The notes under the pieces are model-generated. The model was not told where the DNA came from. It made no database searches and was given only the letters and a program-made list of their open reading frames with translations. Below are positions 1 to 64,000 of a stretch of 64,000 nt of DNA, piece after piece. The stretch's first letter is position 1. Every line of letters starts with the position of its first letter. This stretch comes from a bacterium. Its GTDB lineage: Bacteria > Patescibacteriota > Minisyncoccia > Phycocordibacterales > SBAW01. The translations under genes were made by a program, and so were the position numbers. The stretch is taken from contig JBAXFJ010000001.1 of the NCBI GenBank assembly GCA_037139975.1, positions 171,017 through 235,016 of the forward strand, written 5' to 3'.

Positions 1-571
1 CCTCTGTTGTGCGAGTCTCCGTGTTTGCATGATGCTTCGCATCCACCTCAGCTCGTGCTTTGCGAATTGACTCAATAGCAGTATCGACTTCTTCGTCGGT
101 TGCGGGTGCGACCAGCTCTTCGGGAACGGTTTCGCCCATCTTCTTCCACTCCTTGGGCAAGTCAAACACCGGGTAGATCGCCACGCGCAAAGTTAAACCG
201 ACGGAGTTTCCTGCCTCGCCCGTGGCCGGGCTACGGCCGAGGGGCGCGAGCTTGGTGATGCGCACATCGGGGCGGCCCACGGCATCTATTTTATGTTCAG
301 TGATCAGTGCGGGATAGAGCTTTTGCATCGACAATTCGACTGCTTCTTCGAGAATGGCCACTTCGCCCACTTTTTTCTTGGCCATTTCGGGCGGCACGTG
401 GCCTTTGCGGAAGCCAGGCAGCTCGATTTCCCCTGCGATGTGTTCAAGGGCTTCTTTGGTGTACTGCTCGAGTGCCTCGGCGGGCACTTCACCCACCAGC
501 TCGACTTCAGACTCGGGTAAAACTTTCAGGGTAAAACCCTTGGCGATTTCTTCAAATGACGGTGATTGCAT
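1..571 (-). CDS. tig: trigger factor (N-terminal part; gene runs off the window start)
   Basis: Reverse-strand translation from the ATG at 571-569 gives MQSPSFEEIAKGFTLKVLPESEVELVGEVPAEALEQYTKEALEHIAGEIELPGFRKGHVPPEMAKK..., which carries the trigger-factor N-domain GFRKG(K/H)VP signature. It is not in the ORF track because there is no stop inside the window. Confidence 0.6.
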   Translation of the reverse strand, partial: MQSPSFEEIAKGFTLKVLPESEVELVGEVPAEALEQYTKEALEHIAGEIELPGFRKGHVPPEMAKKKVGEVAILEEAVELSMQKLYPALITEHKIDAVGRPDVRITKLAPLGRSPATGEAGNSVGLTLRVAIYPVFDLPKEWKKMGETVPEELVAPATDEEVDTAIESIRKARAEVDAKHHANTETRTTE

Positions 572-586
572 ACAGGGTAAGAGATT

Positions 587-603
587 CTAAGGTTAAACCT
601 TAG
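587..603. repeat. palindrome family, short copy CTAAGGTT-A-AACCTTAG (ppa/tig intergenic)
   Basis: A perfect 8-nt arms palindrome, followed by a gttttagggttag motif also seen at ~25300. Confidence 0.7.
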
Positions 604-619
604 GGTTTTAGGGTTAGTA

Positions 620-1150
620 TTATTTTGCGAACTTCTGCTTGTAGAGCGCGAGGCTCTCGTTGAATGCGGCCACAGCGGCATCTTTGCCTTTAATCCCTTT
701 GATTTCAACGGGCGCTGGCTTGCCTTTGAGGAGCTTGTAGGTTTCAAAAAAGTGCTGGATTTCTTTCAGTGTGTGCTTGTTGATGTCCGCCAAGTCTTGC
801 ACGTCGTCCCAACGCTTGTCTTCGTTTGGAACGGCGATGATTTTGTAGTCACTTTCACCGCTGTCCACCATCTCCATCACCGCGACGGGGCGCACTGTCA
901 CAAGGATGCCCACGGCGAGCGGGTAGGTGGTTAGGACAATGACGTCGAGTGCGTCGCCGTCGTGCCAGAGCGTCTGCGGCACAAAGCCATAGTCAAACGG
1001 GTATGCAGCAGATGAGTAGTTTGCGCGGTCGAGCTTGATGAGGCCTGTTTCTTTATCAATTTCGTATTTATTGTTCGAGCCGCTGGGGATCTCGATGATG
1101 GTGTTAATCTCTTCTGCGGTACCTGGGTCAATATCGTGCCAAAGATTCAT
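620..1150 (-). CDS. ppa: inorganic pyrophosphatase (family I)
   Basis: 176 aa; Y-PFDYGF, DGD-LDVIVL and K-IAVP motifs typical of soluble PPase. Confidence 0.9.
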   Translation of the reverse strand: MNLWHDIDPGTAEEINTIIEIPSGSNNKYEIDKETGLIKLDRANYSSAAYPFDYGFVPQTLWHDGDALDVIVLTTYPLAVGILVTVRPVAVMEMVDSGESDYKIIAVPNEDKRWDDVQDLADINKHTLKEIQHFFETYKLLKGKPAPVEIKGIKGKDAAVAAFNESLALYKQKFAK

Positions 1151-1173
1151 AGTTTAAATAAATTACTTTTTAA

Positions 1174-2319
1174 TTATGCTGCTACTTCCTCTGCTTCACT
1201 CTTTTCTTCTTTAACCTCCGTCGGTTTTTCAGGTTGATTCGACTGGATATCAATCCTCCAACCGGTCAGTTTCGCTGCGAGGCGCACATTTTGACCACCG
1301 CGGCCAATGGCGAGACTTTGCTGGTCGCTCGCAACGGTAACGCTTGCTTTGTGCTCCGTCTCGTCCAGCTCGATGCTTAAAATGCGCGCAGGAGAAAGGG
1401 CTTCTTCGATAAAGTGCTTTGGATCTTCATTCCACTCGATGATGTCGATTTTCTCGCCACCAAGCTCTGAGGTGACCGTCGAGACACGCACACCGCGCTG
1501 CCCCACGAGCGAGCCAACAGGGTCCACGTGCGGGTCGCTTGAGGCGACGGCAACTTTTGATCGAGATCCTGCCTCACGCGCGGTGGCCTTAAAAGTCACG
1601 ACGCCGTTCGCGACTTCAGGCACTTCCATCTCAAAGAGTTTGACCAAAAATTCAGGCTGGGCGCGTGAGAGGCGCAGGTAGATGCCTTTTGCGCTCTCTT
1701 CCACTTGAAAGAGCACGGCGCGCACGCGCTCGCCTTGGCGATAGCGCTCGCCCGGGATTTGCTCGTCATAGGGCAAAATGCCTGTTGCGCGGCCAAGGTC
1801 AATAAAGATGTTGCCACGCTCCATGCGCTGCACGGTTCCGCTCACAATTTCACCTTGGCGTTTGCCAAACTCGGCCACTACAGATACTTTTTCGGCTTCG
1901 CGTATCTTTTGGATAATAACTTGTTTTGCGGTTTGGGCCGCGATGCGGCCGTAGTCATCCTTTGCTTCAAGGGCAAAGACGAGTTCATCGCCCACCTTGG
2001 CGTCACGTTTGATAAACTTGGCATCGCTCAGCAAGATGTGCTGCTCGGGGTTGAAATGGGTGCGGTCTTCGCCTTCTTTTATATCACTCTCGTCAAAATA
2101 GACGGTGCTTTCGTCAGCAACTTCTTTTATTTGTTCAAATTCGGTCGTGCCAGCACTCAAATCAATTTGAGCACGGATAATCTGCCCGCGTTTTGCATAT
2201 TCTTTTTTATAGGCGGTGGCGAGTGCTGCTTCGATAGCTTCGATAACTTTGGCTTTTGGGATACCGCGTTCTTCTTCGAGCTCGGTCAACACCGAATTCA
2301 TAACTTTGAGGTCAAACAT
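1174..2319 (-). CDS. nusA: transcription termination/antitermination factor NusA
   Basis: 381 aa; NusA N-domain, S1 domain and two KH domains (GRGGQNVRLAAKLTGWRIDI). Confidence 0.9.
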   Translation of the reverse strand: MFDLKVMNSVLTELEEERGIPKAKVIEAIEAALATAYKKEYAKRGQIIRAQIDLSAGTTEFEQIKEVADESTVYFDESDIKEGEDRTHFNPEQHILLSDAKFIKRDAKVGDELVFALEAKDDYGRIAAQTAKQVIIQKIREAEKVSVVAEFGKRQGEIVSGTVQRMERGNIFIDLGRATGILPYDEQIPGERYRQGERVRAVLFQVEESAKGIYLRLSRAQPEFLVKLFEMEVPEVANGVVTFKATAREAGSRSKVAVASSDPHVDPVGSLVGQRGVRVSTVTSELGGEKIDIIEWNEDPKHFIEEALSPARILSIELDETEHKASVTVASDQQSLAIGRGGQNVRLAAKLTGWRIDIQSNQPEKPTEVKEEKSEAEEVAA

Positions 2320-2444
2320 ACGTCTATATTGTTAGTTTTTAGAGGCACATGAGTGCTGTCTAGCTTCTTATAAAATAAGAAAACCACCCACTCGGGGCGG
2401 CGTACCAGACGCTTGAATAATAGCCAAAGGAGTGGGAAAAGTCA

Positions 2445-5400
2445 ATGTTGTTGGATGTTGTATATAAAGCCGCTCTTCTTTTTTGTGTTCCTGGCCTGGT
2501 GCGCTCTAGGGCGCGTTATCCACACAAAAGTTTTTCTTACGCGTTTGCATACGCAAAGAGTGCTAGGATTTGGGTAATGCGTACACGCACTACATTTCTA
2601 CTTCTTGCTTTTTTCCTTGTGATTGGTTTTTCATCTTTATTTACAAATCAAGGAAGGGGGATAGGTGCCGCTTTGTATAGCGGTCTCATTGAAACCCACA
2701 TTGCGCAAGCTGCTGGCAGTGTCACAAACGATGCTGGCAATACGTGGACCAACTATTGTTATGGTCTCATTGAAGATGAGATGTGCACCGTTAGTCCGCT
2801 GGCTTGGGAAAACTGGGAAACATGCAACGCTGACGGCACCATCACTGCTAATGTTGGCTGGAATTATGTGGGGGTGCCACAAGGTAGTGGTGGTTGGTAT
2901 CTGCAGTTGAATTCTGGGGACTTGCCTGTCTCTGGCAATTTAGGTGTTGCAGACAATCACACTTTCGCAGGACTTTCGCCTAATCGATCATACAATATTT
3001 ATTTTGATGTTTTTCTTGGTCCGCGTTGGAACTCAGGCTGGTGGGCTACCGATAATTTTCCTGGTGGTGCAGCCTACAGAAACCATCTCAACACTGGCCC
3101 TTGTGTTTCCTCTCCCACAGGCTCCATCAGCAGCCTCACCAACCCCTGCCAAATAGCCAGCGGCCAAACCACCTGCACGCCGCTCTTTAACTGGAACACA
3201 GCAAACACCAACGGCACAGTCGTAACCAATATTGTCGGTAGTGCGCCATATGCCGACGAGACAGCCTATACTTGGTATATTCCTGCTAACGGTTCTGGCG
3301 GGCACGGTGCCGCGCTTCCTGCTGGTAATTACACTATTAAGTTATATGGACAAAATTCGGCTGGCGGCTGGGTGCTTCTTGATTCAAAGCCGACTACGGT
3401 TGTTTCAGCCCCAACAGGCACACTCACCACCCCAAGCTCCTGTTATATTCCGAGCGGTCAGACTACGTGCACACCGCTCTTTGATTGGCAAACCGCGCAA
3501 ACCAATGGCGTAGTTCAGCTTAATATCGTCAATGCAAACGGCGCTCAGCCGTATCCCACCGAATCGTTGTACGTCGCCAACCGAGGCACCGCAATCACTG
3601 GTACTCCTGGTACGGCGCTTCCTGTTGGTACCTATACCGTTAAGTTGTACGGCCAAAATTCAGCAGGCACCTGGGTGCTTCTTGACTCTAAGCAGGTCAC
3701 GATTGTTCCTTTCCCAACCGCAACTCTCTCCGTTTCTCCAACCTCGGTTGCATACAACGGTCAAGCAACACTCACTTGGAGTTCAACCAACGCCACCTCC
3801 TGCACCGCAGGGGGGCCGTGGTCTAACGCAAGCGCCCCGCTTGGGGGTACTGGATCGACGGGGGCGCTTATTGCAAATGCTACGTATACGCTCCAATGTA
3901 CGGGTCCTGGAGGTACCACACCGCTCCAGTCGGTGACGGTTTCGATCAATAACCGAACTCCTGCGGGGTATCTGGATTCTGCCAGCTGTTCGGCTTTGAG
4001 TGGTTGGGTAGTGGATCCAGACAGCGCCAACAGCATCGCGAGTGTGCGTATCTTCGACGGCCCTTCGAGCACAGGCACACTCATTGGCACGTACCCCACA
4101 AGCGTGTTCCGAGGTGACGTTACCGAACCGAACACAGGCATTGCTGGTCTTGTTGCTGGCAATCATGGATTCTCTGTGCCAACGCCGGCAAGCCTCCTCG
4201 GGGGCGCGACTCACAGCATCTATGCTTATGGGGTGGACATTCAAACGGGCGGATTGACGAATTTGGGCTCGAGTCCAAAAAGTATCACCTGCCCGACCCC
4301 AACCGCAACTCTCTCCGTTTCTCCAACCTCAATTGCATACAACGGCCAAGCAACACTCACTTGGAGCTCAACTAACGCCACCTCCTGCACCGCAGGGGGG
4401 CCGTGGTCTAACGCAAGCGCACCGCTTGGGGGTAGTGGATCGACGGGGGCGCTTATTGCAAACGCGACGTATACGCTCCAATGTACGGGCAATGGCCAAA
4501 CATCTGCACTGCAGTCAGTGACGGTTGGGGTGGGAGCCGCTCCGGTAAATGGTGTGTGTGCTGCAACACACTACAGCTGTAGTGCTGGTACGAGTGCTAC
4601 TACTGTGGAAGGAGCAAGCACCTACACGTGGAGTTGTGTTGGCCTTAACGCGGGGACCACCGCCTCGTGTTCCGAGGCGAAGCCAGCGCCAACCGCAACG
4701 CTCGCTGTTTCTCCAACCTCGGTTGCATACAACGGTCAAGCAACACTCACTTGGAGTTCAACCAACGCCACCTCCTGCACCGCAGGGGGGCCGTGGTCTA
4801 ACGCAAGCGCCCCGCTTGGGGGTACTGGATCGACGGGGGCGCTTATTGCAAACGCGACGTATACGCTCCAATGTACGGGAAATGGTCAAACGTCCGCGCT
4901 CCAGTCAGTGACGGTTACCACGAGTCCTCCCCTGTCTTGTACTTCACTGTGGGGCGGTGCAGCCATCGCCAATGGCGACTCCGTGACCGCATATCACACA
5001 GCTTCGACCATCTATCCTGCCACCTGCGCCCAAGAAACGCGTGCTTGCGGCAACGGAGTATTGAGTGGAAGTTACACAAACCAGACGTGCGCGGTCTTGC
5101 AGCCTGATCTCATCGCCTCCACCGTCATCCCAAACACTGCGGTGGCTGGTAGCGCTGTCACGCTCTCTGCAACCGTCACTAACCGAGGCACCGCAAGCAC
5201 TGGCGCAAGCTTCTCGAACTTCTTCCAAGTCGCCACTGCCACAAACGGTGGCGGCACAGTCACCGACCTCGCTCCCGCAGTGATGTCTGCACTTGCGGCA
5301 AATGCATCAGGCGCCACAGCGAAGCCCTACACCTTCACCACCGCAGGCACCTACTCGGTCCGCGCCTGTGCTGACAAGTCTTCTGCTACTGACCTTGGCG

Positions 5401-7784
5401 CCATCGCCGAGTCAGATGAAACCAACAACTGTGGGACATGGACTAATGTAGTGGTTACCGCTGCTCCTGCGTCTGACCTCACCACCTCAGCTGCCCAACC
5501 AACCGCAGCGGTAGTTGGCAACGCTGTCACGCTCTCTGCAACCGTCACTAACCGAGGCACCGCAAGCACTGGCGCAAGCTTCTCGAACTTCTTCCAAGTC
5601 GCCACTGCCACAAACGGTGGCGGCACAGTCACAGACCTTGCTCCTGCGGTGATGTCTGCACTTGCGGCAAATGCATCAGGCGCCACAGCCAAGTCTTACA
5701 CCTTTACTGCTGCAGGCACCTACTCGGTCCGCGCCTGTGCCGATAAGTCTTCTTCTGCGGACCCTGGCGCCATCGCCGAGTCAGACGAAACCAACAACTG
5801 TGGGACATGGACTGATGTAGTGATTGATTATCCTGGAGCAACCTCTGCCCTGCATGGGCAAGGGTGTGTGCTCCCTGTGGGGGGAGGCACATGCAACCTC
5901 ACTGCATGGTGGAGCATCACCGGTCTTACTGCAGGTGAGACGGTTGACGTGAGTGTCACGGGGCCTGGTCTTGCAATACGCACCTTTAAAAATATTCCTG
6001 CAGACTCAACCAAACTCACTCGCGCAACACGCAGAAGTCTTCTTGCTGCGGTGCTGGGTGGTTTTGGCGCTACTCAAGATTCGACAACACCTTTTATCCA
6101 GGCAGTTGGCACTGCAGGGACGTTCAATCTGACACTTACCCGGCACGCCAACCAATCTGCACTAGGTTCGTTTGCACTCTTTGCTTGTCCTCCAGGAACA
6201 ACTAATGTCAACGAAGTTTGCACAGGCGCTCCTGACTTGATAGCGGGTGCCACAGTGCCAACTGCTGCGGTTGCAGGCATCATCACCACGCTTTCGGGAG
6301 TGATCACCAACCAGGGCGGCGCAAGCACCGGCACTACGTTCACGAGCCTGTTTGAAATAAACTCCAACAACAATCCAACAAGTTTCCATAGTATTGAAGC
6401 AACCCAGACCTACGTCACCCCTGCACTTGCGGTGGGTGGTACAAACACCGCAACAACGCCTTACAGTTTCCCCGCGTCTGGTACCTACTATGTGCGCCTC
6501 TGTGCAGACACAAACGACAGCAATGTGGGTACCATCACCGAAGCAAACGCTTTGGGTACTGGTGAGACCAACAACTGCGGCCCTTGGACCCCTGTGATTG
6601 TGACCGCTCCTGACCTGATTGCGGGCGGCGCTTCTCCGGTGTCGGCGACCGCTGGCGCGTCCATATTCCTCAGTGCACCAATCTCCAACCAAGGCACCGC
6701 AGACGTCACTCAAAACTTCTCTAACTTCTTTCAGGTGGCGGTTGATGTGAACGATGCCACCACCATTACCGATCTTGCTCCTACCACCATGACTCCCTTG
6801 TCAAAAGGCGCTACACGACTTGCAGCACGACCATATTCATTTGGAGCAGGCACCTACTACGTCCGTGTGTGTGCCGACAAAACGTCACGCAACGATGGGG
6901 GAGTAATCACCGAGTCAAATGCTACCGACGCATCCTCGATTGATACAGGCGAGACCAACAACTGCGGCAGCTGGGCAAAGACGGTGGTGTGCGCGGCGGG
7001 CAAAGTCTATTTTGGCGGCTCGTGTCTCTTTACTCCACCAGGGTGTCCTCTTGATACAGTGAATGATGCTGGGCTGTGTTGCCCAGTGGGACAGGTCAAT
7101 GGTGGTGGTGTATGCGTTCCTTCATGCACAAACGACTATGTGCTTGTGAATAACCAGTGCGTACCCGCGGTATGTTCTGGCACTACCTCGTGTGTTTCGG
7201 GTCCAAACATCTGCGGTATGACGAACCCAGGCACCTATGACCCAGCCACGTGCACGTGCGTTGCCACACCGCCTGCAGATTCTTTGTGCCATATATGCAC
7301 ACCAAACGCCGCGTGTGCCGCAAGTGCTGCAAACAACTGTGGTTCAAGTAGCGGTACTTGCAATGCGGCAGGCAGCTTCTGCGCTCCACCCGCAGACAAC
7401 GTGTCGTGTTCTGTGGGGGCGGTCTGTAACCCAGGACAAGTGGGCACGCCGCCAAACTGCAGCTACCCTGGTTCTACTGGTTCAGTAAATGGTTCAACTT
7501 TCGCTCCAACAATCACACTAAACGCACCTGCGCGTGTTCGTGCGGGAGGCACTGCAACGCTCACGTGGTCTGCAACGGGCTCTACTCAATGTGTTCTGAC
7601 AGGTCCCCACCTGCCAAGTGCGACGGTTACAGTAACTGGTGATGCAAACAGCAATGTTGCAAGTCAACAAGTCGCCGCGACTATCCTGGGACAAAGTGTA
7701 TACACAGTCAGGTGCTCAGGCCTTGGAGGCTCTGTTTCAGTGAGCAGGACGGTAAACCTTATTCCGCAAGTCATCGAACAATAA
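2445..7784 (+). CDS. giant secreted surface protein with CARDB-like and Ig-like tandem repeats and a Cys-rich C-terminal region (adhesin-like)
   Basis: 1779 aa. A signal/TM segment (MRTRTTFLLLAFFLVIGFSSLF) suggests the real start may be the ATG at 2577. Contains 2 N-terminal ~95-aa repeats, 3 (+1 C-terminal) Ig-like 'ATLTWSSTNATSCTAGGPW...YTLQCTG' modules, 4 CARDB-type modules (NRGTASTG...ESDETNNCG) and a ~150-aa cysteine-rich block. Gly/Thr/Ser/Asn-rich composition. Confidence 0.85.
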   Translation: MLLDVVYKAALLFCVPGLVRSRARYPHKSFSYAFAYAKSARIWVMRTRTTFLLLAFFLVIGFSSLFTNQGRGIGAALYSGLIETHIAQAAGSVTNDAGNTWTNYCYGLIEDEMCTVSPLAWENWETCNADGTITANVGWNYVGVPQGSGGWYLQLNSGDLPVSGNLGVADNHTFAGLSPNRSYNIYFDVFLGPRWNSGWWATDNFPGGAAYRNHLNTGPCVSSPTGSISSLTNPCQIASGQTTCTPLFNWNTANTNGTVVTNIVGSAPYADETAYTWYIPANGSGGHGAALPAGNYTIKLYGQNSAGGWVLLDSKPTTVVSAPTGTLTTPSSCYIPSGQTTCTPLFDWQTAQTNGVVQLNIVNANGAQPYPTESLYVANRGTAITGTPGTALPVGTYTVKLYGQNSAGTWVLLDSKQVTIVPFPTATLSVSPTSVAYNGQATLTWSSTNATSCTAGGPWSNASAPLGGTGSTGALIANATYTLQCTGPGGTTPLQSVTVSINNRTPAGYLDSASCSALSGWVVDPDSANSIASVRIFDGPSSTGTLIGTYPTSVFRGDVTEPNTGIAGLVAGNHGFSVPTPASLLGGATHSIYAYGVDIQTGGLTNLGSSPKSITCPTPTATLSVSPTSIAYNGQATLTWSSTNATSCTAGGPWSNASAPLGGSGSTGALIANATYTLQCTGNGQTSALQSVTVGVGAAPVNGVCAATHYSCSAGTSATTVEGASTYTWSCVGLNAGTTASCSEAKPAPTATLAVSPTSVAYNGQATLTWSSTNATSCTAGGPWSNASAPLGGTGSTGALIANATYTLQCTGNGQTSALQSVTVTTSPPLSCTSLWGGAAIANGDSVTAYHTASTIYPATCAQETRACGNGVLSGSYTNQTCAVLQPDLIASTVIPNTAVAGSAVTLSATVTNRGTASTGASFSNFFQVATATNGGGTVTDLAPAVMSALAANASGATAKPYTFTTAGTYSVRACADKSSATDLGAIAESDETNNCGTWTNVVVTAAPASDLTTSAAQPTAAVVGNAVTLSATVTNRGTASTGASFSNFFQVATATNGGGTVTDLAPAVMSALAANASGATAKSYTFTAAGTYSVRACADKSSSADPGAIAESDETNNCGTWTDVVIDYPGATSALHGQGCVLPVGGGTCNLTAWWSITGLTAGETVDVSVTGPGLAIRTFKNIPADSTKLTRATRRSLLAAVLGGFGATQDSTTPFIQAVGTAGTFNLTLTRHANQSALGSFALFACPPGTTNVNEVCTGAPDLIAGATVPTAAVAGIITTLSGVITNQGGASTGTTFTSLFEINSNNNPTSFHSIEATQTYVTPALAVGGTNTATTPYSFPASGTYYVRLCADTNDSNVGTITEANALGTGETNNCGPWTPVIVTAPDLIAGGASPVSATAGASIFLSAPISNQGTADVTQNFSNFFQVAVDVNDATTITDLAPTTMTPLSKGATRLAARPYSFGAGTYYVRVCADKTSRNDGGVITESNATDASSIDTGETNNCGSWAKTVVCAAGKVYFGGSCLFTPPGCPLDTVNDAGLCCPVGQVNGGGVCVPSCTNDYVLVNNQCVPAVCSGTTSCVSGPNICGMTNPGTYDPATCTCVATPPADSLCHICTPNAACAASAANNCGSSSGTCNAAGSFCAPPADNVSCSVGAVCNPGQVGTPPNCSYPGSTGSVNGSTFAPTITLNAPARVRAGGTATLTWSATGSTQCVLTGPHLPSATVTVTGDANSNVASQQVAATILGQSVYTVRCSGLGGSVSVSRTVNLIPQVIEQ
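3713..4915 (+). repeat. three near-identical ~225-bp intragenic direct repeats (about 3713-3940, 4295-4525, 4685-4915)
   Basis: Nucleotide copies beginning ccaaccgcaactctctccgtttctccaacctc... are almost identical at DNA level with irregular spacing (582 and 390 bp). They encode the Ig-like PTATLSVSPTS...LQCTG module. Confidence 0.85.
5095..5820 (+). repeat. two tandem near-identical ~360-bp copies of the CARDB-module coding sequence (about 5095-5460 and 5461-5820), followed by two diverged copies (about 6230-6990)
   Basis: The string ctgtcacgctctctgcaaccgtcactaaccgaggcaccgcaagcactggcgcaagcttctcgaacttcttccaagtcgccactgccacaaacggtggcggcacagtcac occurs in both copies. Confidence 0.85.
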
Positions 7785-7851
7785 TAAATTAGGGTGTTTT
7801 GTGTGCGAATGTGCAAAGAAAAAAGAAGCACGCGTAGTATACTGAAGTGGT

Positions 7852-9564
7852 ATGCAGGCGCATGAGGAAAGTCTTGCCACATTTTTACGTGACGCGGGGA
7901 TGGTGTCGCGCTCGCAGTTGGAGTCGCTTGTGCGGCGAGTGACGGTCTCGGGCGAAGCGTTTCACCACGTGCTTTCCACTTCAGGCGCGCTCAGTGAAGA
8001 CGAGGTGCGTCGCGCACTTTCAAAAGTGCTTGGAGTGCCTTTTGTCTCACTTACTACAGAATCGATCTCGCCGGAGGCGTTGGTGCATATACCCGAACCT
8101 TTTGCACGGTCTCATGGTGTGGTTGCATACCAGATGCACCGCGAGCGCGGCGTTCCTGGAGGGATCCTCCTTGAGGTTGCGTTGCTTGATATGGATGCGC
8201 ATGCGTCACTGCAGCAGCTCGACTTGCCCTACACGGTGCGCGTGCGTCTCACCGACAGGGCGTCGCTCACTCGTGCATTGCTGCTCTATCAAAAGGTGCT
8301 CAAAGATTCTTTTTCGTCTCAGGCGCAGGAGCCGCTTGCAGTGGTGGATGCATTGCTCGAACGAGGTCTTTACAGCAAGGCCGAAGCGATTCATCTGTCG
8401 CCAACCGAGAATGGTTTTTTGGCGCACTACCGTATTGGTGGTGAATTGTATGAAGCACTAACGCTCTCGTTTGAGGTTGGGCAAGTTGTGTTGCAAAGAG
8501 TTGCTACGCTTGCGCATGTGATTGTTGGCACACAAACCCCTCAAGAAGGCAGTTTCAAAATCGCTGCAGGGGATGAAGAAGTGTCTGTTCGTGCCTCGCT
8601 GCTCCCGACTGTGGCGGGCGATGCGCTCACCCTGCATCTGTTACGTGCGGGAGTGGGTGCTGCGGGGCACACGCTCGAGTCTCTTGGTTTTCATGGCGCA
8701 GGACTTGCGCGCCTGAGGCATGCGCTTCATGCCCGTTCCGGGTTGGTGCTGGTTTCTGGGGGCGACCATGCTGGCGTCACCACACTTCTCTATACACTGC
8801 TTGATACGCTTGGTGGGTATACGCACACTACCATCACCGTTGAGGGTGGTGTGTCAGTACGCCTTCCCTATGCGCTGCAAACTGAAGCAGGGGGTGATGG
8901 CGGTGTATCAATGGCGACAGGGGTCCGTGCAGCGCTCTTGCAAGACCCTGACGTGCTCATGATTTCTCAGATTGCTGATCGAGAAACCGCCTTGCTTGCG
9001 GTCTCTGCTGCGCAGAGGGGTGTTTTAGTAGTTGCGGGGGTTGCTGCCACATCAGCTTCGGTTGGTATTGCCAACCTTCTGTCCTTGGGCGTTTCTTCGA
9101 CCATGTTGGCGAGCTCTCTTGCAGTGTCTGTGGGGACGAACTTGGTGCGGGCGCTGTGTCCGGCGTGCAAGAGCGGCGCCGAAGCATATAAGTTGTCGCG
9201 TGCCGAAATGGCTTCGCTGGAAGGCGAGGTAGATTTCAGTCGCATATTGTCTGCGCTGAAGGAGACGCGCAGTGTAACAGAAGACGCGCCGTGGAAGACA
9301 GTATCTTTTATACATCCCAACACGTGTGATGCGTGCCAAGATGGGTACCAAGGGTACTGCGGTGTGCAAGAAGTGTTTGTGTCTTCGCGTGCGATACAAC
9401 AGAGTGTTGTTGCATATGCTGCATATCCAGACGATGCGGTGTTCGCATATGCGATAGAAACAGCCGCTCGAGCCGATGGGGCGATCACCCTGATTGAAGA
9501 CGGTGTATACAAGGCAGCCCAAGGCCGTACGAGCCTAGAGGAGGTGCTTTCGCTCGAAGCGTAG
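7852..9564 (+). CDS. PilB/GspE-family (type II/IV secretion 'ATPase') paralog with degenerate catalytic motifs; predicted pseudo-ATPase
   Basis: 570 aa. GspE_N-like N-domain, a conserved core (RASLLPTVAGDALTLHLL; ITVEGGVSVRLPY) and a C-terminal tetracysteine CPAC...CDAC motif. Walker A reads GGDHAGVTT (Lys->Val), Walker B/Asp box reads DPDVLMISQIAD (Glu->Gln), and the His box reads RGVLVVAGVAATSA (His lost). Confidence 0.75.
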   Translation: MQAHEESLATFLRDAGMVSRSQLESLVRRVTVSGEAFHHVLSTSGALSEDEVRRALSKVLGVPFVSLTTESISPEALVHIPEPFARSHGVVAYQMHRERGVPGGILLEVALLDMDAHASLQQLDLPYTVRVRLTDRASLTRALLLYQKVLKDSFSSQAQEPLAVVDALLERGLYSKAEAIHLSPTENGFLAHYRIGGELYEALTLSFEVGQVVLQRVATLAHVIVGTQTPQEGSFKIAAGDEEVSVRASLLPTVAGDALTLHLLRAGVGAAGHTLESLGFHGAGLARLRHALHARSGLVLVSGGDHAGVTTLLYTLLDTLGGYTHTTITVEGGVSVRLPYALQTEAGGDGGVSMATGVRAALLQDPDVLMISQIADRETALLAVSAAQRGVLVVAGVAATSASVGIANLLSLGVSSTMLASSLAVSVGTNLVRALCPACKSGAEAYKLSRAEMASLEGEVDFSRILSALKETRSVTEDAPWKTVSFIHPNTCDACQDGYQGYCGVQEVFVSSRAIQQSVVAYAAYPDDAVFAYAIETAARADGAITLIEDGVYKAAQGRTSLEEVLSLEA

Positions 9565-9570
9565 TATAGT

Positions 9571-10350
9571 TTGAACATGAAACGAGCTAAGCCAATTGTG
9601 ATTGCAAACTGGAAAGGCTATGTTGAGACGCCCGAGGAGGCAAAACGCTTTGTGCAGGTCATAAAGCGCAGTACAAAAACCCTCTCTGCGTGTCAGGTGA
9701 TGCTCGCGCCCTCTTTCACGCTCTTGCCAACACTTGTGCCTTTGTTAAAAAACTCTGCTGTTCAGGTCGGGTCGCAGGCAGTCTCCGCACACCCAGGTGG
9801 GGCGCATACGGGCGAGGTTACCGGCGCAATGCTTCGGGCGGTGGGCGCTGTTTTTAGTATTGTGGGTCACTCAGAGCGCCGAGCACTTGGCGGCGCAGGT
9901 GAAAGCGAAGAGGGTATTCAAAACCAAATTGCTCGTGCATGCGAGGCAGGGCTGGGCGTCGTTCTCTGTGTGGGTGAGCATGAACGTGAAGCGTCGGGTG
10001 CGCACTTTGGCATCATTGCGGGACAGCTCGCGTCGGCACTCGCCGCAGTGCCGCTCAAAAACATGGGCAAGCTTATGGTTGCCTACGAGCCCGTGTGGGC
10101 AATAGGAAAAACCGCAGCAGATGCTATGCAGCCCGGCGATGTGCAGGAAGTATTTATTTTTATTCGTAAAATTCTAGTCGAGAAGATCGGCAGAGCGGCG
10201 GCATTGAAAGTTCCCATTCTGTATGGTGGCTCTGTTGAAGAAGAAAATGTACAGGGGCTGTACCATGAAGGTGGAGTAAGTGGTTTTCTGGTTGGGCACG
10301 CGAGCAGCAAGAGCGACTCTTTTATAAAACTTATCAAAGCGCTGCAGTAA
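9571..10350 (+). CDS. tpiA: triosephosphate isomerase
   Basis: 259 aa; NWK, AYEPVWAIGKTA and YGGSV motifs. Confidence 0.9.
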   Translation: MNMKRAKPIVIANWKGYVETPEEAKRFVQVIKRSTKTLSACQVMLAPSFTLLPTLVPLLKNSAVQVGSQAVSAHPGGAHTGEVTGAMLRAVGAVFSIVGHSERRALGGAGESEEGIQNQIARACEAGLGVVLCVGEHEREASGAHFGIIAGQLASALAAVPLKNMGKLMVAYEPVWAIGKTAADAMQPGDVQEVFIFIRKILVEKIGRAAALKVPILYGGSVEEENVQGLYHEGGVSGFLVGHASSKSDSFIKLIKALQ

Positions 10351-10356
10351 CGCTCT

Positions 10357-11355
10357 ATGCAATTACAGTCAATTCATGATGCGGATATAGCAGAAAAACG
10401 TGTCCTGCTGCGCGTTGACTTCAACGTACCGTTTACAGACAGTGGTGCTATAGCTGAAGACTCGCGCATCAAAGCAGTGGTGCCGACCATTGTGCTGCTC
10501 AAGCAAAAAGGGGCTGCACACATCACCCTCATGACTCACGTGGGGCGACCCGAGGGAAAGGTGGACGAGGCGTTGCGTACGGCGCCACTCTTCAAATATC
10601 TCAGTGAGCTGACTGACACCACAGGGGTCGAGATGCTTGAAAACCTGCGTTTTGATGCGCGCGAAGAAGTAAACGACGTGGGGTTTGCACAAGAACTCGC
10701 GTCGCATGGTGATGTGTTTGTGAACGATGCGTTTGCGGTGTGTCACCGGGCGGCGGCTTCTACGGTTGGCGTTGCGGCATTCCTGCCCGCGTACGCGGGC
10801 TTGTTGGTTGAAAAAGAAGTTGCACATCTCTCTGAAGCGCTCATGCCGCCTGTGGGTTCTGTAGCGATTATCGGCGGGGCAAAGCTCGAGACCAAATTAC
10901 CTCTCATCGCGCAGTTTTCTTCTTTGTATACAAAAGTGTGTGTCGGCGGTGCGCTTGCAAACGAGTATGCGCCAACAGCAAACGACACCAACGTATCGCT
11001 CCCGAGCGATGGGGTGCCCCAACACCAAGGAATGCTTGATATTGGCCCACAGACTGCTGCTGCATGGGCAGAAGAGATACGGCGTGCGCCGTTTGTGCTG
11101 TGGAATGGTCCAGTGGGTATGTATGAAAAGCCGGAGTATCGGCACGGCACCGACACGCTTGCTCGGGCAATTGCCGAGGGTTCGTGCCGCGCAGTCTTGG
11201 GTGGTGGGGACACCGACGCGGCGCTCGCGCAGTTCACCTTTGACTCGGAGCGCGTCTTTATCTCAACCGGCGGGGGAGCTATGCTCGAGTTTTTGGCCAA
11301 TGGCGGCACATTGCCCGCGCTTGAAGTGCTTAAAAATCCTAAGGTTAAACCTTAG
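10357..11355 (+). CDS. pgk: phosphoglycerate kinase (short form)
   Basis: 332 aa; RVDFNVP N-terminal motif, HVGRPEGK, and a GGGDT-like C-terminal region. Confidence 0.8.
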   Translation: MQLQSIHDADIAEKRVLLRVDFNVPFTDSGAIAEDSRIKAVVPTIVLLKQKGAAHITLMTHVGRPEGKVDEALRTAPLFKYLSELTDTTGVEMLENLRFDAREEVNDVGFAQELASHGDVFVNDAFAVCHRAAASTVGVAAFLPAYAGLLVEKEVAHLSEALMPPVGSVAIIGGAKLETKLPLIAQFSSLYTKVCVGGALANEYAPTANDTNVSLPSDGVPQHQGMLDIGPQTAAAWAEEIRRAPFVLWNGPVGMYEKPEYRHGTDTLARAIAEGSCRAVLGGGDTDAALAQFTFDSERVFISTGGGAMLEFLANGGTLPALEVLKNPKVKP

Positions 11356-11359
11356 GATT
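11335..11359. repeat. palindrome family copy AATCCTAAGGTT-A-AACCTTAGGATT (pgk/HIT convergent ends)
   Basis: Perfect 12-nt arms. Confidence 0.8.
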
Positions 11360-11713
11360 AAATTTTGAAGGAATCAGGTGGATGTGTACATGCGGTATAT
11401 CCAACCCATCGATGCGGAGTTTTATGAAATCAGCCGCGTATTCAGCTTTTAGCTCTTGAGCAATCCTTTTTGCTTCTCGAAAGAGTGTGTCTGAAAGCTG
11501 GTTAGGCATATCCTGGAACCATGGGTGGTGCGCGACCGGTATCACAAGCGTGTGTCCGGGGGCTTTTGGGTTTGCATCAAGAAACGAAACCACAGCGCCC
11601 TCTGCGCGGTGAACCTTGCGCGAAGATATCTCGCCCGCTGCTATCTTACAAAAAACGCAGTCTGCTACTTTTGCCCCTGTTTCTTCTATTTTTTCCATAT
11701 ATGTATCATACAC
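11345..11713 (-). CDS. HIT-family (histidine triad) nucleotide hydrolase
   Basis: 122 aa; FCKI..GE N-terminus and HVHIHLIP histidine triad. Convergent with pgk, overlapping by 11 nt. Confidence 0.8.
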   Translation of the reverse strand: MYDTYMEKIEETGAKVADCVFCKIAAGEISSRKVHRAEGAVVSFLDANPKAPGHTLVIPVAHHPWFQDMPNQLSDTLFREAKRIAQELKAEYAADFIKLRIDGLDIPHVHIHLIPSKFNPKV

Positions 11714-11729
11714 AGTATACTAAATTCTC

Positions 11730-13514
11730 ATGGCGACGGTATACAGGCTACGGGAAAGGGTACACGCAGAGCTTATTCCCGATTTGTTGCACACACGCGG
11801 GGTGTTGAGCGAGGAGGATGTAGGCAAGTTTCTTGCGCCTGATTTTATTCGTGACTCGCACGACCCGTTTTTGCTGCCCGACATGGGCAAGGCGGTCGAG
11901 CGCGTCCTGTTTGCGCGGAGCAGTGGCGAAAAAGTTGCGGTGTGGAGCGACTACGACTGCGACGGCATCCCCGGCGGCGTGCTGTTGACCGAATTTTTGC
12001 GCGCGGTGGGTCTTAGTGTTCGGCACTATATTCCGCACCGTCATGCCGAGGGTTATGGTATGAACGAAACAGGTATCCAAACTCTTGTTGAAGAAGGCGT
12101 CACGCTCATCGTCACTGTGGACTTGGGCACCACCGAGCACGGGCCGATTGCGTTTGCCAAAGAGAAGGGAATTGATGTGATTGTGACTGATCACCACGTC
12201 GTTTTGTCGGCTCCAGAAGAAAGCCTTCCACAAAGGTCCTCGGATCTCCCTCGCTCGTCTTCGGACGAGCTTCGGGCCAGACCATTTGTTTCAGACTTTC
12301 TTCTTGTGCCTATTCTTCCCAAAGATGCGTTTGCCGTCATAAATCCAAAAAGACCTGACAGCACATATCCATTTGATGGCCTGTGTGGAGCAGGAGTTGC
12401 GTGGAAATTGGTGCAGGGCATCTTGTTGAAGTTGCGGATAGGTGGCACTTTTTCTGAATATCCAGAAGGACGGGAAAAGTGGCTGCTTGACCTAGTTGGC
12501 ATGGCCACGCTTTCGGACATGGTGCCGCTCATTGATGAAAACCGGATGCTCGCGCGTTGTGGACTCATTGTGATGCGCAAGGCACGCAGGCCTGGGCTCG
12601 CTGCGCTTTTGTCGCTGTTGCGCATCAGTCCACCATCAATTACCGAGGATGACATCGGGTTTATGATCGCCCCGCGTATCAACGCCGCTTCGCGCATGGG
12701 TTCGCCCGAGAGCGCGGCGCTGCTTTTGCGCAGCGAGACGCTCGAGGAGGCAAAGGGGCACGCGCGAGTGCTCAATAGTATTAATGATGAACGCAAAAGC
12801 GCCGTTGCAGTGACGGTTAAAGAAGTCAACAAAAGACTGGAAGCGTCCGGTCTGTCGGAAAGCCCTGTCATCGTGATGGGTAGTACTGGTTGGCGGCCAG
12901 GCATTTTGGGGCTGGTCGCCAATTCGCTGATGCAAAAACATGGTAAACCGGTCTTTTTGTGGGGCAGGGAAGGGGGTGAGCTTCTGCGCGGTTCGTGCCG
13001 CTCGAGCGGTGAGGTGTCGGTGGTTGACCTGATGCACGGCGCAGTAGACGTCTTTGACCACTGTGGTGGTCACGCGGCATCGGGCGGCTTCTCGCTCGAC
13101 GAGGGGCGCGCACACGAGCTCTTGCCGCGGCTCGTCGCCTCCTATCAAGCGCTGATGGGCACTGCCGCTCAAGTAGTAAAAGAAGTAGTGGTCGACCGCG
13201 AACTCGACTTGGCTGAGACGAGCCGCGCACACAGAGAATTAAAACAACTCGCGCCTTTTGGGGTACAAAACGAAAAGCCGCTGTTTCTTTTCCCCAATAT
13301 AGACATCGGCCCCGTGCGCACCTTTGGCAAAAATACTGACCATCTTGACATCAAATTGGGCAAGAGCGGCATGCAGGTGCCCGGCATCGCATTCTTTTCG
13401 ACTCCTGAATCATTTCAAAAAACTCCAACAGTTGGCACAAAAGCTGACATCGTGGGTCACGTCGAGACCGACTGGCGCGGCGGTCCTCGCATCCGTGTAG
13501 TCGATGTGCTGTAG
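11730..13514 (+). CDS. recJ: single-stranded-DNA-specific exonuclease RecJ
   Basis: 594 aa; DHH-family motifs DYDCDG and TDHH, plus a DHHA1-type C-terminal region. Confidence 0.85.
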   Translation: MATVYRLRERVHAELIPDLLHTRGVLSEEDVGKFLAPDFIRDSHDPFLLPDMGKAVERVLFARSSGEKVAVWSDYDCDGIPGGVLLTEFLRAVGLSVRHYIPHRHAEGYGMNETGIQTLVEEGVTLIVTVDLGTTEHGPIAFAKEKGIDVIVTDHHVVLSAPEESLPQRSSDLPRSSSDELRARPFVSDFLLVPILPKDAFAVINPKRPDSTYPFDGLCGAGVAWKLVQGILLKLRIGGTFSEYPEGREKWLLDLVGMATLSDMVPLIDENRMLARCGLIVMRKARRPGLAALLSLLRISPPSITEDDIGFMIAPRINAASRMGSPESAALLLRSETLEEAKGHARVLNSINDERKSAVAVTVKEVNKRLEASGLSESPVIVMGSTGWRPGILGLVANSLMQKHGKPVFLWGREGGELLRGSCRSSGEVSVVDLMHGAVDVFDHCGGHAASGGFSLDEGRAHELLPRLVASYQALMGTAAQVVKEVVVDRELDLAETSRAHRELKQLAPFGVQNEKPLFLFPNIDIGPVRTFGKNTDHLDIKLGKSGMQVPGIAFFSTPESFQKTPTVGTKADIVGHVETDWRGGPRIRVVDVL

Positions 13515-13562
13515 AAAAATTTTTCGCGTTATACTGCAAGCACTGAATACAGAGAAGTTTTT

Positions 13563-14300
13563 ATGCCCAAAGAAACAAACGAGAAAGAAAAAGTTTTGAT
13601 ATTTGCCGATGGGGCATCAAAAGGCAACCCGGGTCGGGGTGGTTGGGGAGCCTTGATTTCGGGTAATGGAGAAGTGGTTGAGTTGGGTGGTGCCGAAGCG
13701 CACACAACAAACAATAGGATGGAATTAACCGCGGCGCTGTCTGCGCTTGAATATGTAGGCGGTCGTGTGGTGAGGGCTGTTGTTGTGCACACCGACTCGT
13801 CGTATGTGATAAACGGCATCACGAAGTGGGTCGCGGGCTGGCAGCGTAGTGGCTGGCTGACTAAAGAAAAGAAACCGGTTTTGAATCGAGACTTGTGGGA
13901 AAAATTAGCAGCAACAGTTGAAAGTTTAAAAAACAGCGGGGCAAAAATCTCTTGGCAGCATGTGGGAGGGCATGTGGGGGTGGCGGGCAACGAGCGCGTT
14001 GACGAAATCGCTTCTAGTTTTGCTGAAGGTGCGCCCAGTAAACTTTTTACCGGTAAGCGGAGTGATTACACACACGAGATAGAAAATATTTCACATAATC
14101 CAGAAAAAGCCTCGGGCAAAACAGCAAACAAAACTCACTCACGTGCAAAAGCGTATTCCTATGTCTCAATGGTTGACGGCACAGTGGTGACACACAAGAC
14201 GTGGGGTGAGTGCGAGGCGCGAGTCAAAGGCAAGATGGCTCGGTTCAAAAAGGCGACATCTCCGAGTGAAGAAGCAGCGATTATCAAAGAATTTTCATAA
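13563..14300 (+). CDS. rnhA: ribonuclease HI with ~90-aa C-terminal extension
   Basis: 245 aa; DGASKGNPGRGGWG, TNNRMEL and HTDSSYV catalytic motifs. The C-terminal tail has no known domain. Confidence 0.85.
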   Translation: MPKETNEKEKVLIFADGASKGNPGRGGWGALISGNGEVVELGGAEAHTTNNRMELTAALSALEYVGGRVVRAVVVHTDSSYVINGITKWVAGWQRSGWLTKEKKPVLNRDLWEKLAATVESLKNSGAKISWQHVGGHVGVAGNERVDEIASSFAEGAPSKLFTGKRSDYTHEIENISHNPEKASGKTANKTHSRAKAYSYVSMVDGTVVTHKTWGECEARVKGKMARFKKATSPSEEAAIIKEFS

Positions 14301-14315
14301 ATAAACACTAAGGCC

Positions 14316-15677
14316 ATGAAAAGAGGCTGGCTCGTGGTCGCGGTGATCGTGTATGTGGCGCTGTTTGCTGTGCGTTTCCACATTCTTTTGCAACATGAAA
14401 AGGCGCAGACATTGTCCAGTTTTGTGGGGCAAAAGGTGGTGGTGGTTGGGCGTGTTGCCGACGACCCAGACAAACGCGAGACCTCGTTGCACCTCACAGT
14501 TGAGGTTGAAAAAGTTGATGGAGCGCCTGCACGTGGTGGGTTGCTCGCGCTGGTGCCGCGCGAAAGTCCTGTGGTGTATGGCGACGAGGTCGAAGTGAGT
14601 GGCAAGCTGGTAGCACCGCAGAACTTCGAGACCGACACGGGCCACATCTTTGACTACCCAAGTTACCTGCGCGTGCGCGGTATCTCTGTGGAAGTTCCCC
14701 GGGCAACACTCGTGCGCCGAGTTCCCGTGGGTCCCTCGCTGCAGGGCGTACTCTTTTCTTTGAAGCATGCGTTCGAGAGCTCGCTCGACCGGCTCTTTTT
14801 TGAGCCCCAAAACGCGCTCCTGCAAGGCATTTTGCTTGGCGAGCGGCGCGGCATCCCCAAAGACCTCACCCAAGCGTTTGTAGAAAGCGGTTTGGTGCAC
14901 GTAGTGGTGCTGTCGGGCTACAACATCTCGATTGTGTCTGAGGGTGTTTTCCGCGCGCTCGCGTTCCTACCGCGCACGCTCAGCTTCGCGACCGGCGGGT
15001 TCACCATGGTTCTCTTTGCGCTCCTGGTGGGTGGCGGGGCGACCACCATTCGCGCGCTCATCATGGCGGGCATCGCGCTCCTGGCGCGCTATATGCACCG
15101 CTCGGCCGTCGCCCTGCGCTCGCTCGTTGTTGCCGCCGCCGCAATGGCGCTGTGGAACCCGCTCGTGGTTTTATATGACCCGTCGTTTATTTTGAGCGTC
15201 TTGGCAACCTTTGGGCTCATCACCCTCTCCCCTTGGGTCGAGGGATACATCAATCGCATAAAACTTTTGCAGCACCCGCGCCTTGCGGGCGCTCGCTCGA
15301 TAGCCGCTTCAACCATCGCCGTCGAGATTTTCGTTTTGCCCGTGCTGCTCTATTTTTCTGGCGTTCTCTCGTTTCTTTCCGTTCCGGCAAACGTCCTCGC
15401 GCTTCCTATTGTGCCTGCGGCAATGCTGTTGGGGTTCGTCTCTGGCCTGCTTGGGTTTGTCCCGAGCGCCCTTGGCGCCACGCTTGCATTCCTCCCCACG
15501 CTTGGGACCGATCTGCTCCTGCGTTGGATGCTGTTGGTCACCACCATTGTCGCTGCCGTCCCATTTGGTGTCGCCATCATCCCCGAATTCTCTGGCTGGC
15601 TGGTCCTCGCCTGCTACATTCCACTCACCTGGTTCGCCGTGGGGAAGTATAGAAAGAGTGACGGCGTGATAGAATGA
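14316..15677 (+). CDS. comEC: ComEC/Rec2 competence channel, N-terminal part only (DUF4131/OB region plus polytopic competence domain, no MBL domain)
   Basis: 453 aa; one N-terminal TM, then a soluble region, then a multi-TM region with LVHVVVLSGYNIS resembling the ComEC competence-domain signature. The expected C-terminal metallo-beta-lactamase domain is encoded separately at 17454. Confidence 0.7.
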   Translation: MKRGWLVVAVIVYVALFAVRFHILLQHEKAQTLSSFVGQKVVVVGRVADDPDKRETSLHLTVEVEKVDGAPARGGLLALVPRESPVVYGDEVEVSGKLVAPQNFETDTGHIFDYPSYLRVRGISVEVPRATLVRRVPVGPSLQGVLFSLKHAFESSLDRLFFEPQNALLQGILLGERRGIPKDLTQAFVESGLVHVVVLSGYNISIVSEGVFRALAFLPRTLSFATGGFTMVLFALLVGGGATTIRALIMAGIALLARYMHRSAVALRSLVVAAAAMALWNPLVVLYDPSFILSVLATFGLITLSPWVEGYINRIKLLQHPRLAGARSIAASTIAVEIFVLPVLLYFSGVLSFLSVPANVLALPIVPAAMLLGFVSGLLGFVPSALGATLAFLPTLGTDLLLRWMLLVTTIVAAVPFGVAIIPEFSGWLVLACYIPLTWFAVGKYRKSDGVIE

Positions 15678-15789
15678 AGAACATGACAGCCTTTGGAGAA
15701 GTAAGTGATATTACTAATATCAATACCTATTCGCCAAGTTTTGAGTTTCTCAAAACAGAGCCTGACTTGTACTCTGTTTCAGATTTAAT

Positions 15790-16404
15790 CTAATTACTCA
15801 CCTCTGCAAACCGCTCTTCTATCACGCCCCAATTCAGGTTTTTAAAGAAAGCGTCGATGTATTTTGTTTTTCCGGCGGCACCATGGTCGAGCAGGTAGGC
15901 GTGCTCCCACACATCGAGAGCCAAGATAATGGGCAGTGTCGCAAAGTGGCCTTGGTGTTGCTCGCCTGCAAACCCCGCGAGAAACTGTTTTGCTTGTGGG
16001 TCCCAGTAAAGTATCGCCCAGCCCGGGCCGCGCATATTTCCGATGGCTTTGAGGTAGGGCTCGATATGCTCGGCTTTCATGTATTCTTTTTCAAGTTGCT
16101 TGCTCAAGGGATTTTCTGCCTCAAGCGCTTTTGCCCCACCTTCAAATTGTGCAAAGTACAGTTCGTGCAGGCGCATGCCATCGAATTCGAACGAGCGGCG
16201 GCGAATGAGTTCAGAAAGCGCGTGTGCGTTCTTCCCCGCCTGACCGGCCGGCAGGTCCATGTCTTTTGCATACTCGGGCAGCAGCGCCGATATTGCATTA
16301 AAATTTTTGACATATCCGGCATAGAGGCCCAAGTGTTCTTCCACTGACTTGGTCGAGATGCCGTCGAGCTCAGGGATAGTAAACTTTTTTTCTTCGTACG
16401 TCAT
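15790..16404 (-). CDS. Fe/Mn superoxide dismutase-family protein
   Basis: 204 aa; DVWEHAYLLDH C-terminal metal-ligand motif and conserved Tyr (YAGYV). The N-terminal HH-KHH box is reduced to a single His, so it is a divergent member. Confidence 0.75.
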   Translation of the reverse strand: MTYEEKKFTIPELDGISTKSVEEHLGLYAGYVKNFNAISALLPEYAKDMDLPAGQAGKNAHALSELIRRRSFEFDGMRLHELYFAQFEGGAKALEAENPLSKQLEKEYMKAEHIEPYLKAIGNMRGPGWAILYWDPQAKQFLAGFAGEQHQGHFATLPIILALDVWEHAYLLDHGAAGKTKYIDAFFKNLNWGVIEERFAEVSN

Positions 16405-16520
16405 GTTGATTCAGAAAGTTGTTATGATTTGATAATTTAATGTATGTAACTATAGCATAGCAGGCAGTTGTGTTTCTGGTATGAATTGTTACCCTTTAGT
16501 CGGAAGTAGGGGGATTTCCC

Positions 16521-17375
16521 ATGAGCAAAACAAGAAGTCCGGCAGCTGGAACTCCACTGTCGTGGCCTATCATCGAGCGGTTGTCGGCCATTCACATTCT
16601 CGGATTATTCGGGGTGTGGTACCTAATCGCTGTTGCGCACTCTGCACGAACCGTGGCGTTCGCGTTGCTATGGTTTTTTCTATGTCACTTGGCAACAACC
16701 ACGGGGCCGCATCGGTTGTATGCGCACGGTGCGTATGCCGCCACAAAGATGCTTGAGGTGTTTCTGCTCCTCTTTTCAGCGGCCACGTTTCAAGGGCCGG
16801 CGATGTGGTGGGCAGCAATGCACCAAAGGCATCATGCGCACAGCGATACCGACAGAGACCCATACAGCGTTGTTCACGGTTTCTGGTGGGCGCACGTGGG
16901 ATGGATGTTGCGTGTACCACAAAGCCCAAAAGAGTTAGTGAGGTTCCGGAAAAACCAACTCATTCAACTCCAGGCGAAGTACTACGAATGGGTAGCGCCG
17001 ACCATGGCGTTTCTCCTACCGGCTCTCATCGCGTCGCTGTGGGGTGACTTCTGGGGAGGGCTTCTGGTTGCAGGGTTCTTGCGACTGGTCGTGCAATTTC
17101 ACCTCACGTGGATAATCAACTCATGGGCGCACTCGTTTGGTACTCGTCGCTATGGAGGAACTGGCTCTGCGCGTACCAACTGGTGGCTCGCTATCCCCAC
17201 CGTTGGGGAGAGTCTCCATGAGCGGCACCATCTGGCCGAACAAGCCGCCTGGTTTAGTACGTACTGGTACGACATAGACCCTGGAGGTTTCTTTATTCGT
17301 TGCTGCGTTTGGGTTGGGCTCGCTTCCAATCCAAAAGCAGTTTCGGAAGAAGAAGTGTACGCAAAAGCGCGGTAA
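16521..17375 (+). CDS. membrane fatty-acid desaturase (stearoyl-CoA/acyl-lipid delta-9 desaturase family)
   Basis: 284 aa; three His boxes (HRLYAH, HQRHHAHSD, HERHH) and NSWAH, with four predicted TM segments. Confidence 0.8.
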   Translation: MSKTRSPAAGTPLSWPIIERLSAIHILGLFGVWYLIAVAHSARTVAFALLWFFLCHLATTTGPHRLYAHGAYAATKMLEVFLLLFSAATFQGPAMWWAAMHQRHHAHSDTDRDPYSVVHGFWWAHVGWMLRVPQSPKELVRFRKNQLIQLQAKYYEWVAPTMAFLLPALIASLWGDFWGGLLVAGFLRLVVQFHLTWIINSWAHSFGTRRYGGTGSARTNWWLAIPTVGESLHERHHLAEQAAWFSTYWYDIDPGGFFIRCCVWVGLASNPKAVSEEEVYAKAR

Positions 17376-17453
17376 ACCCATGTATCTAATCGAACGCCCC
17401 CGCAGCAATGCTCGGGGCATTTTTTTACCCTATACTAAAAACACTAAACTCGA

Positions 17454-18344
17454 ATGGATTTTTTGAAAAAATACCAAAGATACGCGCCACTCGTTTTGCT
17501 TGGCGCTCTCGCAGTTTTTTGCGCTGTGGTGTGGGTGCGGGTGGGGGCAGAGACGCCAAGTGGCCTACTCAAGGTTGCGGTGCTCGATGTGGGCCAAGGC
17601 GACGCCATATATATCGAGTCGCCTACGGGCGAGCAGCTGCTCATCGATGGCGGACCCGATGGCTCGCTCTTGCGCCAGCTGTCCAAAATCATGCCATTGT
17701 TTGACCGCTCCATCGACGTGGCGCTCGAGACACACCCACACGCCGACCACGTTATGGGTTTTATTGACTTGTTCAAGCGCTACTCGGTGGGCGCGTTCAT
17801 CGAGCCGGGCGTTGTCTATAAGGGGACAGAGGTGGATGCACTTGAGCAAGAAATTGATGATCAAAAAATTCCACGTTACTTGGCTCGGCGGGGAATGGTT
17901 GTTGATTTGGGTGGCGGGGCAGTGCTCACCATTCTTTGGCCGCAAAGTGACGTAACGCATATTCCCGAAAGCCATGTGCACGAAGGCAATGTGGTTGCGC
18001 GCCTGACCTATGGCAAAACATCTGTTTTGTTGATGGGTGACGCGCCCAAAGACGTCGAGGCAAAACTCTTGGCCGAAAAGGATGCGCTTGCAAAAGAGAG
18101 TCTCAAAAGTGATGTGCTCAAGGTTGGTCACCACGGTTCACGCACTTCCTCAGGGGACGCTTTCATCGCCGTTGTGCACCCAGCGTTTGCCGCCATCTCG
18201 GTGGGTGCCCACAATATGTACAAGTTGCCCAACCAAGAACCGATAGACTCGCTTACTAAGCTAGGCGCGCACGTGTTCCGTACCGACCAAGTGGGCACTA
18301 TTTTATTTGAATCCGATGGTCAAACTTTTTGGAAAATGCAGTAG
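17454..18344 (+). CDS. ComEC C-terminal-type metallo-beta-lactamase domain protein (stand-alone)
   Basis: 296 aa; N-terminal TM/signal, DVGQGDAIYIE, HPHADH and KVGHHGSRTS motifs typical of the ComEC MBL nuclease domain. Confidence 0.75.
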   Translation: MDFLKKYQRYAPLVLLGALAVFCAVVWVRVGAETPSGLLKVAVLDVGQGDAIYIESPTGEQLLIDGGPDGSLLRQLSKIMPLFDRSIDVALETHPHADHVMGFIDLFKRYSVGAFIEPGVVYKGTEVDALEQEIDDQKIPRYLARRGMVVDLGGGAVLTILWPQSDVTHIPESHVHEGNVVARLTYGKTSVLLMGDAPKDVEAKLLAEKDALAKESLKSDVLKVGHHGSRTSSGDAFIAVVHPAFAAISVGAHNMYKLPNQEPIDSLTKLGAHVFRTDQVGTILFESDGQTFWKMQ

Positions 18345-18399
18345 CAAAGTAGACAACTGCATTGACATGTTGCATAGAAAGCGTAACATCAGAAACTAG

Positions 18400-18650
18400 A
18401 ACTGTTGGTAGAGGGGAACCGTTGTGAGTGACTCGGCCACTAATCGTCCTCCAGTCGGAGGTTATAAAACTCCGGGTTTGGGGGCTCATAAGCCTTCGCT
18501 CGCGTATCGAGAGACGCCTAAATCAAGTTGGCCTCCCGCAGCAACACTTTCCAGTTTTTCTCCTTGTCGGGATTGTGCAGGGTGTGATGCAGACACAATG
18601 CTGCATTGCTTTGTTAAGGTGTGATGCCAACGAACAAAAACCGCCGCTCT
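18400..18650 (+). ncRNA. candidate small RNA or structured UTR (unassigned)
   Basis: 380-nt ORF-poor gap. A sigma70-like ttgaca-N17-taacat promoter lies at ~18364-18395, followed by hairpins (cctccagtcggagg) and an intrinsic terminator at 18651-18687. No match to an RNA family that I can recognise. Confidence 0.15.
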
Positions 18651-18687
18651 TGATCAAATGATCAGGAAGCGGCGTTTTCTTTTTTAC
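18651..18687. terminator. bidirectional intrinsic terminator
   Basis: ccgccgct...agcggcg stem flanked by A-run and T-run. Serves rpmB on the - strand and any + strand transcript. Confidence 0.6.
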
Positions 18688-18724
18688 AAATATCCAGGAC
18701 CGTCCTAGATATTTTGTAGTTATT

Positions 18725-18967
18725 TTATATAATTCCAGCTTTCAGAAGAGTTTTGTAGGCGCCGTTCTTGGCAATTGTCTTGATAGCTTGGGTCGAGAGG
18801 GTGAGGGTGATTGTTTTGTTGATTTCAGGGACAAAAATGCGCTTCTTCTGCAGGTTTGGCTGCTTGCGGACTTTGCCGGTTGGGTTGTATTTGGTCGCGC
18901 GGACGCGGTTGCTGTATCCGCCAGCAACTTTCGAGGTTTTTTGTGTGATTGGGCAAATTTTGGCCAT
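18725..18967 (-). CDS. rpmB: 50S ribosomal protein L28
   Basis: 80 aa; MAKICPITQK...RRFLPNLQ-type L28 sequence. Confidence 0.9.
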   Translation of the reverse strand: MAKICPITQKTSKVAGGYSNRVRATKYNPTGKVRKQPNLQKKRIFVPEINKTITLTLSTQAIKTIAKNGAYKTLLKAGII

Positions 18968-19041
18968 ATATTCTTGCGTGCTTTGCTATGGTATCATGAA
19001 TTTGCGAATGCGCAAACTATGCGCATAGCCGTACAACCCTT

Positions 19042-19683
19042 ATGGATATAGTCTTTTCAATCATTATTCTCATTATTTCAGTCATCCTGCATGAGGTGGC
19101 CCATGGCTACATGGCCAACTGGCTCGGCGACCCCACAGCGCGCCTGGCTGGAAGGCTCACCCTCAACCCAACAAGCCACATCGACCCAACCGGCTCGGTC
19201 TTTTTGCCGTTCATCCTGTGGGCAGCTCAGAATTTCTCGCCGCATCCTGTCCTCATTGGCTATGCCAAGCCCGTGCCCTACAACCCCCACAACCTTCCGG
19301 GTAAATATGACGAGGCACTCGTGGCGGGCGCAGGGCCAGCAACCAACCTCTTTCTCGCATTGTTTTTTGGGCTGCTCATTCGTTTTGGTGGCGTTTCAAT
19401 GACCCCCGCTCTGTTTGCTGCATTGGGGACTATTGTCGCCACAAACTTGGTACTGGCACTGTTCAATCTCATACCCATTCCACCACTCGATGGTTCAAAG
19501 GTCTTGACGGTGCTTTTGCCGGGTGGAGTGGGGAGGGCGTATGCACACTTTCGTGCAAACTTTGAGCGAATGGGTGTCTTCTCAGGAACGCTGCTCATCC
19601 TGCTCTGTTTTTACTTCCGTTCACCATTTTTCTCGGACTTTCTGGCGTTTGCGTTTCGCCTTTTGACAGGGGTGAGCGCATAG
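19042..19683 (+). CDS. site-2 protease family zinc metalloprotease (peptidase M50B)
   Basis: 213 aa; HEVAHGY (HExxH) in TM1, LNPxxHIDPxG motif, multiple TMs. Confidence 0.7.
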
Positions 19684-19726
19684 AGTAGAGTGTCTGCAAG
19701 CGCTCAGGCGCGTTTTTAAATACCAC

Positions 19727-20137
19727 ATGGCTCGCATCTCACAACTTGTCCGCAAAGGACGCACACAACTCAAAACTAAATCAAAAGCGCCGGCACTCCA
19801 GCGCGGTTTCAACTCGCTCCAAAACCGCCCAACCTTCTATCCATCGCCTTTCAAGCGCGGCGTGTGCACCAAGGTAACCACCATGACCCCTCGCAAGCCA
19901 AACTCCGCTATCCGCAAAATCGCCCGCGTGCGCCTCACCAATGGCCAAGAGATCACCGCCTACATCCCCGGCGAGAAGCACAACCTCCAGGAGCACTCGG
20001 TGGTCGTGGTGCGTGCCGGCCGCGTGAAGGACATCAACGTGCGCTACCAGGTGGTGCGCGGTCGCCTCGATGCCGGTGGTGTCGAGAAGCGCAATGTGTC
20101 GCGCAGCCGCTATGGTGTGAAGAAGCCAAAAAAATAA
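19727..20137 (+). CDS. rpsL: 30S ribosomal protein S12
   Basis: 136 aa; PNSAIRK and RGGRVKD-type motifs, with small insertions. Confidence 0.95.
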
Positions 20138-20158
20138 TTTTAGATAACACAAAAAGAT

Positions 20159-20629
20159 ATGCGACGCCCCGTCAAAAATAGGAATATGGTCGGCCCAGAT
20201 GCAAAGTATCAATCTTTGCGGGTTGAGAAATTCATCAACTCAGTCATGTGGGATGGCAAAAAGAGCGTAGCCCGCAAGGTTGTCTACGATGCTTTTGACT
20301 TGGTTGCTGAAAAGACCAAAAACGAGAGCCCTCTTGAGGTGTTTGAGACTGCGGTCCGTAACGTGGGCCCCGCAATGGAGATCCGCTCGCGCCGTGTTGG
20401 TGGCGCCAACTACCAGGTGCCACGCGAAGTGCGCCCTGAACGCAAGCAAGCACTCGCGTTTCGTTGGATGCTCACCGCTGCCCGTGCTCGCAAAGGCATG
20501 CCGATGCACGAGCGCCTCGCACTTGAAATAATCGCCGCCTCCAATAACGAAGGTCCTGCAATCAAAAAGAAAGACGATACACACCGCATGGCCGAAGCCA
20601 ACAAAGCCTTCGCCCACTTCGCCTGGTAG
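20159..20629 (+). CDS. rpsG: 30S ribosomal protein S7
   Basis: 156 aa; typical S7 sequence. Confidence 0.95.
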
Positions 20630-20744
20630 TTTGCTTTTCCAGTAATTTTTAGTATTCTAAGTGCAACGCCTCGGGCATCCGCCAACTGGCGGATTTTTAA
20701 CTCTATCATTTAAAAACCTAGTAATTACTTGTAACTATTTATTT

Positions 20745-22895
20745 ATGCCAACACGCGACTATCCGCTCGATAAGGTTCGAAACTTCGGTATCATCGCCCA
20801 CATCGACGCGGGGAAGACCACTACCTCTGAGCGCGTTTTGTATTACACCGGCTCGCAGCACAAAATCGGTGAGGTGCACGAAGGCGAGACGACCACCGAC
20901 TGGATGGAGCAAGAGCGTGAGCGTGGTATCACCATCACTGCAGCGGCTATTACCTGTTTTTGGGCCCGCACTGACGAACCCGACAAGAAAGACCCAGCCA
21001 AAAAGTATCGTTTCAACGTTATCGACACCCCGGGCCACATCGACTTTACTGTTGAGGTGAAGCGCTCGATGCGCGTCCTCGACGGCGCCGTCGTGGTGTT
21101 TGACGGTGTTGCTGGTGTGGAGCCACAGTCTGAAACAAACTGGCGCTACGCCGACGAGGCAGGAGTGCCACGCATCTGTTTCATCAACAAGATGGACCGC
21201 ATGGGCGCCAATTTTGAAAAATCATACGCTTCTATCCTTGATCGTCTCACCAAAAAAGCCGTGCGCATGCAGCTCCCCATCGGGGCTGAGGAAAATTTCA
21301 CCGGCATGGTGAACCTGCTCGAGGAAAAAGCCTATCGTTTTGAAGGCGACATGGGCGAGGAAGTCATTGCCTATGACGTGCCCGAGGATATGAAGGCCGA
21401 AGTTGCCAAGTATCGCGCTGAACTCATCGAGAAAATTGTCGAGCAAGACGAGCAGATGATGAGCGACTACCTTGAAGGTAAAGAGCCTTCGCTCGAAGAC
21501 CTTAAGAAAATGCTCCGCAAAGGCATTTTGAAAAACGAAATTTTCCCTGTGTATACCGGTTCTGCCCTTAAAAACAAAGGTGTACAGTTGGTGCTCGACG
21601 GTGTCGTCGACTACCTTCCATCGCCCGTTGATTTGCCACCCGTGAAAGGCGTCAATCCTAAAACAGGGGAGGAGGTGTTCCGCAAAGCGGACGACAACGA
21701 GCCGTTCTGTGCGCTCGCGTTCAAGCTTCAAGCCGACAAGTTCGTGGGCAAGCTCGCCTTCTTCCGCGTTTATTCAGGCTCGCTTGAAGCAGGATCATAT
21801 ATATACAACTCAACCACCGGCCAGAAAGAGCGCGTAGGTCGCATTGTGCGCCTCCAAGCTGACAAACGCGAAGAGGTAAAGAAAGTGTATGCGGGTGAGA
21901 TCGCCGCTGCGGTGGGCCTACGTGACGTGCGCACCAGTCACACGCTCTGCAGCGAAGAAAACCCAATTATTCTTGAACAAATCAAATTTCCTGAGCCAGT
22001 TATCTCGCTCCGTATTGAGCCAAAAACCAAGGCTGACCAAGAGAAGATGGGTATTGCGCTTAAGGAGCTCTCCGACGAAGACCCAACATTGCGCATCACT
22101 TCGAACGCTGAAACCAACGAAACCCTCATCTCGGGAATGGGCGAGCTGCACCTCGAGATCATCGTTGACCGTATGAAGCGTGAGTTCAACGTTGATGCCA
22201 ATGTTGGCGCGCCACAGGTTGCCTACCGTGAGACGATTATGCAAGAGGCCACTGCCGAGCACAAATACATCAAGCAAACAGGCGGTAAGGGTCAGTACGG
22301 TCACGTGAAGCTTACGCTGAAGCCGCTTGAACCACTTGATCCAGACAAAAAAGTTTCTAAAAATACCCACCGCTCCGACCACTTTGAGTTCGTCAACAGC
22401 ATCAAGGGCGGCGTCATTCCACAAGAATTCATTCCTGCAGTTGAAAAGGGCGTTGAAGAGGCTATGGAGCGTGGCATTGTCGCTGGTTTCAAGATGGTCG
22501 ACGTTTCTTGTGAGCTCATCTTTGGTTCATCTCACGATGTGGACTCATCTGAAATCGCCTTTAAAATTGCCGCTTCTATGGCGTTCCAAGAAGCAGCCAA
22601 GGCAGCACGCGCCGTCATCCTCGAGCCAATCATGAGGATTGAAGTGGTCACCCCCACCGAGTACTTGGGCGACATTACTGGCAGTCTCTCGGGCAAGCGT
22701 GGTTCAATTGAAGGCACTGAGGACAGGGGAATGAATACGGCTATCAAAGCTCGCGTGCCGCTGAAAGAAATGTTTGGTTACACCACCGACCTGCGCTCGA
22801 TGACCAAGGGTCGCGCGGGTTTCACTATGGAGTTCGACCACTATGAGGTGGTGCCAAAAAACGTTGCTGACACTATTATTGCTTCAAGAAAATAA
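20745..22895 (+). CDS. fusA: elongation factor G
   Basis: The track ORF starts at 20661, but homology begins at MPTRDYPLDKVRNFGIIAHIDAGKTT (ATG at 20745). G1-G5 motifs and EF-G domains IV/V are present. Confidence 0.95.
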   Translation: MPTRDYPLDKVRNFGIIAHIDAGKTTTSERVLYYTGSQHKIGEVHEGETTTDWMEQERERGITITAAAITCFWARTDEPDKKDPAKKYRFNVIDTPGHIDFTVEVKRSMRVLDGAVVVFDGVAGVEPQSETNWRYADEAGVPRICFINKMDRMGANFEKSYASILDRLTKKAVRMQLPIGAEENFTGMVNLLEEKAYRFEGDMGEEVIAYDVPEDMKAEVAKYRAELIEKIVEQDEQMMSDYLEGKEPSLEDLKKMLRKGILKNEIFPVYTGSALKNKGVQLVLDGVVDYLPSPVDLPPVKGVNPKTGEEVFRKADDNEPFCALAFKLQADKFVGKLAFFRVYSGSLEAGSYIYNSTTGQKERVGRIVRLQADKREEVKKVYAGEIAAAVGLRDVRTSHTLCSEENPIILEQIKFPEPVISLRIEPKTKADQEKMGIALKELSDEDPTLRITSNAETNETLISGMGELHLEIIVDRMKREFNVDANVGAPQVAYRETIMQEATAEHKYIKQTGGKGQYGHVKLTLKPLEPLDPDKKVSKNTHRSDHFEFVNSIKGGVIPQEFIPAVEKGVEEAMERGIVAGFKMVDVSCELIFGSSHDVDSSEIAFKIAASMAFQEAAKAARAVILEPIMRIEVVTPTEYLGDITGSLSGKRGSIEGTEDRGMNTAIKARVPLKEMFGYTTDLRSMTKGRAGFTMEFDHYEVVPKNVADTIIASRK

Positions 22896-22898
22896 AAA

Positions 22899-23417
22899 TT
22901 ACCACATGCTACACGCAGTAGCCCCGCTACACACCATCCACGACCAGGTGGGGCGTGCAGGATCATAAAATTCATCACTTGTTGGGGTCGAGGCGACTTG
23001 TGAGTTTGCAGGAAAGTTATCTATGAGTTTATAACTTTGTCCATCTGAACAATAAAGATATGCTCTGTTTATCGCAGTGGTTCCGTCAAGTTGTGGATCT
23101 TGTGGTAGTGCAGAGGTGTTAGTGTATGCCGGGGCAAGTCCGGGTATATAGTTTGTCTTGTTTCCATAGTCAGTCGTGTTGCCCCACCAACTATTGCAAC
23201 TGCTGCCGCCCGTGTTGCCAGTAGAAGGGTAGGCGTTATTGTCGTTGTAATACACCGAAAGGGAAAGGGCGAGGTTTTTGAGGTCGCTTTTGCGTTTGGT
23301 GTCGTTTGCGCGGTACTTGGCGCTCGAGAGGCTGGTCATCACAATGCCTGCCAAAATGGCTATGATTCCAATTACCACCATCAATTCAACAAGTGTAAAT
23401 CCTCTTTTGTGTGACAT
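22899..23417 (-). CDS. type IV pilin/pseudopilin-like protein (class III signal peptide)
   Basis: The track ORF runs to 23522, but the likely start is MSHKRG|FTLVELMVVIGIIAILAGIV (prepilin leader plus N-terminal hydrophobic helix), ATG at 23417. Asn/Tyr/Gly-rich globular part. Confidence 0.7.
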   Translation of the reverse strand: MSHKRGFTLVELMVVIGIIAILAGIVMTSLSSAKYRANDTKRKSDLKNLALSLSVYYNDNNAYPSTGNTGGSSCNSWWGNTTDYGNKTNYIPGLAPAYTNTSALPQDPQLDGTTAINRAYLYCSDGQSYKLIDNFPANSQVASTPTSDEFYDPARPTWSWMVCSGATACSMW

Positions 23418-23553
23418 ATCACAAGTAAAGCACGTTTTGTTTGGTTGCGCTTTGACTTTGACTTTGCTAGTATGTGCATAACGCATGTAGCGCGTGCTTT
23501 CGTGTGCTCTGGTGTGTAGCAAGGTATTAATTAGTCAGTAATCATTTATTTAT

Positions 23554-24753
23554 ATGGCAACATTTGAACGAGAAAAGCCGCACGTGAATGTCGGCACCAT
23601 TGGGCACGTCGACCACGGCAAGACCACCTTGACCGCATCTATCCTCCATACGCTTGATATGGCAAAGGGGGAGGGCTACGGTGCACGCGTTGAAAACGTC
23701 GATGGTATCGACAACGCTCCTGAAGAAAAGGCACGCGGTATCACCATCGCGCTCCACCACTCCGAATACTGGACACCGAACCGCCACTACGCGCACATCG
23801 ACGCTCCAGGTCACGCCGACTACATCAAAAACATGATTACCGGTGCCGCTCAAATGGACGGTGCAGTCCTCGTGGTTGCTGCGACCGACGGTGTGATGCC
23901 CCAGACTCGTGAACACATTCTCCTTGCAAAGCAGGTTGGTGTGCCAAAAGTCATTGTCTTTCTCAACAAGTGCGACATGGTGGACGACAAAGACCTCATC
24001 GACCTCGTTGAAGAAGAGGTGCGCGAACTTCTCACCAAGCAGGGTTTTGATGGCGCTGCAACCCCGATCATTCGTGGTTCAGGCCTCAAAGCGCTCGAGA
24101 GCAACGATCTCAGTAATGAATGGTCACAGAAAGTGCTTGAACTCATCAAAACACTTGATACCTACATTCCACAACCAGCACGCGAGATGGACAAGCCATT
24201 CCTTATGCCAATTGAAGACATCTTCTCGATTGAAGGTCGTGGCACTGTGGTGACTGGCCGTATTGAGCGTGGTCAGGTCAAGGTTGGCGAGGAAGTTGAG
24301 ATCATCGGCCTCCAGCCAACTGCTAAGACCACCATTACCGGCATCGAGATGTTCAACAAGCAACTCGAAGCAGGTATGGCAGGCGACAACGCGGGCATCC
24401 TCCTGCGCGGCACCAAGAAAGAAGACATTCATCGTGGCCAGGTGCTTGCCAAGACCGGCTCAGTTACTCCACACACCGAGTTTGAGGCAGAAGTCTACAT
24501 CCTCAACAAGGACGAAGGTGGTCGCCACACACCATTCTTTACGGGCTACAAACCACAGTTCTATGTGCGCACCACTGACGTGACGGGCGAGGTGACTCTT
24601 GCTGCGGGTGTTGAAATGGTTATGCCAGGCGACACCGCAGTCTTTAAGGTTAAACTCGTTGCCCCTGTGGCACTTGAGGAAAAGCAGCGCTTTGCAGTCC
24701 GCGAGGGCGGCAAGACCGTGGGCGCCGGTGTCGTCACCAAGATTGTTGCGTAA
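23554..24753 (+). CDS. tuf: elongation factor Tu
   Basis: 399 aa; [15 protein letters not shown] and NKCD motifs. Confidence 0.95.
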
Positions 24754-24788
24754 TCTAGATAACTCGTTATCTAGCAATAAAAGAAAGC

Positions 24789-25163
24789 ATGCCAGAAACA
24801 GCAACAAAAAAAGCACCAGCCAAGCGTGCAAGTCGCGCAAAAGCTGCAGAAGCTCCCGCACAACGTTTGCGCATCAAGGTGCGTGCCTATGAGCACAAAG
24901 TGCTTGACGCATCCATTAAGCAGATCCTCGACACAGCGCTTCGCTATGACGCGATTGTCGCAGGGCCCATCCCACTTCCAACCGAGATCACTAAATACAC
25001 CGTCAACCGCTCAACGTTCGTCTACAAAGACGCGCGTGAACAGTTTGAAAAGCGTGTGCACAAGCGCATCATCGACATTCTTGACCCATCACAGAAGGTT
25101 ATCGAGGCGCTCACCAACCTCTCGCTCCCTTCGGGAGTGACCATTGAGGTGAAGATGGTGTAA
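24789..25163 (+). CDS. rpsJ: 30S ribosomal protein S10 with ~25-aa basic N-terminal extension
   Basis: 124 aa; RIKVRAYEHKVLD...GPIPLPTE core. Confidence 0.9.
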   Translation: MPETATKKAPAKRASRAKAAEAPAQRLRIKVRAYEHKVLDASIKQILDTALRYDAIVAGPIPLPTEITKYTVNRSTFVYKDAREQFEKRVHKRIIDILDPSQKVIEALTNLSLPSGVTIEVKMV

Positions 25164-25214
25164 AAACTCAAAACACTCAAACAAAAAGTAGAAAATAAAA
25201 GTGCTTAAGAAAAA

Positions 25215-25253
25215 ATCTCCACACTAAAATCAAAAGTGTGGAGATTTTTTCTT
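25215..25253 (+). terminator. intrinsic terminator after rpsJ
   Basis: atctccacac...gtgtggagat stem followed by TTTTTTC. Confidence 0.6.
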
Positions 25254-25618
25254 GCGCTTGATGAGCGTTTCAAGTATACTTGATAAAAGTTGCTCATTTG
25301 TTTTAGGGTTAGTGCGTGCGCACAAAATACACACCATATTGCAATATGGTGTGCCGATTGCTCGGGTTTTTTGTTTGCTTAACCTCATCTCTAGAAAAGG
25401 CAAAGCAAGCAAAGGACAAAACGACAGATCGACAAAAACACTCCCCGGGCGGGGAGTGTTTTTGTGTCCAAAACTAAAAAGAGTATTCGCTACAAGTTTC
25501 TTGCATAACTGAAAGGGTTCGTGTACAGTGTTGTGGACTCTCAATAAGAGGTTGTCCATGTCCCGGGCCGGATGGCCGCTCAGATTTCAGTATCAGGGTA
25601 GGGGGACCAATAGAAACC

Positions 25619-26302
25619 ATGAAATTCATCCTTGGAACAAAGGAAAAAATGACCACTATCTATACCGAAGAGGGACGGTCTTTTGCCGCGACCATTGTGT
25701 TGGCTGCGCCAGCAATCATCTCTCAAATCAAAACAAAAGAGACCGACGGCTATAACGCGGTCCAGCTTGCCGCAGTTGAGGAAACAAAAGAAAAGCGCGT
25801 GAACAAAGCACAGCTTGGTCACGCGCACGCGGCTCAAAAAGACACTGCTGAAGGTGAACGCAAAGGCTTCCGTGTGTTTCGTGAGGTTCGTCAACGTGAC
25901 GGCGCTCTTCCTGCTGAGGCGGTTCTTGGTGCCACGATTGATATCTCCATGTTTGCTCCGGGCGACATGGTGCAGGTCTCGGCAGTTTCCAAAGGAAAAG
26001 GCTTTCAGGGCGTCATCAAGCGCCACGGCTTCCACGGTGGCCCACGCTCGCATGGTCAAAAGCACTCCGAGCGCTCCCCAGGCTCCATTGGTGGTTCTGG
26101 TGGCCGCGCTGGTGGTCGTGTGGCAAAAGGTATGAAGATGGCCGGCCGCATGGGCTCTGATCGCGTCACCGTCCGCAACCTGTCTATCCTCCAAGTGCAC
26201 CCCGAGACGGGCGAATTGGTCATCTCTGGCGCAATTCCTGGTCGCCGTGGTACGTTGGTTGAGATCCGCGAGGTGGTCAAGACTTCTTTTCCTAAGAAAT
26301 AA
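25619..26302 (+). CDS. rplC: 50S ribosomal protein L3
   Basis: 227 aa; FxxGxxVxVSxxSKGKGFQG motif. Confidence 0.95.
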   Translation: MKFILGTKEKMTTIYTEEGRSFAATIVLAAPAIISQIKTKETDGYNAVQLAAVEETKEKRVNKAQLGHAHAAQKDTAEGERKGFRVFREVRQRDGALPAEAVLGATIDISMFAPGDMVQVSAVSKGKGFQGVIKRHGFHGGPRSHGQKHSERSPGSIGGSGGRAGGRVAKGMKMAGRMGSDRVTVRNLSILQVHPETGELVISGAIPGRRGTLVEIREVVKTSFPKK

Positions 26303-26304
26303 AT

Positions 26305-26970
26305 ATGGAATCAATTGTATATAACATAAAGGGTGAGAAGGCGGGGACCATCAATGCTCCTGAAAGCGTCTTTGGGCTTCCTTGGAATGCCGACTTGGTG
26401 CACCAGGTTGTTGTGGGTATGCAGGCAAATGCTCGTATCCCCATCGCACACACCAAAGACCGCAGCGAGGTGCGCGGCGGCGGTAAAAAGCCTTGGAAAC
26501 AAAAGGGTACTGGCCGCGCGCGTGTTGGCTCGAGTCGTTCACCAATCTGGAAGGGAGGCGGTGTGACTCACGGTCCTCGCAACGAGAAAATCTATGCAGT
26601 CAAAATCAACCAAAAAGTACGCCAAAAAGCCTTGCTCGTGGTGCTTTCTCGCAAAATGAAAGATGGTGAAATCATCTTCCTTGATTCACTCGAGATGGCA
26701 GCCCCAAAGGCAGTGTTGGGTAAAGCAGTGCTTTCAGCATTCAGCAAGCAGTTCTCTGGTTTTAATAAGGCAAAGCACGCGGCTTTGATTGCTCTCCCAA
26801 GCGCACACGCCGCAACGCAAAAGAGCTTCAGCAACTTTGGTAACGTCTCGGTTGAAGAGATGCGTAATCTCAACCCTGTTTCCGTCCTTTCGCACAAGTA
26901 CCTGGTCGTGGCAAGCCCGCAGGCCGCAATAGACATGCTTTCTAAAAAGAGCGTTGTTAAGGCTAAATAA
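26305..26970 (+). CDS. rplD: 50S ribosomal protein L4
   Basis: 221 aa; KPWKQKGTGRAR motif. Confidence 0.95.
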   Translation: MESIVYNIKGEKAGTINAPESVFGLPWNADLVHQVVVGMQANARIPIAHTKDRSEVRGGGKKPWKQKGTGRARVGSSRSPIWKGGGVTHGPRNEKIYAVKINQKVRQKALLVVLSRKMKDGEIIFLDSLEMAAPKAVLGKAVLSAFSKQFSGFNKAKHAALIALPSAHAATQKSFSNFGNVSVEEMRNLNPVSVLSHKYLVVASPQAAIDMLSKKSVVKAK

Positions 26971-26975
26971 ATTAT

Positions 26976-27263
26976 ATGCAAAAACACAACGGCACAATCT
27001 TGCTCTCTCCACGCATTACTGAAAAAGGCGCATACGTCTCTGCAAACGGCGCCTATGTTTTCAACGTGGCTCCTGCAGCAAACAAAAAAGAAATTGCAGA
27101 GGCGGTGCAGGCTCTCTACAAAGTAACACCACGCAAGGTTGCCACCGTGACGGTGCCACGCAAGGTGGTCAAGACACGCGGCACCAATCGCACTGGCAAG
27201 ACAGTGGGTGGCAAAAAGGCCTATGTATACCTCAAGAAGGGAGAAACGATAGAATTAATGTAA
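26976..27263 (+). CDS. rplW: 50S ribosomal protein L23
   Basis: 95 aa; typical L23. Confidence 0.9.
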   Translation: MQKHNGTILLSPRITEKGAYVSANGAYVFNVAPAANKKEIAEAVQALYKVTPRKVATVTVPRKVVKTRGTNRTGKTVGGKKAYVYLKKGETIELM

Positions 27264-27356
27264 TAAAATTATATAGAAATTTTTATGAAAAATTTATATA
27301 ATCGTCGTTCGCTCGGAAATAAAAACAAGTTTTAATTTCTCTCACTTCACTAGATT

Positions 27357-28205
27357 ATGAAAAAGTATAAACCATACACCAAATCACGCCGACACATGAC
27401 TACGGTCACGTTTGCGGGCAAAATCACCGCCACCGAGCCTCATAAGGCGCTCACTTCGGGTGGCAAGCGTGACTTTGGCCGCAACAATGCGGGCCGCATC
27501 ACGGTGCGTCACAAGGGCGGTGGACACAAACGTCTTTTGCGCGATGTTGATTTTGGCTACAAGAAGATTGTTCCTGCGGTGGTTGAGACGGTTGAATATG
27601 ATCCAAACCGCTCGGGATTCATCGGCTTGCTCCTCTATAAAGACGGCGAGCGTCGCTACGGCCTCCTACCACGTTCAATCGGTGTTGGCTCGCCAATACT
27701 CGCGGGTGAAGACGTACCCGCAACACCAGGAAACCGCATGCCACTGAAAAATATCCCTGTTGGGGCAATGATCTACAATGTTGAGCTCAAACCGGGCCAG
27801 GGGGGCAAAATGGGCCGCTCAGCGGGCACCCACATCGAACTCATTGCACGTGACCAGGGTTATGCAGAGCTTAAGATGCCTTCATCTGAAATCCGCAAGG
27901 TCCAGGACACCTGCTGGGCAACTATCGGTGAGGTCTCCAACGAAGAGCACCACCTGCGCGTTATCGGCAAGGCCGGCCGCAGCCGTTGGCTCGGCATTCG
28001 CCCAACGGTGCGCGGCACCGCGATGAACCCTGTGGACCACCCACACGGCGGTGGTGAAGGCCGCCAAGGCCGCGGTTTGCGCCGCGCAAAGACCCTTTGG
28101 GGCAAGCCGTCGGGCAAGGGTCAAAAGACACGCAAACCAAAGAAATACTCAAACAAACTCATCGTCTCTCGCCGAAAAGTTGGCAAGCGAGGACAGAAGA
28201 AATAA
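27357..28205 (+). CDS. rplB: 50S ribosomal protein L2
   Basis: 282 aa; GRNxxGxITxRHKGGGHKR and MNPVDHPHGGGEG motifs. Confidence 0.95.
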   Translation: MKKYKPYTKSRRHMTTVTFAGKITATEPHKALTSGGKRDFGRNNAGRITVRHKGGGHKRLLRDVDFGYKKIVPAVVETVEYDPNRSGFIGLLLYKDGERRYGLLPRSIGVGSPILAGEDVPATPGNRMPLKNIPVGAMIYNVELKPGQGGKMGRSAGTHIELIARDQGYAELKMPSSEIRKVQDTCWATIGEVSNEEHHLRVIGKAGRSRWLGIRPTVRGTAMNPVDHPHGGGEGRQGRGLRRAKTLWGKPSGKGQKTRKPKKYSNKLIVSRRKVGKRGQKK

Positions 28206-28212
28206 AAAAGAA

Positions 28213-28242
28213 AGAGCGCTCCCAATTCGGGGGCGCTTTTTG
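28213..28242. terminator. intrinsic terminator after rplB
   Basis: agcgctccc...gggggcgct hairpin followed by a T-run. Confidence 0.5.
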
Positions 28243-28260
28243 ATAGAACCCGAAGGGTGT

Positions 28261-28509
28261 TTAAGTAGGAGGGGTGAGGTCTCTGCCTAAGACGAACTGC
28301 CTAGCCACGGCTAACCTAACCATATCCATTGGGTTGAGAACGGTTTCGGCTGGGAAGGCTTTTTCCCAGCGTTTCTCCTCGTCGTTCCACCTTACATTTT
28401 GTCCGATGAGTCGATCGGCATAGGTGTGGTGCGGTATCACTTTCGCGCCATTGTCCAGCGTAAAAACAGGGTCGATAGCGTAAACTTCGTGCCACACAGG
28501 ATCGCTCAT
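28261..28509 (-). CDS. hypothetical small protein (82 aa) antisense to the ribosomal cluster
   Basis: ORF with an AGGAGA Shine-Dalgarno 7 nt upstream of its ATG. It fills an otherwise unexplained 446-bp gap between rplB and rpsS. No recognisable domain. Confidence 0.35.
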   Translation of the reverse strand: MSDPVWHEVYAIDPVFTLDNGAKVIPHHTYADRLIGQNVRWNDEEKRWEKAFPAETVLNPMDMVRLAVARQFVLGRDLTPPT

Positions 28510-28651
28510 GGTCGTTCTCCTATAGAGATTGTTCCAGCCCCAACCCTATAGCTTTAGCCAAACTTGCGCAAGTGCGGGGTTTCCTGTACTATCTTTTTAC
28601 TCGCGCTTTGGCGCGTTTTACATTGCATAAAAGCAATTTCATACTAAAAAC

Positions 28652-29011
28652 ATGGCACGATCACTCTCAAAAGGACCATACGTCGACGAAAAGCTTCTCA
28701 AAAAGATTGAGGGCAAAAAACCTCAGACCGCTGAGACGATTCGCACATGGTCACGCCGCAGCCAAATCGCTCCTGAGATGGTGGGCTTCAAATTTGGTGT
28801 CCACAATGGCAAAACCCACATCGACGTGCTCGTGTCTGAAGACATGGTGGGTCACCGCCTAGGTGAATTCTCGCCCACCAAGAAGTTTCTCCGTCACGGC
28901 GGTAAAATGCAGAAAGAAATGGAGCAGAAGGCAAAGCAGTCTGAGATAGCCTCGGCGCAGGCGGCAAAAGCAGCAACCACAACTGCCGCTGCAGCTGCAA
29001 AAAAGAAATAG
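28652..29011 (+). CDS. rpsS: 30S ribosomal protein S19 with Ala/Lys-rich C-terminal extension
   Basis: 119 aa; [11 protein letters not shown]...FGVHNGK motif. Confidence 0.9.
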
Positions 29012-29024
29012 AAATTAAATTCAT

Positions 29025-29423
29025 ATGGCACACGCAACCGCATCACTCATCAATTACCGCCAATCACCACGCAAGGTGCGTTTGATTGCTGACTTGGTGC
29101 GCGGCAAGAGCGTCGATCGTGCGTTGGCGCTTCTCGCAACATTGCCCAAGCGGGGGAGTGAGCCGATGGAAAAGCTTGTACGCTCAGCCATCGCTAATGC
29201 TGTACAAAAAGGTGCAACTGCCAGTGACTTGGTGATCGAAAAGATCGAGGTCAACGGCGGCATCGTCTTTAAACGTTCTATGCCACGTGCGCGCGGTCGT
29301 GCGGCGCCTATCCGCAAGAAATCGAGCCACATTACACTTGCGTTGGGTGTCAAAAGCGGCGTAGCTAAAGCAAAGAAAGTTTCAAAATCAGCGGCAGCAA
29401 AGAGTTCGACTGAAACCAAATAA
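29025..29423 (+). CDS. rplV: 50S ribosomal protein L22
   Basis: 132 aa. Confidence 0.9.
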   Translation: MAHATASLINYRQSPRKVRLIADLVRGKSVDRALALLATLPKRGSEPMEKLVRSAIANAVQKGATASDLVIEKIEVNGGIVFKRSMPRARGRAAPIRKKSSHITLALGVKSGVAKAKKVSKSAAAKSSTETK

Positions 29424-29426
29424 TAT

Positions 29427-30110
29427 ATGTCAAAAATCGTACACCCCTATGCATATCGACTCGGGATTCTGCGTGACTGGCGTCATCGCTGGTTTGCGGT
29501 GGCTCCAAAATACCAAGAATATTTGAAGGCTGATATCTTGCTGCGTGAATTTTTGCAAAAAGACCTCCGCCCCATGCACCTCGGTGGTATTGAGCTCGAG
29601 CGGGGTGAGAAAAACTTGCGCGTTATCATCAAGACCTCACGTCCCGGCCTCATCATTGGTCGTTCAGGTGAAGGCTCGGTCAAGCTCAAGAACAAAATCG
29701 TTGCATTTTTGAAGTCAAAAAAGCTCGAAGTTCCCGAAGTGAAGCTCGATATTGAAGAGATCCGCTCACCCGAGAGCAACGCTGCCATCGTAGCCTATAT
29801 GGTCGCCGAGGGGATGGAGAAGCGCATGCCGTTTCGCCGGGTTCTCAAACAGACTATCGAAAAGGTTATAGCAAATCGTGAAGTAAAAGGAGTACGCATC
29901 GCCGTCTCGGGCATGCTCGGTTCTGGCTCGATGTCGCGTAAAGAAGAACTCAAGAAAGGCCGTGTTCCACTTCAGACGCTGCGTTCGGACATTGACTACG
30001 CACGCGAACGGGCAAACCTGCCGCTCGGTGTTATCGGCATCAAGGTGTGGATCTACAAAGGTGAGGTCTTTGCTGAAAAAGCCGGGGGCAAGGACAAAAA
30101 AGACAAATAG
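29427..30110 (+). CDS. rpsC: 30S ribosomal protein S3
   Basis: 227 aa; KH domain GRSGEG motif. Confidence 0.95.
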   Translation: MSKIVHPYAYRLGILRDWRHRWFAVAPKYQEYLKADILLREFLQKDLRPMHLGGIELERGEKNLRVIIKTSRPGLIIGRSGEGSVKLKNKIVAFLKSKKLEVPEVKLDIEEIRSPESNAAIVAYMVAEGMEKRMPFRRVLKQTIEKVIANREVKGVRIAVSGMLGSGSMSRKEELKKGRVPLQTLRSDIDYARERANLPLGVIGIKVWIYKGEVFAEKAGGKDKKDK

Positions 30111-30133
30111 ACTTAGATTGCTGAAAAATTTTT

Positions 30134-30559
30134 ATGTTATTCCCAAAAAAAGTAAAATTTAGAAAGTCCCACACGATGCGGCGCAATCCAAAGCGCGACA
30201 TGATCGCTTCGCGCGGCGTTACGCTTGCGTTTGGTAGCCACGGTCTTAAGGCCACCACACATGCACGTGTGCGCAGCAACCAAATTGAGAGCGCGCGCAA
30301 AGTGATTGCTCGCTCGCTGGGCAAGGGTGGCAAGAGCTGGATCCGCATCTTTCCTGACAAGCCGTTTACCCAGAAGCCTGCTGAAGTAAAGCTCGGCAAA
30401 GGCAAGGGCGACCCGGTGGGATATGAGGTCGAGGTGTGGCCAGGCCGCATGTTGTTCGAGGTGGACGGCGTCGCCGACGCGCTTGCCCAAAAGACCTTGG
30501 TGAGCGCTGCAAAGAAGCTGCCACTCAAGGCAAAAGTTGTCTCACGTCACACCGCATAA
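30134..30559 (+). CDS. rplP: 50S ribosomal protein L16
   Basis: 141 aa. Confidence 0.95.
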   Translation: MLFPKKVKFRKSHTMRRNPKRDMIASRGVTLAFGSHGLKATTHARVRSNQIESARKVIARSLGKGGKSWIRIFPDKPFTQKPAEVKLGKGKGDPVGYEVEVWPGRMLFEVDGVADALAQKTLVSAAKKLPLKAKVVSRHTA

Positions 30560-30574
30560 GCCCTATATATTTTT

Positions 30575-30802
30575 ATGTCAAAGAAAAATTCACTCACAAA
30601 CCACTCTGCTGAAGATTTGCACCGCTTGGTCGCAGACAAGCGCGATGAGCTGCGCGACTTGCGTTTTGCGGCCGGAGGGAGTAAAAATCGCAATGTAAAG
30701 CTCATCTCGACCCTCCGCAAAACGGTTGCTCGGGCTCTGACTGAACAGCGTGCTCAAGAACTCGCAAGGTTAAACCTTGAGGGGGCGGGGGCTAAGGTTT
30801 AA
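30575..30802 (+). CDS. rpmC: 50S ribosomal protein L29
   Basis: 75 aa. Confidence 0.85.
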   Translation: MSKKNSLTNHSAEDLHRLVADKRDELRDLRFAAGGSKNRNVKLISTLRKTVARALTEQRAQELARLNLEGAGAKV

Positions 30803-30807
30803 CCTTG
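30765..30807. repeat. two adjacent shorter palindrome copies CAAGGTT-A-AACCTTG and TAAGGTT-T-AACCTTG at the rpmC 3' end
   Basis: Same AAGGTT.AACCTT core as the copies at 11335 and 57469. Confidence 0.6.
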
Positions 30808-31083
30808 ATGAATATATTTATGGAAAAAGCAGCAACAAAAGCCCCAATAGCAACAAAGAAGAAGACTCTCCGTGGTACGGTGGTGTCCGACAAAATGCAG
30901 GACACTGCGGTGGTGGCCGTGCTGCGCTACGTAAAGCATCCAAAGTACAAGAAGTACATGAAGATCACCAAGAAGTATCACGCCCACAACCCGGCTAACC
31001 GCGCAAAGACTGGTGAAGCGGTTACCATTCGTTCATGTCGCCCCCTTTCCAAGACCAAATCGTTCGAGATCGTATTTGCATAA
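30805..31083 (+). CDS. rpsQ: 30S ribosomal protein S17
   Basis: 92 aa; GTVVSDKMQKT motif. Confidence 0.9.
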   Translation: MMNIFMEKAATKAPIATKKKTLRGTVVSDKMQDTAVVAVLRYVKHPKYKKYMKITKKYHAHNPANRAKTGEAVTIRSCRPLSKTKSFEIVFA

Positions 31084-31093
31084 ATAAACCATT

Positions 31094-31474
31094 ATGATTC
31101 AAGACCGCTCACTCGTTGTTGTTGCAGATAATTCAGGCGCCAAAATTGGACGCGTGTTCAAGGTTCCTGGAAGCTCAAAGAAGCGTTACGCTGAAATCGG
31201 CGAGCTCGTTATCCTTTCCGTCCAGTCTGCAGAGCCACGCAAGGCAGTCAAAAAGAAAGACGTGCTCACTGCTGTGGTGGTGCGCCAGCGCAAGGCATTC
31301 AAGCGCAAAGATGGTTCATACATTCGTTTTGATGAAAACGCAGTCGTCATCCTCGACACCGGCGGCAAAGACAAAAAAGAGCCAAAAGCGGGTCGCATCT
31401 TTGGGCCAATTCCACGAGAGCTTGCAGACCTTGGCTACCAGACGCTCATTTCCCGTGCACCTGAAGTCGTGTAG
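31094..31474 (+). CDS. rplN: 50S ribosomal protein L14
   Basis: 126 aa; MIQ..S.L.VADNSGAK motif. Confidence 0.95.
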   Translation: MIQDRSLVVVADNSGAKIGRVFKVPGSSKKRYAEIGELVILSVQSAEPRKAVKKKDVLTAVVVRQRKAFKRKDGSYIRFDENAVVILDTGGKDKKEPKAGRIFGPIPRELADLGYQTLISRAPEVV

Positions 31475-31504
31475 GTCGGCAAAAGCAAAACAAAAGAAAC
31501 TTAT

Positions 31505-31822
31505 ATGAACACACTACACATCAAAAAAGGCGATACCGTGACAGTCCGCTCCGGCGTTGACAAAGGTAAGACAGGGAAGGTTTTAGGAGTTTTTCCAAAG
31601 ACCGGACTTGTCTTGGTTGAGGGCGTTGGTATGTACAAAAAGCACCAGAAGCCTCGCAAAGAAGGTCAAAAGGGCCAGATCGTTGAGAAGTACCACCCGA
31701 TTGCAGCAAGCAAGGTGACGCTCGCAGACAAGAAAGAAAAGAGTGGTAAAGCAAAACCCACAGCAGCAAAAACCACCAAGACAGCAACCAAAGCGCCTGC
31801 TAAAAAAGTAGCAGCTAAATAA
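31505..31822 (+). CDS. rplX: 50S ribosomal protein L24
   Basis: 105 aa; KGD.V.V.SG.DKGK motif. Confidence 0.9.
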   Translation: MNTLHIKKGDTVTVRSGVDKGKTGKVLGVFPKTGLVLVEGVGMYKKHQKPRKEGQKGQIVEKYHPIAASKVTLADKKEKSGKAKPTAAKTTKTATKAPAKKVAAK

Positions 31823-31827
31823 TCCGT

Positions 31828-32367
31828 ATGGCAAAACTTATACAAGAACAACAGAAAACAGCGTTCAGTACTCTCAAGGGCGACTTTGGGTGGAAGAATG
31901 TGATGCAAGTGCCAAAGATCGAGAAGGTAACCATCTCGGTGGGGGTGGGCAAGGTGGTGAAGGATAAACAAAAGACTGCGCTCATTGCTGACAGGCTTGC
32001 TAAAATCACAGGACAGAAAGCCGCAAAACGCGGTGCCAAAAAGGCCATCGCGACCTACAAGACCCGTGTGGGCGACCATATCGGCTACCAGGTCACCTTG
32101 CGCGGCGCTCGTGCGCTCGACTTCATCAATCGCTTAGTGCACATCGCACTTCCTCGCACCAAAGACTTTAAGGGTATTCCTTCGGGCTCGGTGGACGATA
32201 TGGGTAACTACACGCTTGGTATCCGCGAGCACATCGTCTTTCCTGAGACCGCTGAAGAAGAACTCAAAGACGTCTTTGGTATGGCCATCACCGTCGGCAC
32301 CTCTGCCAAAAACAAAAAAGAAGCGCACGCATATCTCGCGCACTTGGGCTTCCCGTTCAAAAAGTAG
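31828..32367 (+). CDS. rplE: 50S ribosomal protein L5
   Basis: 179 aa. Confidence 0.95.
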   Translation: MAKLIQEQQKTAFSTLKGDFGWKNVMQVPKIEKVTISVGVGKVVKDKQKTALIADRLAKITGQKAAKRGAKKAIATYKTRVGDHIGYQVTLRGARALDFINRLVHIALPRTKDFKGIPSGSVDDMGNYTLGIREHIVFPETAEEELKDVFGMAITVGTSAKNKKEAHAYLAHLGFPFKK

Positions 32368-32447
32368 GGTTAGTTTGACTTCTTTAGCTCAATCGCGTAT
32401 ATTTTGAGGGCCCAAACAAGGGCACTTTTCTTTAGGAAACAAGCAGT

Positions 32448-32633
32448 ATGGCAAAAACATCAACCGTAGCACGATCGAATAAACCCCCAAAGTTTGCTTC
32501 AAGGGTTGTTCGCCGTTGCTTCCGTTGTGGCCGCAAGCGCGCGTTCATGCGCGACTTCGGGATGTGCCGCTTGTGCTTCCGCGAGGCCGCAAACGAAGGC
32601 TTGATCCCCGGCATCAAGAAGTCATCCTGGTAA
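32448..32633 (+). CDS. rpsZ: 30S ribosomal protein S14 type Z (zinc-binding)
   Basis: 61 aa; [10 protein letters not shown]...CRLCFRE C4 motif. Confidence 0.9.
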
Positions 32634-32643
32634 TACAAAATAT

Positions 32644-33033
32644 ATGGTAACCGACCCAATTTCAGATTTCATAATCCGCCTGCAGAATGCGTCACGCACG
32701 AACAAAGAAAGCGTGTCTTTGCCATTTTCAAAAATGAAGCTCGCCATTGCCGAGGTGCTTAAGCGCGAAGGATACCTTTCTGATGTTGAAGGTAAGTCAA
32801 AAACAGGCAACACACTCTCCGTTGGTCTCAAATACAAAAACGGCAAGCCAGTCATCACCGGCGTTAAGCGCATCTCGAAGCCTTCGCGCCGCATGTATAT
32901 GGGGGTCAAAGAGCTGCGCCCGGTCAAGCGCGGTTATGGGCTCCTCGTGCTTTCAACCCCTGCGGGTGTCGTTACGGGTAAGCAAGCGCGTGAACAAAAG
33001 GTCGGCGGCGAAGCTCTGTTTGAAATTTGGTAA
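32644..33033 (+). CDS. rpsH: 30S ribosomal protein S8
   Basis: 129 aa; MVTDPISDFIIRLQNA motif. Confidence 0.95.
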   Translation: MVTDPISDFIIRLQNASRTNKESVSLPFSKMKLAIAEVLKREGYLSDVEGKSKTGNTLSVGLKYKNGKPVITGVKRISKPSRRMYMGVKELRPVKRGYGLLVLSTPAGVVTGKQAREQKVGGEALFEIW

Positions 33034-33039
33034 ACATAT

Positions 33040-33573
33040 ATGTCACGACTTGCAAAACGCCCTATCGCGATTCCAAAACAAGCTGAAATTACAGTTTCAG
33101 CGGATACTATTTCTGTCAAAGGCCCAAAAGGTACGCTGGTGAAGCCTGCGCACCGACTCATCTCGGTTGAAGTGCTCCCCGACGGTGTCCAGGTGGCACA
33201 GAAAACACAGTCGCGCGAGGCGCAGGCGCTCGTGGGCACCTACGCCTCACACATGCGCAACATGATGCACGGTGTGACTACGGGCTTTAGCAAAAAGCTG
33301 CTTGTCGAAGGTGTTGGTTTCAAGTGGGAGGTTGCGGGCAATTCGCTCAACATGGCGCTTGGTTTTTCACACCCAGTTAAAATGATCATCCCTCAAGGAC
33401 TCACGGTGGTTGCTGAGCGCGGCACACTCACCATCTCGGGTTTCGATAAGGAAGCAATCGGACAATTTGCGGCAAACGTGCGCGCGTTCAAGAAGCCTGA
33501 GCCATACAAAGGTAAAGGTATCCGTTATGAAGGCGAGGTGGTTCGTCGCAAGCAGGGTAAGAAATCTGCCTAG
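33040..33573 (+). CDS. rplF: 50S ribosomal protein L6
   Basis: 177 aa. Confidence 0.95.
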   Translation: MSRLAKRPIAIPKQAEITVSADTISVKGPKGTLVKPAHRLISVEVLPDGVQVAQKTQSREAQALVGTYASHMRNMMHGVTTGFSKKLLVEGVGFKWEVAGNSLNMALGFSHPVKMIIPQGLTVVAERGTLTISGFDKEAIGQFAANVRAFKKPEPYKGKGIRYEGEVVRRKQGKKSA

Positions 33574-33593
33574 TGTGAGATTTTGAAACAGAT

Positions 33594-33962
33594 ATGAATA
33601 AGCAAATTGCAAAACAAGAAGGAAAAGAACGTCGCCACAACCGTGTGCGTGCTAAGGTTGTGGGTACCACTGCGCGCCCTCGTCTCGCGGTCTACAAGTC
33701 CAACCGCTACCTGCACGCACAGATCATCGACGACATGGTGGGGAAGACCCTTGTTGCGGGCACCACGCAACCTGCAAAAAAAATAGCTGCAGCAAAAAAA
33801 CTTAAAAAAAGTGAAGCTGCTGACAAACTTGGGGAGAGTCTTGCAAAACAGGCTATCGCTTTGGGTATTACTGCAGTAGTATTCGACCGAGGCGGCTTTC
33901 GCTACACGGGCCGCGTGGCTCAGTTGGCAGAAAGCGCACGGAAAGGGGGTCTCACGTTTTAA
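33594..33962 (+). CDS. rplR: 50S ribosomal protein L18
   Basis: 122 aa. Confidence 0.9.
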   Translation: MNKQIAKQEGKERRHNRVRAKVVGTTARPRLAVYKSNRYLHAQIIDDMVGKTLVAGTTQPAKKIAAAKKLKKSEAADKLGESLAKQAIALGITAVVFDRGGFRYTGRVAQLAESARKGGLTF

Positions 33963-33970
33963 TATACTAT

Positions 33971-34582
33971 ATGGCTGAAACAGAAACAGAAAACATCATA
34001 CCCGAAGTAGTTGTATCCAACGCAGCAGCTCCAGAAGTCGCCGCTCCGGCGGCTCGTGGTGCACGCAATGACCGCCGCGGCGGCCCGGGTGCACGAGGGG
34101 GTACGGGGGGGCGTCCAGGTGGTCGTGGTGGCCCACGCCCACCCCGCGCTCGCAGTGAGTTTGACCAGCGCATGATTACTATTCGCCGCGTGTCTCGTGT
34201 GGTTGCCGGGGGTCGTCGCTTCTCGTTCAGCGTTGCGCTCATTATCGGCAACAAAAAGGGCAAGGTCGGTGTGGGTCTCGGTAAGGCAGGGGACACAACT
34301 CTTGCTATCGACAAAGCAGTTCGTGACGCAAAGAAGCACATGATCATACTCAACCTCACCAAGGACAGTTCTATCAAGCACGAGGTTGCAGCCAAGTATT
34401 GTGCAGCGCGTGTGTCTTTGACCCCTGCGCACGGTCGTGGATTGGTGGCTGGTTCGTCGGTGCGTCCCGTGCTCGAACTTGCGGGTGTGACCAATATAGT
34501 CGCTAAGGTGCGCTCAGGCAGCAAAAACGGCCTGAACAACGCACGCGCTGCTATCGAGGCGCTCAAACTGCTCAAAGCCTAA
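33971..34582 (+). CDS. rpsE: 30S ribosomal protein S5 with Gly/Arg-rich N-terminal extension
   Basis: 203 aa; RRFSFSVALIIGNKKGKVGVGLGKA motif. No rpmD (L30) follows. Confidence 0.9.
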   Translation: MAETETENIIPEVVVSNAAAPEVAAPAARGARNDRRGGPGARGGTGGRPGGRGGPRPPRARSEFDQRMITIRRVSRVVAGGRRFSFSVALIIGNKKGKVGVGLGKAGDTTLAIDKAVRDAKKHMIILNLTKDSSIKHEVAAKYCAARVSLTPAHGRGLVAGSSVRPVLELAGVTNIVAKVRSGSKNGLNNARAAIEALKLLKA

Positions 34583-34619
34583 AGAACATAGAAATTAATT
34601 TCTATACATAAAAAAGTGT

Positions 34620-35066
34620 ATGCAACTCAACGAACTCAAACGAAAAACAGAAAATAAAGACGAAAAGCGCGTTGGTCGTGGTGGTATTCGCGGCAAGACC
34701 TCTGGTCGTGGCACCAAGGGTCAAAAAGCCCGCTCGGGTCACCGCATCCGTCCCGACATCCGCGAACAGCTTAAAAAGATTCCTAAGTTGCGCGGTCGCG
34801 GTGTACATGGTTTGCGCACCATTCAGACAAAGCCTTTGGTGCTTAATGTTTCGTCCCTTGAGACCCTCTTTGCTGCGGGGGACACGGTGACTCCGCAGAC
34901 GCTCATCGAACGTGGTATTTTGCATGTTAAAAAAGGCACCGCCCTACCAAAGGTAAAAATTCTCGGCACGGGCGAGATAGTTAAGAAAATCTCTATTTCT
35001 GGCTGTATGGTCTCAAAAAGTGCGCAAGAAAAGGTAGAAAAGGCTGGCGGCTCCGTACAGAAGTAA
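34620..35066 (+). CDS. rplO: 50S ribosomal protein L15
   Basis: 148 aa; starts 38 nt after rpsE, so there is no room for L30. Confidence 0.9.
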   Translation: MQLNELKRKTENKDEKRVGRGGIRGKTSGRGTKGQKARSGHRIRPDIREQLKKIPKLRGRGVHGLRTIQTKPLVLNVSSLETLFAAGDTVTPQTLIERGILHVKKGTALPKVKILGTGEIVKKISISGCMVSKSAQEKVEKAGGSVQK

Positions 35067-35081
35067 TTTCTGGTATAGTGA

Positions 35082-36374
35082 GTGGGCAAAAGGAAGCAAA
35101 CGATGGACACATTTACTCAAAAAATAGCACTTCTTTTTGGGGATAGAACGCTCCGCAACCGCATGTTCTTCGTGCTCGGCGCTCTTGCAGTGTTTCGTAT
35201 GCTTGCTTCGATCCCAGTCCCTGGGATTAACGCGACCCAGCTCCAACTCTTTTTCAATAATAACCAATTCTTTGGCCTACTGAACCTCTTTTCAGGTGGT
35301 GGGCTTTCAAACCTTTCTATCATGCTTTTGGGTGTTGGGCCCTACATTACCGCGTCTATAATCCTGCAGCTTCTCACGATGATGGTGCCAAGCCTTAAGG
35401 CGCTCTACCAAGAAGAAGGTGAAGCAGGCCGTGCGCGTTTCAGCCAGTACACACGCTTTCTAACGCTTCCGGTTGCTGTTGTGCAGGGTATTAGCTTCTT
35501 GCTGATACTTGAGCGCAGCGGTGTTTTGCCCGGCCTGTCGCCATTCCAATTTGCCGTCAACCTGCTTGCTATTGTTGCGGGATCGTTGCTGTTGATGTGG
35601 ATCGGTGAACTCATCTCAGAATTTGGCCTTGGCAACGGCGTTTCAGTACTCATCTTTGCAGGTATTGTGGCACGTCTCCCGCGCGACCTCAGTCAAGCAT
35701 TGTTTTCATTCACTTCAAGTCAGATTCCAACCTACCTGGCTTTTTTGGCTGCGGCAGTTGCCATTGTTATGGCCGTTGTGGTGGTGACTGAGGCCGAGCG
35801 CCCCGTGCCGGTGACCTATGCGAAGCGCGTTCGGGGCAGTAAGTTTTTTGGTGGTTCGTCGACCTACCTTCCGCTACGCCTCAACCAAGCAGGTGTGATC
35901 CCCATCATCTTTGCACTTTCATTGCTACTCATCCCACAAATGGCTGCAACGTTTTTTTCAACATCACACAATGTTCTGGTGTCGCGCGCGGCATTCAGCG
36001 TGCTGCATGTGCTGCAAAACCTAGGCGTCTATGGCACCATCTACTTTGCACTCGTGTTCCTCTTTACATACTTTTACACTGCAGTAACATTTGACCCACA
36101 CCAAATCGCTGAGAACTTGCAGAAAAACGGTGCGTTCATTCCTGGCGTGCGTCCTGGTCCTTCGACCGTTGAGTACTTGTCCAATGTCATCACGCGCATT
36201 ACGTTTGTGGGTGCTCTCTTCTTGGGTGTTGTGGCTGTCTTGCCAATCGCGATGCAGTCGCTCACGGGCATTGCCACACTCACACTTGGCGGCACCGCTC
36301 TGCTCATCGTCGTTTCGGTCATCCTCGACCTTGCCCGCCGCATTGACGCGCAAATATCTTTGCGAGAATATTAA
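35082..36374 (+). CDS. secY: preprotein translocase subunit SecY
   Basis: 430 aa; 10 TM segments and conserved SecY plug/TM2-TM7 regions. Confidence 0.95.
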   Translation: MGKRKQTMDTFTQKIALLFGDRTLRNRMFFVLGALAVFRMLASIPVPGINATQLQLFFNNNQFFGLLNLFSGGGLSNLSIMLLGVGPYITASIILQLLTMMVPSLKALYQEEGEAGRARFSQYTRFLTLPVAVVQGISFLLILERSGVLPGLSPFQFAVNLLAIVAGSLLLMWIGELISEFGLGNGVSVLIFAGIVARLPRDLSQALFSFTSSQIPTYLAFLAAAVAIVMAVVVVTEAERPVPVTYAKRVRGSKFFGGSSTYLPLRLNQAGVIPIIFALSLLLIPQMAATFFSTSHNVLVSRAAFSVLHVLQNLGVYGTIYFALVFLFTYFYTAVTFDPHQIAENLQKNGAFIPGVRPGPSTVEYLSNVITRITFVGALFLGVVAVLPIAMQSLTGIATLTLGGTALLIVVSVILDLARRIDAQISLREY

Positions 36375-36379
36375 TACTC

Positions 36380-36949
36380 ATGGAAGCAAACACCTTTGTC
36401 ATCATGGGTCGGCCGGGTTCTGGCAAGGGTACACAAGCAAAGCTCTTGGCTGAGCGTTTTACCTGCGCCGTAGCATCTCTGGGCACTGAGTTTCGACATA
36501 TGATGGCGAGCGACACCGTTGCCGGGCTGCATCTCACCGCAGGGCTCAATGCGGGAGAGCTTGCGCCGACTTGGTTGGCAAATTATCTAAGCACAAAAGC
36601 ACTTGTTGCACTCGGTGCAGGAGAAAAAATAGTCTTCGATAGTGGCTGTCGGTTTCTTACTGAAGCAGTGCTTTTTGACGAAATAACCACATGGCTTGGG
36701 CGAGACTACCTAGTGCTCTATGTTGATGTGGCTGAAGAGGAGATACGTCGCCGTGTTGCAAAACGAGGTGTAATAGAAGGGAGGTTAGACGACTCGGACA
36801 GCGCGCTCGATAAGCGGATTGAAGAATTTAACACAAAGACGTTACCGGCAATAAACTATTTTCGATCAAAAGGAAAGCTTCTTACTGTCGACGGCGCGCA
36901 AATGGTTGAAGAAGTCTACAAAAGCATCCTAAATGTTATTGGGGTATAA
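36380..36949 (+). CDS. adk: adenylate kinase (short-lid type), copy 1
   Basis: 189 aa; P-loop GRPGSGKGTQ, an FDSGCRF NMP-site analogue and RLDDSD short lid. Confidence 0.8.
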   Translation: MEANTFVIMGRPGSGKGTQAKLLAERFTCAVASLGTEFRHMMASDTVAGLHLTAGLNAGELAPTWLANYLSTKALVALGAGEKIVFDSGCRFLTEAVLFDEITTWLGRDYLVLYVDVAEEEIRRRVAKRGVIEGRLDDSDSALDKRIEEFNTKTLPAINYFRSKGKLLTVDGAQMVEEVYKSILNVIGV

Positions 36950-37547
36950 TACTGCTGTGGAAGAACTAACCGTCATATTTTTGGGCCCACAAGGGAGCGG
37001 CAAGGGCACCCAAGTGGCTCTTTTGAAGGAGTATATCGCCAAGAACAATAGCCGCTCGATTGTCTACTTTACCGCTGGCACTAACCTGCGCGCATTTGCC
37101 ACTAACGAAGGCTACACACAAGAAAAGATCCGCCCACTCATTTCAGCGGGCAAGCTCATTCCCACGTTCATAACCACAGAACTCTTTTCTTCACGCCTCA
37201 TTGGCAGCATGCACGGCAACGAGCACATAATCTTGGACGGGTTTCCGCGCACCATCGACCAAACACCAACTCTGGACACTGCGCTGCAGTTTTATGGGCG
37301 AAAAAATGTGACCGTGCTTTCGTTCACGCTTTCTGATGCTGTGGCGCGCGAGCGCCTCTCAAAGCGCGACCGCGGAGATGATACTGAAGAGGGAATCGAA
37401 GAGCGACTCCGCTGGTCGCACCAAGAAGGCGCGCTGGTGAGCGAGTGGTTCAAAGCAAATTCTTTTTATAGATACATCGAGATCAACGGCGAAGGTCCCG
37501 TTGAAGAAGTGCATCGCAACGTGCTCACCGTGCTCGGTTTTTCTTAA
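36933..37547 (+). CDS. adenylate/nucleoside-monophosphate kinase paralog, copy 2
   Basis: 204 aa; P-loop GPQGSGKGTQ, LDGFPRTIDQ and RGDDTEEGIEERL. Overlaps copy 1 by 17 nt; the true start may be internal. Confidence 0.7.
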   Translation: MLLGYNTAVEELTVIFLGPQGSGKGTQVALLKEYIAKNNSRSIVYFTAGTNLRAFATNEGYTQEKIRPLISAGKLIPTFITTELFSSRLIGSMHGNEHIILDGFPRTIDQTPTLDTALQFYGRKNVTVLSFTLSDAVARERLSKRDRGDDTEEGIEERLRWSHQEGALVSEWFKANSFYRYIEINGEGPVEEVHRNVLTVLGFS

Positions 37548-37573
37548 ACGCATATCGTTTTTATTTCTACAAA

Positions 37574-38341
37574 ATGATAGCAAAAAAAGAAAGCGATATA
37601 CAAAATTTGCGCACCGGGGGCAAGATTCTCTCAGAGGTGTTGCGAGAGCTTGCAGACAAGGCAAAAGCTGGAGTGACGACCGCGGCGCTCGACCTTGCTG
37701 CCGAGCAGCTCATCCGTCGCGCCGGGGCTGTGCCGGCATTCCTTAACTACAAACCACAGGGCGCAAGCTATCCATTTCCCGCAGCCCTCTGCGCCTCAAT
37801 CAACGACGAAGTAGTGCATGGTATCCCGAGCGAAGAGCGCGTGCTTGAGGCGGGCGACATTGTCACGCTTGACCTCGGGCTCTCGTTTGGGGGCATGTTT
37901 GTTGATTCAGCAGTCTCTGTCTGTGTGGGTGGTGGGGGTGACGCAGGGGCACAAAAGTTGCTTACTGCAACGCGTGAGGCGCTCACAGTGGGTATTGCGG
38001 CCACACAGGCGGGTGGGCATGTGGGCGACATTGGTGCGGCGGTTGCTGCGGTAGCAAAAAAGTATGGGCTGTCGGTCGTCGCTGAGCTTGGTGGCCACGC
38101 GCTGGGCAAAAAACCCCACGAGCAGCCTTTTATTGCAAACATTGGGCGCGTGGGCGAAGGTGAAAAAATTGTTGAGGGAATGGTCTTGGCGCTGGAACCG
38201 ATCTTTACCGAAGGGAAGGGGACCATTGACCTCGCAAGCGACCAATGGACTTACGTCACGCGCGATGGTTCACGCGCTGCACATTTTGAACAAACAATTT
38301 TGGTCACCAAAGATGGGGCGGAAATAGTAACCCCGTTTTAA
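37574..38341 (+). CDS. map: methionine aminopeptidase type I
   Basis: 255 aa; metal ligands in DIVTLDLG..., GHALG and LEPIFTEG. Confidence 0.9.
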   Translation: MIAKKESDIQNLRTGGKILSEVLRELADKAKAGVTTAALDLAAEQLIRRAGAVPAFLNYKPQGASYPFPAALCASINDEVVHGIPSEERVLEAGDIVTLDLGLSFGGMFVDSAVSVCVGGGGDAGAQKLLTATREALTVGIAATQAGGHVGDIGAAVAAVAKKYGLSVVAELGGHALGKKPHEQPFIANIGRVGEGEKIVEGMVLALEPIFTEGKGTIDLASDQWTYVTRDGSRAAHFEQTILVTKDGAEIVTPF

Positions 38342-38380
38342 AAGAAGGACAGAGGGTGGGTTGCATTCTTTCTATAGATA

Positions 38381-38989
38381 TTGTACAGTAGCGTCATGAA
38401 AAACCCGAAAGAGGAGCAAACGTTTATGCTCATTAAGCCTGACGGAGTGCAAAAAGGCCTTATTGGCGAGATTATTAAGCGCCTTGAACAGCGTGATTTA
38501 AAGGTGGTAGCACTCGAAATGTTCCACGCTTCAAAAAAGGAGATAGATACTCATTACCCTCACGACGAAAAGTGGATTCGCCGTCTCGGCGAGAAGACGC
38601 TCTCGACCTACCAAAAAGCAGGTCTCGACATCAAAGACGTAAAGAAAGATTTTAATACCACCGATTTACTTAAGGTGGGGAAGGTGGTGCGCGGATGGTT
38701 GGTTGATTTTATGTCATCCTCGCCGATGGTTAAAATGGTAGTCGAAGGGGTGCATGCCGTCGAGATGGTGCGCAAAATTGGCGGCCCAACGATGCCGTAC
38801 TTGGCCGAGATGGGGACCATTCGCGGCGACTACTCGGCCGACTCGGCGCTCTCGGCCAACATGGAGCGCCGCGCGGTCTATAACCTGGTGCACGCCTCTG
38901 AGACTCCTGAAGAAGCGAAACACGAGATCAATCACTGGTTCGGCAAAAAAACAATCTTTAAGTACAAGCGTTTTGGGGTCGATAGGTAG
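38381..38989 (+). CDS. ndk: nucleoside diphosphate kinase with ~50-aa insertion
   Basis: 202 aa; FMLIKPDGVQKGLIGEIIKRLE N-terminus and HASETPEEAKHEINHWF C-terminus. Catalytic His context N-L-V-H-A-S. Confidence 0.75.
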   Translation: MYSSVMKNPKEEQTFMLIKPDGVQKGLIGEIIKRLEQRDLKVVALEMFHASKKEIDTHYPHDEKWIRRLGEKTLSTYQKAGLDIKDVKKDFNTTDLLKVGKVVRGWLVDFMSSSPMVKMVVEGVHAVEMVRKIGGPTMPYLAEMGTIRGDYSADSALSANMERRAVYNLVHASETPEEAKHEINHWFGKKTIFKYKRFGVDR

Positions 38990-38999
38990 GAGTAACAGA

Positions 39000-39280
39000 A
39001 AGGTTGCGCCCCTGTAAAATTTGATATACTAGGCTAGGACACCGAAGCCAAATGTCCTTAAGTGTTAAAACGGGAGTTTGGAAGTTGGGCAGCACCTTGG
39101 TGTGGTCCACAGAACACCCACCTGGAATACCGCCAGACACTTGGCTTCGGAGTCCAACAGAGTGTCCCGCCTTCTGCAAAACCGCAGGGCGGGATTTTCT
39201 GTTACAATGCACGAGGCGACCACAAGGCAACACCTTCCAAAGCTAAGGAGTCGCCTTAAAACCAGCCGCCTTTAAACCAT
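39000..39280 (+). promoter_or_regulatory. structured ~280-nt leader or candidate ncRNA upstream of the RNase J-like gene
   Basis: No ORF. Long-range complementary segments (gacaccgaagccaa / ttggcttcggagtc) and local hairpins (cccgcc...ggcggg; ggcgac...gtcgcc). Confidence 0.2.
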
Positions 39281-40693
39281 ATGCAATCAACTATACATTT
39301 TTTTGGGGGGGCGGGGACGGTGACAGGTTCAAACTTTTTACTTGATACGGGAAATAAGAAAATTTTAATAGACTGTGGGCTTTTTCAAGGCGACCATGTC
39401 GCCGAGGTGGGGAACTGGGAGCCATTTCCCTTTGATCCAAAAGAGATTTCAGTACTCATCAATACCCACGCGCACATTGACCACATCGGGCGCATCCCCA
39501 AGTTGGTAAAAGAGGGCTTCAGGGGCAAAATAATTTCAACCGAGGCGACCAAGGCTTTAGCGCTCCCCATGCTGATGGACGCAATGGCGCTGTCGAGTCG
39601 TACTGCCGAGCATTTGGGCAAAGAACCGCTCTATGAACAAAAGGATATTGACCAGGCGATGCGTCAATGGGAGGGAATTTCTTATCACCAGACCCAAGAC
39701 ATGGGTGACGGAGTGTCGATGCAGTTTCTCGATTCGGGGCACATTTTGGGTTCAGCGATGGCCGAATTTACCCGCCAGGATGGTGGGCAGGCTCGGAAAG
39801 TTGTGTTCACGGGCGACCTGGGCGGCGGCAACTCGCCGCTCTTGCCTTTGGCCGAAGACCCACAAGGGGTCAACTATCTGTTGATGGAAAGTGTCTATGG
39901 CGACCGAGTGCAGAGCGATGATGCGCTTGCGCGAAAGAGTAAGCTCGAAGACGTCATTGAAGACACTGCGGCGCGTGGTGGCACGCTGTTGATACCTGCG
40001 TTCTCGACCGAGCGCACCCAAGACTTGTTGTTTGATATTCGTGAATTGATGGTGGGCAAACGTGTTCCCAGTATGCCCGTTTACTTGGACTCGCCCTTGG
40101 CCGAGAAGATAACCGCGGCGTACCTGGCCCACCCTCAATATTTCAGCAAAGAAATTCAAGCGCGAATAAAAAGTGGCGAACACATTTTCTCATTTACCGA
40201 ATTACATTTTGTTGAGTCGTCTGCTGAATCAGAAAAAATCAATGCCACACATGGGGCAAAAATCATCATCGCGGGTTCAGGTATGAGTAATGGTGGCCGT
40301 GTCCAGGCGCACGAGAAGGTAGTGCTGCCTGACGCAAACTCGACCCTGCTCATTGTGGGTTACCAGGCGGCAGGGAGCATGGGGCGCCGCCTGGCCGAGG
40401 GGGTGAAGTCTGTGTCGATACGTGGGGCGCATAGGCAGCCAAGCGAGACGGTGCACGTTGCCTGCCGCGTAGAGACACTCTATGGCTATTCGGCGCACAT
40501 GGACGGCGAGCAGCTGCTCGAGTTTGCCAATAAAGTGAGCGAGGGGGCGCACGACAGTGGTACGCTCAAAGAAGTATTTGTCGTGATGGGTGAGCCAGCT
40601 TCAGCAGGCTTCCTCGCGCAGCGCATTCGTGACTACCTCAGCATCAAAGCAACCACCCCGCACGCAGGTGAAAAAGCAGAAATAGAATTTTAA
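39281..40693 (+). CDS. beta-CASP family metallo-beta-lactamase RNA-processing nuclease (RNase J/CPSF-like)
   Basis: 470 aa; HAHIDHIG (HxHxDH), and beta-CASP region motifs D...H...H downstream. Confidence 0.75.
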   Translation: MQSTIHFFGGAGTVTGSNFLLDTGNKKILIDCGLFQGDHVAEVGNWEPFPFDPKEISVLINTHAHIDHIGRIPKLVKEGFRGKIISTEATKALALPMLMDAMALSSRTAEHLGKEPLYEQKDIDQAMRQWEGISYHQTQDMGDGVSMQFLDSGHILGSAMAEFTRQDGGQARKVVFTGDLGGGNSPLLPLAEDPQGVNYLLMESVYGDRVQSDDALARKSKLEDVIEDTAARGGTLLIPAFSTERTQDLLFDIRELMVGKRVPSMPVYLDSPLAEKITAAYLAHPQYFSKEIQARIKSGEHIFSFTELHFVESSAESEKINATHGAKIIIAGSGMSNGGRVQAHEKVVLPDANSTLLIVGYQAAGSMGRRLAEGVKSVSIRGAHRQPSETVHVACRVETLYGYSAHMDGEQLLEFANKVSEGAHDSGTLKEVFVVMGEPASAGFLAQRIRDYLSIKATTPHAGEKAEIEF

Positions 40694-40729
40694 TGAAGCA
40701 TTTAATGTTAGAATAGGGGAAATAAACAT

Positions 40730-41329
40730 ATGGATCCAAAAAATGTACATGCACATATCAAGCTCGGTATCTCAGGTGCGGCCGAGACCGGCCATTGCGG
40801 CATCGATGCATACGACAAAGGTTTGGAATTGGGACGGCAGATTGCAAAGCATGACGCGGTGCTCATAACGGGTGCCACAACGGGCTTCCCTTTGTGGGGG
40901 GCGATGGGTGCAAAAGAAGCGGGAGGAACGGTTATTGGCTTTTCGCCCGCAGGTTCCGAGAAAGAGCATGTTGAGAAATATAACCTACCGATCGAATATA
41001 CCGACGTTATTGTCTACACCGGCTTTGGCTACCCGGGGCGTGACCTCATATTTACTCGGTCGGTTGACGCAATGCTGTTTGGGTGCGGGCGCATCGGCAC
41101 CATCCACGAGTTCACCGTTGCATTTGAAGACAAAAAGCCGATTGGGATTTATGAAGCAGGGTGGGAGACTGACGAGGTGATAAAAAACATCTTGGACAAT
41201 GGCCATCGCCCCAACAACATGATTGTGTTCGACACAGACCCAAAGGCGCTCATCGAACGGGTCATCGAACTGGTCAACAAAGACAAAATCAACCGCGCCT
41301 CGTTCCACTTTGAAGCTTTAAAAGAATAG
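40730..41329 (+). CDS. LOG/SLOG-family Rossmann-fold protein (TIGR00725-like)
   Basis: 199 aa; ITGATTGFPLWGAMGAKEAGG and GCGRIGTIHEF resemble LOG-family GGGxGxMG / PGGxGTxxE motifs. Confidence 0.5.
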   Translation: MDPKNVHAHIKLGISGAAETGHCGIDAYDKGLELGRQIAKHDAVLITGATTGFPLWGAMGAKEAGGTVIGFSPAGSEKEHVEKYNLPIEYTDVIVYTGFGYPGRDLIFTRSVDAMLFGCGRIGTIHEFTVAFEDKKPIGIYEAGWETDEVIKNILDNGHRPNNMIVFDTDPKALIERVIELVNKDKINRASFHFEALKE

Positions 41330-41359
41330 CTTTTTTATTTACCTTAGGTGGTGGAAAGA

Positions 41360-41728
41360 TTACGAAACTTTTTTGACGATGCGGTCGAAGGTGGCAGGGG
41401 AGATCTCGGCCAAGGTAGCGAGAATCTTGCGGTCGATGGTGACGTTTGCCTTTTTGAGCGCGTCGATAAGGCGTGAATAGGAAAGCGGCTTGCCGAGTTT
41501 GGTTTCTGCGCCCGAGGTGTCGAGGCCGGCGTTGATGCGCACGTTCCACAAGCGACGGTAGTCGTTCTTTTTGTCTTTGCGGTGTGCAAACGCATACTTA
41601 CCCGCATGAAAGATAGCCTCTTTGGCTTGCTTGGTTTTGGTTGAGCGCCCAAAGCGATAGCCTTTGGTCATTGCAAGAATATTCTTGCGGCGCTTCATTG
41701 CGGTGACTCCTCCTTTTACTCGTGCCAT
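41360..41728 (-). CDS. rplT: 50S ribosomal protein L20
   Basis: 122 aa; MARVKGGV...RRLWNVRINA motif. Confidence 0.95.
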   Translation of the reverse strand: MARVKGGVTAMKRRKNILAMTKGYRFGRSTKTKQAKEAIFHAGKYAFAHRKDKKNDYRRLWNVRINAGLDTSGAETKLGKPLSYSRLIDALKKANVTIDRKILATLAEISPATFDRIVKKVS

Positions 41729-41769
41729 AATGGTTTCTTTACTCTTTTAAACGGTTTGGTAATTAAAAA

Positions 41770-41964
41770 CTAGTTTTTGGTCGCGGTGCCAATGTAGCGT
41801 TGTGCCACTTTCTTCGAAAAGGTCAGGATCTGTGTGCGATTGCCTGTCATCTGGGTCGAACGACCCTCCTTTGCATTAAAGTGGTTTTGGCCCGGTTTGC
41901 GTGCAACAAGCTTGCCCTTGCGGGTAATTTTGATGCGCTTGGTGAATGATTTGTTTGTTTTCAT
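41770..41964 (-). CDS. rpmI: 50S ribosomal protein L35
   Basis: 64 aa; MKTNKSFTKRIK motif. Confidence 0.9.
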   Translation of the reverse strand: MKTNKSFTKRIKITRKGKLVARKPGQNHFNAKEGRSTQMTGNRTQILTFSKKVAQRYIGTATKN

Positions 41965-42045
41965 AATCTAGTGAAGTGAGAGAAATAAGAACTTGTTATT
42001 ATTTCCGAACGAACGACGATTATATAAATGCGAAGCATTTCTATA

Positions 42046-42606
42046 TTATTTTTTCACTGCCCTTTCTAAAACCACACTCAGGCCTTTGGGGCTTTTGGCT
42101 ATGGTGTCGGCGAGCTTGTACTCGGCGGGGATAATCTTAAGGAATCGCTCCAACCGCTCTTTCAGAAAAGGAAATTCCATGTACTTGTAGCGCCCCCACA
42201 GAAAGAGATCTACTTTGACTCGGTGCCCTTCACCAAGCCACTTGGCGGCCCGTTTGGCCTTTAAAAGCATGTCATTTTCACCAGTACCAATCTTAACCTG
42301 GACGCTTTTCGTCTCGGTGGTGTGTGATTTAGCCTTTATTTCTCGGCGTTTCTTCTCCTGTTCATATTGAAATTTACCATATTCCATTATTTTTGCAACA
42401 GGAGGGACCGCTCCTGCAGTAATCTCGATAAGGTCGAGTCCAAACTCATCTGCCTTGGCCAAAGCATCTCCAATGGCCATAATCCCAAAGTTTTCAGCTT
42501 CGGGTCCTATAACGCGCACTTCAGGCGCGGTGATTTGTCGATTGATACGGGTTATATCCAAAGCAGTCTTACTTACGAGTATACAAGGTACTATATGTCT
42601 ATGCAA
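42046..42606 (-). CDS. infC: translation initiation factor IF-3 (start uncertain, probably a non-AUG codon near 42560)
   Basis: TRINRQITAPEVRVIGPEAENFGIM matches the IF3 N-domain, and the C-domain is present. The infC-rpmI-rplT operon order is as expected. IF3 commonly starts with AUU/AUA; several in-frame ATA codons lie upstream of TRINRQ. Confidence 0.85.
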   Translation of the reverse strand: MHRHIVPCILVSKTALDITRINRQITAPEVRVIGPEAENFGIMAIGDALAKADEFGLDLIEITAGAVPPVAKIMEYGKFQYEQEKKRREIKAKSHTTETKSVQVKIGTGENDMLLKAKRAAKWLGEGHRVKVDLFLWGRYKYMEFPFLKERLERFLKIIPAEYKLADTIAKSPKGLSVVLERAVKK

Positions 42607-42830
42607 TCAAGGCGGTCAGGGCGACTCTCGACACTGTCCGTGCTTCTAGTTGTTGTGGTTGGGCTTGTGCTGTGTGTGTATGACCCTTTTACGCCTTCTC
42701 GTCCCGGGCGGACCACTGCGGGCGCCTGTGCATAGTTTGCACGCAAAATTGTCGTGTATACTGTGAAGACAGGGTGTGCGGGAGGCGACATGAGCGCATC
42801 ATTACTAAATCGTATAAGAATATATTTCAT

Positions 42831-44018
42831 ATGGCATTTTTTGCAGGAGTAGGAAGCAGTAAGCAAATTAACGATTCATACGCCGCGGGTCATGACGCCG
42901 CGTCATTTGCGCGTACAAATTCGGGACACGACGAGGTCAGTTTGGCGGTTGTAGTGGCATCATCTGCCTATGACCAAGAAGCAATGTTGAAAGGGGTGCG
43001 CGAAGCGTTGGGTGGGGCATCAGTTGTTGGATGCACCAACGCGGGCGCCATCACTGGTAATGGTGTTGAAGAACAGGCGGTGACCGTGCTCGTGCTCTAT
43101 TCAGACTCAGGCTCTTTTGTTCCTGCAAAGGTTGTCGGTATCGGCAAAGACATGCGCGCCGCAGGAAAGAAATTTGGTGAAGAAATTCAAAAAAGTGACG
43201 AAAAAGCGCGCATGGCATTTGTGTTTTCAGACGCGCTCGCAGGTAATGGTACCGAATTGGTGCGAGGAATCCTTGACGTTTTCGGAAGCGATTTCAAGAT
43301 TGCGGGCGGAGCTGCAGGGGACGACATGAACTTCAAAAAGACGTACCAGTATTTTAATGACGAGGTGCTGACCGACGCAGTGGTTGGTTTTGGTCTTTCA
43401 GGCGATATTGAGGTTGTGGTGGGTGCTTCTCACGGGTGGCAACCAATTGGTGGGTCGCGTGTAGTGACCAAAGCAGAAGGAACCAAGCTCATCGAGCTCG
43501 ACGGCAAGCCCGCGTTCCAGATCTACCAAGACTACTTTGGTGAAAAAGCGAGCGATTTCAAAAAAGCACTTTCACTTGAAGCAGTGACGTACCCCATGGG
43601 CATGAAGGTGAAAGGTGTTGACGAGTTGATGGTACGGGTGCCGCTTGCGGTTGCGGACGATGGTTCGATTGTTTGTGGTGCTGAAGTGGTTGAAGGGAGT
43701 GAGGTATACATCATGATTGGTACCATCGCGAGTGCGATGGAAGCCGCAAAAGAAACCACACAAGGGTTGGTTGACCGTATGTCCGACACCGATCCACGCG
43801 TGGTGTTTGTCTCGGACTGTGTCGCACGCAAAATCTTGTTTGGTGAACACGGTCAAGAAGAAATCACGCTGTTGAAGTCAATCGGTGGACCCAAGTCGGT
43901 CATCTTTGGCTTCTATTCCTATGGGCAAATTGCTTCACTGAGAGCTCCTGCCCCCAACATCAACACCTGTGACCCTGGCTTCTACGAACAGTCGATCTCG
44001 GTGACAGTGTTCGGGTAG
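42831..44018 (+). CDS. FIST-domain sensor protein (FIST_N + FIST_C)
   Basis: The track ORF begins at 42774; the likely start is MAFFAGVGSS (ATG at 42831). Gly-rich GGAAGDD and YSYGQI motifs typical of FIST proteins. Confidence 0.65.
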   Translation: MAFFAGVGSSKQINDSYAAGHDAASFARTNSGHDEVSLAVVVASSAYDQEAMLKGVREALGGASVVGCTNAGAITGNGVEEQAVTVLVLYSDSGSFVPAKVVGIGKDMRAAGKKFGEEIQKSDEKARMAFVFSDALAGNGTELVRGILDVFGSDFKIAGGAAGDDMNFKKTYQYFNDEVLTDAVVGFGLSGDIEVVVGASHGWQPIGGSRVVTKAEGTKLIELDGKPAFQIYQDYFGEKASDFKKALSLEAVTYPMGMKVKGVDELMVRVPLAVADDGSIVCGAEVVEGSEVYIMIGTIASAMEAAKETTQGLVDRMSDTDPRVVFVSDCVARKILFGEHGQEEITLLKSIGGPKSVIFGFYSYGQIASLRAPAPNINTCDPGFYEQSISVTVFG

Positions 44019-44039
44019 TTCACAACACTGCTTTGTTCT

Positions 44040-44945
44040 ATGTTGCATAACCTATTGCTCTACACACTCCCCGCAGTTCTTGTGTTGCTTGTGGCCAGCA
44101 CTTTTTTCCTGTCTTCTTTGTTGCGTAAAAATAAAGCTCTTGCTCTTGAAGTAGTAAAAAAGAAGAACGAGTTGGACCGCACTTCAAAGGTGTTGATTCA
44201 GAAAAACGTTGAGCTGATAGAACAGACCTTGCGACAACAAAAGCTTCTCGAATCAAAAGACGACTTTGTCGCTATTGTCTCGCACCAACTTCGCACCCCC
44301 ATCACCGAGATAAAATGGAATGCATCTGCGATTCTGGAAGACCCTGCGTGGGGGCTGACGCCCGAACATCGACGCATGGTCGAGCAGCAACTGGCAAGCG
44401 CTGTGCGCATGGTGAGCATTGTAAGCACGATCTTACAGTTGGTTGCCAGCGAACAGCACGCAGCACGCTCGTCGGTCTCGCCCTATGCGCCGGACGAGGT
44501 GGTGCGCGATGCGTCAGAGCGGGTTGCGCGGGATTTTCATGAAAAACACATTGCGTGCGTACTTGATTTGAACTATGGCGCGTCAATTTACTCCATTGAC
44601 CCAGAGTCATTTGCCATGCTGGTAGGCAACCTGCTTGAAAATGCATTCCACTACACGCCGCGTGGTGGCACCATTACGGTGCGCACCAAGCACGGTGAGA
44701 TGGGCGAGTTTGTGGTGCTTATTGAAGATACCGGTATGGGTATTTCTGAAGAGAAACAAAAAACCATGTTCCAGAAATTTATTCGAGAAAAAGACGCGAT
44801 CAAGGTCAACGAAGGAGGGTCGGGGCTTGGGTTGTATATCGTCAAGAATGTGCTCGAGCAGCGCGGAGGGAGCATTACCTTTACGAGCACAAAGGGTGTA
44901 GGAAGTGTTTTTCGCCTCACGCTTCCACAGCAAAAGGCAAAATAA
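44040..44945 (+). CDS. sensor histidine kinase (TM, coiled coil, HisKA, HATPase_c)
   Basis: 301 aa; H-box IVSHQLRTPIT, N-box LLENAFHYT and G-box GGSGLGLYIV. Confidence 0.85.
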   Translation: MLHNLLLYTLPAVLVLLVASTFFLSSLLRKNKALALEVVKKKNELDRTSKVLIQKNVELIEQTLRQQKLLESKDDFVAIVSHQLRTPITEIKWNASAILEDPAWGLTPEHRRMVEQQLASAVRMVSIVSTILQLVASEQHAARSSVSPYAPDEVVRDASERVARDFHEKHIACVLDLNYGASIYSIDPESFAMLVGNLLENAFHYTPRGGTITVRTKHGEMGEFVVLIEDTGMGISEEKQKTMFQKFIREKDAIKVNEGGSGLGLYIVKNVLEQRGGSITFTSTKGVGSVFRLTLPQQKAK

Positions 44946-44981
44946 AAATATGCACCTTGCGCGGTGCGCGATGACGCAAGG

Positions 44982-45371
44982 CTATTTTTGCGCGATCACT
45001 TCGAGCGCAACATCAACAATCTCGGAGGGTGTAACTGACGCTTTGTTGAGGAATCGTTTAACGCCAAGTTTCTTGCCCCACTCGAGGTCTTTTTCTTGGC
45101 TAAAGTTTGAGGCGATCACCACGGGGATCTGTGCTGCGCGCGGGTCTGTTTGAATGCGCTTGAGCACCTCGAACCCGTCGATGTCGGGGAGCGAGATGTC
45201 GAGCAAAATGAGGTCGATCTGTTGGTTGCTCAGGATGCCAGCGACTGCGTCCAGGCCGTTTGCATAGTGCACACAGGCAAGGTTGGCAATGGCGAGACGT
45301 TTGGCGAGGAAGTCAGCCAACACACTGTCGTCTTCAACAACAACGACATGGTATGTGGGGGCGGGTGACAT
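44982..45371 (-). CDS. single-domain response regulator (CheY-like receiver)
   Basis: 129 aa; VEDD..., LDISLPDIDG phospho-acceptor Asp and ...IASNFS... motifs. Confidence 0.8.
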   Translation of the reverse strand: MSPAPTYHVVVVEDDSVLADFLAKRLAIANLACVHYANGLDAVAGILSNQQIDLILLDISLPDIDGFEVLKRIQTDPRAAQIPVVIASNFSQEKDLEWGKKLGVKRFLNKASVTPSEIVDVALEVIAQK

Positions 45372-45429
45372 GGTGCTTCTAGTATCTCAGATATTTGCTC
45401 GGTGCGCCACCAGTATTTTGAACAAAATG

Positions 45430-45882
45430 CTAGGCGAGGTGTTTTTGAAAGAGGGTATAGTGACGCCATGCGCGCCCTATAATCAGTGCTGTAAATACAA
45501 ACACGTAAATGATGCCCGAGTCGATATCGGTTGCGCCCGAGGTGTAGGGACCGCCAAACCCTTGTGGTACCGACCACACCAGGAGCGAGAAGGCGAGTCC
45601 GCACCAGAGCGCTGCGCGCGAGAAGATGCCAAAGATAAGCGAGAGGGCGAGCGCGGTCTCGAGGCAGGCAATAAGTGTTCCAAATAAAAGCGGATTGATG
45701 TTAGCAATGTGTACCCAGACGTTGATCCATGCGACCTCAAACGCTGGCTGCCCGTCTTGCGCCTGGGTGAGCACCGAGACAATATTTTCACGCACTGCAG
45801 GCGCCCACTTAAGCGCCGCGTCTACGGCCCACGCAAAGCCAAACACAATGCGAAGGAGTGCAAATCTTTTTTCTTGAGTCAT
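45430..45882 (-). CDS. DoxX-family membrane protein
   Basis: The track ORF extends to 46116, but AGGAGG-N5-ATG at 45882 starts MTQEKRFALLRIVFGFAW... Four TM segments, DoxX-like. Confidence 0.6.
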   Translation of the reverse strand: MTQEKRFALLRIVFGFAWAVDAALKWAPAVRENIVSVLTQAQDGQPAFEVAWINVWVHIANINPLLFGTLIACLETALALSLIFGIFSRAALWCGLAFSLLVWSVPQGFGGPYTSGATDIDSGIIYVFVFTALIIGRAWRHYTLFQKHLA

Positions 45883-45943
45883 GCCTCCTAGTATAAAACA
45901 GAAATCTCTGGCGAGGGTGCGGGCTCTGGGGTAGAGTAGGCAC

Positions 45944-46369
45944 ATGCGCAAAAAAGCATTCCTAAAATCGCTCAATGATGTGTATTGCCGCATCGCGGCC
46001 ACGGGGCACGGTGTCGGGCTCGTCGCCATTCGCCCCATACCCAAAGGCACCGATCCATTAAAAAATGCTGACCCGTTTGGCAATGTGCTCAAAATCCCCA
46101 AGGCCGAACTCGACACATACCCAGCGCCTGAGGAGGCAAAAACTTTGGTGCGTGACTTTTGTGCGCTCCAAGACGGCGTTTACTATGTGCCCAGCTACGG
46201 CATGGACGCGCTCACCAAAAATTACTTTCTCAATCATTCAAAAAAACCCAACATGGTGACCAGTGACAGGGGCGAGACCTTTTTCGCTGTGCGCGATATC
46301 AAAGTGGGCGAAGAACTCACCGCCGACTACGACACCTATCACGAGACTGAGCATTTTAAAAAGCGCTAG
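45944..46369 (+). CDS. SET-domain protein (putative protein-lysine methyltransferase)
   Basis: 141 aa; GHGVGLVA, NHSKKPN (NHSCxPN analogue) and IKVGEELTADYD (GEEL..DY). Confidence 0.65.
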   Translation: MRKKAFLKSLNDVYCRIAATGHGVGLVAIRPIPKGTDPLKNADPFGNVLKIPKAELDTYPAPEEAKTLVRDFCALQDGVYYVPSYGMDALTKNYFLNHSKKPNMVTSDRGETFFAVRDIKVGEELTADYDTYHETEHFKKR

Positions 46370-46442
46370 TTGAATATAAAAAAGAAGGGGGAAAAAGAAA
46401 AGGGCTGGCGGCAATACATGAAGTATCGCGACCAGTCCTATT

Positions 46443-47378
46443 TTACGCGTGCACAGTGATAGGAATAACGCGTCGCCTGTGGCGTAACACGCCAAGGCTA
46501 GCAAGCCCAACCGCGAGCAGAGTGAGCGAGGTCGGTTCTGGTGCACTTGCTCGTGTTTGTTCTGGCCAGAAGGTGATTCCACCTACGCCATTCAACCCAT
46601 CGGCGCTGTTCGCAAAGAGTGAACCGACGCCGGATTGATTAAATACTTCGATGGTGCTGCTCCCTTGATTCGCTGCGTACAGATTGCTGGCCGTATCGAA
46701 AGCAAGCCCAAACGGTCCGTCTACGCTGGTGCTTGCAAACACCGATTCAACTCCGGCGGGGGTAACTTTCAAGATAAGGTTGCGGCTGTGGTCTGCGACA
46801 TAGAGGTTGCCAGCTGCATCGAAGGCAAGACCTATTGGTTGTGAGTTTGGTATTGTGACAAACACCGATGCAGCACCGCCAGGCGTATACCTTTCAATTT
46901 TGTTTCCACCAACACTTGCGGCATAAAGGTTGCCACTAGCATCGAACGCAAGGTATGTGGGTGAACTCACCCCCACATTCGCGAAGACCGAACCAACCCC
47001 GCCCGGTGTGAACTTCTCAATGGTGTTGCCAATGTAGTTCGCCACGAACAGGTTGCCAGCAGTATCGAAAGCTAAACCATACGGCCCAGACAACCCAGTA
47101 TTTGCGAAGACCGAACCAACCCCGCTCGGGGTGAACTTGTCGATGGTGTTGTTGCCGAAGTTTGTTACATACAGGTTCCCAGCGCTGTCGAAAGCGACGT
47201 CGTGGGGGTTGTTCAACCCTGAATTGATGAAGGTTGAGCATACCCCTGCGGGCACACTGCATCTTTCAATTGTGTTGTTGCCCGAGTTGGCTACAAAAAC
47301 GTTGACCAGAGTCGCTCGCGCGTCTGCCAGTCCAAGTAGATAGACAATCGCCAGAATGGCGATGATGATCTTCTGCAT
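46443..47378 (-). CDS. secreted NHL-repeat beta-propeller protein with PEP-CTERM-like C-terminal sorting tail
   Basis: The track ORF extends to 47450; the likely start is MQKIIIAILAIVYLLGLADA (signal peptide). Six NHL-type repeats (GxxxPxGLAFDxxGNLYVAN). C-terminus APEPTSLTLLAVGLASLGVLRHRRR. Confidence 0.7.
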   Translation of the reverse strand: MQKIIIAILAIVYLLGLADARATLVNVFVANSGNNTIERCSVPAGVCSTFINSGLNNPHDVAFDSAGNLYVTNFGNNTIDKFTPSGVGSVFANTGLSGPYGLAFDTAGNLFVANYIGNTIEKFTPGGVGSVFANVGVSSPTYLAFDASGNLYAASVGGNKIERYTPGGAASVFVTIPNSQPIGLAFDAAGNLYVADHSRNLILKVTPAGVESVFASTSVDGPFGLAFDTASNLYAANQGSSTIEVFNQSGVGSLFANSADGLNGVGGITFWPEQTRASAPEPTSLTLLAVGLASLGVLRHRRRVIPITVHA

Positions 47379-47560
47379 TTTCCACCTCTTACTCTTAATG
47401 ATGTAACCGCCCAACGCCGGATGACGCTGGGCTGACTGTTCAAACCTCATTATATATCAAAACAGCACTTCTGTCAAACTAGGAAAAAATAAAAACAGCT
47501 CTCCAATAAAGGGGATAAACAAGGGCGGCACAAATCATCGCGCCGCCTTCACCATTTGTG

Positions 47561-47594
47561 CTAACTAAAAAACTCCCATGAAGGGAGTTTTTTT
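47561..47594. terminator. bidirectional intrinsic terminator downstream of ssrA
   Basis: aactccc atga agggagtt hairpin with T-runs on both strands. Confidence 0.6.
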
Positions 47595-47604
47595 AAGAAA
47601 GTAG

Positions 47605-47993
47605 TGGAGATGGGCGGAGTTGAACCGCCGTGCAATGATGGCCTACAGAAGCTTCTACGTTGTCTATCTTGCTTAATTCCGCCCGGAGGCGATCTTTAGC
47701 ACATCGTGGGCGAAGCGAGCGAAATCACGATGCACTGCAACTCTTATGTTCGGCAACAAGCCAGAATATCTCTTGTTGCTATACGCTTGATGTATAACAC
47801 CTACACCTCGCCCTCAAGCGAGAAACTAGGGAAGTGGAGCTTAGGCGCGCGCGAACGCGAAGCCGAAGTCATTTGCCGCGAAATACGGCGATACGCTGTT
47901 TTTTGCAGGTATGGTTTCCCGATTTTTAAGAAGTTCGGGGCTTCTACAACGCGCATTCTGTAGGTACCATCATTGTCTAGGCCTGGCATCCCC
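47605..47993 (-). ncRNA. ssrA: transfer-messenger RNA (tmRNA)
   Basis: 5' end GGGGAUGCCAGGCC... pairs with the 3' end ...GGCGGUUCAACUCCGCCCAUCUCCA (T-arm GUUCAACUCC as in E. coli tmRNA; acceptor ggggatg/catctcc with one G-U; discriminator A; CCA not encoded). An internal UCGCGGCAAAUGAC resume context gives tag ORF ANDFGFAFARA* (47876..47841). smpB lies immediately upstream. Confidence 0.8.
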
Positions 47994-48050
47994 GAAGAAA
48001 ACACAATCCTTTATTTTGTATTTCGTTTTCTTCGTGAGTGCCAGATGATG

Positions 48051-48530
48051 TTACTGATTTTTCAAGGTTCGGTCGATTTCGCGCTTGGTGTCGCGCTCTT
48101 TCAAAAGTGCGCGCTTGTCATATTTCTTGAGGCCCTTTGCAGCACCCAAACGCATCTTTAATTTACTTCCTTTATTATACACTGAAATTGGCACTAATGT
48201 CAAACCTTTTTGGGTTTCATATCCGGCAAGCTCTTCAAGCTCTTTCTTTGTTAAAAGGAGGCGGCGCGTGTGTTCGGGGTCATAGTCTTTGGGCGTGTTG
48301 CTGGCTTGGTAGGGGGGGATGGACATGCCCACGATGTAGGCTTCAAAGCCGCCCGCGCGCCCCGAGGGGCGCGCGACTATGTGAGCGCCTTCGAGCTTGC
48401 CGTGGCGCGCGCGCAGGCTTTTGACTTCAAATCCGAGCAGCTCGATACCTGCCTCAAACTCTTTGAGGATTTCATACTGCATCCGCACCTTTTTATGCTC
48501 GATGAGGTTCACTCCCCAAGAATAGCGCAC
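48051..48530 (-). CDS. smpB: SsrA-binding protein SmpB
   Basis: 159 aa; SmpB core (GIELLGFEVKSLR..., RRLLLTKKELEEL) with an insertion. Confidence 0.85.
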   Translation of the reverse strand: MRYSWGVNLIEHKKVRMQYEILKEFEAGIELLGFEVKSLRARHGKLEGAHIVARPSGRAGGFEAYIVGMSIPPYQASNTPKDYDPEHTRRLLLTKKELEELAGYETQKGLTLVPISVYNKGSKLKMRLGAAKGLKKYDKRALLKERDTKREIDRTLKNQ

Positions 48531-48558
48531 GCAGCTTGTCTTTCATAGCAGTTTATTT

Positions 48559-50559
48559 TTGCCCCAAACACATGCAAGTGGTATGATGTGGCAAATGCCT
48601 AATAAAAATAATCAGGGCGCGGGTGGCGGGGGAGGCAAAAAGGGAGGGTCGCGGATGAAGCTGCCCAAGATGCCCCAGAGCAACTCGTTTTTTGTGAACC
48701 TCTTCACGACCGTGTTTGTTTTGATGCTTTTGGCAGGTGCGTACACGTACCTTGCGACCGATCAAGCAAAAACGCCTGTTGACATCGCTTTCTCGCAGCT
48801 TGAGGCAGACGTTCAGGCGGGCAAAGTCTCGGCTATCACCGTCGACGGCGACAATTTGGCTGTTACCTATAACGACGCGATAAAGACCGAAAAGACATCT
48901 AAAAAAGAACCCGACTCCTCGCTTTCGCAGAGCCTCACCAACTATGGCGTTCCCAAAGACGCGCTCGACAAGGTGCAGATCAACATCAAGCGTCAGTCGA
49001 GTTGGCAGTTTTGGCTTTCGGCCTTGGCGCCATTTCTTGCGCCGCTTTTGCTTATTGCATTTTTTGTGTGGTATCTGTCGCGTCAGGTAAAGGGCGCGGG
49101 GATGCAGGCTTTTTCTTTTGGGCAGAGCAACCCGCGCGTGACTGACCCCAACGACGGTGCTCAAAAAGTCACGTTTAAAGACGTGGCAGGCGCCAAAGAG
49201 GCAAAACAAGAATTGCTTGAAATCGTTGACTTTCTCAAAAATCCAAAGAAGTTTCTCGACATCGGCGCGCGCATTCCCAAAGGTATTTTGCTGATGGGTT
49301 CGCCCGGCACCGGCAAGACACTGCTCGCGCGTGCGGTTGCGGGTGAGGCGGGTGTGCCGTTCTTCTCAATTTCAGGTTCGGAGTTTGTTGAGATGTTTGT
49401 GGGCGTGGGCGCTTCCCGCGTGCGCGACCTCTTTCATACTGCAAAACACGCTGCACCAGCCATCATCTTCCTTGATGAAATCGACGCGGTGGGCCGCGTG
49501 CGCGGCACGGGCGTGGGTGGCGGCAACGATGAACGCGAACAGACCCTCAACCAAATTTTGGTCGAGATGGACGGCTTTGAACCAAACGAAAAGGTGATCG
49601 TCATGGCCGCGACCAATCGCGCCGACGTGCTCGACCCGGCCTTGGTGCGTCCTGGGCGTTTTGACCGCCGCGTGGTCATCGACCTGCCCGATCGCTCCGA
49701 CCGCTTCGATATCCTCAACATTCACGCGCGCAAAAAGCCACTTGCTGAAGACGTCAACCTTAATGTGGTTGCCGAGCGCACGCCGGGCTTCTCGGGTGCC
49801 GACCTGGCAAACCTCATGAACGAAGCGGCCATTTTGGCAGCGCGCGAAAACCGCAAGACCGTCGCGCAATACGACCTCATCCGTTCAATTGAAAAGGTGA
49901 TGCTCGGTCCCGAGCGTAAGTCGCACGTGTTGAACGAAAAAGAAAAAGAAATCACTGCCTACCACGAAGCTGGCCACGCGATTGTTGCAAGTCTGTTACC
50001 CCACGCCGACCCAGTGCACAAGATCTCAGTCATCTCACGAGGTCGCGCTGCGGGCTATACGCTCAAACTCCCGTTTGAAGACAAGCGCATGCAAAGCAAA
50101 AAAGAATTCCTCGACGACATTGCCATGTCGCTGGGCGGCTACGTTGCTGAAAAGCAGGTCTTTGGCGACGTCACCACTGGTCCCAGCAATGACCTGCAGG
50201 TCTTGACCGCGCTCGCGCGCGACATGGTCACCCGCTATGGCATGTCCGACAAAATGGGCACCATTGCCTTGGTGGGCGACGGTGGTCGCGCGATGTTTGG
50301 CTCCGGTGTCGAGGGCGGCTACTCTGAAAAGATCTCGGGCGAGATAGACGGTGAGGTCAAAAAAATTATTGACGGTGCCTACAAAAAAGCAGAAGACATC
50401 ATCACTACGCACCGCAAGTTACTCGACGCAATTGCGCATCGCCTTGTGGAGGTTGAGACCCTCGAGCGCGAAGAGTTCGAAAGCATCCTCGTTGCGCACG
50501 GCGTCACCCCCAAAAAGAAACAAGAAATTAAAGTTGAACCGGTTGTGGTGAATTTTTAG
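48559..50559 (+). CDS. ftsH: ATP-dependent zinc metalloprotease FtsH
   Basis: 666 aa; two TMs, AAA Walker [12 protein letters not shown] and HEAGHA zinc site. The start may be one of several downstream ATGs (48583/48586). Confidence 0.95.
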
Positions 50560-50651
50560 CGCCTGGTCTTAAGATATAAAAAAAGAAAACCCCCGACTAA
50601 TGATAGCTGGGGGAGTTGTTGGGTTACACAGTGCGGGGTTAAAAAGAGCTA

Positions 50652-51782
50652 TTACCGCTGCAGTTTCCAGCGGATTTCTTCACCAAGCATGAAGGGGTGG
50701 ATAGTTGGGCTTTCCCCGTCGTCGGTGATGAACATACTCTCTACCCTCCATGCCCTGCGTACGAGTCCGATAGTTTGTTTGCTTGGTTTAACGTTAAAGA
50801 AGTTGGGGCCGTTGATCGAGGCAAACCGCTCAAAGCGATCGTCAAGTGCCCCCATATCTTCAAATGCTTGTGCGTAGAGCTCGATGCCCGCGTGCGCGGT
50901 GAGTACGCCACCTGAACAGCAATCGGTCTCCTTTTTGCTGATAGGGTGTGGTGCCGAGTCGCTTCCAAGCCATACAAAGTCGTGGTTCCCTGCTGCGAGC
51001 TCACGGATTGCTTGCCTATCTTCTTTTTTCTGAATGATAGGCCACCAAAACGTGTGTGGCCGAAGACCTCCGCGGTGTACATCGCGGCGGTCGAGCAAGA
51101 GGTGTTGTGCGGTGATACTGCAACCGAGTGTTGGTCCTCCATGCTCTCGCATGTAGTTCACGCCGGACATGGTCGAAAGGTGCTCAACCGAAATTTTGAG
51201 ATCTGGATGAGCTTCTCGTATACGCGGGAGTGTGTTGCGAATGAAGTGGGGCTCTTGATGATAGGGATCCAGCTCTTCCCCTGGCATATAGGTCGACCCA
51301 TCAACCATCGCATGTTCTCGGGCGAACCCGTCGGCGGCGTGGAGCATAAGCACCTTCCCCTTGTCTGCGCACGCACGCAAAACACTATGTGGTCCGGTGT
51401 TTTTGGTCCATAACGATGCAGGATTCTGCACGCCGCTGTCGCTGTTGGTGGTGAGCCCGCGCGGATAATATTTCACTCCACGAATGAGCTCAGTAACCGA
51501 ACGCGGGTTGAGTTTGTCAGTGAGGTAGAGCGTCATGAGTGGTTCAAACTCCCACGTATAGCAACGTGTAGTCTTCAGGATTTCATCCCGGTATGTACGT
51601 GCCATCCTTGCTGTTGTGATAGGCGGATTTGTGTTGGGCATAATGATTGCCATAGCGAAACGCTTGGCGGTCATGGGTGCTACCAACTGGAGCATCGAGC
51701 CGCGCCGAACGTGCGTGTGCATATCGGCAGGCCTGCGCATTGTGATGGAGATTATACTTTGAGTATCTCTGGTGATTTCCAC
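50652..51782 (-). CDS. pyrC: dihydroorotase (E. coli PyrC type II-like)
   Basis: 376 aa; ITMRRPADMHTHVRRGSML...AIIMPNTNPPITT aligns with E. coli PyrC LKIRRPDDWHLHLRDGDML...AIVMPNLAPPVTT. Confidence 0.8.
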   Translation of the reverse strand: MEITRDTQSIISITMRRPADMHTHVRRGSMLQLVAPMTAKRFAMAIIMPNTNPPITTARMARTYRDEILKTTRCYTWEFEPLMTLYLTDKLNPRSVTELIRGVKYYPRGLTTNSDSGVQNPASLWTKNTGPHSVLRACADKGKVLMLHAADGFAREHAMVDGSTYMPGEELDPYHQEPHFIRNTLPRIREAHPDLKISVEHLSTMSGVNYMREHGGPTLGCSITAQHLLLDRRDVHRGGLRPHTFWWPIIQKKEDRQAIRELAAGNHDFVWLGSDSAPHPISKKETDCCSGGVLTAHAGIELYAQAFEDMGALDDRFERFASINGPNFFNVKPSKQTIGLVRRAWRVESMFITDDGESPTIHPFMLGEEIRWKLQR

Positions 51783-51870
51783 GTGAGTCTCCTGAGCTGT
51801 TGTGCCTTTCGGCGGGTTTCAGTTGTAGGCGTTGTTAGGCCGTCTTCCACCCCGCACAGTACCAACTTGT

Positions 51871-51915
51871 ATGGAAAAAGAAAAGGCCGCATCCCGGGTG
51901 AGGGGAGGCGGTCTG
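51871..51915 (-). repeat. ~45-bp repeat copy 1 (terminator-like GC hairpin plus T-tract on - strand) downstream of pyrD
   Basis: aaaaagaaaaggccgcatcccgggtgaggggaggcgg; the second copy is at 52958-53002. Confidence 0.6.
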
Positions 51916-51918
51916 TGG

Positions 51919-52980
51919 TTAGTCGGGCAGGCCGTTCATGACAAGAAAGTTGACGAGTCCGGCCTTGCCTTCGTCTTGATTGCCAAAAAACATAGGCTCA
52001 ACCACGTCTGGATTGTAGCTGTTACGCGTGAGCACCGTGTTGAAGGCAAAGCCGTGTGCGCCGAGCGTAAGGTATTCATAGGCGTCTCTGCCAGATTCGA
52101 TACCGCCCACGGCGATGAGCTTCAGTCCCGTATCTATTATCATCGGCGCGATAGTCAGAATGCCGCCACAGATGAGCGGCCGCAGTCCGCGCCCACTCAA
52201 GCCACCGCGGATCATTGGGATTGCTGGCTTGCCCTGCTTGTTGGTTATGTAGCAGTTTGCCTGCGTGTTCGCATAAACCACATAGTCTATCCCGTAATCG
52301 ATACACGGTTGCACCAACTGTTCGAGCAAGCCTGGGTCGGTAATCGGGGCAATCTTTACTTTCGTTTTCAGGGTGCCGGCACCTTCCTTGAGTGCTGCGA
52401 CTCCTTCACGATAGAGTGGCGGGTCGAAACAGACCACCGACTTGCGCTTCCCACCGGATTCTTGATTGCCGCAGGAAAAGTTCCCTTCGACGCCGTCTGC
52501 GGACTGGGTGATCTGCAAGATGTTCGCCATGTCGCAGTAGTCACGCGGGTTATAGGGGTTGTTCGCGCGACCCGATACGCTGACCCAGAATTGCGAACCT
52601 TTCCCGTTCACCTTTTGACGAAGATCGGACAATCCATCGTCCATATGCGCATCGATTCCTTTGTCGGGGATGCCCAACGCATTGATTGCGTTCCCCGTAA
52701 CTTCGTTGTAGTTGAAGTTGTCGCCCGGGTTTCCATCCCACGGGTGTGGCATGATGGACCCAAAGGTGACGTGTGGCATGCTTGCTTGCGCATACTGCAT
52801 CATCGTTTTGGCATCTTTGCCCGAGCCTGCAGCGTTTCCCCACGGCACCTCTTTCAGTAGATATTCAAGCGCGGTGGCCTCATTCGCAAACGTACGCATT
52901 AGCACTGCTCCTAGTTTGGTTGTTGCACCTGTCGTCCACACATCAACATATCCTACTTTTTCAAAAAGAAAAGGCCGCAT
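51919..52980 (-). CDS. pyrD: dihydroorotate dehydrogenase-family flavoenzyme (class 1-like)
   Basis: 353 aa; NAAGSGKD (substrate loop), NFSCGN (NxSCPN analogue) and IAVGGIESGRDAYEYLTLGA (FMN-binding GG...G.DA). Confidence 0.7.
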   Translation of the reverse strand: MRPFLFEKVGYVDVWTTGATTKLGAVLMRTFANEATALEYLLKEVPWGNAAGSGKDAKTMMQYAQASMPHVTFGSIMPHPWDGNPGDNFNYNEVTGNAINALGIPDKGIDAHMDDGLSDLRQKVNGKGSQFWVSVSGRANNPYNPRDYCDMANILQITQSADGVEGNFSCGNQESGGKRKSVVCFDPPLYREGVAALKEGAGTLKTKVKIAPITDPGLLEQLVQPCIDYGIDYVVYANTQANCYITNKQGKPAIPMIRGGLSGRGLRPLICGGILTIAPMIIDTGLKLIAVGGIESGRDAYEYLTLGAHGFAFNTVLTRNSYNPDVVEPMFFGNQDEGKAGLVNFLVMNGLPD

Positions 52981-53002
52981 CCCGGGTGAGGGGAAGCGGC
53001 GT
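52958..53002 (-). repeat. ~45-bp repeat copy 2 downstream of the 53017-53535 gene
   Basis: aaaaagaaaaggccgcatcccgggtgaggggaagcggcg, near-identical to the copy at 51871. Confidence 0.6.
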
Positions 53003-53016
53003 GTGAATCGTCTGGT

Positions 53017-53535
53017 TTATGAGGTAGTTGGAATTGTGGGCCTGCAGTACCACAGCAGTGTGGCGCTCCACACAAACCACACCGCATCTTCGTAGTACAC
53101 GCGGCGTCTTGCGTGGTATGGCTCAACAAGCTCCCTGGTAACGCTGCGTCTAGTTACTGTTGCAACCTTGTGCTGCAGCAGGTTTACGGCCGTCGCTTCT
53201 TCTCGTTGGTTGGGCCAATCGAGCACAACGAACCTAAGTCGGGGCGTGAGAAGTGCTCCCACAAGCGCCTCATCAAGGGCTGCTCTTGTGTGTGGGTGGC
53301 GTATGTTTGCAACCACCATGTTTGAGACCCGTAGGTGCCGTCCTGCTGTGGTCATGAATGGTCCTATGTCGATCTCTGTTCCACCCAGGAGGCAATAGAT
53401 GCTTGCACGCACGGGGAACGGGGCTACGCTTCCCACCCTGAGTGCGTCGGCCAGCCTGAAGATGTTGACAGTGTCGTCTTCGTTGAACCACTTTGCGGGT
53501 GGTCCTGTCACGTGCGGCGCGCGTCCGATGAGCAT
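53017..53535 (-). CDS. hypothetical protein (172 aa), no recognisable domain
   Basis: ORF only; lies between pyrD and tRNA-Ile on the same strand. Confidence 0.4.
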   Translation of the reverse strand: MLIGRAPHVTGPPAKWFNEDDTVNIFRLADALRVGSVAPFPVRASIYCLLGGTEIDIGPFMTTAGRHLRVSNMVVANIRHPHTRAALDEALVGALLTPRLRFVVLDWPNQREEATAVNLLQHKVATVTRRSVTRELVEPYHARRRVYYEDAVWFVWSATLLWYCRPTIPTTS

Positions 53536-53653
53536 CAGCGTCTCTCCTCTCTAGTCTCTAGGAAAAAACAGTCTGTATCCACTCAGAGGATATCACAAAA
53601 TATGGATATGTATATGAAGACATGTTTTTTTGTGGGCGCTGCTCAGACTCGGT

Positions 53654-53690
53654 CACGAAAAACTGCGGACCGTCGTCCGCAGTTTTTCTC
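53654..53690 (-). terminator. intrinsic terminator downstream of tRNA-Ile
   Basis: ctgcggacg...cgtccgcag hairpin with a T-run on the - strand. Confidence 0.55.
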
Positions 53691-53761
53691 GACCCCGGCT
53701 CGCGGTCTCGCCTGCTGGCTCGACATCGCTACGCCTTTCTCGTCCTGCCACTGCTACGCAG

Positions 53762-53834
53762 TGGGCGCGCTAGGACTCGAACCTAGAACCGCCGAGGTAT
53801 AAGCTCGGTGCACTAACCATTGTGCTACGCGCCC
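53762..53834 (-). tRNA. tRNA-Ile, apparent anticodon UAU
   Basis: Reverse complement gggcgcg-ta-gcac-aatggtta-gtgc-a-ccgag-cttatac-ctcgg-cggtt-ctagg-ttcgagt-cctag-cgcgccc-a folds as a canonical 73-nt cloverleaf. The anticodon loop cuUAUac has U33 and A37. CCA is not encoded. Confidence 0.75.
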
Positions 53835-53881
53835 AGTGAAGCAAATATATACTACTTACCTTACTACTCAAAGTGTAGTGT

Positions 53882-56173
53882 CTATTCGAAATGTAGAGCC
53901 TGGGCTTGCCTCAGTACTTTTTCTCTCAAGAGAGGGTGGTGGAAAAGCGTTTCGTCTTCAGCAACAAGTTTTTGTGCCTCAACTCGAGCAGCTTCAACGA
54001 GTTTCAAATTTTGCAGTGCGTCCATGCCGATGTCCGAGATGCCCCACTGCTTGGCGCCCACAAGCTGTCCCGCACCGCGCTGCAGTAAATCTTTTTCGGC
54101 CAACTCAAAACCATTTTTAGCAGTGGCAAGCGCTTTGAGGCGCGCGAGTGTGTGCTCGCCGCGGCTTTCAGGGCAGACGAAGCAATAGGCTTGGGTGGAC
54201 GAGCGCACCACGCGGCCGCGCAACTGGTGCAGCTGGGCCAAACCAAAGCGCTCGGCACCTTCGATGAAGATGAGTGTCGCGTTGGGCACGTTGACCCCCA
54301 CCTCGACCACCGAAGTGGCGACCAAAATATCTATCTCGTGTTTTGAAAACTTCGCCATTGTTTCGTCTTTTTCTTTCGGTGTCATCTTGCTGTGCAAAAT
54401 CGCGAAGCGATATTCAGGAAACACTTCTTTTTTAAGGCGCTTGGCTTCGGCGGTGACCGACTTGGCCATAAGGGCGAAGGCTTTGTCGGGGTCGGGCTCG
54501 TCGATGCGCGGACAGATCACATATGCTTGTCGGCCCGCTGTGAGCTCAACGCGGATTTTTTCATATGCACTCGCTCTTTCTTCTGGCTTCACAATTTCAG
54601 TGATAATGCGTTTGCGGCCGGGCGGCATCTCGTCGAGCAGGGTCAGATCAAGGTCGCCATAAACAGTGAGGGCGAGCGTGCGCGGGATAGGTGTGGCAGT
54701 CATCGAAAGCAGGTGAGGGATACGCACCTCTTTCTTTGCGAGTTTTCTGCGCTGGTTTGTGCCAAAGCGGTGTTGCTCGTCGATAATAACGAGCGCCAAG
54801 TGTTTAAACGCGACTGACTTTTCAATTAATGCGTGCGTGCCAATTACGATAGCAATTTCTCCCGAAGCTATCCATTTGAGGAGTTGCACGCGCGAGATGT
54901 TCGTGGGCGTTTGTTGCTTTCCGTCTGAAGTGAATTGCACGGTGGATTTGGAGGGAAATTTGAAACACCCACTGCCGGTGATGAGACCGATGTTGATGGG
55001 GTGGCCGGTGAGGGCGGGGTCGAAATATTTAATGAAAGATTCAAAATGCTGTTTGGCTAAAATTTCAGTCGGCGCCATGTAGGCAACCTGCAGCGTACCA
55101 AAGTCTTGATTCTCGGGGCGCGTTTCAATCACCGCAAAACACGCAGTCGCCGCGACGGCCGTCTTGCCCGAGCCCACATCACCTTCGAGCAAGCGCGACA
55201 TGGGGTTGCCCTCGGCCATGTCTTTGAGAATCGTTTTAATCGCACGCGTCTGGGCCGGCGTTGCGGTAAACGGGAAAGTGCTCACAAAACTATCAACTTG
55301 TTCCTGAGAAACTGACACAATAAAACTTTTTTCTTTTGCTTGCTGCTTTCTCTCTTGCGCCCGCTGCAGCTGTATTAAAAAGATTTCTTCAAACGCGAAT
55401 CGTTTGCGCGCGGCTTCGGCTTCTTTTGCCTTCTCGGGTGTGTGGATCCACACCAGCGCTGTTTTAAGGCTGGGCAAGTTGTATTGTTTGAGTAGCTCAG
55501 CAGGAACTGGGTCCTCAACTTGATCAACAACCCCGCTTGCCAACACTTTTTTAATAGCATGTTGAAACCAGAGGGATGTAACCCCGCGACTCTCGGGGTA
55601 CTGGGCGAATAGCCCTTGAGGAGACACCTCTCTCCGCGAGGAGTCACCTCCAGGGCTCGCAGCGCTCAGGCCGGGAGAAGGCGACTCCTCGGCTTTGAGA
55701 GGTGTCGCCTTAAAGAGGCCTGAATCTAAATCCACAACCGCCCCATCAGGGTTGCCAGCAACGCGCTCGAGTTTTGGGTTGGCTAAATAAAGCTTGCCGG
55801 CTGAACCCGAGACTTTGCCTGTGGCTTTGACCCGTGTGCCGTCGAAGTACATCTTGGCAATGTAGGGTTGGTTGAACCACATCAGCTTCACTCGGCCGCT
55901 TTGGTCGCGCAGATAGCCTTCGCTCATAGGCACACGTGACTTCCAACTTTTCTTTGTTTCCAGCTTTTCAAGCACTCCCACCACTGACGCGTCCTGGCCC
56001 AAGACGAGCCCGCCCACAGCCGCTTCTTGGCCCGCGGCCTCATAGCGAAAAGGGAAGTGTTGCAGTAAGTCCTGCACTGTCTTAATCCCGAGTTTTCCCA
56101 ACGCTGCCTTCTGGGCTTCAACAAATCTGAAATGTTCTGTGAGTTGGTCGTGCAGGTTCATAGAGGCGCGCAT
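53882..56173 (-). CDS. recG: ATP-dependent DNA helicase RecG
   Basis: 763 aa; wedge/OB N-domain, Walker A GDVGSGKT and DEQHRFG, with a low-complexity Ser/Pro insert. Confidence 0.9.
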   Translation of the reverse strand: MRASMNLHDQLTEHFRFVEAQKAALGKLGIKTVQDLLQHFPFRYEAAGQEAAVGGLVLGQDASVVGVLEKLETKKSWKSRVPMSEGYLRDQSGRVKLMWFNQPYIAKMYFDGTRVKATGKVSGSAGKLYLANPKLERVAGNPDGAVVDLDSGLFKATPLKAEESPSPGLSAASPGGDSSRREVSPQGLFAQYPESRGVTSLWFQHAIKKVLASGVVDQVEDPVPAELLKQYNLPSLKTALVWIHTPEKAKEAEAARKRFAFEEIFLIQLQRAQERKQQAKEKSFIVSVSQEQVDSFVSTFPFTATPAQTRAIKTILKDMAEGNPMSRLLEGDVGSGKTAVAATACFAVIETRPENQDFGTLQVAYMAPTEILAKQHFESFIKYFDPALTGHPINIGLITGSGCFKFPSKSTVQFTSDGKQQTPTNISRVQLLKWIASGEIAIVIGTHALIEKSVAFKHLALVIIDEQHRFGTNQRRKLAKKEVRIPHLLSMTATPIPRTLALTVYGDLDLTLLDEMPPGRKRIITEIVKPEERASAYEKIRVELTAGRQAYVICPRIDEPDPDKAFALMAKSVTAEAKRLKKEVFPEYRFAILHSKMTPKEKDETMAKFSKHEIDILVATSVVEVGVNVPNATLIFIEGAERFGLAQLHQLRGRVVRSSTQAYCFVCPESRGEHTLARLKALATAKNGFELAEKDLLQRGAGQLVGAKQWGISDIGMDALQNLKLVEAARVEAQKLVAEDETLFHHPLLREKVLRQAQALHFE

Positions 56174-56191
56174 GAGTGAAGCATACCAAAT

Positions 56192-57463
56192 ATGCGGCCA
56201 ACTCTGATATACTCACGCCATATGGCACAGAAACATAAAACAGCGCAGGGCGGCGGACAAAGTAAAAATGCACAGCAAGCTATCAGCTTGCACAAAAAGT
56301 TGGGCGGCAAGATCCGCATCTCCCCAAGTACGCCGGTGAGGAATAGGGTAGATTTGGCACTGGTATATACACCGGGTGTGGCGGCTGTTTCAACATTGGT
56401 CGCGGGCACCAAAAAAGCTTTGCGCGCAAAGTCCGAGCAAATAAAATTGGCCAAAGAATATACCATAAAAGGCAAAATGGTCGCGGTTATCTCAGACGGC
56501 TCTGCTGTTTTAGGATTGGGTAATATAGGCCCCTATGGCGCATTGCCGGTAATGGAAGGGAAGTGTGCACTCTTTAAAGCATTTGCACATGTGGATGCAT
56601 TCCCGATTGTTCTCGATATTTCAAACGAAGCAGGTGTGCCACTCACCATAAAAGATGTGGGGTATATCGACCGTGTGGTCGAGACGGTACAGGCCGTTGC
56701 CCCGGCGTTTGGCGGCATAAACCTTGAAGACTTTGCGGCGCCCAATTGTTTTGAAATAGAAGAACGCTTGAAAGCGCTGCTCGACATTCCCGTGATGCAC
56801 GACGACCAGCACGGCACCGCCATCGTGGTGTTGGCGGCGCTCATCAACGCGGCAAAGGTGGTGAAAAAAGACTTGAAGAAATTGAAAGTAGTGGTCGCGG
56901 GCGCGGGCGCGGCGGGCACCGCCGTCACCAAGCTCCTGTTGCTTGCGGGCGTCAAAGACGTGACGGTGCTCGACAGTCAAGGGACCATTAACAAAGATCG
57001 GCTTGACCTCTCGGCACATAAAAAAGAATTGGCTAACAGTACCAACCCTAAAAACTTGCTGGGCAACCTCGCCGATGCGCTGGTGGGGGCCGATGCAATT
57101 ATCGGCGTCTCTGGGCCGGGGCTTATGACGGCAAAGGACGTGCGTCTGATGGCCGACAAAGCAATTGTCTTTGGGCTCGCCAACCCCACACCTGAAATCA
57201 TGCCCGAGGAGGCAGCAAAAGGGGGAGCGGCTGTTATTGCGACGGGCCGCAGCGACTATCCCAATCAAATCAACAATTCACTCGCGTTCCCGGGCATCTT
57301 CCGTGGCGCGCTCGACCACAAAGTCTCCAAAATTACTGACCAAATGAAGCTCAAAGCCGCCAAAAATCTGGCTGCTTTGGTCAAAGTACCCACTGCTGCC
57401 AAAATCATCCCCGGCCCCTTCGACCATGGTGTCATGGAGGCGGTCTCAAGGGCGGTTCGGTAG
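56192..57463 (+). CDS. NAD(P)-dependent malic enzyme (short form)
   Basis: 423 aa; malic-enzyme N-terminal and NAD-binding domains (DDQHGTAIV, VVAGAGAAG). Confidence 0.85.
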   Translation: MRPTLIYSRHMAQKHKTAQGGGQSKNAQQAISLHKKLGGKIRISPSTPVRNRVDLALVYTPGVAAVSTLVAGTKKALRAKSEQIKLAKEYTIKGKMVAVISDGSAVLGLGNIGPYGALPVMEGKCALFKAFAHVDAFPIVLDISNEAGVPLTIKDVGYIDRVVETVQAVAPAFGGINLEDFAAPNCFEIEERLKALLDIPVMHDDQHGTAIVVLAALINAAKVVKKDLKKLKVVVAGAGAAGTAVTKLLLLAGVKDVTVLDSQGTINKDRLDLSAHKKELANSTNPKNLLGNLADALVGADAIIGVSGPGLMTAKDVRLMADKAIVFGLANPTPEIMPEEAAKGGAAVIATGRSDYPNQINNSLAFPGIFRGALDHKVSKITDQMKLKAAKNLAALVKVPTAAKIIPGPFDHGVMEAVSRAVR

Positions 57464-57468
57464 TCTGT

Positions 57469-57491
57469 ATCCTAAGGTTTAACCTTAGGAT
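57469..57491. repeat. palindrome family copy ATCCTAAGGTT-T-AACCTTAGGAT (malic enzyme 3' end, upstream of TA operon)
   Basis: Perfect 11-nt arms. Confidence 0.8.
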
Positions 57492-57536
57492 CTGTGGGTG
57501 CTTGATAGCCGTATATATCTGGTATATACTGTGGGT

Positions 57537-57782
57537 ATGAACGTAAAAGTTATATTCAACACGAATAAAAAGTTAAAAGAAGCGGCGATGAAAAAAGCAC
57601 GCAAAGAAGGACTGACCTATTCTGCTGTGCTTAATATTGCCACTGAGGCATATGTTGGCGATCGTCTGAAGATAACCGCACTCGAACAACATCTCGAAAA
57701 GGCTCGTGAAGAAATTCGCCAAGGGCGTTACTATACTCACGAGCAGGTGATGCGCAAATTAGGTTTGAGTAGCAAGAAATGA
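57537..57782 (+). CDS. type II antitoxin (RelB/ParD-like)
   Basis: The track ORF starts at 57498; the likely start is the ATG at 57537 (MNVKVIF...). Small basic/acidic helical protein whose stop overlaps the RelE-like start by 4 nt. Confidence 0.55.
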   Translation: MNVKVIFNTNKKLKEAAMKKARKEGLTYSAVLNIATEAYVGDRLKITALEQHLEKAREEIRQGRYYTHEQVMRKLGLSSKK

Positions 57783-58030
57783 AAATTCATTATGCTGCTT
57801 CAGCGTTGGAGCAACTTCAAGAATTGCCTGTCATCACGCAAGAAAGGATTCTTGCAAAAATATTTTGGTTTTCTGAGCAAAGGGATCCACTTGTTTATGC
57901 GAAGCGTCTTTCTGGAACACAGTCATACCGTTTTCGTGTTGGGACGTACCGAATACTATTTGATATAGTCGAAAATACTTTGTGGGTTCTCAAAATTCTT
58001 CCTCGTGACAAAGCATACCGGGATTTGTAG
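57779..58030 (+). CDS. relE: RelE/ParE-family type II toxin
   Basis: 83 aa; YRFRVGTYRILFDIVENTLWVLKILPRDKAY matches the RelE/ParE core (R..VG.YR..Y......V.VL.I.HR). Confidence 0.7.
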   Translation: MKIHYAASALEQLQELPVITQERILAKIFWFSEQRDPLVYAKRLSGTQSYRFRVGTYRILFDIVENTLWVLKILPRDKAYRDL

Positions 58031-58032
58031 TT

Positions 58033-59154
58033 TTAAAACCCATTGGTGAGTGGCGAGCCGAGACCGGTTACATAGTCCCAGTGAGTCCTAGCGGTGCAAA
58101 AATAGCCGCAGGAGCCGTTGGTGCCCGAGGTGATGTCGCGAAAGTAGTGACTACTATTTGCACTTGCTTTGTCGGCATAGAGCTGTGCGCCCGTGATGCC
58201 GCTGCCCAAAGCTGCGATGGCTGCCCACTGGGGCGCGCCAGCCGAAGTGCCGCCCACGGTGTACCACTTGCCAAGTCGATAGATAGAAAAGCCCGACGCT
58301 GGGTCGGCGTCATACGAGACGTCGGGTATCGCGCGCATGTCACCTGCTTTTGGTATCGAGTAGTCTGCCTGGAAGTTTGGCTCTTTTTCATATACGCTCA
58401 CGCCACCACCGCTCCCGCTCCACGCGGTCTCTTTTGAAAACGAACCCGTTGAAGTAAACGTCAGCGATGTCCCGCCGACACCAATCACATTTGGCGAACT
58501 CGCAGGCCACGATGTCCCTGCGCCACCGTCGCCCGAAGAAGCAAAAAATACTGCCCCCGACTTTGACACGAAATGCGAATCAAGAGTCGTTTCTTCAAGG
58601 AACTCCGCGCCACCCCAACTCATGGATATTGCGACCGCATCTTTCACTGATGCGGCATAGTCGACTGCTTTGAGCAGGTTCGCTCCCGAAGGAGTGGTTG
58701 CCTCGACCAGTACAATTTTTGCGTTTGGTGCAATCGCATGTGCCCACTCAACATCGAGTGTTGTCTCCATTGCCCAGCTGCTATCGCTTGAAATTTTATT
58801 GCTCATGGGGTGTTTTTGAAAGCAACCGTTCGCGCTGGTGCAAGGAGTGAGATTAAATTGTTTATCAAACGCAGCCAAATCATTTTCTATCGACGCATCG
58901 TCGTATGCACCAACGATGGCGATGATGCCGCGCCCGCCAGACGCGGGGAGATTGTACACAGCTTTTATTACTACAGGCGAAAGTCCTTTAGGTATTTTGC
59001 TCGAGGAGCCATAAATATGGATGGGTGGCCTGCCGCGGTAGTCAGCAAAATGGTACGACGCAGACGCAGAAAAAGGGAGTGTTCCGAACAGTAAAAATAA
59101 TACAAAAAAATATTTTCTTCTCATACGCAATATACAAAATAGTTCTTGCACCAA
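58033..59154 (-). CDS. secreted serine peptidase, S53 (sedolisin)/S8-like
   Basis: 373 aa; signal peptide, SSGDGGAG (SGDxG) and GTSAGAPQWAA (GTSxxAP) motifs. Confidence 0.55.
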   Translation of the reverse strand: MVQELFCILRMRRKYFFVLFLLFGTLPFSASASYHFADYRGRPPIHIYGSSSKIPKGLSPVVIKAVYNLPASGGRGIIAIVGAYDDASIENDLAAFDKQFNLTPCTSANGCFQKHPMSNKISSDSSWAMETTLDVEWAHAIAPNAKIVLVEATTPSGANLLKAVDYAASVKDAVAISMSWGGAEFLEETTLDSHFVSKSGAVFFASSGDGGAGTSWPASSPNVIGVGGTSLTFTSTGSFSKETAWSGSGGGVSVYEKEPNFQADYSIPKAGDMRAIPDVSYDADPASGFSIYRLGKWYTVGGTSAGAPQWAAIAALGSGITGAQLYADKASANSSHYFRDITSGTNGSCGYFCTARTHWDYVTGLGSPLTNGF

Positions 59155-59200
59155 GTATATCAGCCTTATTTATACAATCACCTTTCTTTCATATATACTA

Positions 59201-59917
59201 GTGAGCATGAGTATTGCATTACAGCGGGGGAGCGGGGAGTTGGAAAGATTGAACACAGAGTTGAACGACGAGCAGGTGTTGGCGGACTACAGACGCTCGT
59301 TTGATAATTACCACGCCAGTTTGCTTCCGCGCGTGTTGGGCAACGCCCTTGTGTGGTGCGGCAACGCCGTCTATGGTGAGCGACCGTCGTATTTGAAGTT
59401 TCGCGCAGTCGAGGTCATCGCGCGCGTTCCGTACCAGTCGTGGAACTCGGCGGCATACACGCTGTTGACGCTCTTCTATCGTGACGAAAAAAAAGCGCTC
59501 AAACTTTCGGAGCTTTCACAGTATGCGCGCGTGGCAGAAGACAACGAGACGATGCATGTGGTGGTCATCTCCAGTTTGGCCGCGCATGAAGCAAAAGCAG
59601 GAACCATCCGGCACACCATTGTCCCCATGCTCTTTGCGTTTTTCTACTTCTGGGCGTCCTACCTGCTCTTTTTGATCAAGCCGAAATATTCATTCGAGCT
59701 GAACTACCTGTTTGAAAGCCATGCGTTTGAACAGTATGATCGGTTTTTAAAGTTGCAAGGGCCGGAATTGAAAAAGAAGCCTATTTCAAGCGAGTTTTTG
59801 AACTGGTATGGTCGGCACCCACGTTCGCAGTATGAATTCTTTCTGTCGGTGCGCAATGACGAAATAATCCACCGCAACACGTCTATTGAGGAGATAGAAA
59901 AGACCAAAAAAGTGTGA
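59201..59917 (+). CDS. alternative oxidase / PTOX-family di-iron carboxylate quinol oxidase-like protein
   Basis: 238 aa; four-helix Fe ligand motifs in order: RAVEVIARVP (LET.A.VP), EDNETMHV (NERMH), LFESHAFEQY (LEEEA.H.Y) and RNDEIIHRN (RADEA.HR). Confidence 0.7.
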   Translation: MSMSIALQRGSGELERLNTELNDEQVLADYRRSFDNYHASLLPRVLGNALVWCGNAVYGERPSYLKFRAVEVIARVPYQSWNSAAYTLLTLFYRDEKKALKLSELSQYARVAEDNETMHVVVISSLAAHEAKAGTIRHTIVPMLFAFFYFWASYLLFLIKPKYSFELNYLFESHAFEQYDRFLKLQGPELKKKPISSEFLNWYGRHPRSQYEFFLSVRNDEIIHRNTSIEEIEKTKKV

Positions 59918-59928
59918 GCGAAATAAAT

Positions 59929-60957
59929 CTACTTTTTCAGCAGCAAAATTTTATACATCTGCAAGGTCGATAGGAAAAGCGAGAGGACCAGCGGTCCCAA
60001 GATGAAACCCATAGGTCCAAAGAAGAGAATGCCGCCCAAGAGAGAGCAGATGATGAAGATGGGCGGCACTTCGAGTCCTTTGCCAAAAAAGTAGGTGGTG
60101 AGGAGGTTGTCGACCAAGACCACCATCCCCAAGCCCAAGAGCCCGCACAAGAGTGCGGCGAGCATCTGTCCTTTGAGATATAAAAAGACGACGGCGGGGA
60201 TGATCACAAAGAGTGTCCCCAGACCTGGGACCGCGCCCACAATGCCACCCACAATACCCCAAAGCATTGCGTTGGGAATATTGAGGAAATAGAACGCAAG
60301 ACCAAAACACGCCCAGCGGATGAGCGCGACCAGGAGTGTGCCACGCATGACCGAGCCTATGGTCTGCTCCATACTTTGTAAAATTTTGTCTGTGTGTTCA
60401 CGTTGAAACGGGCTGAGCGAGACGAGCGTGGTATATATCTTAGCTCCGTCACGCAAGAAGAAAAAGAATGCGAGGAGCATGAGTGATGTTTCAAGCAGCA
60501 GGAAAAGTGTTTGCGATAGGAACGCGCCCAGATTTTGAGACATAAACGAAAGCGCCTTTGCAACATAGGCACTGATGCTGAAGGTAAAGGCGGGGTAGAG
60601 GTGACGAATAGGGGTTTCAATGGCAGTGCGCAACACCTGTGCATAGTTGCCTTCGTTTCCTTGCGAAGCCAGGTAGGCCAACTGTGCTTCTTTGAATATT
60701 TGCAGACCGAGGAAAAAGAGCGGCACTATAAAGAATGCCAACACGGCACAGACGAGCAGTGCCGCGGCAAATGTCTCGGACTTGCCCAGCAGGCGGGCGA
60801 GCACGGTGAATGGTCGTCGACAGAGAATTGCCAACACCGCGGCGAGCGCGAGCATCTGCACAAAGGGTAGGAACACGAGAAAGATAAGGAGCGATGCTGT
60901 TCCAAATAAAAGTACAAACGCACTGGTTTCAAGAGTTGTTTTGTCCATAAAACTCAT
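59929..60957 (-). CDS. AI-2E family transporter (UPF0118 / PerM-like membrane protein)
   Basis: 342 aa; 8 TMs with the AI-2E arrangement. Confidence 0.6.
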   Translation of the reverse strand: MSFMDKTTLETSAFVLLFGTASLLIFLVFLPFVQMLALAAVLAILCRRPFTVLARLLGKSETFAAALLVCAVLAFFIVPLFFLGLQIFKEAQLAYLASQGNEGNYAQVLRTAIETPIRHLYPAFTFSISAYVAKALSFMSQNLGAFLSQTLFLLLETSLMLLAFFFFLRDGAKIYTTLVSLSPFQREHTDKILQSMEQTIGSVMRGTLLVALIRWACFGLAFYFLNIPNAMLWGIVGGIVGAVPGLGTLFVIIPAVVFLYLKGQMLAALLCGLLGLGMVVLVDNLLTTYFFGKGLEVPPIFIICSLLGGILFFGPMGFILGPLVLSLFLSTLQMYKILLLKK

Positions 60958-60992
60958 AATAACAGAGTTTTTTCGCGAGGGGTTGGTTTTTG

Positions 60993-61079
60993 CGGAGAGA
61001 GCGAGATTCGAACTCGCGGGCCTAATTAAAAGCCGACAGTTTAGTAAACTGTTGATTTAAACCACTCATCCATCTCTCC
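60993..61079 (-). tRNA. class-II (long variable arm, G73) tRNA, Ser-like, apparent anticodon ACU (unusual)
   Basis: Reverse complement ggagaga-tg-gat-gagtggtttaa-atc-a-acagt-ttactaa-actgt-cggcttttaattaggcccg-gcgag-ttcgaat-ctcgc-tctctcc-g. Good acceptor, T and D arms; the 5-bp anticodon stem is perfect and the loop reads uuACUaa. Confidence 0.55.
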
Positions 61080-61102
61080 AGATAGATCGGTACTGACCAA
61101 TA

Positions 61103-62785
61103 CTACAGCATCACTCGCATAAAAGTAAAAAAAGTAGTACGGTACATAGCGTACGCTAGGGCGGAGTGCACAGTAGAGAATAGTGTACGGAGACGTGTCA
61201 GAGTGGTCGAATGTGCCTCCTTGCTAAGGAGGTAGGGCGCAAGCCCTCGTGGGTTCGAATCCCACCGTCTCCGCCAAAAAACGAAATCGGATTTTAGAGC
61301 CGAAATGGGGTCGCGCCGAAGGCGCGACACTAATGCATTCCCCCCGCCGAATTCAGAATCCAAAAGGGTTTTCCACGCTCCGCGTGGCTCAAAAAGTACG
61401 GTTCGATCTAAAATTTTAAAGTTCGAACCGACTTTTTTGAATTCCCGAAGTATTTCTTCGGGAATTCCCTCGTTTGCCAATTCCGTATTGGTAATATTGG
61501 CTTTTAGAAATTTTTCTGTAAGTTCGAACCGATTATTCGCTTTTTGTTCAAAAGATGATAATTTTTCTTTGAAAAGCTGTTTTTGGTTTACCAACTGATT
61601 TTTCGTTTCTCGATATTCTTCAAGTGATAACGAATTATCGAGATAGAGTGTCATCAGCTTTTCAATCTTTTTTTCGGTTGAAAAAATTTCATCTTTTGTA
61701 TTTTGAACAAAAAGGGTAGACGATTGGACTTCCGATTGCCGATCTTTTGAATTTTCGGCAATCATCCATTTTGTCCAATCGTCTGGCAAAGAAACTTTTT
61801 TGATTTCATTTTGAATTTGAGAAGTGATGAGCTCCTCACGAATATACGGTTGAGCACAGGGATTTTTCCGTTTGGTACATCGCAAATAGTTATGACCTTT
61901 TTGTTGTTCGGTAGTAATAAAACATCCACATTCTCCGCAATGGAAAAATCCACGATAGATGTATGGCTTAAGTCCTTTGCTATGCGGTTTAGATTTTCTC
62001 ATCATCACTTCTTGAACGGAATCAAAAAGTTTCTTTGAAATAATCGGTTCGTGCTTTCCTTCGTGGATTTCACCACCATACCGAAGCAATCCGCAAAAAA
62101 TCGGATTTTTTAACATATTATGAATATTGGAAATAGAAAGTTCTTGCTCTTTCCTTGAACGCAGTCCAAGTTCATTAACCATGTCTCTAACTTGTCGGAG
62201 TGTGTACTTGCCACTTGCGTAGGCCTCAAACGCTCTCACGATATATGGCGAGCGTTCGGGGTCTGGAACGATAACTTTCTTATCACTATCGTTTAGATAG
62301 CCCACAGGAGCGTTTTGAGGCCAAATACCATCCTTCAATTTTTGACGATGACCACGCTTAATATTCTCCGACAAATTATCCACATAATACTTGGACTGCG
62401 AAAATGCTATTGAGAGCATGAACTTTCCTTGTGGTGTTGGATCAAACCAAAAAGTTGAAAATTTCAAATCCAAAATTATTTTGGTATCAACAAGGTAAAT
62501 AATTTTACCACCGTCTACGGAATTTCTCGCAAGTCTATCGGGGTGCCACGCTAAAATTCCATTTGCCTCACCAGCTTCCATGCGGAGAAGCATTTCATTA
62601 AAGACTGGCCGACCCGGAATCTTGGCGGTTTGTTTTTCCACGAAAATATCTACAACCTCAATTTGTTCTTTAACCGCCAACTCTTTGAGTTCGGCCAGTT
62701 GATCCGAAATGCTTCTCACTTGCCGATCTTTGTCATCGGTAGACTTGCGAGTATATATAAAAAACTTTTTGGTTTGATTATTCAT
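61103..62785 (-). CDS. large serine recombinase (resolvase/integrase family); C-terminal ~95 codons are read-through of IR-L and tRNA-Ser, and the true 3' end is uncertain
   Basis: N-terminal resolvase catalytic domain IYTRKSTDDKDRQ...SISDQ (Ser nucleophile), recombinase domain and zinc-ribbon (C..C...C..C), then a coiled-coil. There is no in-frame stop until 61103, so the annotated end is an artefact or the gene is disrupted. Local AT-richness relative to its surroundings. Confidence 0.75.
   Translation of the reverse strand: MNNQTKKFFIYTRKSTDDKDRQVRSISDQLAELKELAVKEQIEVVDIFVEKQTAKIPGRPVFNEMLLRMEAGEANGILAWHPDRLARNSVDGGKIIYLVDTKIILDLKFSTFWFDPTPQGKFMLSIAFSQSKYYVDNLSENIKRGHRQKLKDGIWPQNAPVGYLNDSDKKVIVPDPERSPYIVRAFEAYASGKYTLRQVRDMVNELGLRSRKEQELSISNIHNMLKNPIFCGLLRYGGEIHEGKHEPIISKKLFDSVQEVMMRKSKPHSKGLKPYIYRGFFHCGECGCFITTEQQKGHNYLRCTKRKNPCAQPYIREELITSQIQNEIKKVSLPDDWTKWMIAENSKDRQSEVQSSTLFVQNTKDEIFSTEKKIEKLMTLYLDNSLSLEEYRETKNQLVNQKQLFKEKLSSFEQKANNRFELTEKFLKANITNTELANEGIPEEILREFKKVGSNFKILDRTVLFEPRGAWKTLLDSEFGGGNALVSRLRRDPISALKSDFVFWRRRWDSNPRGLAPYLLSKEAHSTTLTRLRTLFSTVHSALAYAMYRTTFFTFMRVML
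61189..61276 (+). tRNA. tRNA-Ser (anticodon GCU), CCA encoded
   Basis: ggagacg-tg-tcagagtggtcgaa...cctcc-ttGCTaa-ggagg, long variable arm, gtgggttcgaatcccac T-arm, cgtctcc-g-cca. Confidence 0.85.
61271..61390. repeat. IR-L: 120-bp terminal inverted repeat that starts inside the 3' end (CCGCCA) of tRNA-Ser
   Basis: A perfect reverse complement of 62951-63070; contains an internal hairpin ggggtcgcgcc-gaag-ggcgcgac. Confidence 0.85.
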
Positions 62786-62950
62786 AGTATGTTTAAAAAC
62801 CTAAAAGGGCGACCATGTTGCACCAACTTTACCTTTCAGCAAAATTGAACACAGTCGCCCGTCTAGATGCTCAAGCAAATAAAAAGCTGAAAGTGTCTAA
62901 AGTTGGTGCAATCCAATATTACCATTTTTTATTTTGTATTGGCAAACGAG

Positions 62951-63070
62951 GAGCCACGCGGAGCGTGGAAAACCCTTTTGGATTCTGAATTCGGCGGGGG
63001 GAATGCATTAGTGTCGCGCCTTCGGCGCGACCCCATTTCGGCTCTAAAATCCGATTTCGTTTTTTGGCGG
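62951..63070. repeat. IR-R: 120-bp terminal inverted repeat
   Basis: gagccacgcggagcgtggaaaaccc...ccgatttcgttttttggcgg is the exact reverse complement of IR-L. Confidence 0.85.
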
Positions 63071-63120
63071 TGTCTATTGTACAAAATTCGAACTTATTTT
63101 GAAAGCAATCCTGACTAATC

Positions 63121-63486
63121 GCACGCGCGGAGCGCGTGGTGCCTCTAAACTAAATCGTACGCTCCACGAAAGCCCCGCCACCGCCTCGCTTCACTCGGCA
63201 ACCCCAAAAAGAAAAATGTCTCTTGCTCTTTTGATTTTCGCGGGGGTGGATTTTTTCTAAAATGGAAAGGACATTTTTCTTTTTGGGGTTCTGCCCTCCA
63301 AGTATTCGGGCAGTGTGGCGGGGCTTCAATTCGGACTCGGTTTTGCAAAAACTATTTTCTGGGGAAAGGATTTTGCAAAACTTCGGCTAATGTTTTTGAA
63401 ATTCGGCGGGGTTCTGAATTCGGGTTCCCGCGCGGAGGAGGGGTCTGGGGAGGAATCCGCGCGGGCTTCTTCTGATTTTTTGGCGG
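63121..63486. repeat. degenerate, expanded third copy of the 120-bp repeat (same orientation as IR-R)
   Basis: Shares the blocks acgcggagcg(c)gtgg, ttctgaattcggcgggg and gattttttggcgg with IR-R, interrupted by insertions. Confidence 0.5.
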
Positions 63487-63492
63487 AATTAT

Positions 63493-63981
63493 TTAATAGT
63501 CGTAAAGATGTTCAATCTTTACTCCTTCAGATTCTAGCTGAACTATAATCATACTAAGAGATTTTGCGGGAGCTTGCACCGTAATCCTTTTATCTGAACT
63601 TGTCATCATATTCATCGTGAACAAAACTATTCCATTTTTTAAATCACTATTCCAACTTTGTGGTGCTACAGCGGTCAGTAAAATCTCATCATTACCCGCA
63701 AAATCAACAAATTGTATACTTTGTCGAGCAAGTACCGGCATAACATCAGTAAAACCTTGGTAATGTGGAACTGCCATAATATACGAACCATTACCCAAGT
63801 CTTTGATTTTGCGAACTCTTGGGTCTTGAAAAATACTATCGGGCACATTTTTTGCAGAAACATATATTTCTGTATCAGCTATACCGTAAACTGCGTGTGT
63901 TCCAATTCTGATAAGCAGAGCATAGCCCGTTTTTACTCCGTATTCTAAACTAAGAAAAACTTTCCGCTCAAGTTTTCGCAA
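63493..63981 (-). CDS. hypothetical protein (162 aa) in AT-rich DNA distal to the recombinase element
   Basis: ORF only; no recognisable motif. Lower GC than the core genome. Confidence 0.4.
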   Translation of the reverse strand: MRKLERKVFLSLEYGVKTGYALLIRIGTHAVYGIADTEIYVSAKNVPDSIFQDPRVRKIKDLGNGSYIMAVPHYQGFTDVMPVLARQSIQFVDFAGNDEILLTAVAPQSWNSDLKNGIVLFTMNMMTSSDKRITVQAPAKSLSMIIVQLESEGVKIEHLYDY

Positions 63982-64000
63982 AAAATGTGAACCGAAAAAA

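Follow-up and report, generated by a model that had tools for sequence, protein, structure and literature searches.

Comparative analysis of 86 loci suggests that a two-gene ComEC, in which the membrane channel and the metallo-β-lactamase (MBL) nuclease are encoded separately and the chain is divided at one shared position, is the normal inherited layout of Patescibacteria (CPR), and that the superoxide dismutase (SOD) and desaturase genes located between the two halves in the studied genome are passengers in the intergenic gap that did not cause the split. In the window, i.e., the whole 64,000-nucleotide stretch of DNA that was analyzed, the four open reading frames (ORFs) of the original prediction are all present with the identities, coordinates and strands claimed for them, as is the 1.8 kb distance between the two comEC ORFs on the same strand. 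The locus has the following content:

11730-13514, + strand, recJ (Pfam), conserved upstream neighbour
13563-14300, + strand, RNase H (Pfam), conserved upstream neighbour
14316-15677, + strand, putative ComEC channel subunit gene (453 aa; Pfam DUF4131 and Competence, TIGR00361 positions 83-398)
15790-16404, - strand, Fe/Mn superoxide dismutase (204 aa; Sod_Fe_C, 3e-17; 1coj, 3e-23)
16521-17375, + strand, putative delta-9-type membrane fatty-acid desaturase (284 aa; histidine boxes; homologues with PF00487)
17392-17426, + strand, terminator-like G+C-rich hairpin followed by a run of seven T, after the desaturase (sequence and fold)
17454-18344, + strand, putative ComEC nuclease subunit gene (296 aa; Pfam Lactamase_B, TIGR00361 positions 410-663)
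18725-18967, - strand, ribosomal protein L28, conserved downstream neighbour
19042-19683, + strand, M50 peptidase, conserved downstream neighbour

Together, the two comEC ORFs span the ComEC/Rec2 model TIGR00361 (663 positions) co-linearly and without overlap: the channel ORF covers positions 83-398 (83.5 bits), and the nuclease ORF matches positions 410-663 (E = 1.1e-29, 103.2 bits; NCBIfam). This equivalog is defined for a single polypeptide; because the window has two ORFs 1.8 kb apart, each scoring below the 190-bit cut-off, its system is not a member of the single-chain ComEC equivalog, though it probably works like ComEC. The channel protein contains the Competence domain (PF03772, E = 2.4e-43, 1-267 of 270 profile positions) and the N-terminal OB fold DUF4131 (PF13567, E = 2e-16, profile positions 30-155 of 165; both from Pfam), and the region aligned to it in 30bt_A, a full-length ComEC of solved structure, comprises residues 144-456. 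It is built of one N-terminal transmembrane (TM) helix, which corresponds to TM3 in full-length ComEC, an OB fold, and a competence domain up to TM10, and its C-terminus is a short basic tail in the cytoplasm, GKYRKSDGVIE, as judged by hydropathy and sequence. The TM1-TM2 hairpin (first ~45 residues), which is present in many relatives, is missing from the channel protein of this genome. The best 120 homologues of each half are all single-part proteins; those of the channel are 419-528 aa long, and none of the 120 has an MBL domain.

In the product of the 17454-18344 gene, a basic N-terminus is followed by a single TM helix that corresponds to TM11; a short linker then leads to the MBL domain, which is of the ComEC type (Lactamase_B, E = 5.5e-15, Pfam) and is predicted to face the outside of the cell. 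The separate N-terminal TM segment previously proposed for this ORF was recovered as its sole hydrophobic helix, both as a hydropathy peak at residues 13-31 and as a helix at residues 11-33 of the AlphaFold2 model (pLDDT 94.4). The nuclease family profile aligns with residues 511-792 of 30bt_A (E = 3e-63). [quoted passage not shown] The TM11-equivalent helix is likewise kept in the 30 aligned homologues, and ~137 of the best 150 50%-identity cluster representatives of the nuclease have a stand-alone size of 268-347 aa.

Alignment of eight CPR loci with six fused proteins places the break at an identical position, in a basic loop flanked by hydrophobic helices, which corresponds to the cytoplasmic TM10-TM11 loop of the solved full-length ComEC. 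With a break at this point, the nuclease subunit consists of TM11 and the MBL domain, and the membrane topology of both parts is unaltered. Both comEC ORFs are intact, and their ends and catalytic residues are conserved. According to the cryo-EM analysis of ComEC, TM10 and TM11 are peripheral, TM11 is disordered in one protomer, the MBL domain is attached by a flexible link, and the OB-MBL interface is small and weak (PMC13539106). The break fits this view, in which TM11 is mobile at the periphery and the nuclease docks only loosely; its conservation represents a natural experiment and suggests a split-protein design for ComEC biochemistry.

The 86 compared loci include 80 genome loci picked by similarity to the query, a sample that lies outside Microgenomatia and confirmed Saccharimonadia and in which some MAG taxon labels are given as deposited and may be unreliable. 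As had been proposed, the locus was compared with related comEC loci, and the two layouts proved to be divided by lineage: separate same-strand halves were found in 41 Patescibacteria-type MAG loci (the window is one of them, and one genome contributes two), and fused ComEC in 23 loci, all from Chloroflexota. Every Patescibacteria locus carrying both parts among the 86 examined has them as separate genes on the same strand. The halves abut or overlap with nothing between them in nine Patescibacteria loci (the gaps range from -26 to +30 bp). At one of these, L016, the called gap of -379 bp reflects an over-extended MBL ORF call; at another, L034, the overlap is only 4 bp. In six loci, no channel gene was found in the retrieved stretch, which reached 4.7-9.9 kb upstream of the nuclease gene and, on the downstream side, 10 kb or as far as the contig ran. 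The original prediction would have been undermined by relatives in which the halves are paralogs sitting beside an independent full-length comEC; no such gene was found at any Patescibacteria locus within 10 kb on either side of the nuclease gene (less at contig ends). The upstream neighbours recJ and RNase H are present in 22 and 18, respectively, of the 36 Patescibacteria loci with enough upstream sequence.

The two proteins also share a pattern of inheritance: their pairwise distances are correlated in 38 split loci (r = 0.74), and none of 2000 Mantel permutations reached this value. The nuclease tree, which was built by neighbour-joining and midpoint-rooted without bootstrap support, cleanly parts CPR from the Chloroflexota groups, and it nests three stand-alone nucleases (L043, L062, and L073) among fused Chloroflexota proteins. 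The closest non-CPR relatives of both halves are Chloroflexota proteins. The suggestion of an ancestral split machine holds for the Patescibacteria lineage, where every sampled locus is split at the same position; the split may go back to the beginnings of ComEC as a whole or to a fission in the Patescibacteria stem. Fused ComEC was previously reported from only six CPR genomes, with the MBL fusion essentially absent from CPR (Meheust et al., 2019, PMC6744442), so the absence of this fusion in CPR is already published; no description of the companion nuclease gene, the break point, or an explicitly split ComEC was found in the open-access literature.

The genes in the gap have a history of their own. 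Because the halves are adjacent or overlapping in nine loci, the split is older than any insert, and the other proposal of the original prediction, a comEC interrupted by an oxygen-linked gene pair, is contradicted by the same nine relatives. Nor do SOD and desaturase constitute a pair. The SOD gene is located between the halves, at the same position and strand, in the window and 21 other loci, which form one clade in the nuclease tree (neighbour-joining, without bootstrap), and it is kept there in relatives down to ~37% nuclease identity; the desaturase is absent from the other 85 loci, and only the window and a relative, L087, carry it upstream of the MBL gene, with no SOD upstream of the desaturase in L087. 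In L086, one of the nearest relatives with short contigs that were checked for the desaturase, the contig ends inside SOD. Other lineages have a DedA-like (DedA/VTT) gene or RNase III in the gap, or unlinked halves. This distribution suggests the following order of events: the two comEC genes would have been adjacent at first; the Fe/Mn SOD gene probably entered the gap once, in opposite orientation, in the ancestor of a large clade of Paceibacteria; and the desaturase would be a later, narrower addition in a small subclade including the window genome. The proposed comparison of insert and flank composition was carried out but was not decisive: relative to 48 long window ORFs, the codon usage of SOD (GC3 0.59, codon distance 0.11) and of the MBL gene (0.60, 0.08) is typical, as is the SOD GC content, and that of the desaturase is only mildly atypical (cosine distance 0.18 vs. 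0.13 ± 0.04 for similar-size genes, near the 90th percentile).

The SOD gene points toward the channel gene (convergent) and away from the desaturase gene (divergent). Among solved structures, the Aquifex Fe-SOD 1coj is closest to its product (3e-23, aligned over residues 12-201), and the two share the His/His/Asp/His metal ligands (EEHL, LHELYF, DVWEHAY); the Pfam N-terminal SOD domain gave no match at the threshold used. The translated desaturase contains the histidine boxes HRLYAH, HQRHH, NSWAH, and HERHH, and its homologues share 37-53% identity with it, no more than 53% even for the nearest; they bear the name stearoyl-CoA delta-9 desaturase and contain PF00487. The protein itself has no Pfam match at E <= 0.01, and its NCBIfam DesA score of 47.6 bits is below the 400-bit cut-off. 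Both genes have little significance beyond pointing to oxygen exposure. Downstream of the desaturase, the hairpin at 17392-17426 (-13.8 kcal/mol, with a modest z = -1.7 vs. shuffles) and a TATACT box ~17 nt ahead of the MBL start codon hint weakly at an own promoter for the nuclease gene; a promoter/terminator consensus scan yielded counts not above those of shuffled sequence and missed this hairpin.

We propose that a non-covalent two-subunit ComEC, with the inserts as later passengers, is the standard Patescibacteria form, and we hold this reading with good confidence; the association of the subunits is inferred. Subunit 1 (14316-15677) would provide the OB-fold DNA-binding domain and the membrane channel, and subunit 2 (17454-18344) would be TM11 bearing the extracytoplasmic MBL nuclease; the two would associate in the membrane, where the nuclease may degrade one DNA strand while the other strand is imported. 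Natural transformation in a cultivated Saccharibacterium needs comEC, as established by comEC deletion (PMC10633639), the sole genetic study of CPR that the literature search yielded. In vitro, nuclease activity is higher with the OB fold on the same chain (PMC12455585); given this and the small, weak OB-MBL interface, separation could cost activity. With SOD inserted between the halves, the genes are no longer one simple operon, and this insert together with the unlinked halves in six loci means that stoichiometric co-expression is not guaranteed.

The same genomic arrangement could point to an independent, membrane-anchored surface DNase that would break down DNA from the environment or the host for nucleotide salvage, while the channel would need no nuclease of its own, as in the many bacteria with a ComEC devoid of this domain. 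In the window, the two genes form separate transcription units, with SOD antisense between them and the terminator-like hairpin ahead of the MBL gene, and the six loci with unlinked halves would suit such a role. In addition, CPR are thought to scavenge DNA, most of them being unable to make nucleotides (PMC6744442), and about half of ComECs are without a nuclease domain, second-strand disposal in these being an open question according to Silale et al. (2021, PMC8579336). We nevertheless consider a free surface DNase unlikely, since the two proteins co-evolve (r = 0.74), the halves are same-strand neighbours wherever both were found, the TM11-equivalent helix retained in 30 homologues would serve a free nuclease in no evident way other than as an anchor, and DNA binding by the ComEC nuclease domain on its own was poor in vitro (PMC12455585). 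A related idea, to which we give little weight, is that the split lets Patescibacteria regulate and deploy the nuclease apart from the channel: the nuclease would be expressed from a promoter of its own (in most of the clade, a divergent one that also serves sod) and do double duty as a surface DNase feeding nucleotide salvage, and the gap would be a promoter-bearing hot spot that captured SOD, DedA, RNase III, and desaturase rather than a product of neutral drift.

With regard to origin, the two-gene state might be the original pre-fusion ComEC kept by Patescibacteria, with fused forms arising later via stop-codon loss, which is conceivable but in our opinion doubtful. The overlap of adjacent CPR genes can be just 4 bp (L034), so that one mutation could fuse them, and the reconstructed ancestor was competence-only with several later Lactamase_B gains (Pimentel and Zhang, PMC6299819). 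The nuclease tree parts CPR from Chloroflexota, with a root that is not fixed by these data; however, fused forms are known from many phyla, among them Chloroflexota, the source of the closest non-CPR relatives of both halves, and the nested L043, L062, and L073 suggest recurrent fission. In recent phylogenies of bacteria, CPR fall within Terrabacteria, close to Chloroflexota, and one fission is therefore more parsimonious than many fusions. The two oxygen-related genes between the halves and the somewhat atypical desaturase codon usage (0.18 vs. 0.13 ± 0.04) would fit an intact comEC recently broken by a sod-desaturase cassette, and an assembly or frameshift artefact would give a similar picture; both are exceedingly improbable, because the same split is present in dozens of independent assemblies, including pairs without an insert, and neither ORF is disrupted, the ends and catalytic residues of both being conserved. 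Furthermore, SOD has codon usage and GC typical of the window, maintains its position down to ~37% nuclease identity, and differs from the desaturase in phylogenetic distribution. A recent insertion or pseudogene is thus ruled out by the comparative loci.

The two-subunit ComEC has the same domain content and order as the classical single-chain ComEC/Rec2, such as that of Bacillus subtilis or that of Neomoorella carbonis, known from cryo-EM (PDB 30bt, PMC13539106), to which it aligns co-linearly: TM helices, the OB fold, the competence channel, and TM11, followed by the extracytoplasmic MBL nuclease with its conserved metal-binding motifs. Unlike in the classical protein, the chain in the window is cut in the TM10-TM11 loop, the genes are non-contiguous, and the TM1-TM2 hairpin is missing; the neighbours are recJ and RNase H, not comEA (compare locus L089). 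The channel of the window is also a DUF4131 plus Competence protein of the kind described as DC-profile ComEC without Lactamase_B (Pimentel and Zhang, 2018) and as the CPR family (Meheust et al., 2019); however, the MBL domain scored as lost or absent in these surveys is encoded nearby, TM-anchored, and co-evolving with the channel. Silale et al. (2021, PMC8579336) ask how the non-transforming strand is removed in about half of bacteria, those with a ComEC devoid of the nuclease domain, and our data suggest that one very large group, Patescibacteria, supplies the domain as a separate membrane-anchored subunit. Surveys limited to competence-domain proteins will score such a split as domain loss, and a ~290-aa 'MBL fold metallo-hydrolase' near comEC is to be treated as competence machinery in CPR annotation. 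EndA belongs to a different, non-MBL nuclease family. In Streptococcus pneumoniae, this separate membrane-bound nuclease degrades the non-transforming strand and likewise serves the ComEC channel in trans, on the outer side of the membrane, and the ComEC of this species retains an MBL-like domain in which metal-binding residues are substituted and which may be inactive (PMC8579336). Unlike EndA, the putative trans-acting nuclease of the window is the orthologue of the ComEC C-terminal domain itself.

Translation of the window confirmed all four ORFs that the original prediction had placed at this locus:

14316-15677, + strand: ComEC channel part (channel subunit), 453 aa, with the Pfam domains DUF4131 (the OB-fold region of ComEC) and Competence
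15790-16404, - strand: Fe/Mn superoxide dismutase (SOD), with a Sod_Fe_C match
16521-17375, + strand: putative delta-9-type acyl desaturase, with histidine boxes in its translation and homologues named accordingly
17454-18344, + strand: ComEC nuclease part, 296 aa, with the Pfam domain Lactamase_B

On TIGR00361, the NCBIfam family ComEC/Rec2 of 663 positions, the channel subunit matches positions 83-398 and the nuclease positions 410-663, thus the pair covers one ComEC end to end. The best solved relative of the SOD is the Aquifex Fe-SOD 1coj, with which its four metal ligands align. The desaturase itself scored below the family thresholds of Pfam and NCBIfam.

The nuclease ORF truly corresponds to the C-terminal domain of ComEC, together with its membrane helix. 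A family profile derived from an alignment of 30 nuclease homologues matched the solved full-length ComEC over residues 511-792 (30bt_A, E = 3e-63) and the isolated ComEC beta-lactamase-like domain (9ic4, 3e-62), with generic metallo-beta-lactamase (MBL) enzymes at 1e-6 or worse. The AlphaFold2 model of the nuclease (pLDDT 94.4) places a helix at residues 11-33 ahead of an MBL fold, and a fold search of the PDB placed 9ic4 on top (E = 4e-25, TM 0.84), the next match being ten orders behind. The MBL motif residues D65, H94, D98, H99, D196, H226, and H227 are unchanged throughout the 30-homologue alignment, which suggests that selection maintains an active enzyme. A basic stretch, MDFLKKYQRY, precedes the transmembrane (TM) helix; the positive-inside rule thus predicts that the MBL domain lies outside the cell, in the same orientation as in ComEC.

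The two-gene organization extends far beyond the window. Among the best 120 database homologues of each half, all nuclease homologues are 250-329 aa long and all channel homologues (419-528 aa) contain DUF4131 and Competence alone; their source names, where given, are Patescibacteria (CPR) or Paceibacterota. An exhaustive nuclease search over 50%-identity cluster representatives, of which the best 150 were considered, returned approximately 137 proteins of 268-347 aa and 10 long proteins of 581-834 aa. The match is C-terminal in nine of these ten and near the N-terminus in the tenth (P0290); the gene of one fused protein, P0283 (817 aa), adjoins comEA and acyl-CoA metabolism genes, a non-CPR context. 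We further sorted 80 genome loci, five loci from metagenome contigs and the window with HMMs built here. Separate same-strand halves occur at 41 loci of Patescibacteria-type MAGs (the window among them, and one genome contributing two loci), whereas all 23 fused comEC genes belong to Chloroflexota-labelled genomes. Two more split calls carry Chloroflexota labels, L043 and L085, the latter of which may reflect a frameshift. At 20 loci the nuclease was found without a channel gene; 14 of them are near a contig end or in a record not labelled Patescibacteria, and for the other six the retrieved flanks (4.7-9.9 kb on the upstream side, as much as 10 kb on the downstream side) contain no channel gene.

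Stand-alone ComEC-type nucleases are also present in a few genomes not labelled Patescibacteria (L043, L062, L069, and L073), their labels being Anaerolineales, Chthonomonadales, Fervidifonticultor, and 'Methanomicrobiales archaeon', the last of which may be a mis-binned contig. In our nuclease-domain tree, an exploratory, midpoint-rooted neighbour-joining tree without support values, these nucleases nest among fused Chloroflexota proteins. The ORFs of one such split case are:

L043:1445-3754 and L043:9923-10867: the two ORFs of a non-Patescibacteria split case

The original prediction had considered, as one of two alternatives, that a comEC gene was interrupted at this locus by an oxygen-linked gene pair. 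This reading is refuted, because the split is lineage-wide and exists without any insert: at nine loci the halves abut or overlap. Their spacing ranges from -26 to +30 bp and includes an overlap of 4 bp in L034; L016 is one of the nine, although its gap was called as -379 bp, since the MBL ORF was extended too far in that call. Composition shows no strong sign of foreign origin. In the window, as in 21 further loci, the halves are separated by an opposite-strand SOD gene; in five truncated contigs, such a gene lies immediately upstream of the nuclease gene. In the nuclease tree the SOD-gap loci form one large clade with a few internal exceptions, namely L009 (adjacent halves), L029 (gap occupied by a DedA-like gene), and L033 (unlinked halves). 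In other Patescibacteria lineages, the gap contains either an RNase III gene or an opposite-strand gene for a DedA/VTT-domain membrane protein. Examples of these gap genes are:

L029:1070-1660, - strand: DedA/VTT-domain gene
L048:9260-9919, - strand: DedA/VTT-domain gene
L066:9189-9779, - strand: DedA/VTT-domain gene
L015:7128-7844, + strand: RNase III gene

Unrelated genes have been captured repeatedly by the gap. The 85 other loci yielded no desaturase gene, and the nearest homologue of the window desaturase is 53% identical, compared with 80% for the nuclease and 78% for the channel subunit. In a relative, L087, whose nuclease is about 67% identical, the order is desaturase-nuclease-rpmB, and no SOD gene lies upstream of the desaturase. 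From the insert-free loci, the SOD clade and the rarity of the desaturase, the order of events is the split, then SOD insertion in the clade ancestor, then the desaturase; both oxygen-related genes are chance passengers at the locus and differ in age. Among desaturase homologues on long contigs, the closest (L088:8001-8879, 53% identity) adjoins an ATP-citrate-lyase-like pair and genes for a LexA-like peptidase and a translesion polymerase, an unrelated context indicating that the desaturase is generally unlinked to comEC.

Gene packing around SOD is extreme in several relatives. In these, the SOD and channel genes overlap convergently at their 3' ends by up to ~75 bp, and the start codons of SOD and nuclease come within 26 bp of each other; tight packing also occurs in L006, L010, L011, L019, L030, and L051. 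The spacing in the window (112 bp plus the desaturase insert) is looser. Two of the overlaps are:

L003:7381-7427: SOD/channel 3' overlap
L086:3432-3487: SOD/channel 3' overlap

The SOD clade shares a common block of recJ, RNase H, channel, sod (- strand), nuclease, rpmB (- strand), and M50 peptidase genes:

window 11730-19683; also L001, L003, L005-L007, L010-L012, L022, L028, L030, and L042: conserved recJ-to-M50 block

The DNA-uptake genes thus adjoin those for RecJ, a ssDNA exonuclease, and RNase H; in non-CPR relatives (L089), comEA is found there. The window RNase H (13563-14300, 245 aa) has a catalytic domain at residues 9-153 and then a C-terminal tail of ~90 aa, and its L005 orthologue has a weak match to Cauli_VI, a hybrid-binding domain family, which suggests an RNase HI with a hybrid-binding domain at its C-terminal end. 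Four other ORFs of the window were described from N-terminal sequence alone, among which the MBL/beta-CASP-like gene would be the second MBL-fold gene of the window:

2445-7784, + strand: giant ORF, 1779 aa
7852-9564, + strand: PilB-like ATPase, upstream of tpi-pgk
39281-40693, + strand: MBL/beta-CASP-like protein, 470 aa
61103-62785, - strand: large-serine-recombinase-like ORF, 560 aa

Fused forms are widespread, and recent phylogenies place CPR near Chloroflexota; for these reasons, the two-gene state probably arose by fission in the CPR stem, and its retention from a time before fusion is less favoured. Pairwise distances of the channel and nuclease correlate across 38 split loci (r = 0.74; none of 2000 Mantel permutations as high), which rules out independent paralogy or transfer of the halves; since any two genes sharing genomes correlate through vertical descent, this value falls short of proof that the subunits interact physically. 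Jointly they contain every classical ComEC element, and neither the catalytic residues nor the topology signals have been lost. We propose that they would join in the membrane as a two-subunit ComEC, in which incoming duplex DNA would be held by the OB fold, one strand degraded by the MBL nuclease supplied in trans, and the other conducted through the competence domain. The main functional rival is a nuclease that would now act on its own as a DNase at the cell surface; in several lineages, the halves have lost co-transcription or even linkage. As a caveat to the proposed complex, an in vitro study reports better activity of the ComEC nuclease domain with the OB fold on the same chain (PMC12455585); as supporting context, natural transformation of a cultivated Saccharibacterium depends on comEC (PMC10633639).

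Many 290-aa nuclease proteins are already labelled ComEC by automated annotation (JGI names), and the ComEC halves are presumably separate COGs in the COG database. The lack of the ComEC-MBL fusion in CPR has already been published (Meheust et al., 2019; PMC6744442). Pimentel and Zhang (2018; PMC6299819) catalogued ComEC with and without Lactamase_B and explained the pattern by gains and losses; the passages retrieved do not discuss separately encoded domains. In the open-access literature we found no description of a two-gene ComEC, of its break between TM10 and TM11, or of the conserved insertion of sod. Silale et al. (2021; PMC8579336) regard it as an open question what happens to the second strand where ComEC has no C-terminal domain; for one large phylum, the two-gene ComEC would, through its inferred function, offer a specific answer that can be tested.

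To map the break, eight CPR pairs were aligned with six fused Chloroflexota proteins. All CPR stops and starts fall in one short loop of basic character, which follows the final hydrophobic helix of the competence domain and leads to the helix ahead of the MBL domain. Cryo-EM of full-length ComEC (PMC13539106) resolved eleven TM helices, TM10 and TM11 being separated by a short cytoplasmic helix and both peripheral to the channel; the density of one protomer lacks TM11, and the MBL domain is on a flexible linker, its orientation set by a small OB-MBL interface. Thus, the CPR break parts TM1-10 from TM11 plus MBL, leaving the topology of both parts unaltered, and at this point the covalent link appears to be structurally dispensable. 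The window channel subunit also lacks the TM1-TM2 hairpin (~45 N-terminal residues), which is present in about 60% of its best 120 homologues, whose lengths are bimodal (~443-465 versus 487-514 aa). The loss is genuine in the window, since the channel gene is immediately preceded by an in-frame stop and the RNase H gene, and it marks a second reduction of the peripheral helices. The natural CPR split site agrees with the new ComEC structure, and the two-gene ComEC is a lineage-wide two-subunit variant of the known machine.

Follow-up and report, generated by a model that had tools for sequence, protein, structure and literature searches.

The 64-kb stretch of DNA that we analyzed (the window) carries a gene for a small di-iron oxidase of the alternative oxidase (AOX)/plastid terminal oxidase (PTOX) family. 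It is a genuine gene and a member of a closely conserved branch of this family that occurs in ultra-small Patescibacteria (CPR) and has so far gone unstudied. These bacteria are usually described as obligate fermenters without a respiratory chain or electron transport; if the oxidase is active, the cells consume O2 enzymatically. Detection of the gene is not new, since Pfam recognizes it and NCBI records already name it. In the open-access literature covered, AOX-family genes of CPR come up just once, in a single sentence of a phylogenetic study of AOX (PMC9540462), and the oxidase family is not mentioned in two papers on CPR oxygen adaptation (PMC12577380, PMC9938205). The abundance of CPR in oxic groundwater and soil has been explained by superoxide dismutase, thioredoxin and an occasional cytochrome o oxidase (PMC9938205, PMC5220378, PMC12577380). 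In contrast, the gene described here encodes a single-gene putative O2 reductase that occurs in at least 218 species-representative genomes and is conserved to the same degree as ribosomal protein L19 (80 most similar genomes).

The coding sequence occupies 59207..59917 on the + strand and encodes 236 aa from an ATG at 59207 to a TGA stop codon (59915-59917). In the ORF listing the frame begins at a GTG (59201..59917, +; 238 aa), and residues are numbered from this GTG (59201). Either way the protein has the compact, bacterial-type size that had been noted from the sequence. Public gene calls (P0001, L001) give the identical protein with the ATG start, two codons in. A promoter-like site, TATACA-17 nt-TATACT (59171..59199, +; consensus match only, 9/12), sits in the 46-bp gap between the oxidase and the divergent upstream gene. 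The last base of its sigma-70-like -10 hexamer, TATACT, is 59199, 7 nt ahead of the ATG. This position would fit the ATG as the start, and it implies that the oxidase transcript may be leaderless, insofar as a consensus match can suggest it.

The divergent upstream neighbor (58033-59154, -; 372 aa) has no Pfam or NCBIfam match. Its N-terminus has a hydrophobic segment, and its GGTSAGAP motif is reminiscent of subtilase/sedolisin serine peptidases. A two-gene cassette (57498-58030, +) lies about 1.2 kb ahead of the oxidase; in it a 94-aa protein without a Pfam match is followed by an 83-aa ParE-type toxin. The two genes, which overlap by 4 bases, probably form a type II toxin-antitoxin pair. 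Downstream of the oxidase, 11 bp past its stop, lies a convergent gene for an AI-2E-family transporter (59929-60957, -).

Beyond the transporter, a large serine recombinase ORF (61103-62785, -; 560 aa) overlaps tRNA-Ser(GCT) (61189-61276, +) with its final ~60 codons, so that the recombinase C-terminus reads antisense through the tRNA. A second tRNA-Ser-like gene (60992-61079, -) is AT-rich, has an unusual anticodon, ACT (ARAGORN), and is just 77% identical to the neighboring tRNA-Ser(GCT); it is perhaps element-borne. GC content is 0.50 around the oxidase, close to the rest of the window, and drops from about 0.52 to 0.42-0.46 in the island to the right. Just past the window (L001 11897-19978) are a FAD_binding_4/ALO oxidase and a second serine recombinase. 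The whole looks like an integrated element at tRNA-Ser, directly beside the oxidase locus.

The protein has a single Pfam match, AOX (PF01786), whose score of 38.5 bits exceeds the gathering cut-off of 22.7 (E = 1.3e-9). The match covers residues 64-228 of the protein and positions 53-211 of the 216-position model. There is no NCBIfam model for this protein. Together with more than 1,297 homologs at E <= 1e-3, the PF01786 score puts the predicted family assignment far beyond chance. Against the PDB, neither a single-sequence phmmer search nor a 23-sequence family profile matched the T. brucei alternative oxidase (TAO) at E <= 10, and both gave chance GPCR matches only. An hhalign comparison with the single TAO sequence, which is identical to PDB chain 3vv9_A, produced an alignment that looks correct with a probability of just 1.2%. 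We used this alignment for residue mapping only and cross-checked it with an 80-sequence MAFFT alignment.

Structure prediction is more decisive. The AlphaFold2 model, built from the family alignment, is all-helical (pLDDT 84.5, pTM 0.85) and has the AOX fold: like TAO, it combines a four-helix bundle with further long helices. In a Foldseek search of the PDB, the top 14 matches are all TAO chains (probability 0.91-1.00), and everything else scores 0.28 or less. The preliminary description had called the protein AOX/PTOX-type and had named a different di-iron family, for example a rubrerythrin-like one, as the structural result that would speak against it. Since TAO is the only strong structural match, the assignment stands.

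The active site is intact. Its ligands are four Glu and two His (E71, E116, H119, E172, E221 and H224), arranged as E ... ExxH ... E ... ExxH, and all six are invariant in 23 of 23 aligned homologs. In both the hhalign and the MAFFT alignments they map to TAO E123, E162, H165, E213, E266 and H269, respectively. Tyr179, the equivalent of the catalytic TAO Y220, is likewise invariant in the 23 homologs. The four motifs that had been read from the sequence are all present. Motif 1, RAVEVIARVPY (residues 68-78; 59402..59434, +; reported earlier as RAVEVIARVP, residues 68-77), contains E71, and its ARVPY is the PTOX-type counterpart of AOX AGVPG. Motif 2, EDNETMHV (residues 113-120; 59537..59560, +), contains E116, H119 and the second-sphere residue N115 (TAO N161). 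Motif 3, LFESHAFEQY (residues 170-179; 59708..59737, +), contains E172, H174, A175, Q178 and Y179. Motif 4, RNDEIIHRN (residues 218-226; 59852..59878, +), contains E221, H224 and D220 (TAO D265).

Around the iron site, N115, A74, A175, Y179 and D220 (TAO N161, A126, A216, Y220 and D265) do not vary among the CPR proteins, related compact prokaryotic proteins, PTOX and TAO. Other cavity positions vary: oxidase and TAO residues pair as K66/R118, V70/L122, F171/L212, H174/E215, A175/A216 and Q178/T219. K66, two residues upstream of motif 1, is a conservative change from R118, and H174 is a His in PTOX too. The aromatic pair W202/Y203 corresponds to TAO Y246/W247, conserved with the order swapped. 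R96 and D100 of TAO helix alpha1 have no clear counterpart in the alignment.

Two helices would bind the protein to the membrane, judging from their alignment to TAO. An amphipathic helix (residues 41-58; 59321..59374, +) is the positional equivalent of TAO alpha1 and ends in YGER, as in PTOX. The most hydrophobic helix (residues 135-159, TIRHTIVPMLFAFFYFWASYLLFLI; 59603..59677, +) is the equivalent of TAO alpha4 and the presumed monotopic membrane anchor. Its Kyte-Doolittle 19-residue maximum is 1.97, and it aligns to TAO's own hydrophobic maximum in alpha4. Two homologs (P0084, P0088) have an extra C-terminal transmembrane helix. Mitochondrial AOX has no N-terminal transmembrane anchor, and its membrane-binding surface is formed by helices alpha1 and alpha4 (PMC9243770, which also summarizes the roles of the four-helix bundle and Tyr220). 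One remark in the preliminary description that we correct is that the protein lacks the N-terminal membrane-anchoring helices typical of mitochondrial AOX; it is mistaken because AOX is monotopic and equivalents of alpha1 and alpha4 are present here.

The oxidase is widespread in Patescibacteria. The best 120 of the more than 1,297 homologs have identities of 62% or more and lengths of 227-263 aa, and the homologs listed carry PF01786. Named sources among the matches listed are Kaiserbacteria, Yonathbacteria, Adlerbacteria, Paceibacterota, Minisyncoccia and 'Patescibacteria group', and several homologs are already labeled 'alternative oxidase' (NCBI) or 'ubiquinol oxidase' (JGI). The count of at least 218 species-representative genomes comes from a scan in which each GTDB species was represented by one genome. 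The best 80 of the 218 loci are all Patescibacteria MAGs but one, which is labeled Gammaproteobacteria. No copy of the oxidase was found in the viral contigs searched.

Relatives of about 45% identity occur on two archaeal contigs, L011 (10001-10696) and L013 (1899-2585). The first contains a gene block of rpoH, split rpoB, split rpoA, L7Ae, NusA-KH and S12, an archaeal RNA polymerase operon. The second encodes an S27-family (PF01599) ribosomal protein, which we take to be archaeal S27ae, together with a 645-aa GatB_N/GAD/GatB_Yqey-domain protein, presumably GatE. We would guess that the two contigs are from DPANN archaea. These relatives point to sharing between domains, among small-genome bacteria and archaea.

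The gene is under strong purifying selection. At the 80 loci with the highest similarity to the query, a choice that biases the oxidase value upward, median pairwise identity is 0.65-0.71 for the oxidase, compared with 0.67 for L19, 0.49 for RuvA, 0.45 for RuvX and 0.36 for PilM in the same genome pairs. Even with this bias, conservation equal to L19 and far above RuvA and PilM speaks for a strongly constrained gene, not an idle one.

The genome had been described as reduced and apparently fermentative, and the window agrees. Its context is CPR-like: the ribosomal protein operon L6, L18, S5, L15, SecY (window 33040-35066; L008 13614-15640) has no L30 between S5 and L15, and absence of L30 is a trait of all CPR (PMC5220378). 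Glycolytic and related genes are present (TIM, PGK, malic enzyme), and the 64-kb window lacks any gene for quinone biosynthesis, for a quinone-reducing dehydrogenase or for another respiratory function. An Fe/Mn superoxide dismutase homolog (15790-16404, -; Sod_Fe_C, 62.9 bits) indicates that the organism meets oxygen and has an oxygen-stress defense.

Three other features of the window are recorded in passing. A 1,779-aa protein (2445-7784, +), whose only Pfam match is CARDB and which is followed by a T2SS/T4P ATPase gene, is possibly a surface adhesin for host attachment. An NHL/beta-propeller repeat protein (46443-47450, -) has a C-terminal PEP-CTERM motif (23.9 bits), unexpected in a CPR-type genome. 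After SecY are two tandem adenylate-kinase-family genes (36380-37547, +; 189 and 204 aa) with a 17-base overlap.

We looked for partners of the oxidase by clustering 1,645 ORFs from 84 loci and annotating the recurrent families. Neighborhoods vary between genomes. The recurrent neighbor families in the Paceibacteria loci are a PduO-type cobalamin adenosyltransferase and an EamA transporter, convergent with the oxidase at 10 and 7 loci, respectively; a DUF5673-like 156-aa gene, divergent from it at 10 loci; and riboflavin kinase, about 1 kb away at 11 loci (L014-L093). PilM/PilN lie a few kb off. The four nearest recurrent neighbors are mostly on the opposite strand, which suggests shared gene order and not an operon. 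No conserved operon partner was found among the 84 loci, and no quinone-biosynthesis, quinone-reducing or respiratory gene recurs near the oxidase in them. With no recurrent partner in the 84 loci and none in the window, there is no genomic clue to the electron donor.

Three candidate partners were rejected. A DsbB gene lies three genes downstream of the L012 relative, which would allow a path from DsbA/DsbB through quinone and the oxidase to O2, but the case is anecdotal: a phmmer search with this DsbB found no other copy in the 84 neighborhoods. A DAO-family FAD dehydrogenase adjoins the oxidase in L010 and has one further weak match only in the 84 loci. The window itself encodes a very divergent DHO_dh-family flavoprotein (51919-52980, -), for which all NCBIfam PyrD scores are far below cut-off. 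It has Cys, not Ser, in the catalytic-base motif NFSCGN, which we take to be class-1-like. A quinone-dependent dihydroorotate dehydrogenase was dropped as a partner because this protein looks class-1-like and does not recur near the oxidase.

The reading we favor, slightly more probable than not, is a functional, monotopic, non-electrogenic di-iron quinol:O2 oxidoreductase that makes water, serves as O2 scavenger and/or redox sink, and probably depends on an external quinone. Two irons would be held by the four Glu and two His in the four-helix bundle. A lipophilic quinol would enter from the membrane side, past Tyr179, and the di-iron site would use its electrons to reduce O2 to water. No protons would be pumped and energy would not be conserved. 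In the Patescibacteria cell the job would be O2 scavenging and/or a sink for reducing equivalents, the oxidase re-oxidizing a small quinone pool previously reduced by some flavoprotein. The quinone itself would probably be acquired from outside, from a host or the environment. An active oxidase would mean that the cells hold a lipophilic carrier thought to be beyond their own synthesis, suggesting that they obtain quinones from their hosts; uptake of host lipids by CPR has been proposed (PMC9938205). Some Parcubacteria have a cytochrome o ubiquinol oxidase but no other part of the chain, and this has been interpreted as O2 scavenging/detoxification (PMC5220378, PMC9938205); the role proposed here would parallel that reading. 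Family membership, fold, an intact active site, purifying selection and wide occurrence in Patescibacteria are shown, and membrane binding, the quinol donor, the quinone source and the physiological role are the parts of this proposal that we infer.

The main competitor keeps the fold and the O2-activating di-iron site and changes the chemistry: the reductant or substrate would be something other than a quinol, perhaps another lipophilic or a soluble reductant, or the protein would be an oxygenase or hydroxylase acting on a lipid or metabolite. If so, the name 'alternative oxidase' would be misleading about function. Two observations count against the quinol reading. The cavity residues differ from both characterized subfamilies at the positions of R96, D100, T219 and L212, and similarity to the characterized enzymes is low (14% identity to TAO, 26% to PTOX). 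Set against these are the retained equivalents of Y220, A216, A126, N161 and D265, a basic residue at R118, and the membrane-facing helices. The sister clade, moreover, has named examples in Acidobacteria and Rokubacteria MAGs, and both groups are free-living, respiring, quinone-containing soil bacteria. On balance we regard a non-quinol substrate as unlikely, though well worth keeping in mind.

Two further explanations have little left to recommend them. The gene might be an ordinary proteobacterial or eukaryotic AOX that was recently acquired by horizontal transfer and is functionally idle; a lone CPR sequence with PF01786 has been ascribed to transfer from Proteobacteria (PMC9540462), and the oxidase adjoins the tRNA-Ser and serine-recombinase island. 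The data contradict idle transfer from Proteobacteria. None of 278 collected proteins scores above 32.5 bits with TAO, and the oxidase falls in a deep clade of its own. It occurs in the many species-representative genomes counted above, in varied chromosomal contexts and with no viral-contig copy; its conservation equals that of L19 at the 80 most similar loci; and GC content around the gene is close to that of the rest of the window, in contrast to the drop in the right-hand island. We give this explanation almost no weight. A generic ferritin-, rubrerythrin- or Dps-like protein for iron or peroxide storage/detoxification, with no membrane oxidase function, is another possibility that we think highly improbable: no such protein is the best structural or sequence match, and the Foldseek ranking, TAO at the top and nothing else near, contradicts it.

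A broader version of the quinol:O2 oxidoreductase proposal is more speculative, and we put it forward tentatively. The family may be a third, symbiont-associated branch of AOX/PTOX and the sole O2-reducing enzyme of Patescibacteria and some small-genome archaea that lack a respiratory chain and quinone synthesis. It would run on host-membrane quinones or a non-quinone donor, may have been exchanged between CPR and archaea, and could be a key overlooked determinant of tolerance to oxic habitats.

To place the oxidase in its superfamily, we searched 1.84 billion cluster representatives with the family profile and obtained just 489 matches at E <= 1e-3. The tight oxidase family falls within a single 50%-identity cluster; after it come a few deep relatives and, further down, proteins at about 60-110 bits. 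A cluster among the ~60-75-bit profile matches contains the Nannochloropsis 'immutans protein' (PTOX). Against TAO, by comparison, no member of the collected set of 278 proteins exceeds the score given above. A distance-based neighbor-joining tree of 205 columns, whose rooting on a single AOX (TAO) is an assumption, has three clades: A, the CPR proteins and their deep relatives; B, compact prokaryotic proteins of 220-290 aa; and C, PTOX. Over the 205 aligned columns, oxidase-PTOX identity is 26%, oxidase-TAO 14% and PTOX-TAO 22%. By these comparisons the oxidase appears nearer to PTOX than to mitochondrial AOX, yet in a clade of its own, and the distance from the CPR clade to PTOX would be about equal to that from PTOX to AOX. 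K66, F171 and Q178 together form the CPR clade's own signature relative to PTOX.

The nearest characterized subfamily is PTOX/IMMUTANS (plastids, cyanobacteria, algae; PF01786). The oxidase shares with it the ARVPY of motif 1, the YGER ending alpha1, the E-x-H-A His in motif 3, all ligands, and the Tyr, Asn and Asp. It differs at three cavity positions, with K instead of the PTOX R at the TAO R118 position, Q instead of T ahead of the Tyr, and F instead of V/I at the TAO L212 position. It is also shorter (~230 aa compared with 280-400 aa), lacks a transit peptide or long N-terminal region, and comes from a host without photosynthesis or plastoquinone. Members of the PTOX subfamily would be expected to group with PTOX in the tree and to carry the R and T signature residues; the oxidase forms a separate clade and has K66 and Q178. 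At this length it offers enzymology a minimal AOX/PTOX scaffold, free of extensions for targeting or regulation.

Mitochondrial and proteobacterial AOX are further away. That subfamily is marked by LET[VI]A[GA]VPG and a Glu at TAO position 215. Relative to TAO (T. brucei; PDB 3VV9, 3VVA), AGVPG is replaced by ARVPY and E215 by His in the oxidase. The alpha1-alpha2 linker is shorter, and there is no targeting peptide and no long dimerization arm. The oxidase family instead has its own conserved 40-residue N-terminal segment.

Clade B, the compact bacterial PF01786 proteins (218-260 aa), is the sister group in the neighbor-joining tree and is similar in size and architecture. It has more than 4,352 members, with named examples from Acidobacteria and Rokubacteria MAGs, and carries the JGI label 'ubiquinol oxidase'. 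K66, F171, H174 and all ligands are common to both clades. Identity is 25-31%, and clade B differs in having E before the Tyr, where the oxidase has Q, and G/S at R218. We know of no biochemistry for either the CPR clade or clade B. The remaining comparison, with the cytochrome o (bo3) ubiquinol oxidase of some Parcubacteria and Saccharibacteria, is a functional analogy only. Both would be quinol-dependent O2 reductases, but cytochrome o is an unrelated, multi-subunit, proton-pumping haem-copper enzyme, whereas the protein described here is a single 26-kDa di-iron polypeptide.

What the first reader, a model, noticed from the sequence alone, without database searches (positions are those of the whole stretch)
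61271..63070. Large serine recombinase enclosed by perfect 120-bp inverted repeats, with the left repeat beginning inside tRNA-Ser
The sequences at 61271-61390 and 62951-63070 are exact reverse complements over 120 bp, unusually long and perfect for terminal inverted repeats. They bracket a single gene for a ~500-aa large serine recombinase. The left repeat starts with the CCGCCA 3' end of tRNA-Ser(GCU). The same six bases (as TGGCGG) end the right repeat, which resembles insertion at a tRNA 3' end with partial target duplication. The region is AT-richer than its flanks. The architecture (large serine recombinase, long perfect IRs, no other cargo) fits neither classic IS607-type elements (no IRs) nor small-invertase switches (invertase outside the segment). 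It could be an undescribed serine-recombinase IS/MITE-like family or an invertible module.
Basis: seen in the sequence. Interest (0 to 1): 0.75.

Follow-up and report, generated by a model that had tools for sequence, protein, structure and literature searches.

The report
Integrase end of a tRNA-Ser island
The repeat-flanked recombinase is real, but it is only the integrase end of a roughly 5.9-kb mobile island inserted into a serine tRNA gene; the island belongs to a very common, apparently undescribed family in candidate-phyla-radiation bacteria that keeps an intact, inverted spare copy of its own attachment site.

Summary
Window 61271-61390 and 62951-63070 are exact reverse complements (120 nt). 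The left arm starts at C71 of tRNA-Ser(GCU). Between the arms lies one large serine recombinase (LSR) gene.

The interpretation needs correcting. The LSR ORF has no stop inside the element. It reads through the left arm and antisense into the tRNA (560 aa). The right arm abuts another element block, not host DNA. That 433-nt block (63063-63495) has a perfect inverted copy 3.2 kb beyond the window end, and the pair encloses three cargo genes.

The mobile unit is therefore host | e-cargo-e' | f-LSR-f' | tRNA-Ser, about 5,855 bp. The same layout recurs next to tRNA-Ser genes in more than 50 CPR assemblies, including a long complete chromosome. Cargo varies: restriction-modification systems, copper resistance, nucleotidyltransferases.

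In a sister LSR family, an occupied/empty contig pair shows the whole double-repeat unit as one 4,194-bp insertion with a 2-nt (GG/CC) overlap. The conserved TTCGAA motif lies 5 bp further from the core in the element half-site than in the tRNA half-site, as expected for attP versus attB.

The internal e'|f junction equals an inverted copy of the predicted circle junction (attP). Why it is kept, and why arms stay identical, is unresolved.

Verdict: a new variant of a known kind.

The parts
61189..61276 (+). tRNA-Ser(GCU), the integration target. Its T-loop and acceptor 3' strand form the attB-type half-site (TTCGAA 13-18 nt from the core).
   Evidence: ARAGORN; half-site consensus from 45 loci.
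61271..61272 (.). Inferred crossover dinucleotide CC (C71-C72 of the tRNA), the attR-type junction. The element supplies G73 and CCA.
   Evidence: The outer limit of arm identity lies here in all loci. By homology with the 2-nt GG/CC overlap in the occupied/empty pair L148/L149. Inferred for this element, not shown.
61271..61390 (.). Left arm (f') of the 120-nt perfect inverted repeat. It also encodes the last ~40 in-frame codons of the recombinase ORF. It contains an invariant hairpin (CCACGC-NNN-GCGTGG) and a covarying 6-pair GC hairpin.
61103..62785 (-). Large serine recombinase ORF, 560 aa. The conserved protein is encoded by about 61391-62785. The tail reads through the arm and antisense into the tRNA.
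   Evidence: ORF list; Pfam PF00239 + PF07508 + PF13408; Ser15 aligns with the YLRRS serine (residue 22) of SPbeta SprA; more than 7,000 homologues.
62786..62950 (-). Leader between the right arm and the ATG. It is about 145 nt longer than in most relatives (21 nt) and has a 14-nt perfect hairpin (62818-62831 / 62898-62911).
62951..63070 (.). Right arm (f) of the 120-nt inverted repeat.
63069..63070 (.). Core (GG on the + strand) of the internal junction e'|f. In sequence this junction is an inverted copy of the predicted circle junction (attP).
   Evidence: The attP equivalence follows from the repeat geometry.
63063..63495 (.). Block e' (433 nt, non-coding, hairpin-rich). Its core-proximal end carries the conserved attP-type half-site (TTCGAA 18-23 nt from the core). 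A perfect inverted copy (e) lies beyond the window at contig locus L081 5653-6085.
   Evidence: I1: 433 nt, 100%.
63496..64000 (.). Start of the cargo segment: the 3' part of a 371-aa gene on the minus strand. The cargo continues beyond the window with a 143-aa gene and a FAD_binding_4/ALO oxidase. The element ends at about window-equivalent position 67125.

Best explanation
The finding is the integrase module of a site-specific integrative element, a small genomic island, inserted into the 3' end of tRNA-Ser(GCU). The complete element is about 5,855 bp. It runs from window 61271 to about 3.1 kb beyond the window end.

Its layout is: tRNA-Ser | f' - recombinase - f | e' - cargo - e | former tRNA trailer. 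Here f/f' are the 120-nt arms of the finding and e/e' are a second, 433-nt perfect inverted pair around three cargo genes.

The large serine recombinase is proposed to have joined an attP on a circular form to attB. In this model, attP is the outer end of f' joined to the outer end of e. attB is the T-arm and acceptor end of tRNA-Ser plus its trailer. The crossover is at a 2-bp core (CC, tRNA positions 71-72), and the element restores G73-CCA.

Because f = rc(f') and e = rc(e'), the internal junction e'|f is a full inverted copy of that attP and stays intact after integration. On a circle, the recombinase gene and the cargo would be two unique segments separated by two inverted copies of a 320-550-nt repeat, each with the crossover core in its middle. 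This is the topology of the yeast 2-micron plasmid.

Shown directly: the repeats; the recombinase domains and catalytic serine; the conserved layout in more than 50 assemblies; foreign base composition; variable cargo; and, in a sister family, a precise one-piece insertion with a 2-nt overlap.

Inferred: the exact crossover dinucleotide here; the circular intermediate; and that the spare attP is active. One polymorphism (L167 versus L172) breaks exactly at that core.

The arms evolve in concert, most simply by gene conversion, but the mechanism is not established.
For: (1) The repeat and the gene are confirmed.

(2) The contig beyond the window (L081) shows a chain of abutting perfect repeats that overlap by 4-10 nt at a shared ..GCGG.. 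core. These include e/e' (433 nt, 100%) around three genes.

(3) Of 51 anchored arm pairs in GTDB genomes, 40 of the 50 with enough flank abut a tRNA-Ser gene (GCT 19, GGA 8, TGA 7, CGA 6) and one abuts tRNA-Asp. The recombinase is always convergent with the tRNA.

(4) All 5 loci fetched with 10-kb flanks have the second inverted pair around cargo: L081, L082 (a complete chromosome), L083, L085 and L086. So do about 12 loci with 4-kb flanks. Cargo includes DpnII-, HpaII- and EcoRI-type restriction-modification systems, copper resistance and nucleotidyltransferases.

(5) In about 17 of the 18 distal junctions examined, the outer end of the distal e arm abuts sequence that looks like an original tRNA trailer (CCA or CA, then A-rich sequence, often a host terminator). 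One of the 18 abuts another element's f arm.

(6) L148 versus L149 have flanks 99.9% identical. L148 carries a 4,194-bp insertion equal to e-cargo-e'-f-LSR-f', with 2-nt overlaps (GG/CC) at attL, the internal junction and attR. Its LSR is 42% identical to ours and belongs to the family of Rec2, which sits on the same contig as the window.

(7) TTCGAA lies at offsets 14-19 from the core in the tRNA half-site and 19-24 in the e half-site. This matches the 5-bp shift of the zinc-ribbon-domain motif between attB and attP in serine integrases (PMC3783163).

(8) Most ComF-linked tRNA-Ser(GCT) sites in related metagenome contigs are empty, and some are occupied.

(9) The element is 37.7% GC against 52.2% for the host. 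Recombinases are 71-97% identical across many CPR classes.

(10) L172 and L167 are 100% identical from the CC core through the recombinase and into the right flank, but diverge exactly at the core on the left: a tRNA-Ser(CGA) 3' end versus e'.
Against: No empty site was found for this element or for its own recombinase family. The one-piece insertion is shown only for a 42%-identical sister family.

The outermost ~35 nt of the f arm should be one attP half-site, yet it is the most variable part of the arm between elements.

If both attP copies on a circle were equivalent, two integrated isomers would be expected. Only one is seen, with the recombinase convergent with the tRNA.

No recombination directionality factor was looked for, so excision is unexplained. 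Circular forms cannot be recognised by junction sequence, because the circle junction equals the internal junction. Reads were not available.
Confidence: 0.78

Rival explanations
1. Invertible module. The recombinase flips its own 1.8-kb segment, and perhaps the cargo segment, between the inverted cores. This would act as a switch, for example changing what drives the recombinase or the cargo, or changing the recombinase C-terminal tail. It could coexist with the integration model.
For: The cores that flank each segment are in inverted orientation (CC and GG on one strand, by homology). This is the geometry for inversion by a serine recombinase. The arms are perfectly identical (31 of 51 pairs at 100%). 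The ORF runs out of the segment, so its tail would change on inversion. One of eight assemblies from one site (L171) joins the e' arm to the opposite end of the cargo. Hin lies inside its own invertible segment (my own knowledge).
Against: In more than 50 independent assemblies the recombinase has one orientation, convergent with the tRNA, and cargo genes are mostly opposite to it. The L171 join spans a repeat of at least 212 nt, longer than short reads, and may be an assembler mis-join. Canonical large serine recombinases do not recombine attP with attL or attR (PMC3783163 abstract). Crossover at a fixed core would not homogenise the arms.
Confidence: 0.15
2. One reading: the recombinase plus its two 120-bp arms is a self-sufficient IS-like element that moves on its own. 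In this view the neighbouring e' block and cargo are separate passengers.
For: The bare module sits between two tRNA-Ser 3' ends in L036, L052 and L172. e' and f variants combine incongruently between loci. L167 and L172 differ exactly at the core between e' and f.
Against: The inverted cores (CC versus GG) allow inversion but not excision by conservative 2-bp exchange (by homology). All 51 arm pairs that were anchored by searching for the e'-end motif are necessarily preceded by that ~55-nt e' end, so this set is partly circular; the three bare modules (L036, L052, L172) are the known exceptions. The only occupied/empty pair shows the whole double-repeat unit as the insertion. L036 and L052 have chimeric arms (outer 40 nt differ, inner 80 nt identical). 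That pattern fits homologous recombination between two elements at convergent tRNAs. The apparent e'/f incongruence is largely a hypervariable ~35-nt stretch, not a module swap.
Confidence: 0.08
3. Assembly artefact: a palindromic mis-join near a contig end.
For: The island lies within 22 kb of the contig end. Many related contigs break at the arms. The Logan contig stops 30 nt into the arm.
Against: The same architecture appears in more than 50 assemblies made with different assemblers, including records titled as complete chromosomes (OY969413.1, OZ246398.1). Contig breaks at the arms are what repeats longer than k would produce.
Confidence: 0.01

Closest known systems
Serine-integrase (large serine recombinase) integrative elements and prophages, e.g. 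A118/LI, Bxb1, phiC31, SPbeta SprA
   Same: Same domain set and the same catalytic-serine motif. A 2-bp crossover is seen in the sister family. The distal half-site motif is shifted 5 bp between the element and host sites, as for attP versus attB.
   Different: Only distant in sequence (best PDB E about 5e-7), and none were found in IMG/VR. The target is the 3' end of tRNA-Ser. The element carries a second, intact, inverted copy of its attP region as long perfect repeats around both the integrase gene and the cargo. The integrase ORF has no stop of its own inside the element.
Tycheposons and other tRNA-proximal cargo islands (Prochlorococcus; bioRxiv 10.1101/2020.12.28.424599)
   Same: Small cargo-carrying integrative elements stacked next to tRNA genes, including tRNA-Ser, in streamlined genomes. 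A minority use large serine recombinases. Tandem arrays are seen here as well (L081; L167).
   Different: 910 of 937 of those elements use tyrosine recombinases, and many carry replication genes. No double inverted-repeat architecture is described there.
Staphylococcal/enterococcal cassette chromosomes (SCC; CcrAB/CcrC large serine recombinases)
   Same: Recombinase-driven cargo islands at the 3' end of one conserved housekeeping gene. They have terminal inverted repeats and tandem accretion (my own knowledge; related papers listed).
   Different: The target is rlmH, not a tRNA. The inverted repeats are short and imperfect, and there is no internal copy of the attachment site.
Yeast 2-micron plasmid / FLP-FRT (topological analogy only)
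   Same: On a circle, two unique segments (one encoding the recombinase) would be separated by two long perfect inverted repeats, each with the recombination site inside (my own knowledge; geometry).
   Different: FLP is a tyrosine recombinase of a eukaryotic plasmid. Flipping there serves copy-number amplification. Neither replication genes nor flipping is shown here.
[quoted passage not shown]
   Same: Restriction-modification units bracketed by long inverted repeats were reported as putative mobile forms. Several cargo segments here are restriction-modification systems between e/e' arms.
   Different: That paper does not mention serine recombinases (0 occurrences).
Hin/Gin/Cin small serine invertase switches
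   Same: A serine recombinase gene can lie inside a segment bounded by inverted sites whose inner halves form the repeat (Hin; my own knowledge).
   Different: Those enzymes are about 190 aa with a C-terminal HTH, use 26-bp sites and need an enhancer plus Fis. Here the enzyme is a ~465-aa large serine recombinase, the arms are 120 nt, and the orientation is fixed in assemblies.

Membership tests
Large serine recombinase (LSR) family | N-terminal resolvase-type catalytic domain with the serine nucleophile and conserved arginines | tested here: met
   PF00239 covers residues 9-153, E = 1.5e-18. The Y-T-R-K-S15 motif aligns with Y-L-R-R-S22 of SPbeta SprA, and RLAR aligns with RLSR. S15, R13, R84 and R87 are invariant in 19 homologues.
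Large serine recombinase (LSR) family | C-terminal recombinase domain plus zinc-ribbon domain | tested here: met
   PF07508 covers residues 176-261, E = 4e-16. PF13408 covers residues 277-328, E = 5e-7. Both score above their curated cut-offs.
Large serine recombinase (LSR) family | Coiled-coil motif inserted in the zinc-ribbon domain | not tested
   Residues ~340-440 align with the A118 integrase C-terminal region. No coiled-coil or structure prediction was run.
Serine-integrase integrative element (attP x attB) | Discrete insertion relative to an otherwise identical empty site, with a 2-bp shared central dinucleotide | tested here: inconclusive
   Met for the sister family: L148 versus L149, a 4,194-bp insertion with 2-nt overlaps. 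No empty site was found for this element or its own family; related tRNA-Ser(GCT) sites are variably occupied.
Serine-integrase integrative element (attP x attB) | Half-site distal motif about 5 bp closer to the centre in attB than in attP | tested here: met
   TTCGAA lies at offsets 14-19 in the tRNA half and 19-24 in the e half. The rule comes from PMC3783163. This holds for one half of each site only; the other halves (f and trailer) show no clear motif.
Serine-integrase integrative element (attP x attB) | Recombination directionality factor for excision | not tested
   No candidate was sought. The cargo is heterogeneous.
IS607 family (serine transposase) | Small serine recombinase with an N-terminal MerR-type HTH and a C-terminal catalytic domain, no terminal inverted repeats, often with tnpB | tested here: not met
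   The catalytic domain is N-terminal and is followed by Recombinase and Zn-ribbon domains. The arms are 120 nt. There is no tnpB in the element.
Hin/Gin-type invertase switch | Recombinase of about 190 aa with a C-terminal HTH; both orientations present in a population | tested here: not met
   Size and domains do not fit. A single orientation is seen in more than 50 assemblies. Within-population heterogeneity cannot be tested without reads.
Tn4451/Tn5397-type LSR transposons (TnpX/TndX) | The element excises as a circle by recombination between directly oriented 2-bp cores at its two ends | tested here: inconclusive
   For the 1.8-kb module the cores are inverted (CC/GG), so the feature is not met. 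For the whole unit they are direct (GG...GG in L148), which is compatible. No circle was observed.
Integron | IntI tyrosine recombinase, attI site, cassettes ending in folded attC sites | tested here: not met
   The enzyme is a serine recombinase. The cargo is bracketed by long inverted repeats rather than followed by attC.

The most novel reading that the evidence does not exclude
The intact inverted attP copy (the e'|f junction) may be a working part of the element rather than a relic. It would give an integrase that can only perform attP x attB a way to rearrange after integration without a directionality factor.

Recombination of the internal attP with a second tRNA-Ser 3' end nearby would release the cargo segment as a circle. 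Convergent tRNA-Ser genes or inverted 3'-end fragments are common downstream of these tRNAs. The reaction would leave the recombinase between two tRNA ends, as seen in L172, L036 and L052. The locus would then be an integron-like capture-and-release platform built on a serine recombinase.

A related reading concerns single-stranded DNA taken up by transformation. The two inverted pairs would let such a strand fold so that the e and f stems stack into a double-stranded attP.
Probability: 0.15. Interest if true: 0.85.

Novelty: new variant of a known kind. Interest (0 to 1): 0.62.

Why it matters
CPR/Patescibacteria have tiny genomes, and little is known about how they exchange genes. This family appears to be one of their commonest mobile elements: more than 7,000 related recombinases, many 71-97% identical across classes. 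It carries restriction-modification, metal-resistance and other accessory genes into serine tRNA genes.

Its design is unusual for a serine-integrase element. Long perfect inverted repeats duplicate the attachment site, the arms evolve in concert, and the integrase gene borrows its stop codon from the flank. Understanding this design could reveal a directionality-factor-independent way of moving or shuffling cargo.

There are practical consequences too. The repeats routinely break short-read assemblies at tRNA-Ser loci in CPR genomes. The recombinases, with a defined tRNA-derived attB, are candidates for genome-engineering tools.

Tried and rejected
1. Palindromic CG central dinucleotide (no site polarity, so any two sites could invert or delete). 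I entertained this. I dropped it when the L148/L149 pair showed a non-palindromic GG/CC overlap.

2. Two independent modules, each with a palindromic attachment site on its own circle. This is rejected as the main model for the same reason: the inverted cores cannot support excision.

3. L036 and L052 as proof that the internal attP is active. This is weakened because their arms are chimeric (outer 40 nt differ), which fits homologous recombination between two elements. L172 is cleaner.

4. Module swapping at the core inferred from e'/f incongruence. The alignment shows it is mostly a hypervariable ~35-nt stretch.

5. A phage origin. No relative was found in IMG/VR.

6. A known RNA family in the arms or in e'. 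Nothing credible appeared in Rfam.

7. Protein-coding constraint across the whole arm. Only the inner 60 nt shows weak third-position excess; the outer 60 nt shows none.

8. An alternative arrangement of this very locus in another assembly. The only other contig (Logan) stops 30 nt into the arm.

9. Literature. Eight full-text searches found no description of this family.

10. The promoter scan gave only consensus-level hits not clearly above the shuffled expectation.
Full report
**1. The observation**

Window 61271-61390 and 62951-63070 are exact reverse complements over 120 nt, with 1,560 nt between them. No further copy exists elsewhere in the 64-kb window.

ARAGORN places tRNA-Ser(GCU) at 61189-61276 on the + strand. 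The left arm therefore begins with the last two acceptor-stem bases (C71, C72), the discriminator G73 and the encoded CCA.

One gene lies between the arms. It has Resolvase, Recombinase and zinc-ribbon domains, all above Pfam cut-offs. Its Ser15 aligns with the YLRRS serine (residue 22) of SPbeta SprA. The recombinase body is 37.7% GC, against 52.2% for the rest of the window.

The ORF differs from the description. It runs from 62785 down to 61103 (560 aa). It has no stop inside the element, crosses the left arm and ends antisense inside the tRNA. In 19 homologues the same holds: they share ...FEPRGAWKTLLDS...FWR and then read 'DSNPR', which is the antisense of a tRNA T-loop, before diverging.

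**2. The repeat is a family feature, not a one-off**

A protein search found more than 7,000 relatives. The best 120 are 74-100% identical, have very variable C-terminal lengths, and often sit on contigs of about 2 kb.

A scan of one genome per GTDB species returned 80 loci. By record title nearly all are from Patescibacteria/CPR assemblies. Of 51 arm pairs that could be anchored without gaps, 31 are 100% identical and 11 more are at least 97.5% identical. Distinct arms from different loci average only 73% identity.

Forty of the 50 pairs with enough flank abut a tRNA-Ser gene (GCT 19, GGA 8, TGA 7, CGA 6) and one abuts tRNA-Asp. The recombinase is always convergent with the tRNA. The architecture occurs in records titled as complete chromosomes (OY969413.1, OZ246398.1) and in assemblies from several different assemblers. 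An artefact is therefore excluded. Contig breaks at the arms, including the Logan contig that stops 30 nt into the arm, are what a repeat longer than k produces.

**3. The arms**

- The inner 25 nt (GAGCCACGCGGAGCGTGGAAAACCC, a 6-bp hairpin) is almost invariant.
- A second GC hairpin has three covarying pairs and none of its six pairs broken in 32 sequences.
- The outer ~35 nt next to the core is the most variable part between elements, yet it is mirrored in both arms of each element.
- Codon periodicity is weak in the inner 60 nt and absent in the outer 60 nt. Most of the arm-encoded tail is therefore probably not constrained as protein.

Identity between arms across an unconstrained stretch means concerted evolution rather than selection. 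Mosaic arm pairs exist (L002, L012, L033).

**4. What lies outside the arms**

The sequence just outside the upstream arm is itself conserved in the loci anchored on it. Its consensus is ...GATTTTGTCCGAAATACATTCGAACTTCGTCCAATACACA-CC-GCCAAAA.... The repeat does not therefore end at host DNA on that side.

Fetching the same contig beyond the window (L081; window position = 72786 minus L081 position) shows a chain of abutting perfect repeats. In order it reads:

- a-Rec1-a', then d;
- b-(PG_binding gene)-b';
- c-Rec2-c', then d again;
- e-(three genes)-e';
- f-Rec3-f', then tRNA-Ser.

Rec3 is the recombinase of the finding. Block e' is window 63063-63495 (433 nt), and its perfect inverted twin e lies 3.2 kb further on. 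Neighbouring blocks overlap by 4-10 nt at a common ..GCGG.. core.

The same second pair appears in several other places. About 12 of 31 loci with 4-kb flanks have 100-430-nt arms 1.5-2.6 kb apart that end exactly where the recombinase arm starts. All five loci examined with 10-kb flanks have it. So does L167, which carries two such elements at neighbouring tRNA(-like) genes.

Cargo differs from locus to locus. It includes DpnII-, HpaII- and EcoRI-type restriction-modification systems, a type I/IIG system, a CsoR/CopA copper module, nucleotidyltransferases, and membrane or secreted proteins.

In about 17 of the 18 distal junctions examined, the outer end of the distal e arm abuts sequence that looks like a displaced tRNA trailer. 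This is CCA or CA, then A-rich sequence, often followed by a host terminator hairpin. One of the 18 abuts another element's f arm.

**5. Direct evidence that the double-repeat unit is one insertion**

A metagenome scan with the ComF-like gene that flanks two of the islands returned 80 loci. In most of them tRNA-Ser(GCT) has no recombinase nearby. In a few, the f arm follows the tRNA directly.

Two Hainich groundwater contigs, L148 and L149, are 99.9% identical on both sides of a 4,194-bp insertion in L148. The insertion consists of:

- e (178 nt), cargo, e';
- f (130 nt), LSR, f'.

Both pairs are 100% identical. There are 2-nt overlaps at the left junction, the internal junction and the right junction:

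- attB: ..GAGCCAA[GG]AGGGGGAGGGATTCGAACC..
- attL: ..GAGCCAA[GG]GGTCATTATATCC..
- internal: ..GGATATAATGACC[CC]GCAAAAAGAAAC..
- attR: ..TTTCTTTTTGC[GG]AGGGGGAGAGATTCGAACC..

A 2-bp overlap is the signature of serine recombinases. This LSR is 42% identical to ours and belongs to the family of Rec2 on the window's own contig. The architecture is thus shared by two distinct LSR clades.

Aligning attR of L148 with our junction (..TTTTTTGGC[GG]AGACGGTGGGATTCGAACC..) places our crossover at C71-C72 of the tRNA, window 61271-61272. It places the internal core at 63069-63070. This placement is by homology, not direct observation.

**6. Half-sites**

I read each half-site outward from the core. The tRNA half has TTCGAA (the T-loop) at offsets 14-19. 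The conserved e half has TTCGAA at 19-24.

In serine integrases, the zinc-ribbon-domain motif of attB lies 5 bp closer to the central dinucleotide than in attP (Rutherford et al. 2013, PMC3783163). The e end therefore behaves as an attP-type mimic of the tRNA T-arm, and the tRNA behaves as the attB-type half. The other two halves (the f outer end and the trailer) share only CG-C(C)A-A-rich sequence and give no clear motif. This is a weakness of the model.

**7. Consequence of the geometry**

Because f = rc(f') and e = rc(e'), the junction formed on circularisation (f'[GG]e) is the reverse complement of the internal junction (e'[CC]f) over 320-550 nt. The integrated element therefore keeps a complete inverted copy of its attP.

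On a circle, the recombinase gene and the cargo would be two unique segments between two inverted repeats, each holding the crossover core. This is the topology of the 2-micron plasmid (my own knowledge). It also means circles cannot be recognised from junction sequences alone.

The cores on either side of the recombinase, and on either side of the cargo, are inverted relative to each other. A serine recombinase could invert either segment but could not excise it. The cores at the two ends of the whole unit are direct, so the whole unit can in principle excise.

**8. Is the internal site used?**

L172 and L167 carry the same recombinase. They are 100% identical over 1,705 nt, from the CC core through the gene and 66 nt into the right-hand tRNA-like flank. 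To the left of the CC, L167 has e' whereas L172 has the 3' end of a tRNA-Ser(CGA) gene.

This is the product expected if the internal attP recombined with a second, convergent tRNA-Ser attB and deleted the cargo. Convergent tRNA-Ser genes or inverted 3'-end fragments are common downstream of tRNA-Ser(GCT).

L036 and L052 look similar, but their arms are chimeric, so homologous recombination between two elements explains them as well. I regard activity of the internal site as plausible but unproven.

**9. Inversion**

The geometry allows inversion, and the identical arms invite the idea. However, every assembly shows the recombinase convergent with the tRNA. The single discordant join (L171, 32 nt beyond an arm of at least 212 nt) may be an assembler error. 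Reads are needed to settle this.

**10. What is known**

Eight full-text searches found no description of this family.

The closest kinds are these:

- Serine-integrase elements: same chemistry and att logic.
- SCC-type cassette chromosomes: an LSR-driven island at the 3' end of one housekeeping gene.
- Tycheposons: cargo islands stacked at tRNA genes in streamlined genomes, mostly using tyrosine recombinases.
- Restriction-modification genes between long inverted repeats, an older observation (PMC2853133).

It is not an IS607 element, a Hin-type switch or an integron (see the membership rows).

**11. Verdict**

It is wrong about the unit and about the 'target duplication'.

The best-supported reading is an LSR-driven integrative island at tRNA-Ser(GCU), of which the finding is the integrase end.

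Several features are unexplained and make it more than a routine integrase:

- the conserved double inverted repeat, which preserves an intact attP;
- the concerted evolution of the arms;
- the hypervariable stretch next to the core;
- the structured e' block;
- the stop-less integrase ORF.

Noticed in passing
window 60992-61079 (-): A tRNA-Ser with anticodon ACU (anticodon loop TT-ACT-AA read directly from the sequence) sits divergently next to tRNA-Ser(GCU). The same pair occurs in L011, L019, L036 and L071. An A34 serine tRNA is unusual for bacteria.
   Followed up: partly
window 53761-53834 and 47604-47993: tRNA-Ile(UAU), and a tmRNA with tag peptide AKNSVSPYFAANDFGFAFARA.
   Followed up: no
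window 62786-62950: The leader between the right arm and the ATG is about 145 nt longer than in most relatives (21 nt). It carries a 14-nt perfect hairpin (62818-62831 / 62898-62911). It is shared with the closest relatives (L001-L004) and has no Rfam match.
   Followed up: partly
window 63063-63495 (block e'), e.g. 63436-63455: The non-coding block is built of GC-rich hairpins. The 20-nt loop TTCCTCCCCAGACCCCTCCT is identical in 11 loci, while the enclosing stems differ between groups of elements. This suggests a structured RNA or DNA element of unknown role (its complement reads AGGAGGGGTCTGGGGAGGAA).
   Followed up: partly
L081 1-5662 (same contig, beyond the window end): Two more repeat-flanked large serine recombinases lie here. 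Rec1 is a 77-87% nt paralogue and Rec2 belongs to a distant family. There is also a PG_binding_1 gene between 235-nt perfect inverted repeats. A 191-nt block (d) is present twice in direct orientation; it begins with a 19-nt copy of the tRNA-Ser 3' end. Together these form a tandem array of at least three elements running to the contig end.
   Followed up: partly
L149 9700-9760; also L110, L118, L142, L156, L160, L161, L163: Downstream of tRNA-Ser(GCT), many genomes carry an inverted copy of a tRNA-Ser 3' end (21 nt in L149, 19 nt after the tRNA). In L148 the element is inserted at this fragment, not at the tRNA itself.
   Followed up: partly
L167 4158-4290 (-): A ~125-nt tRNA-like sequence has a tRNA-Ser-type 3' end but is not called by ARAGORN. 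It serves as the insertion site of one element. A second element sits at the neighbouring tRNA-Ser(CGA).
   Followed up: no
L157 10734-10848: A ~110-nt 'solo' relic of an e-type block lies between tRNA-Ser(GCT) and the next host gene, bounded by the same cores. It is probably a decayed or deleted element.
   Followed up: no
L171 1-32 versus L167 116-147: One of eight assemblies from the same site joins the e' arm to the opposite end of the cargo segment. This is either cargo inversion in part of the population or an assembler mis-join across a repeat of at least 212 nt.
   Followed up: partly
record titles of L001, L021, L022, L025, L035, L055, L061, L065, L066: Contigs that carry this CPR-typical element are filed under Planctomycetales, Gammaproteobacteria, Actinomycetota or Bdellovibrionales bins. 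They are probably mis-binned or mislabelled.
   Followed up: no
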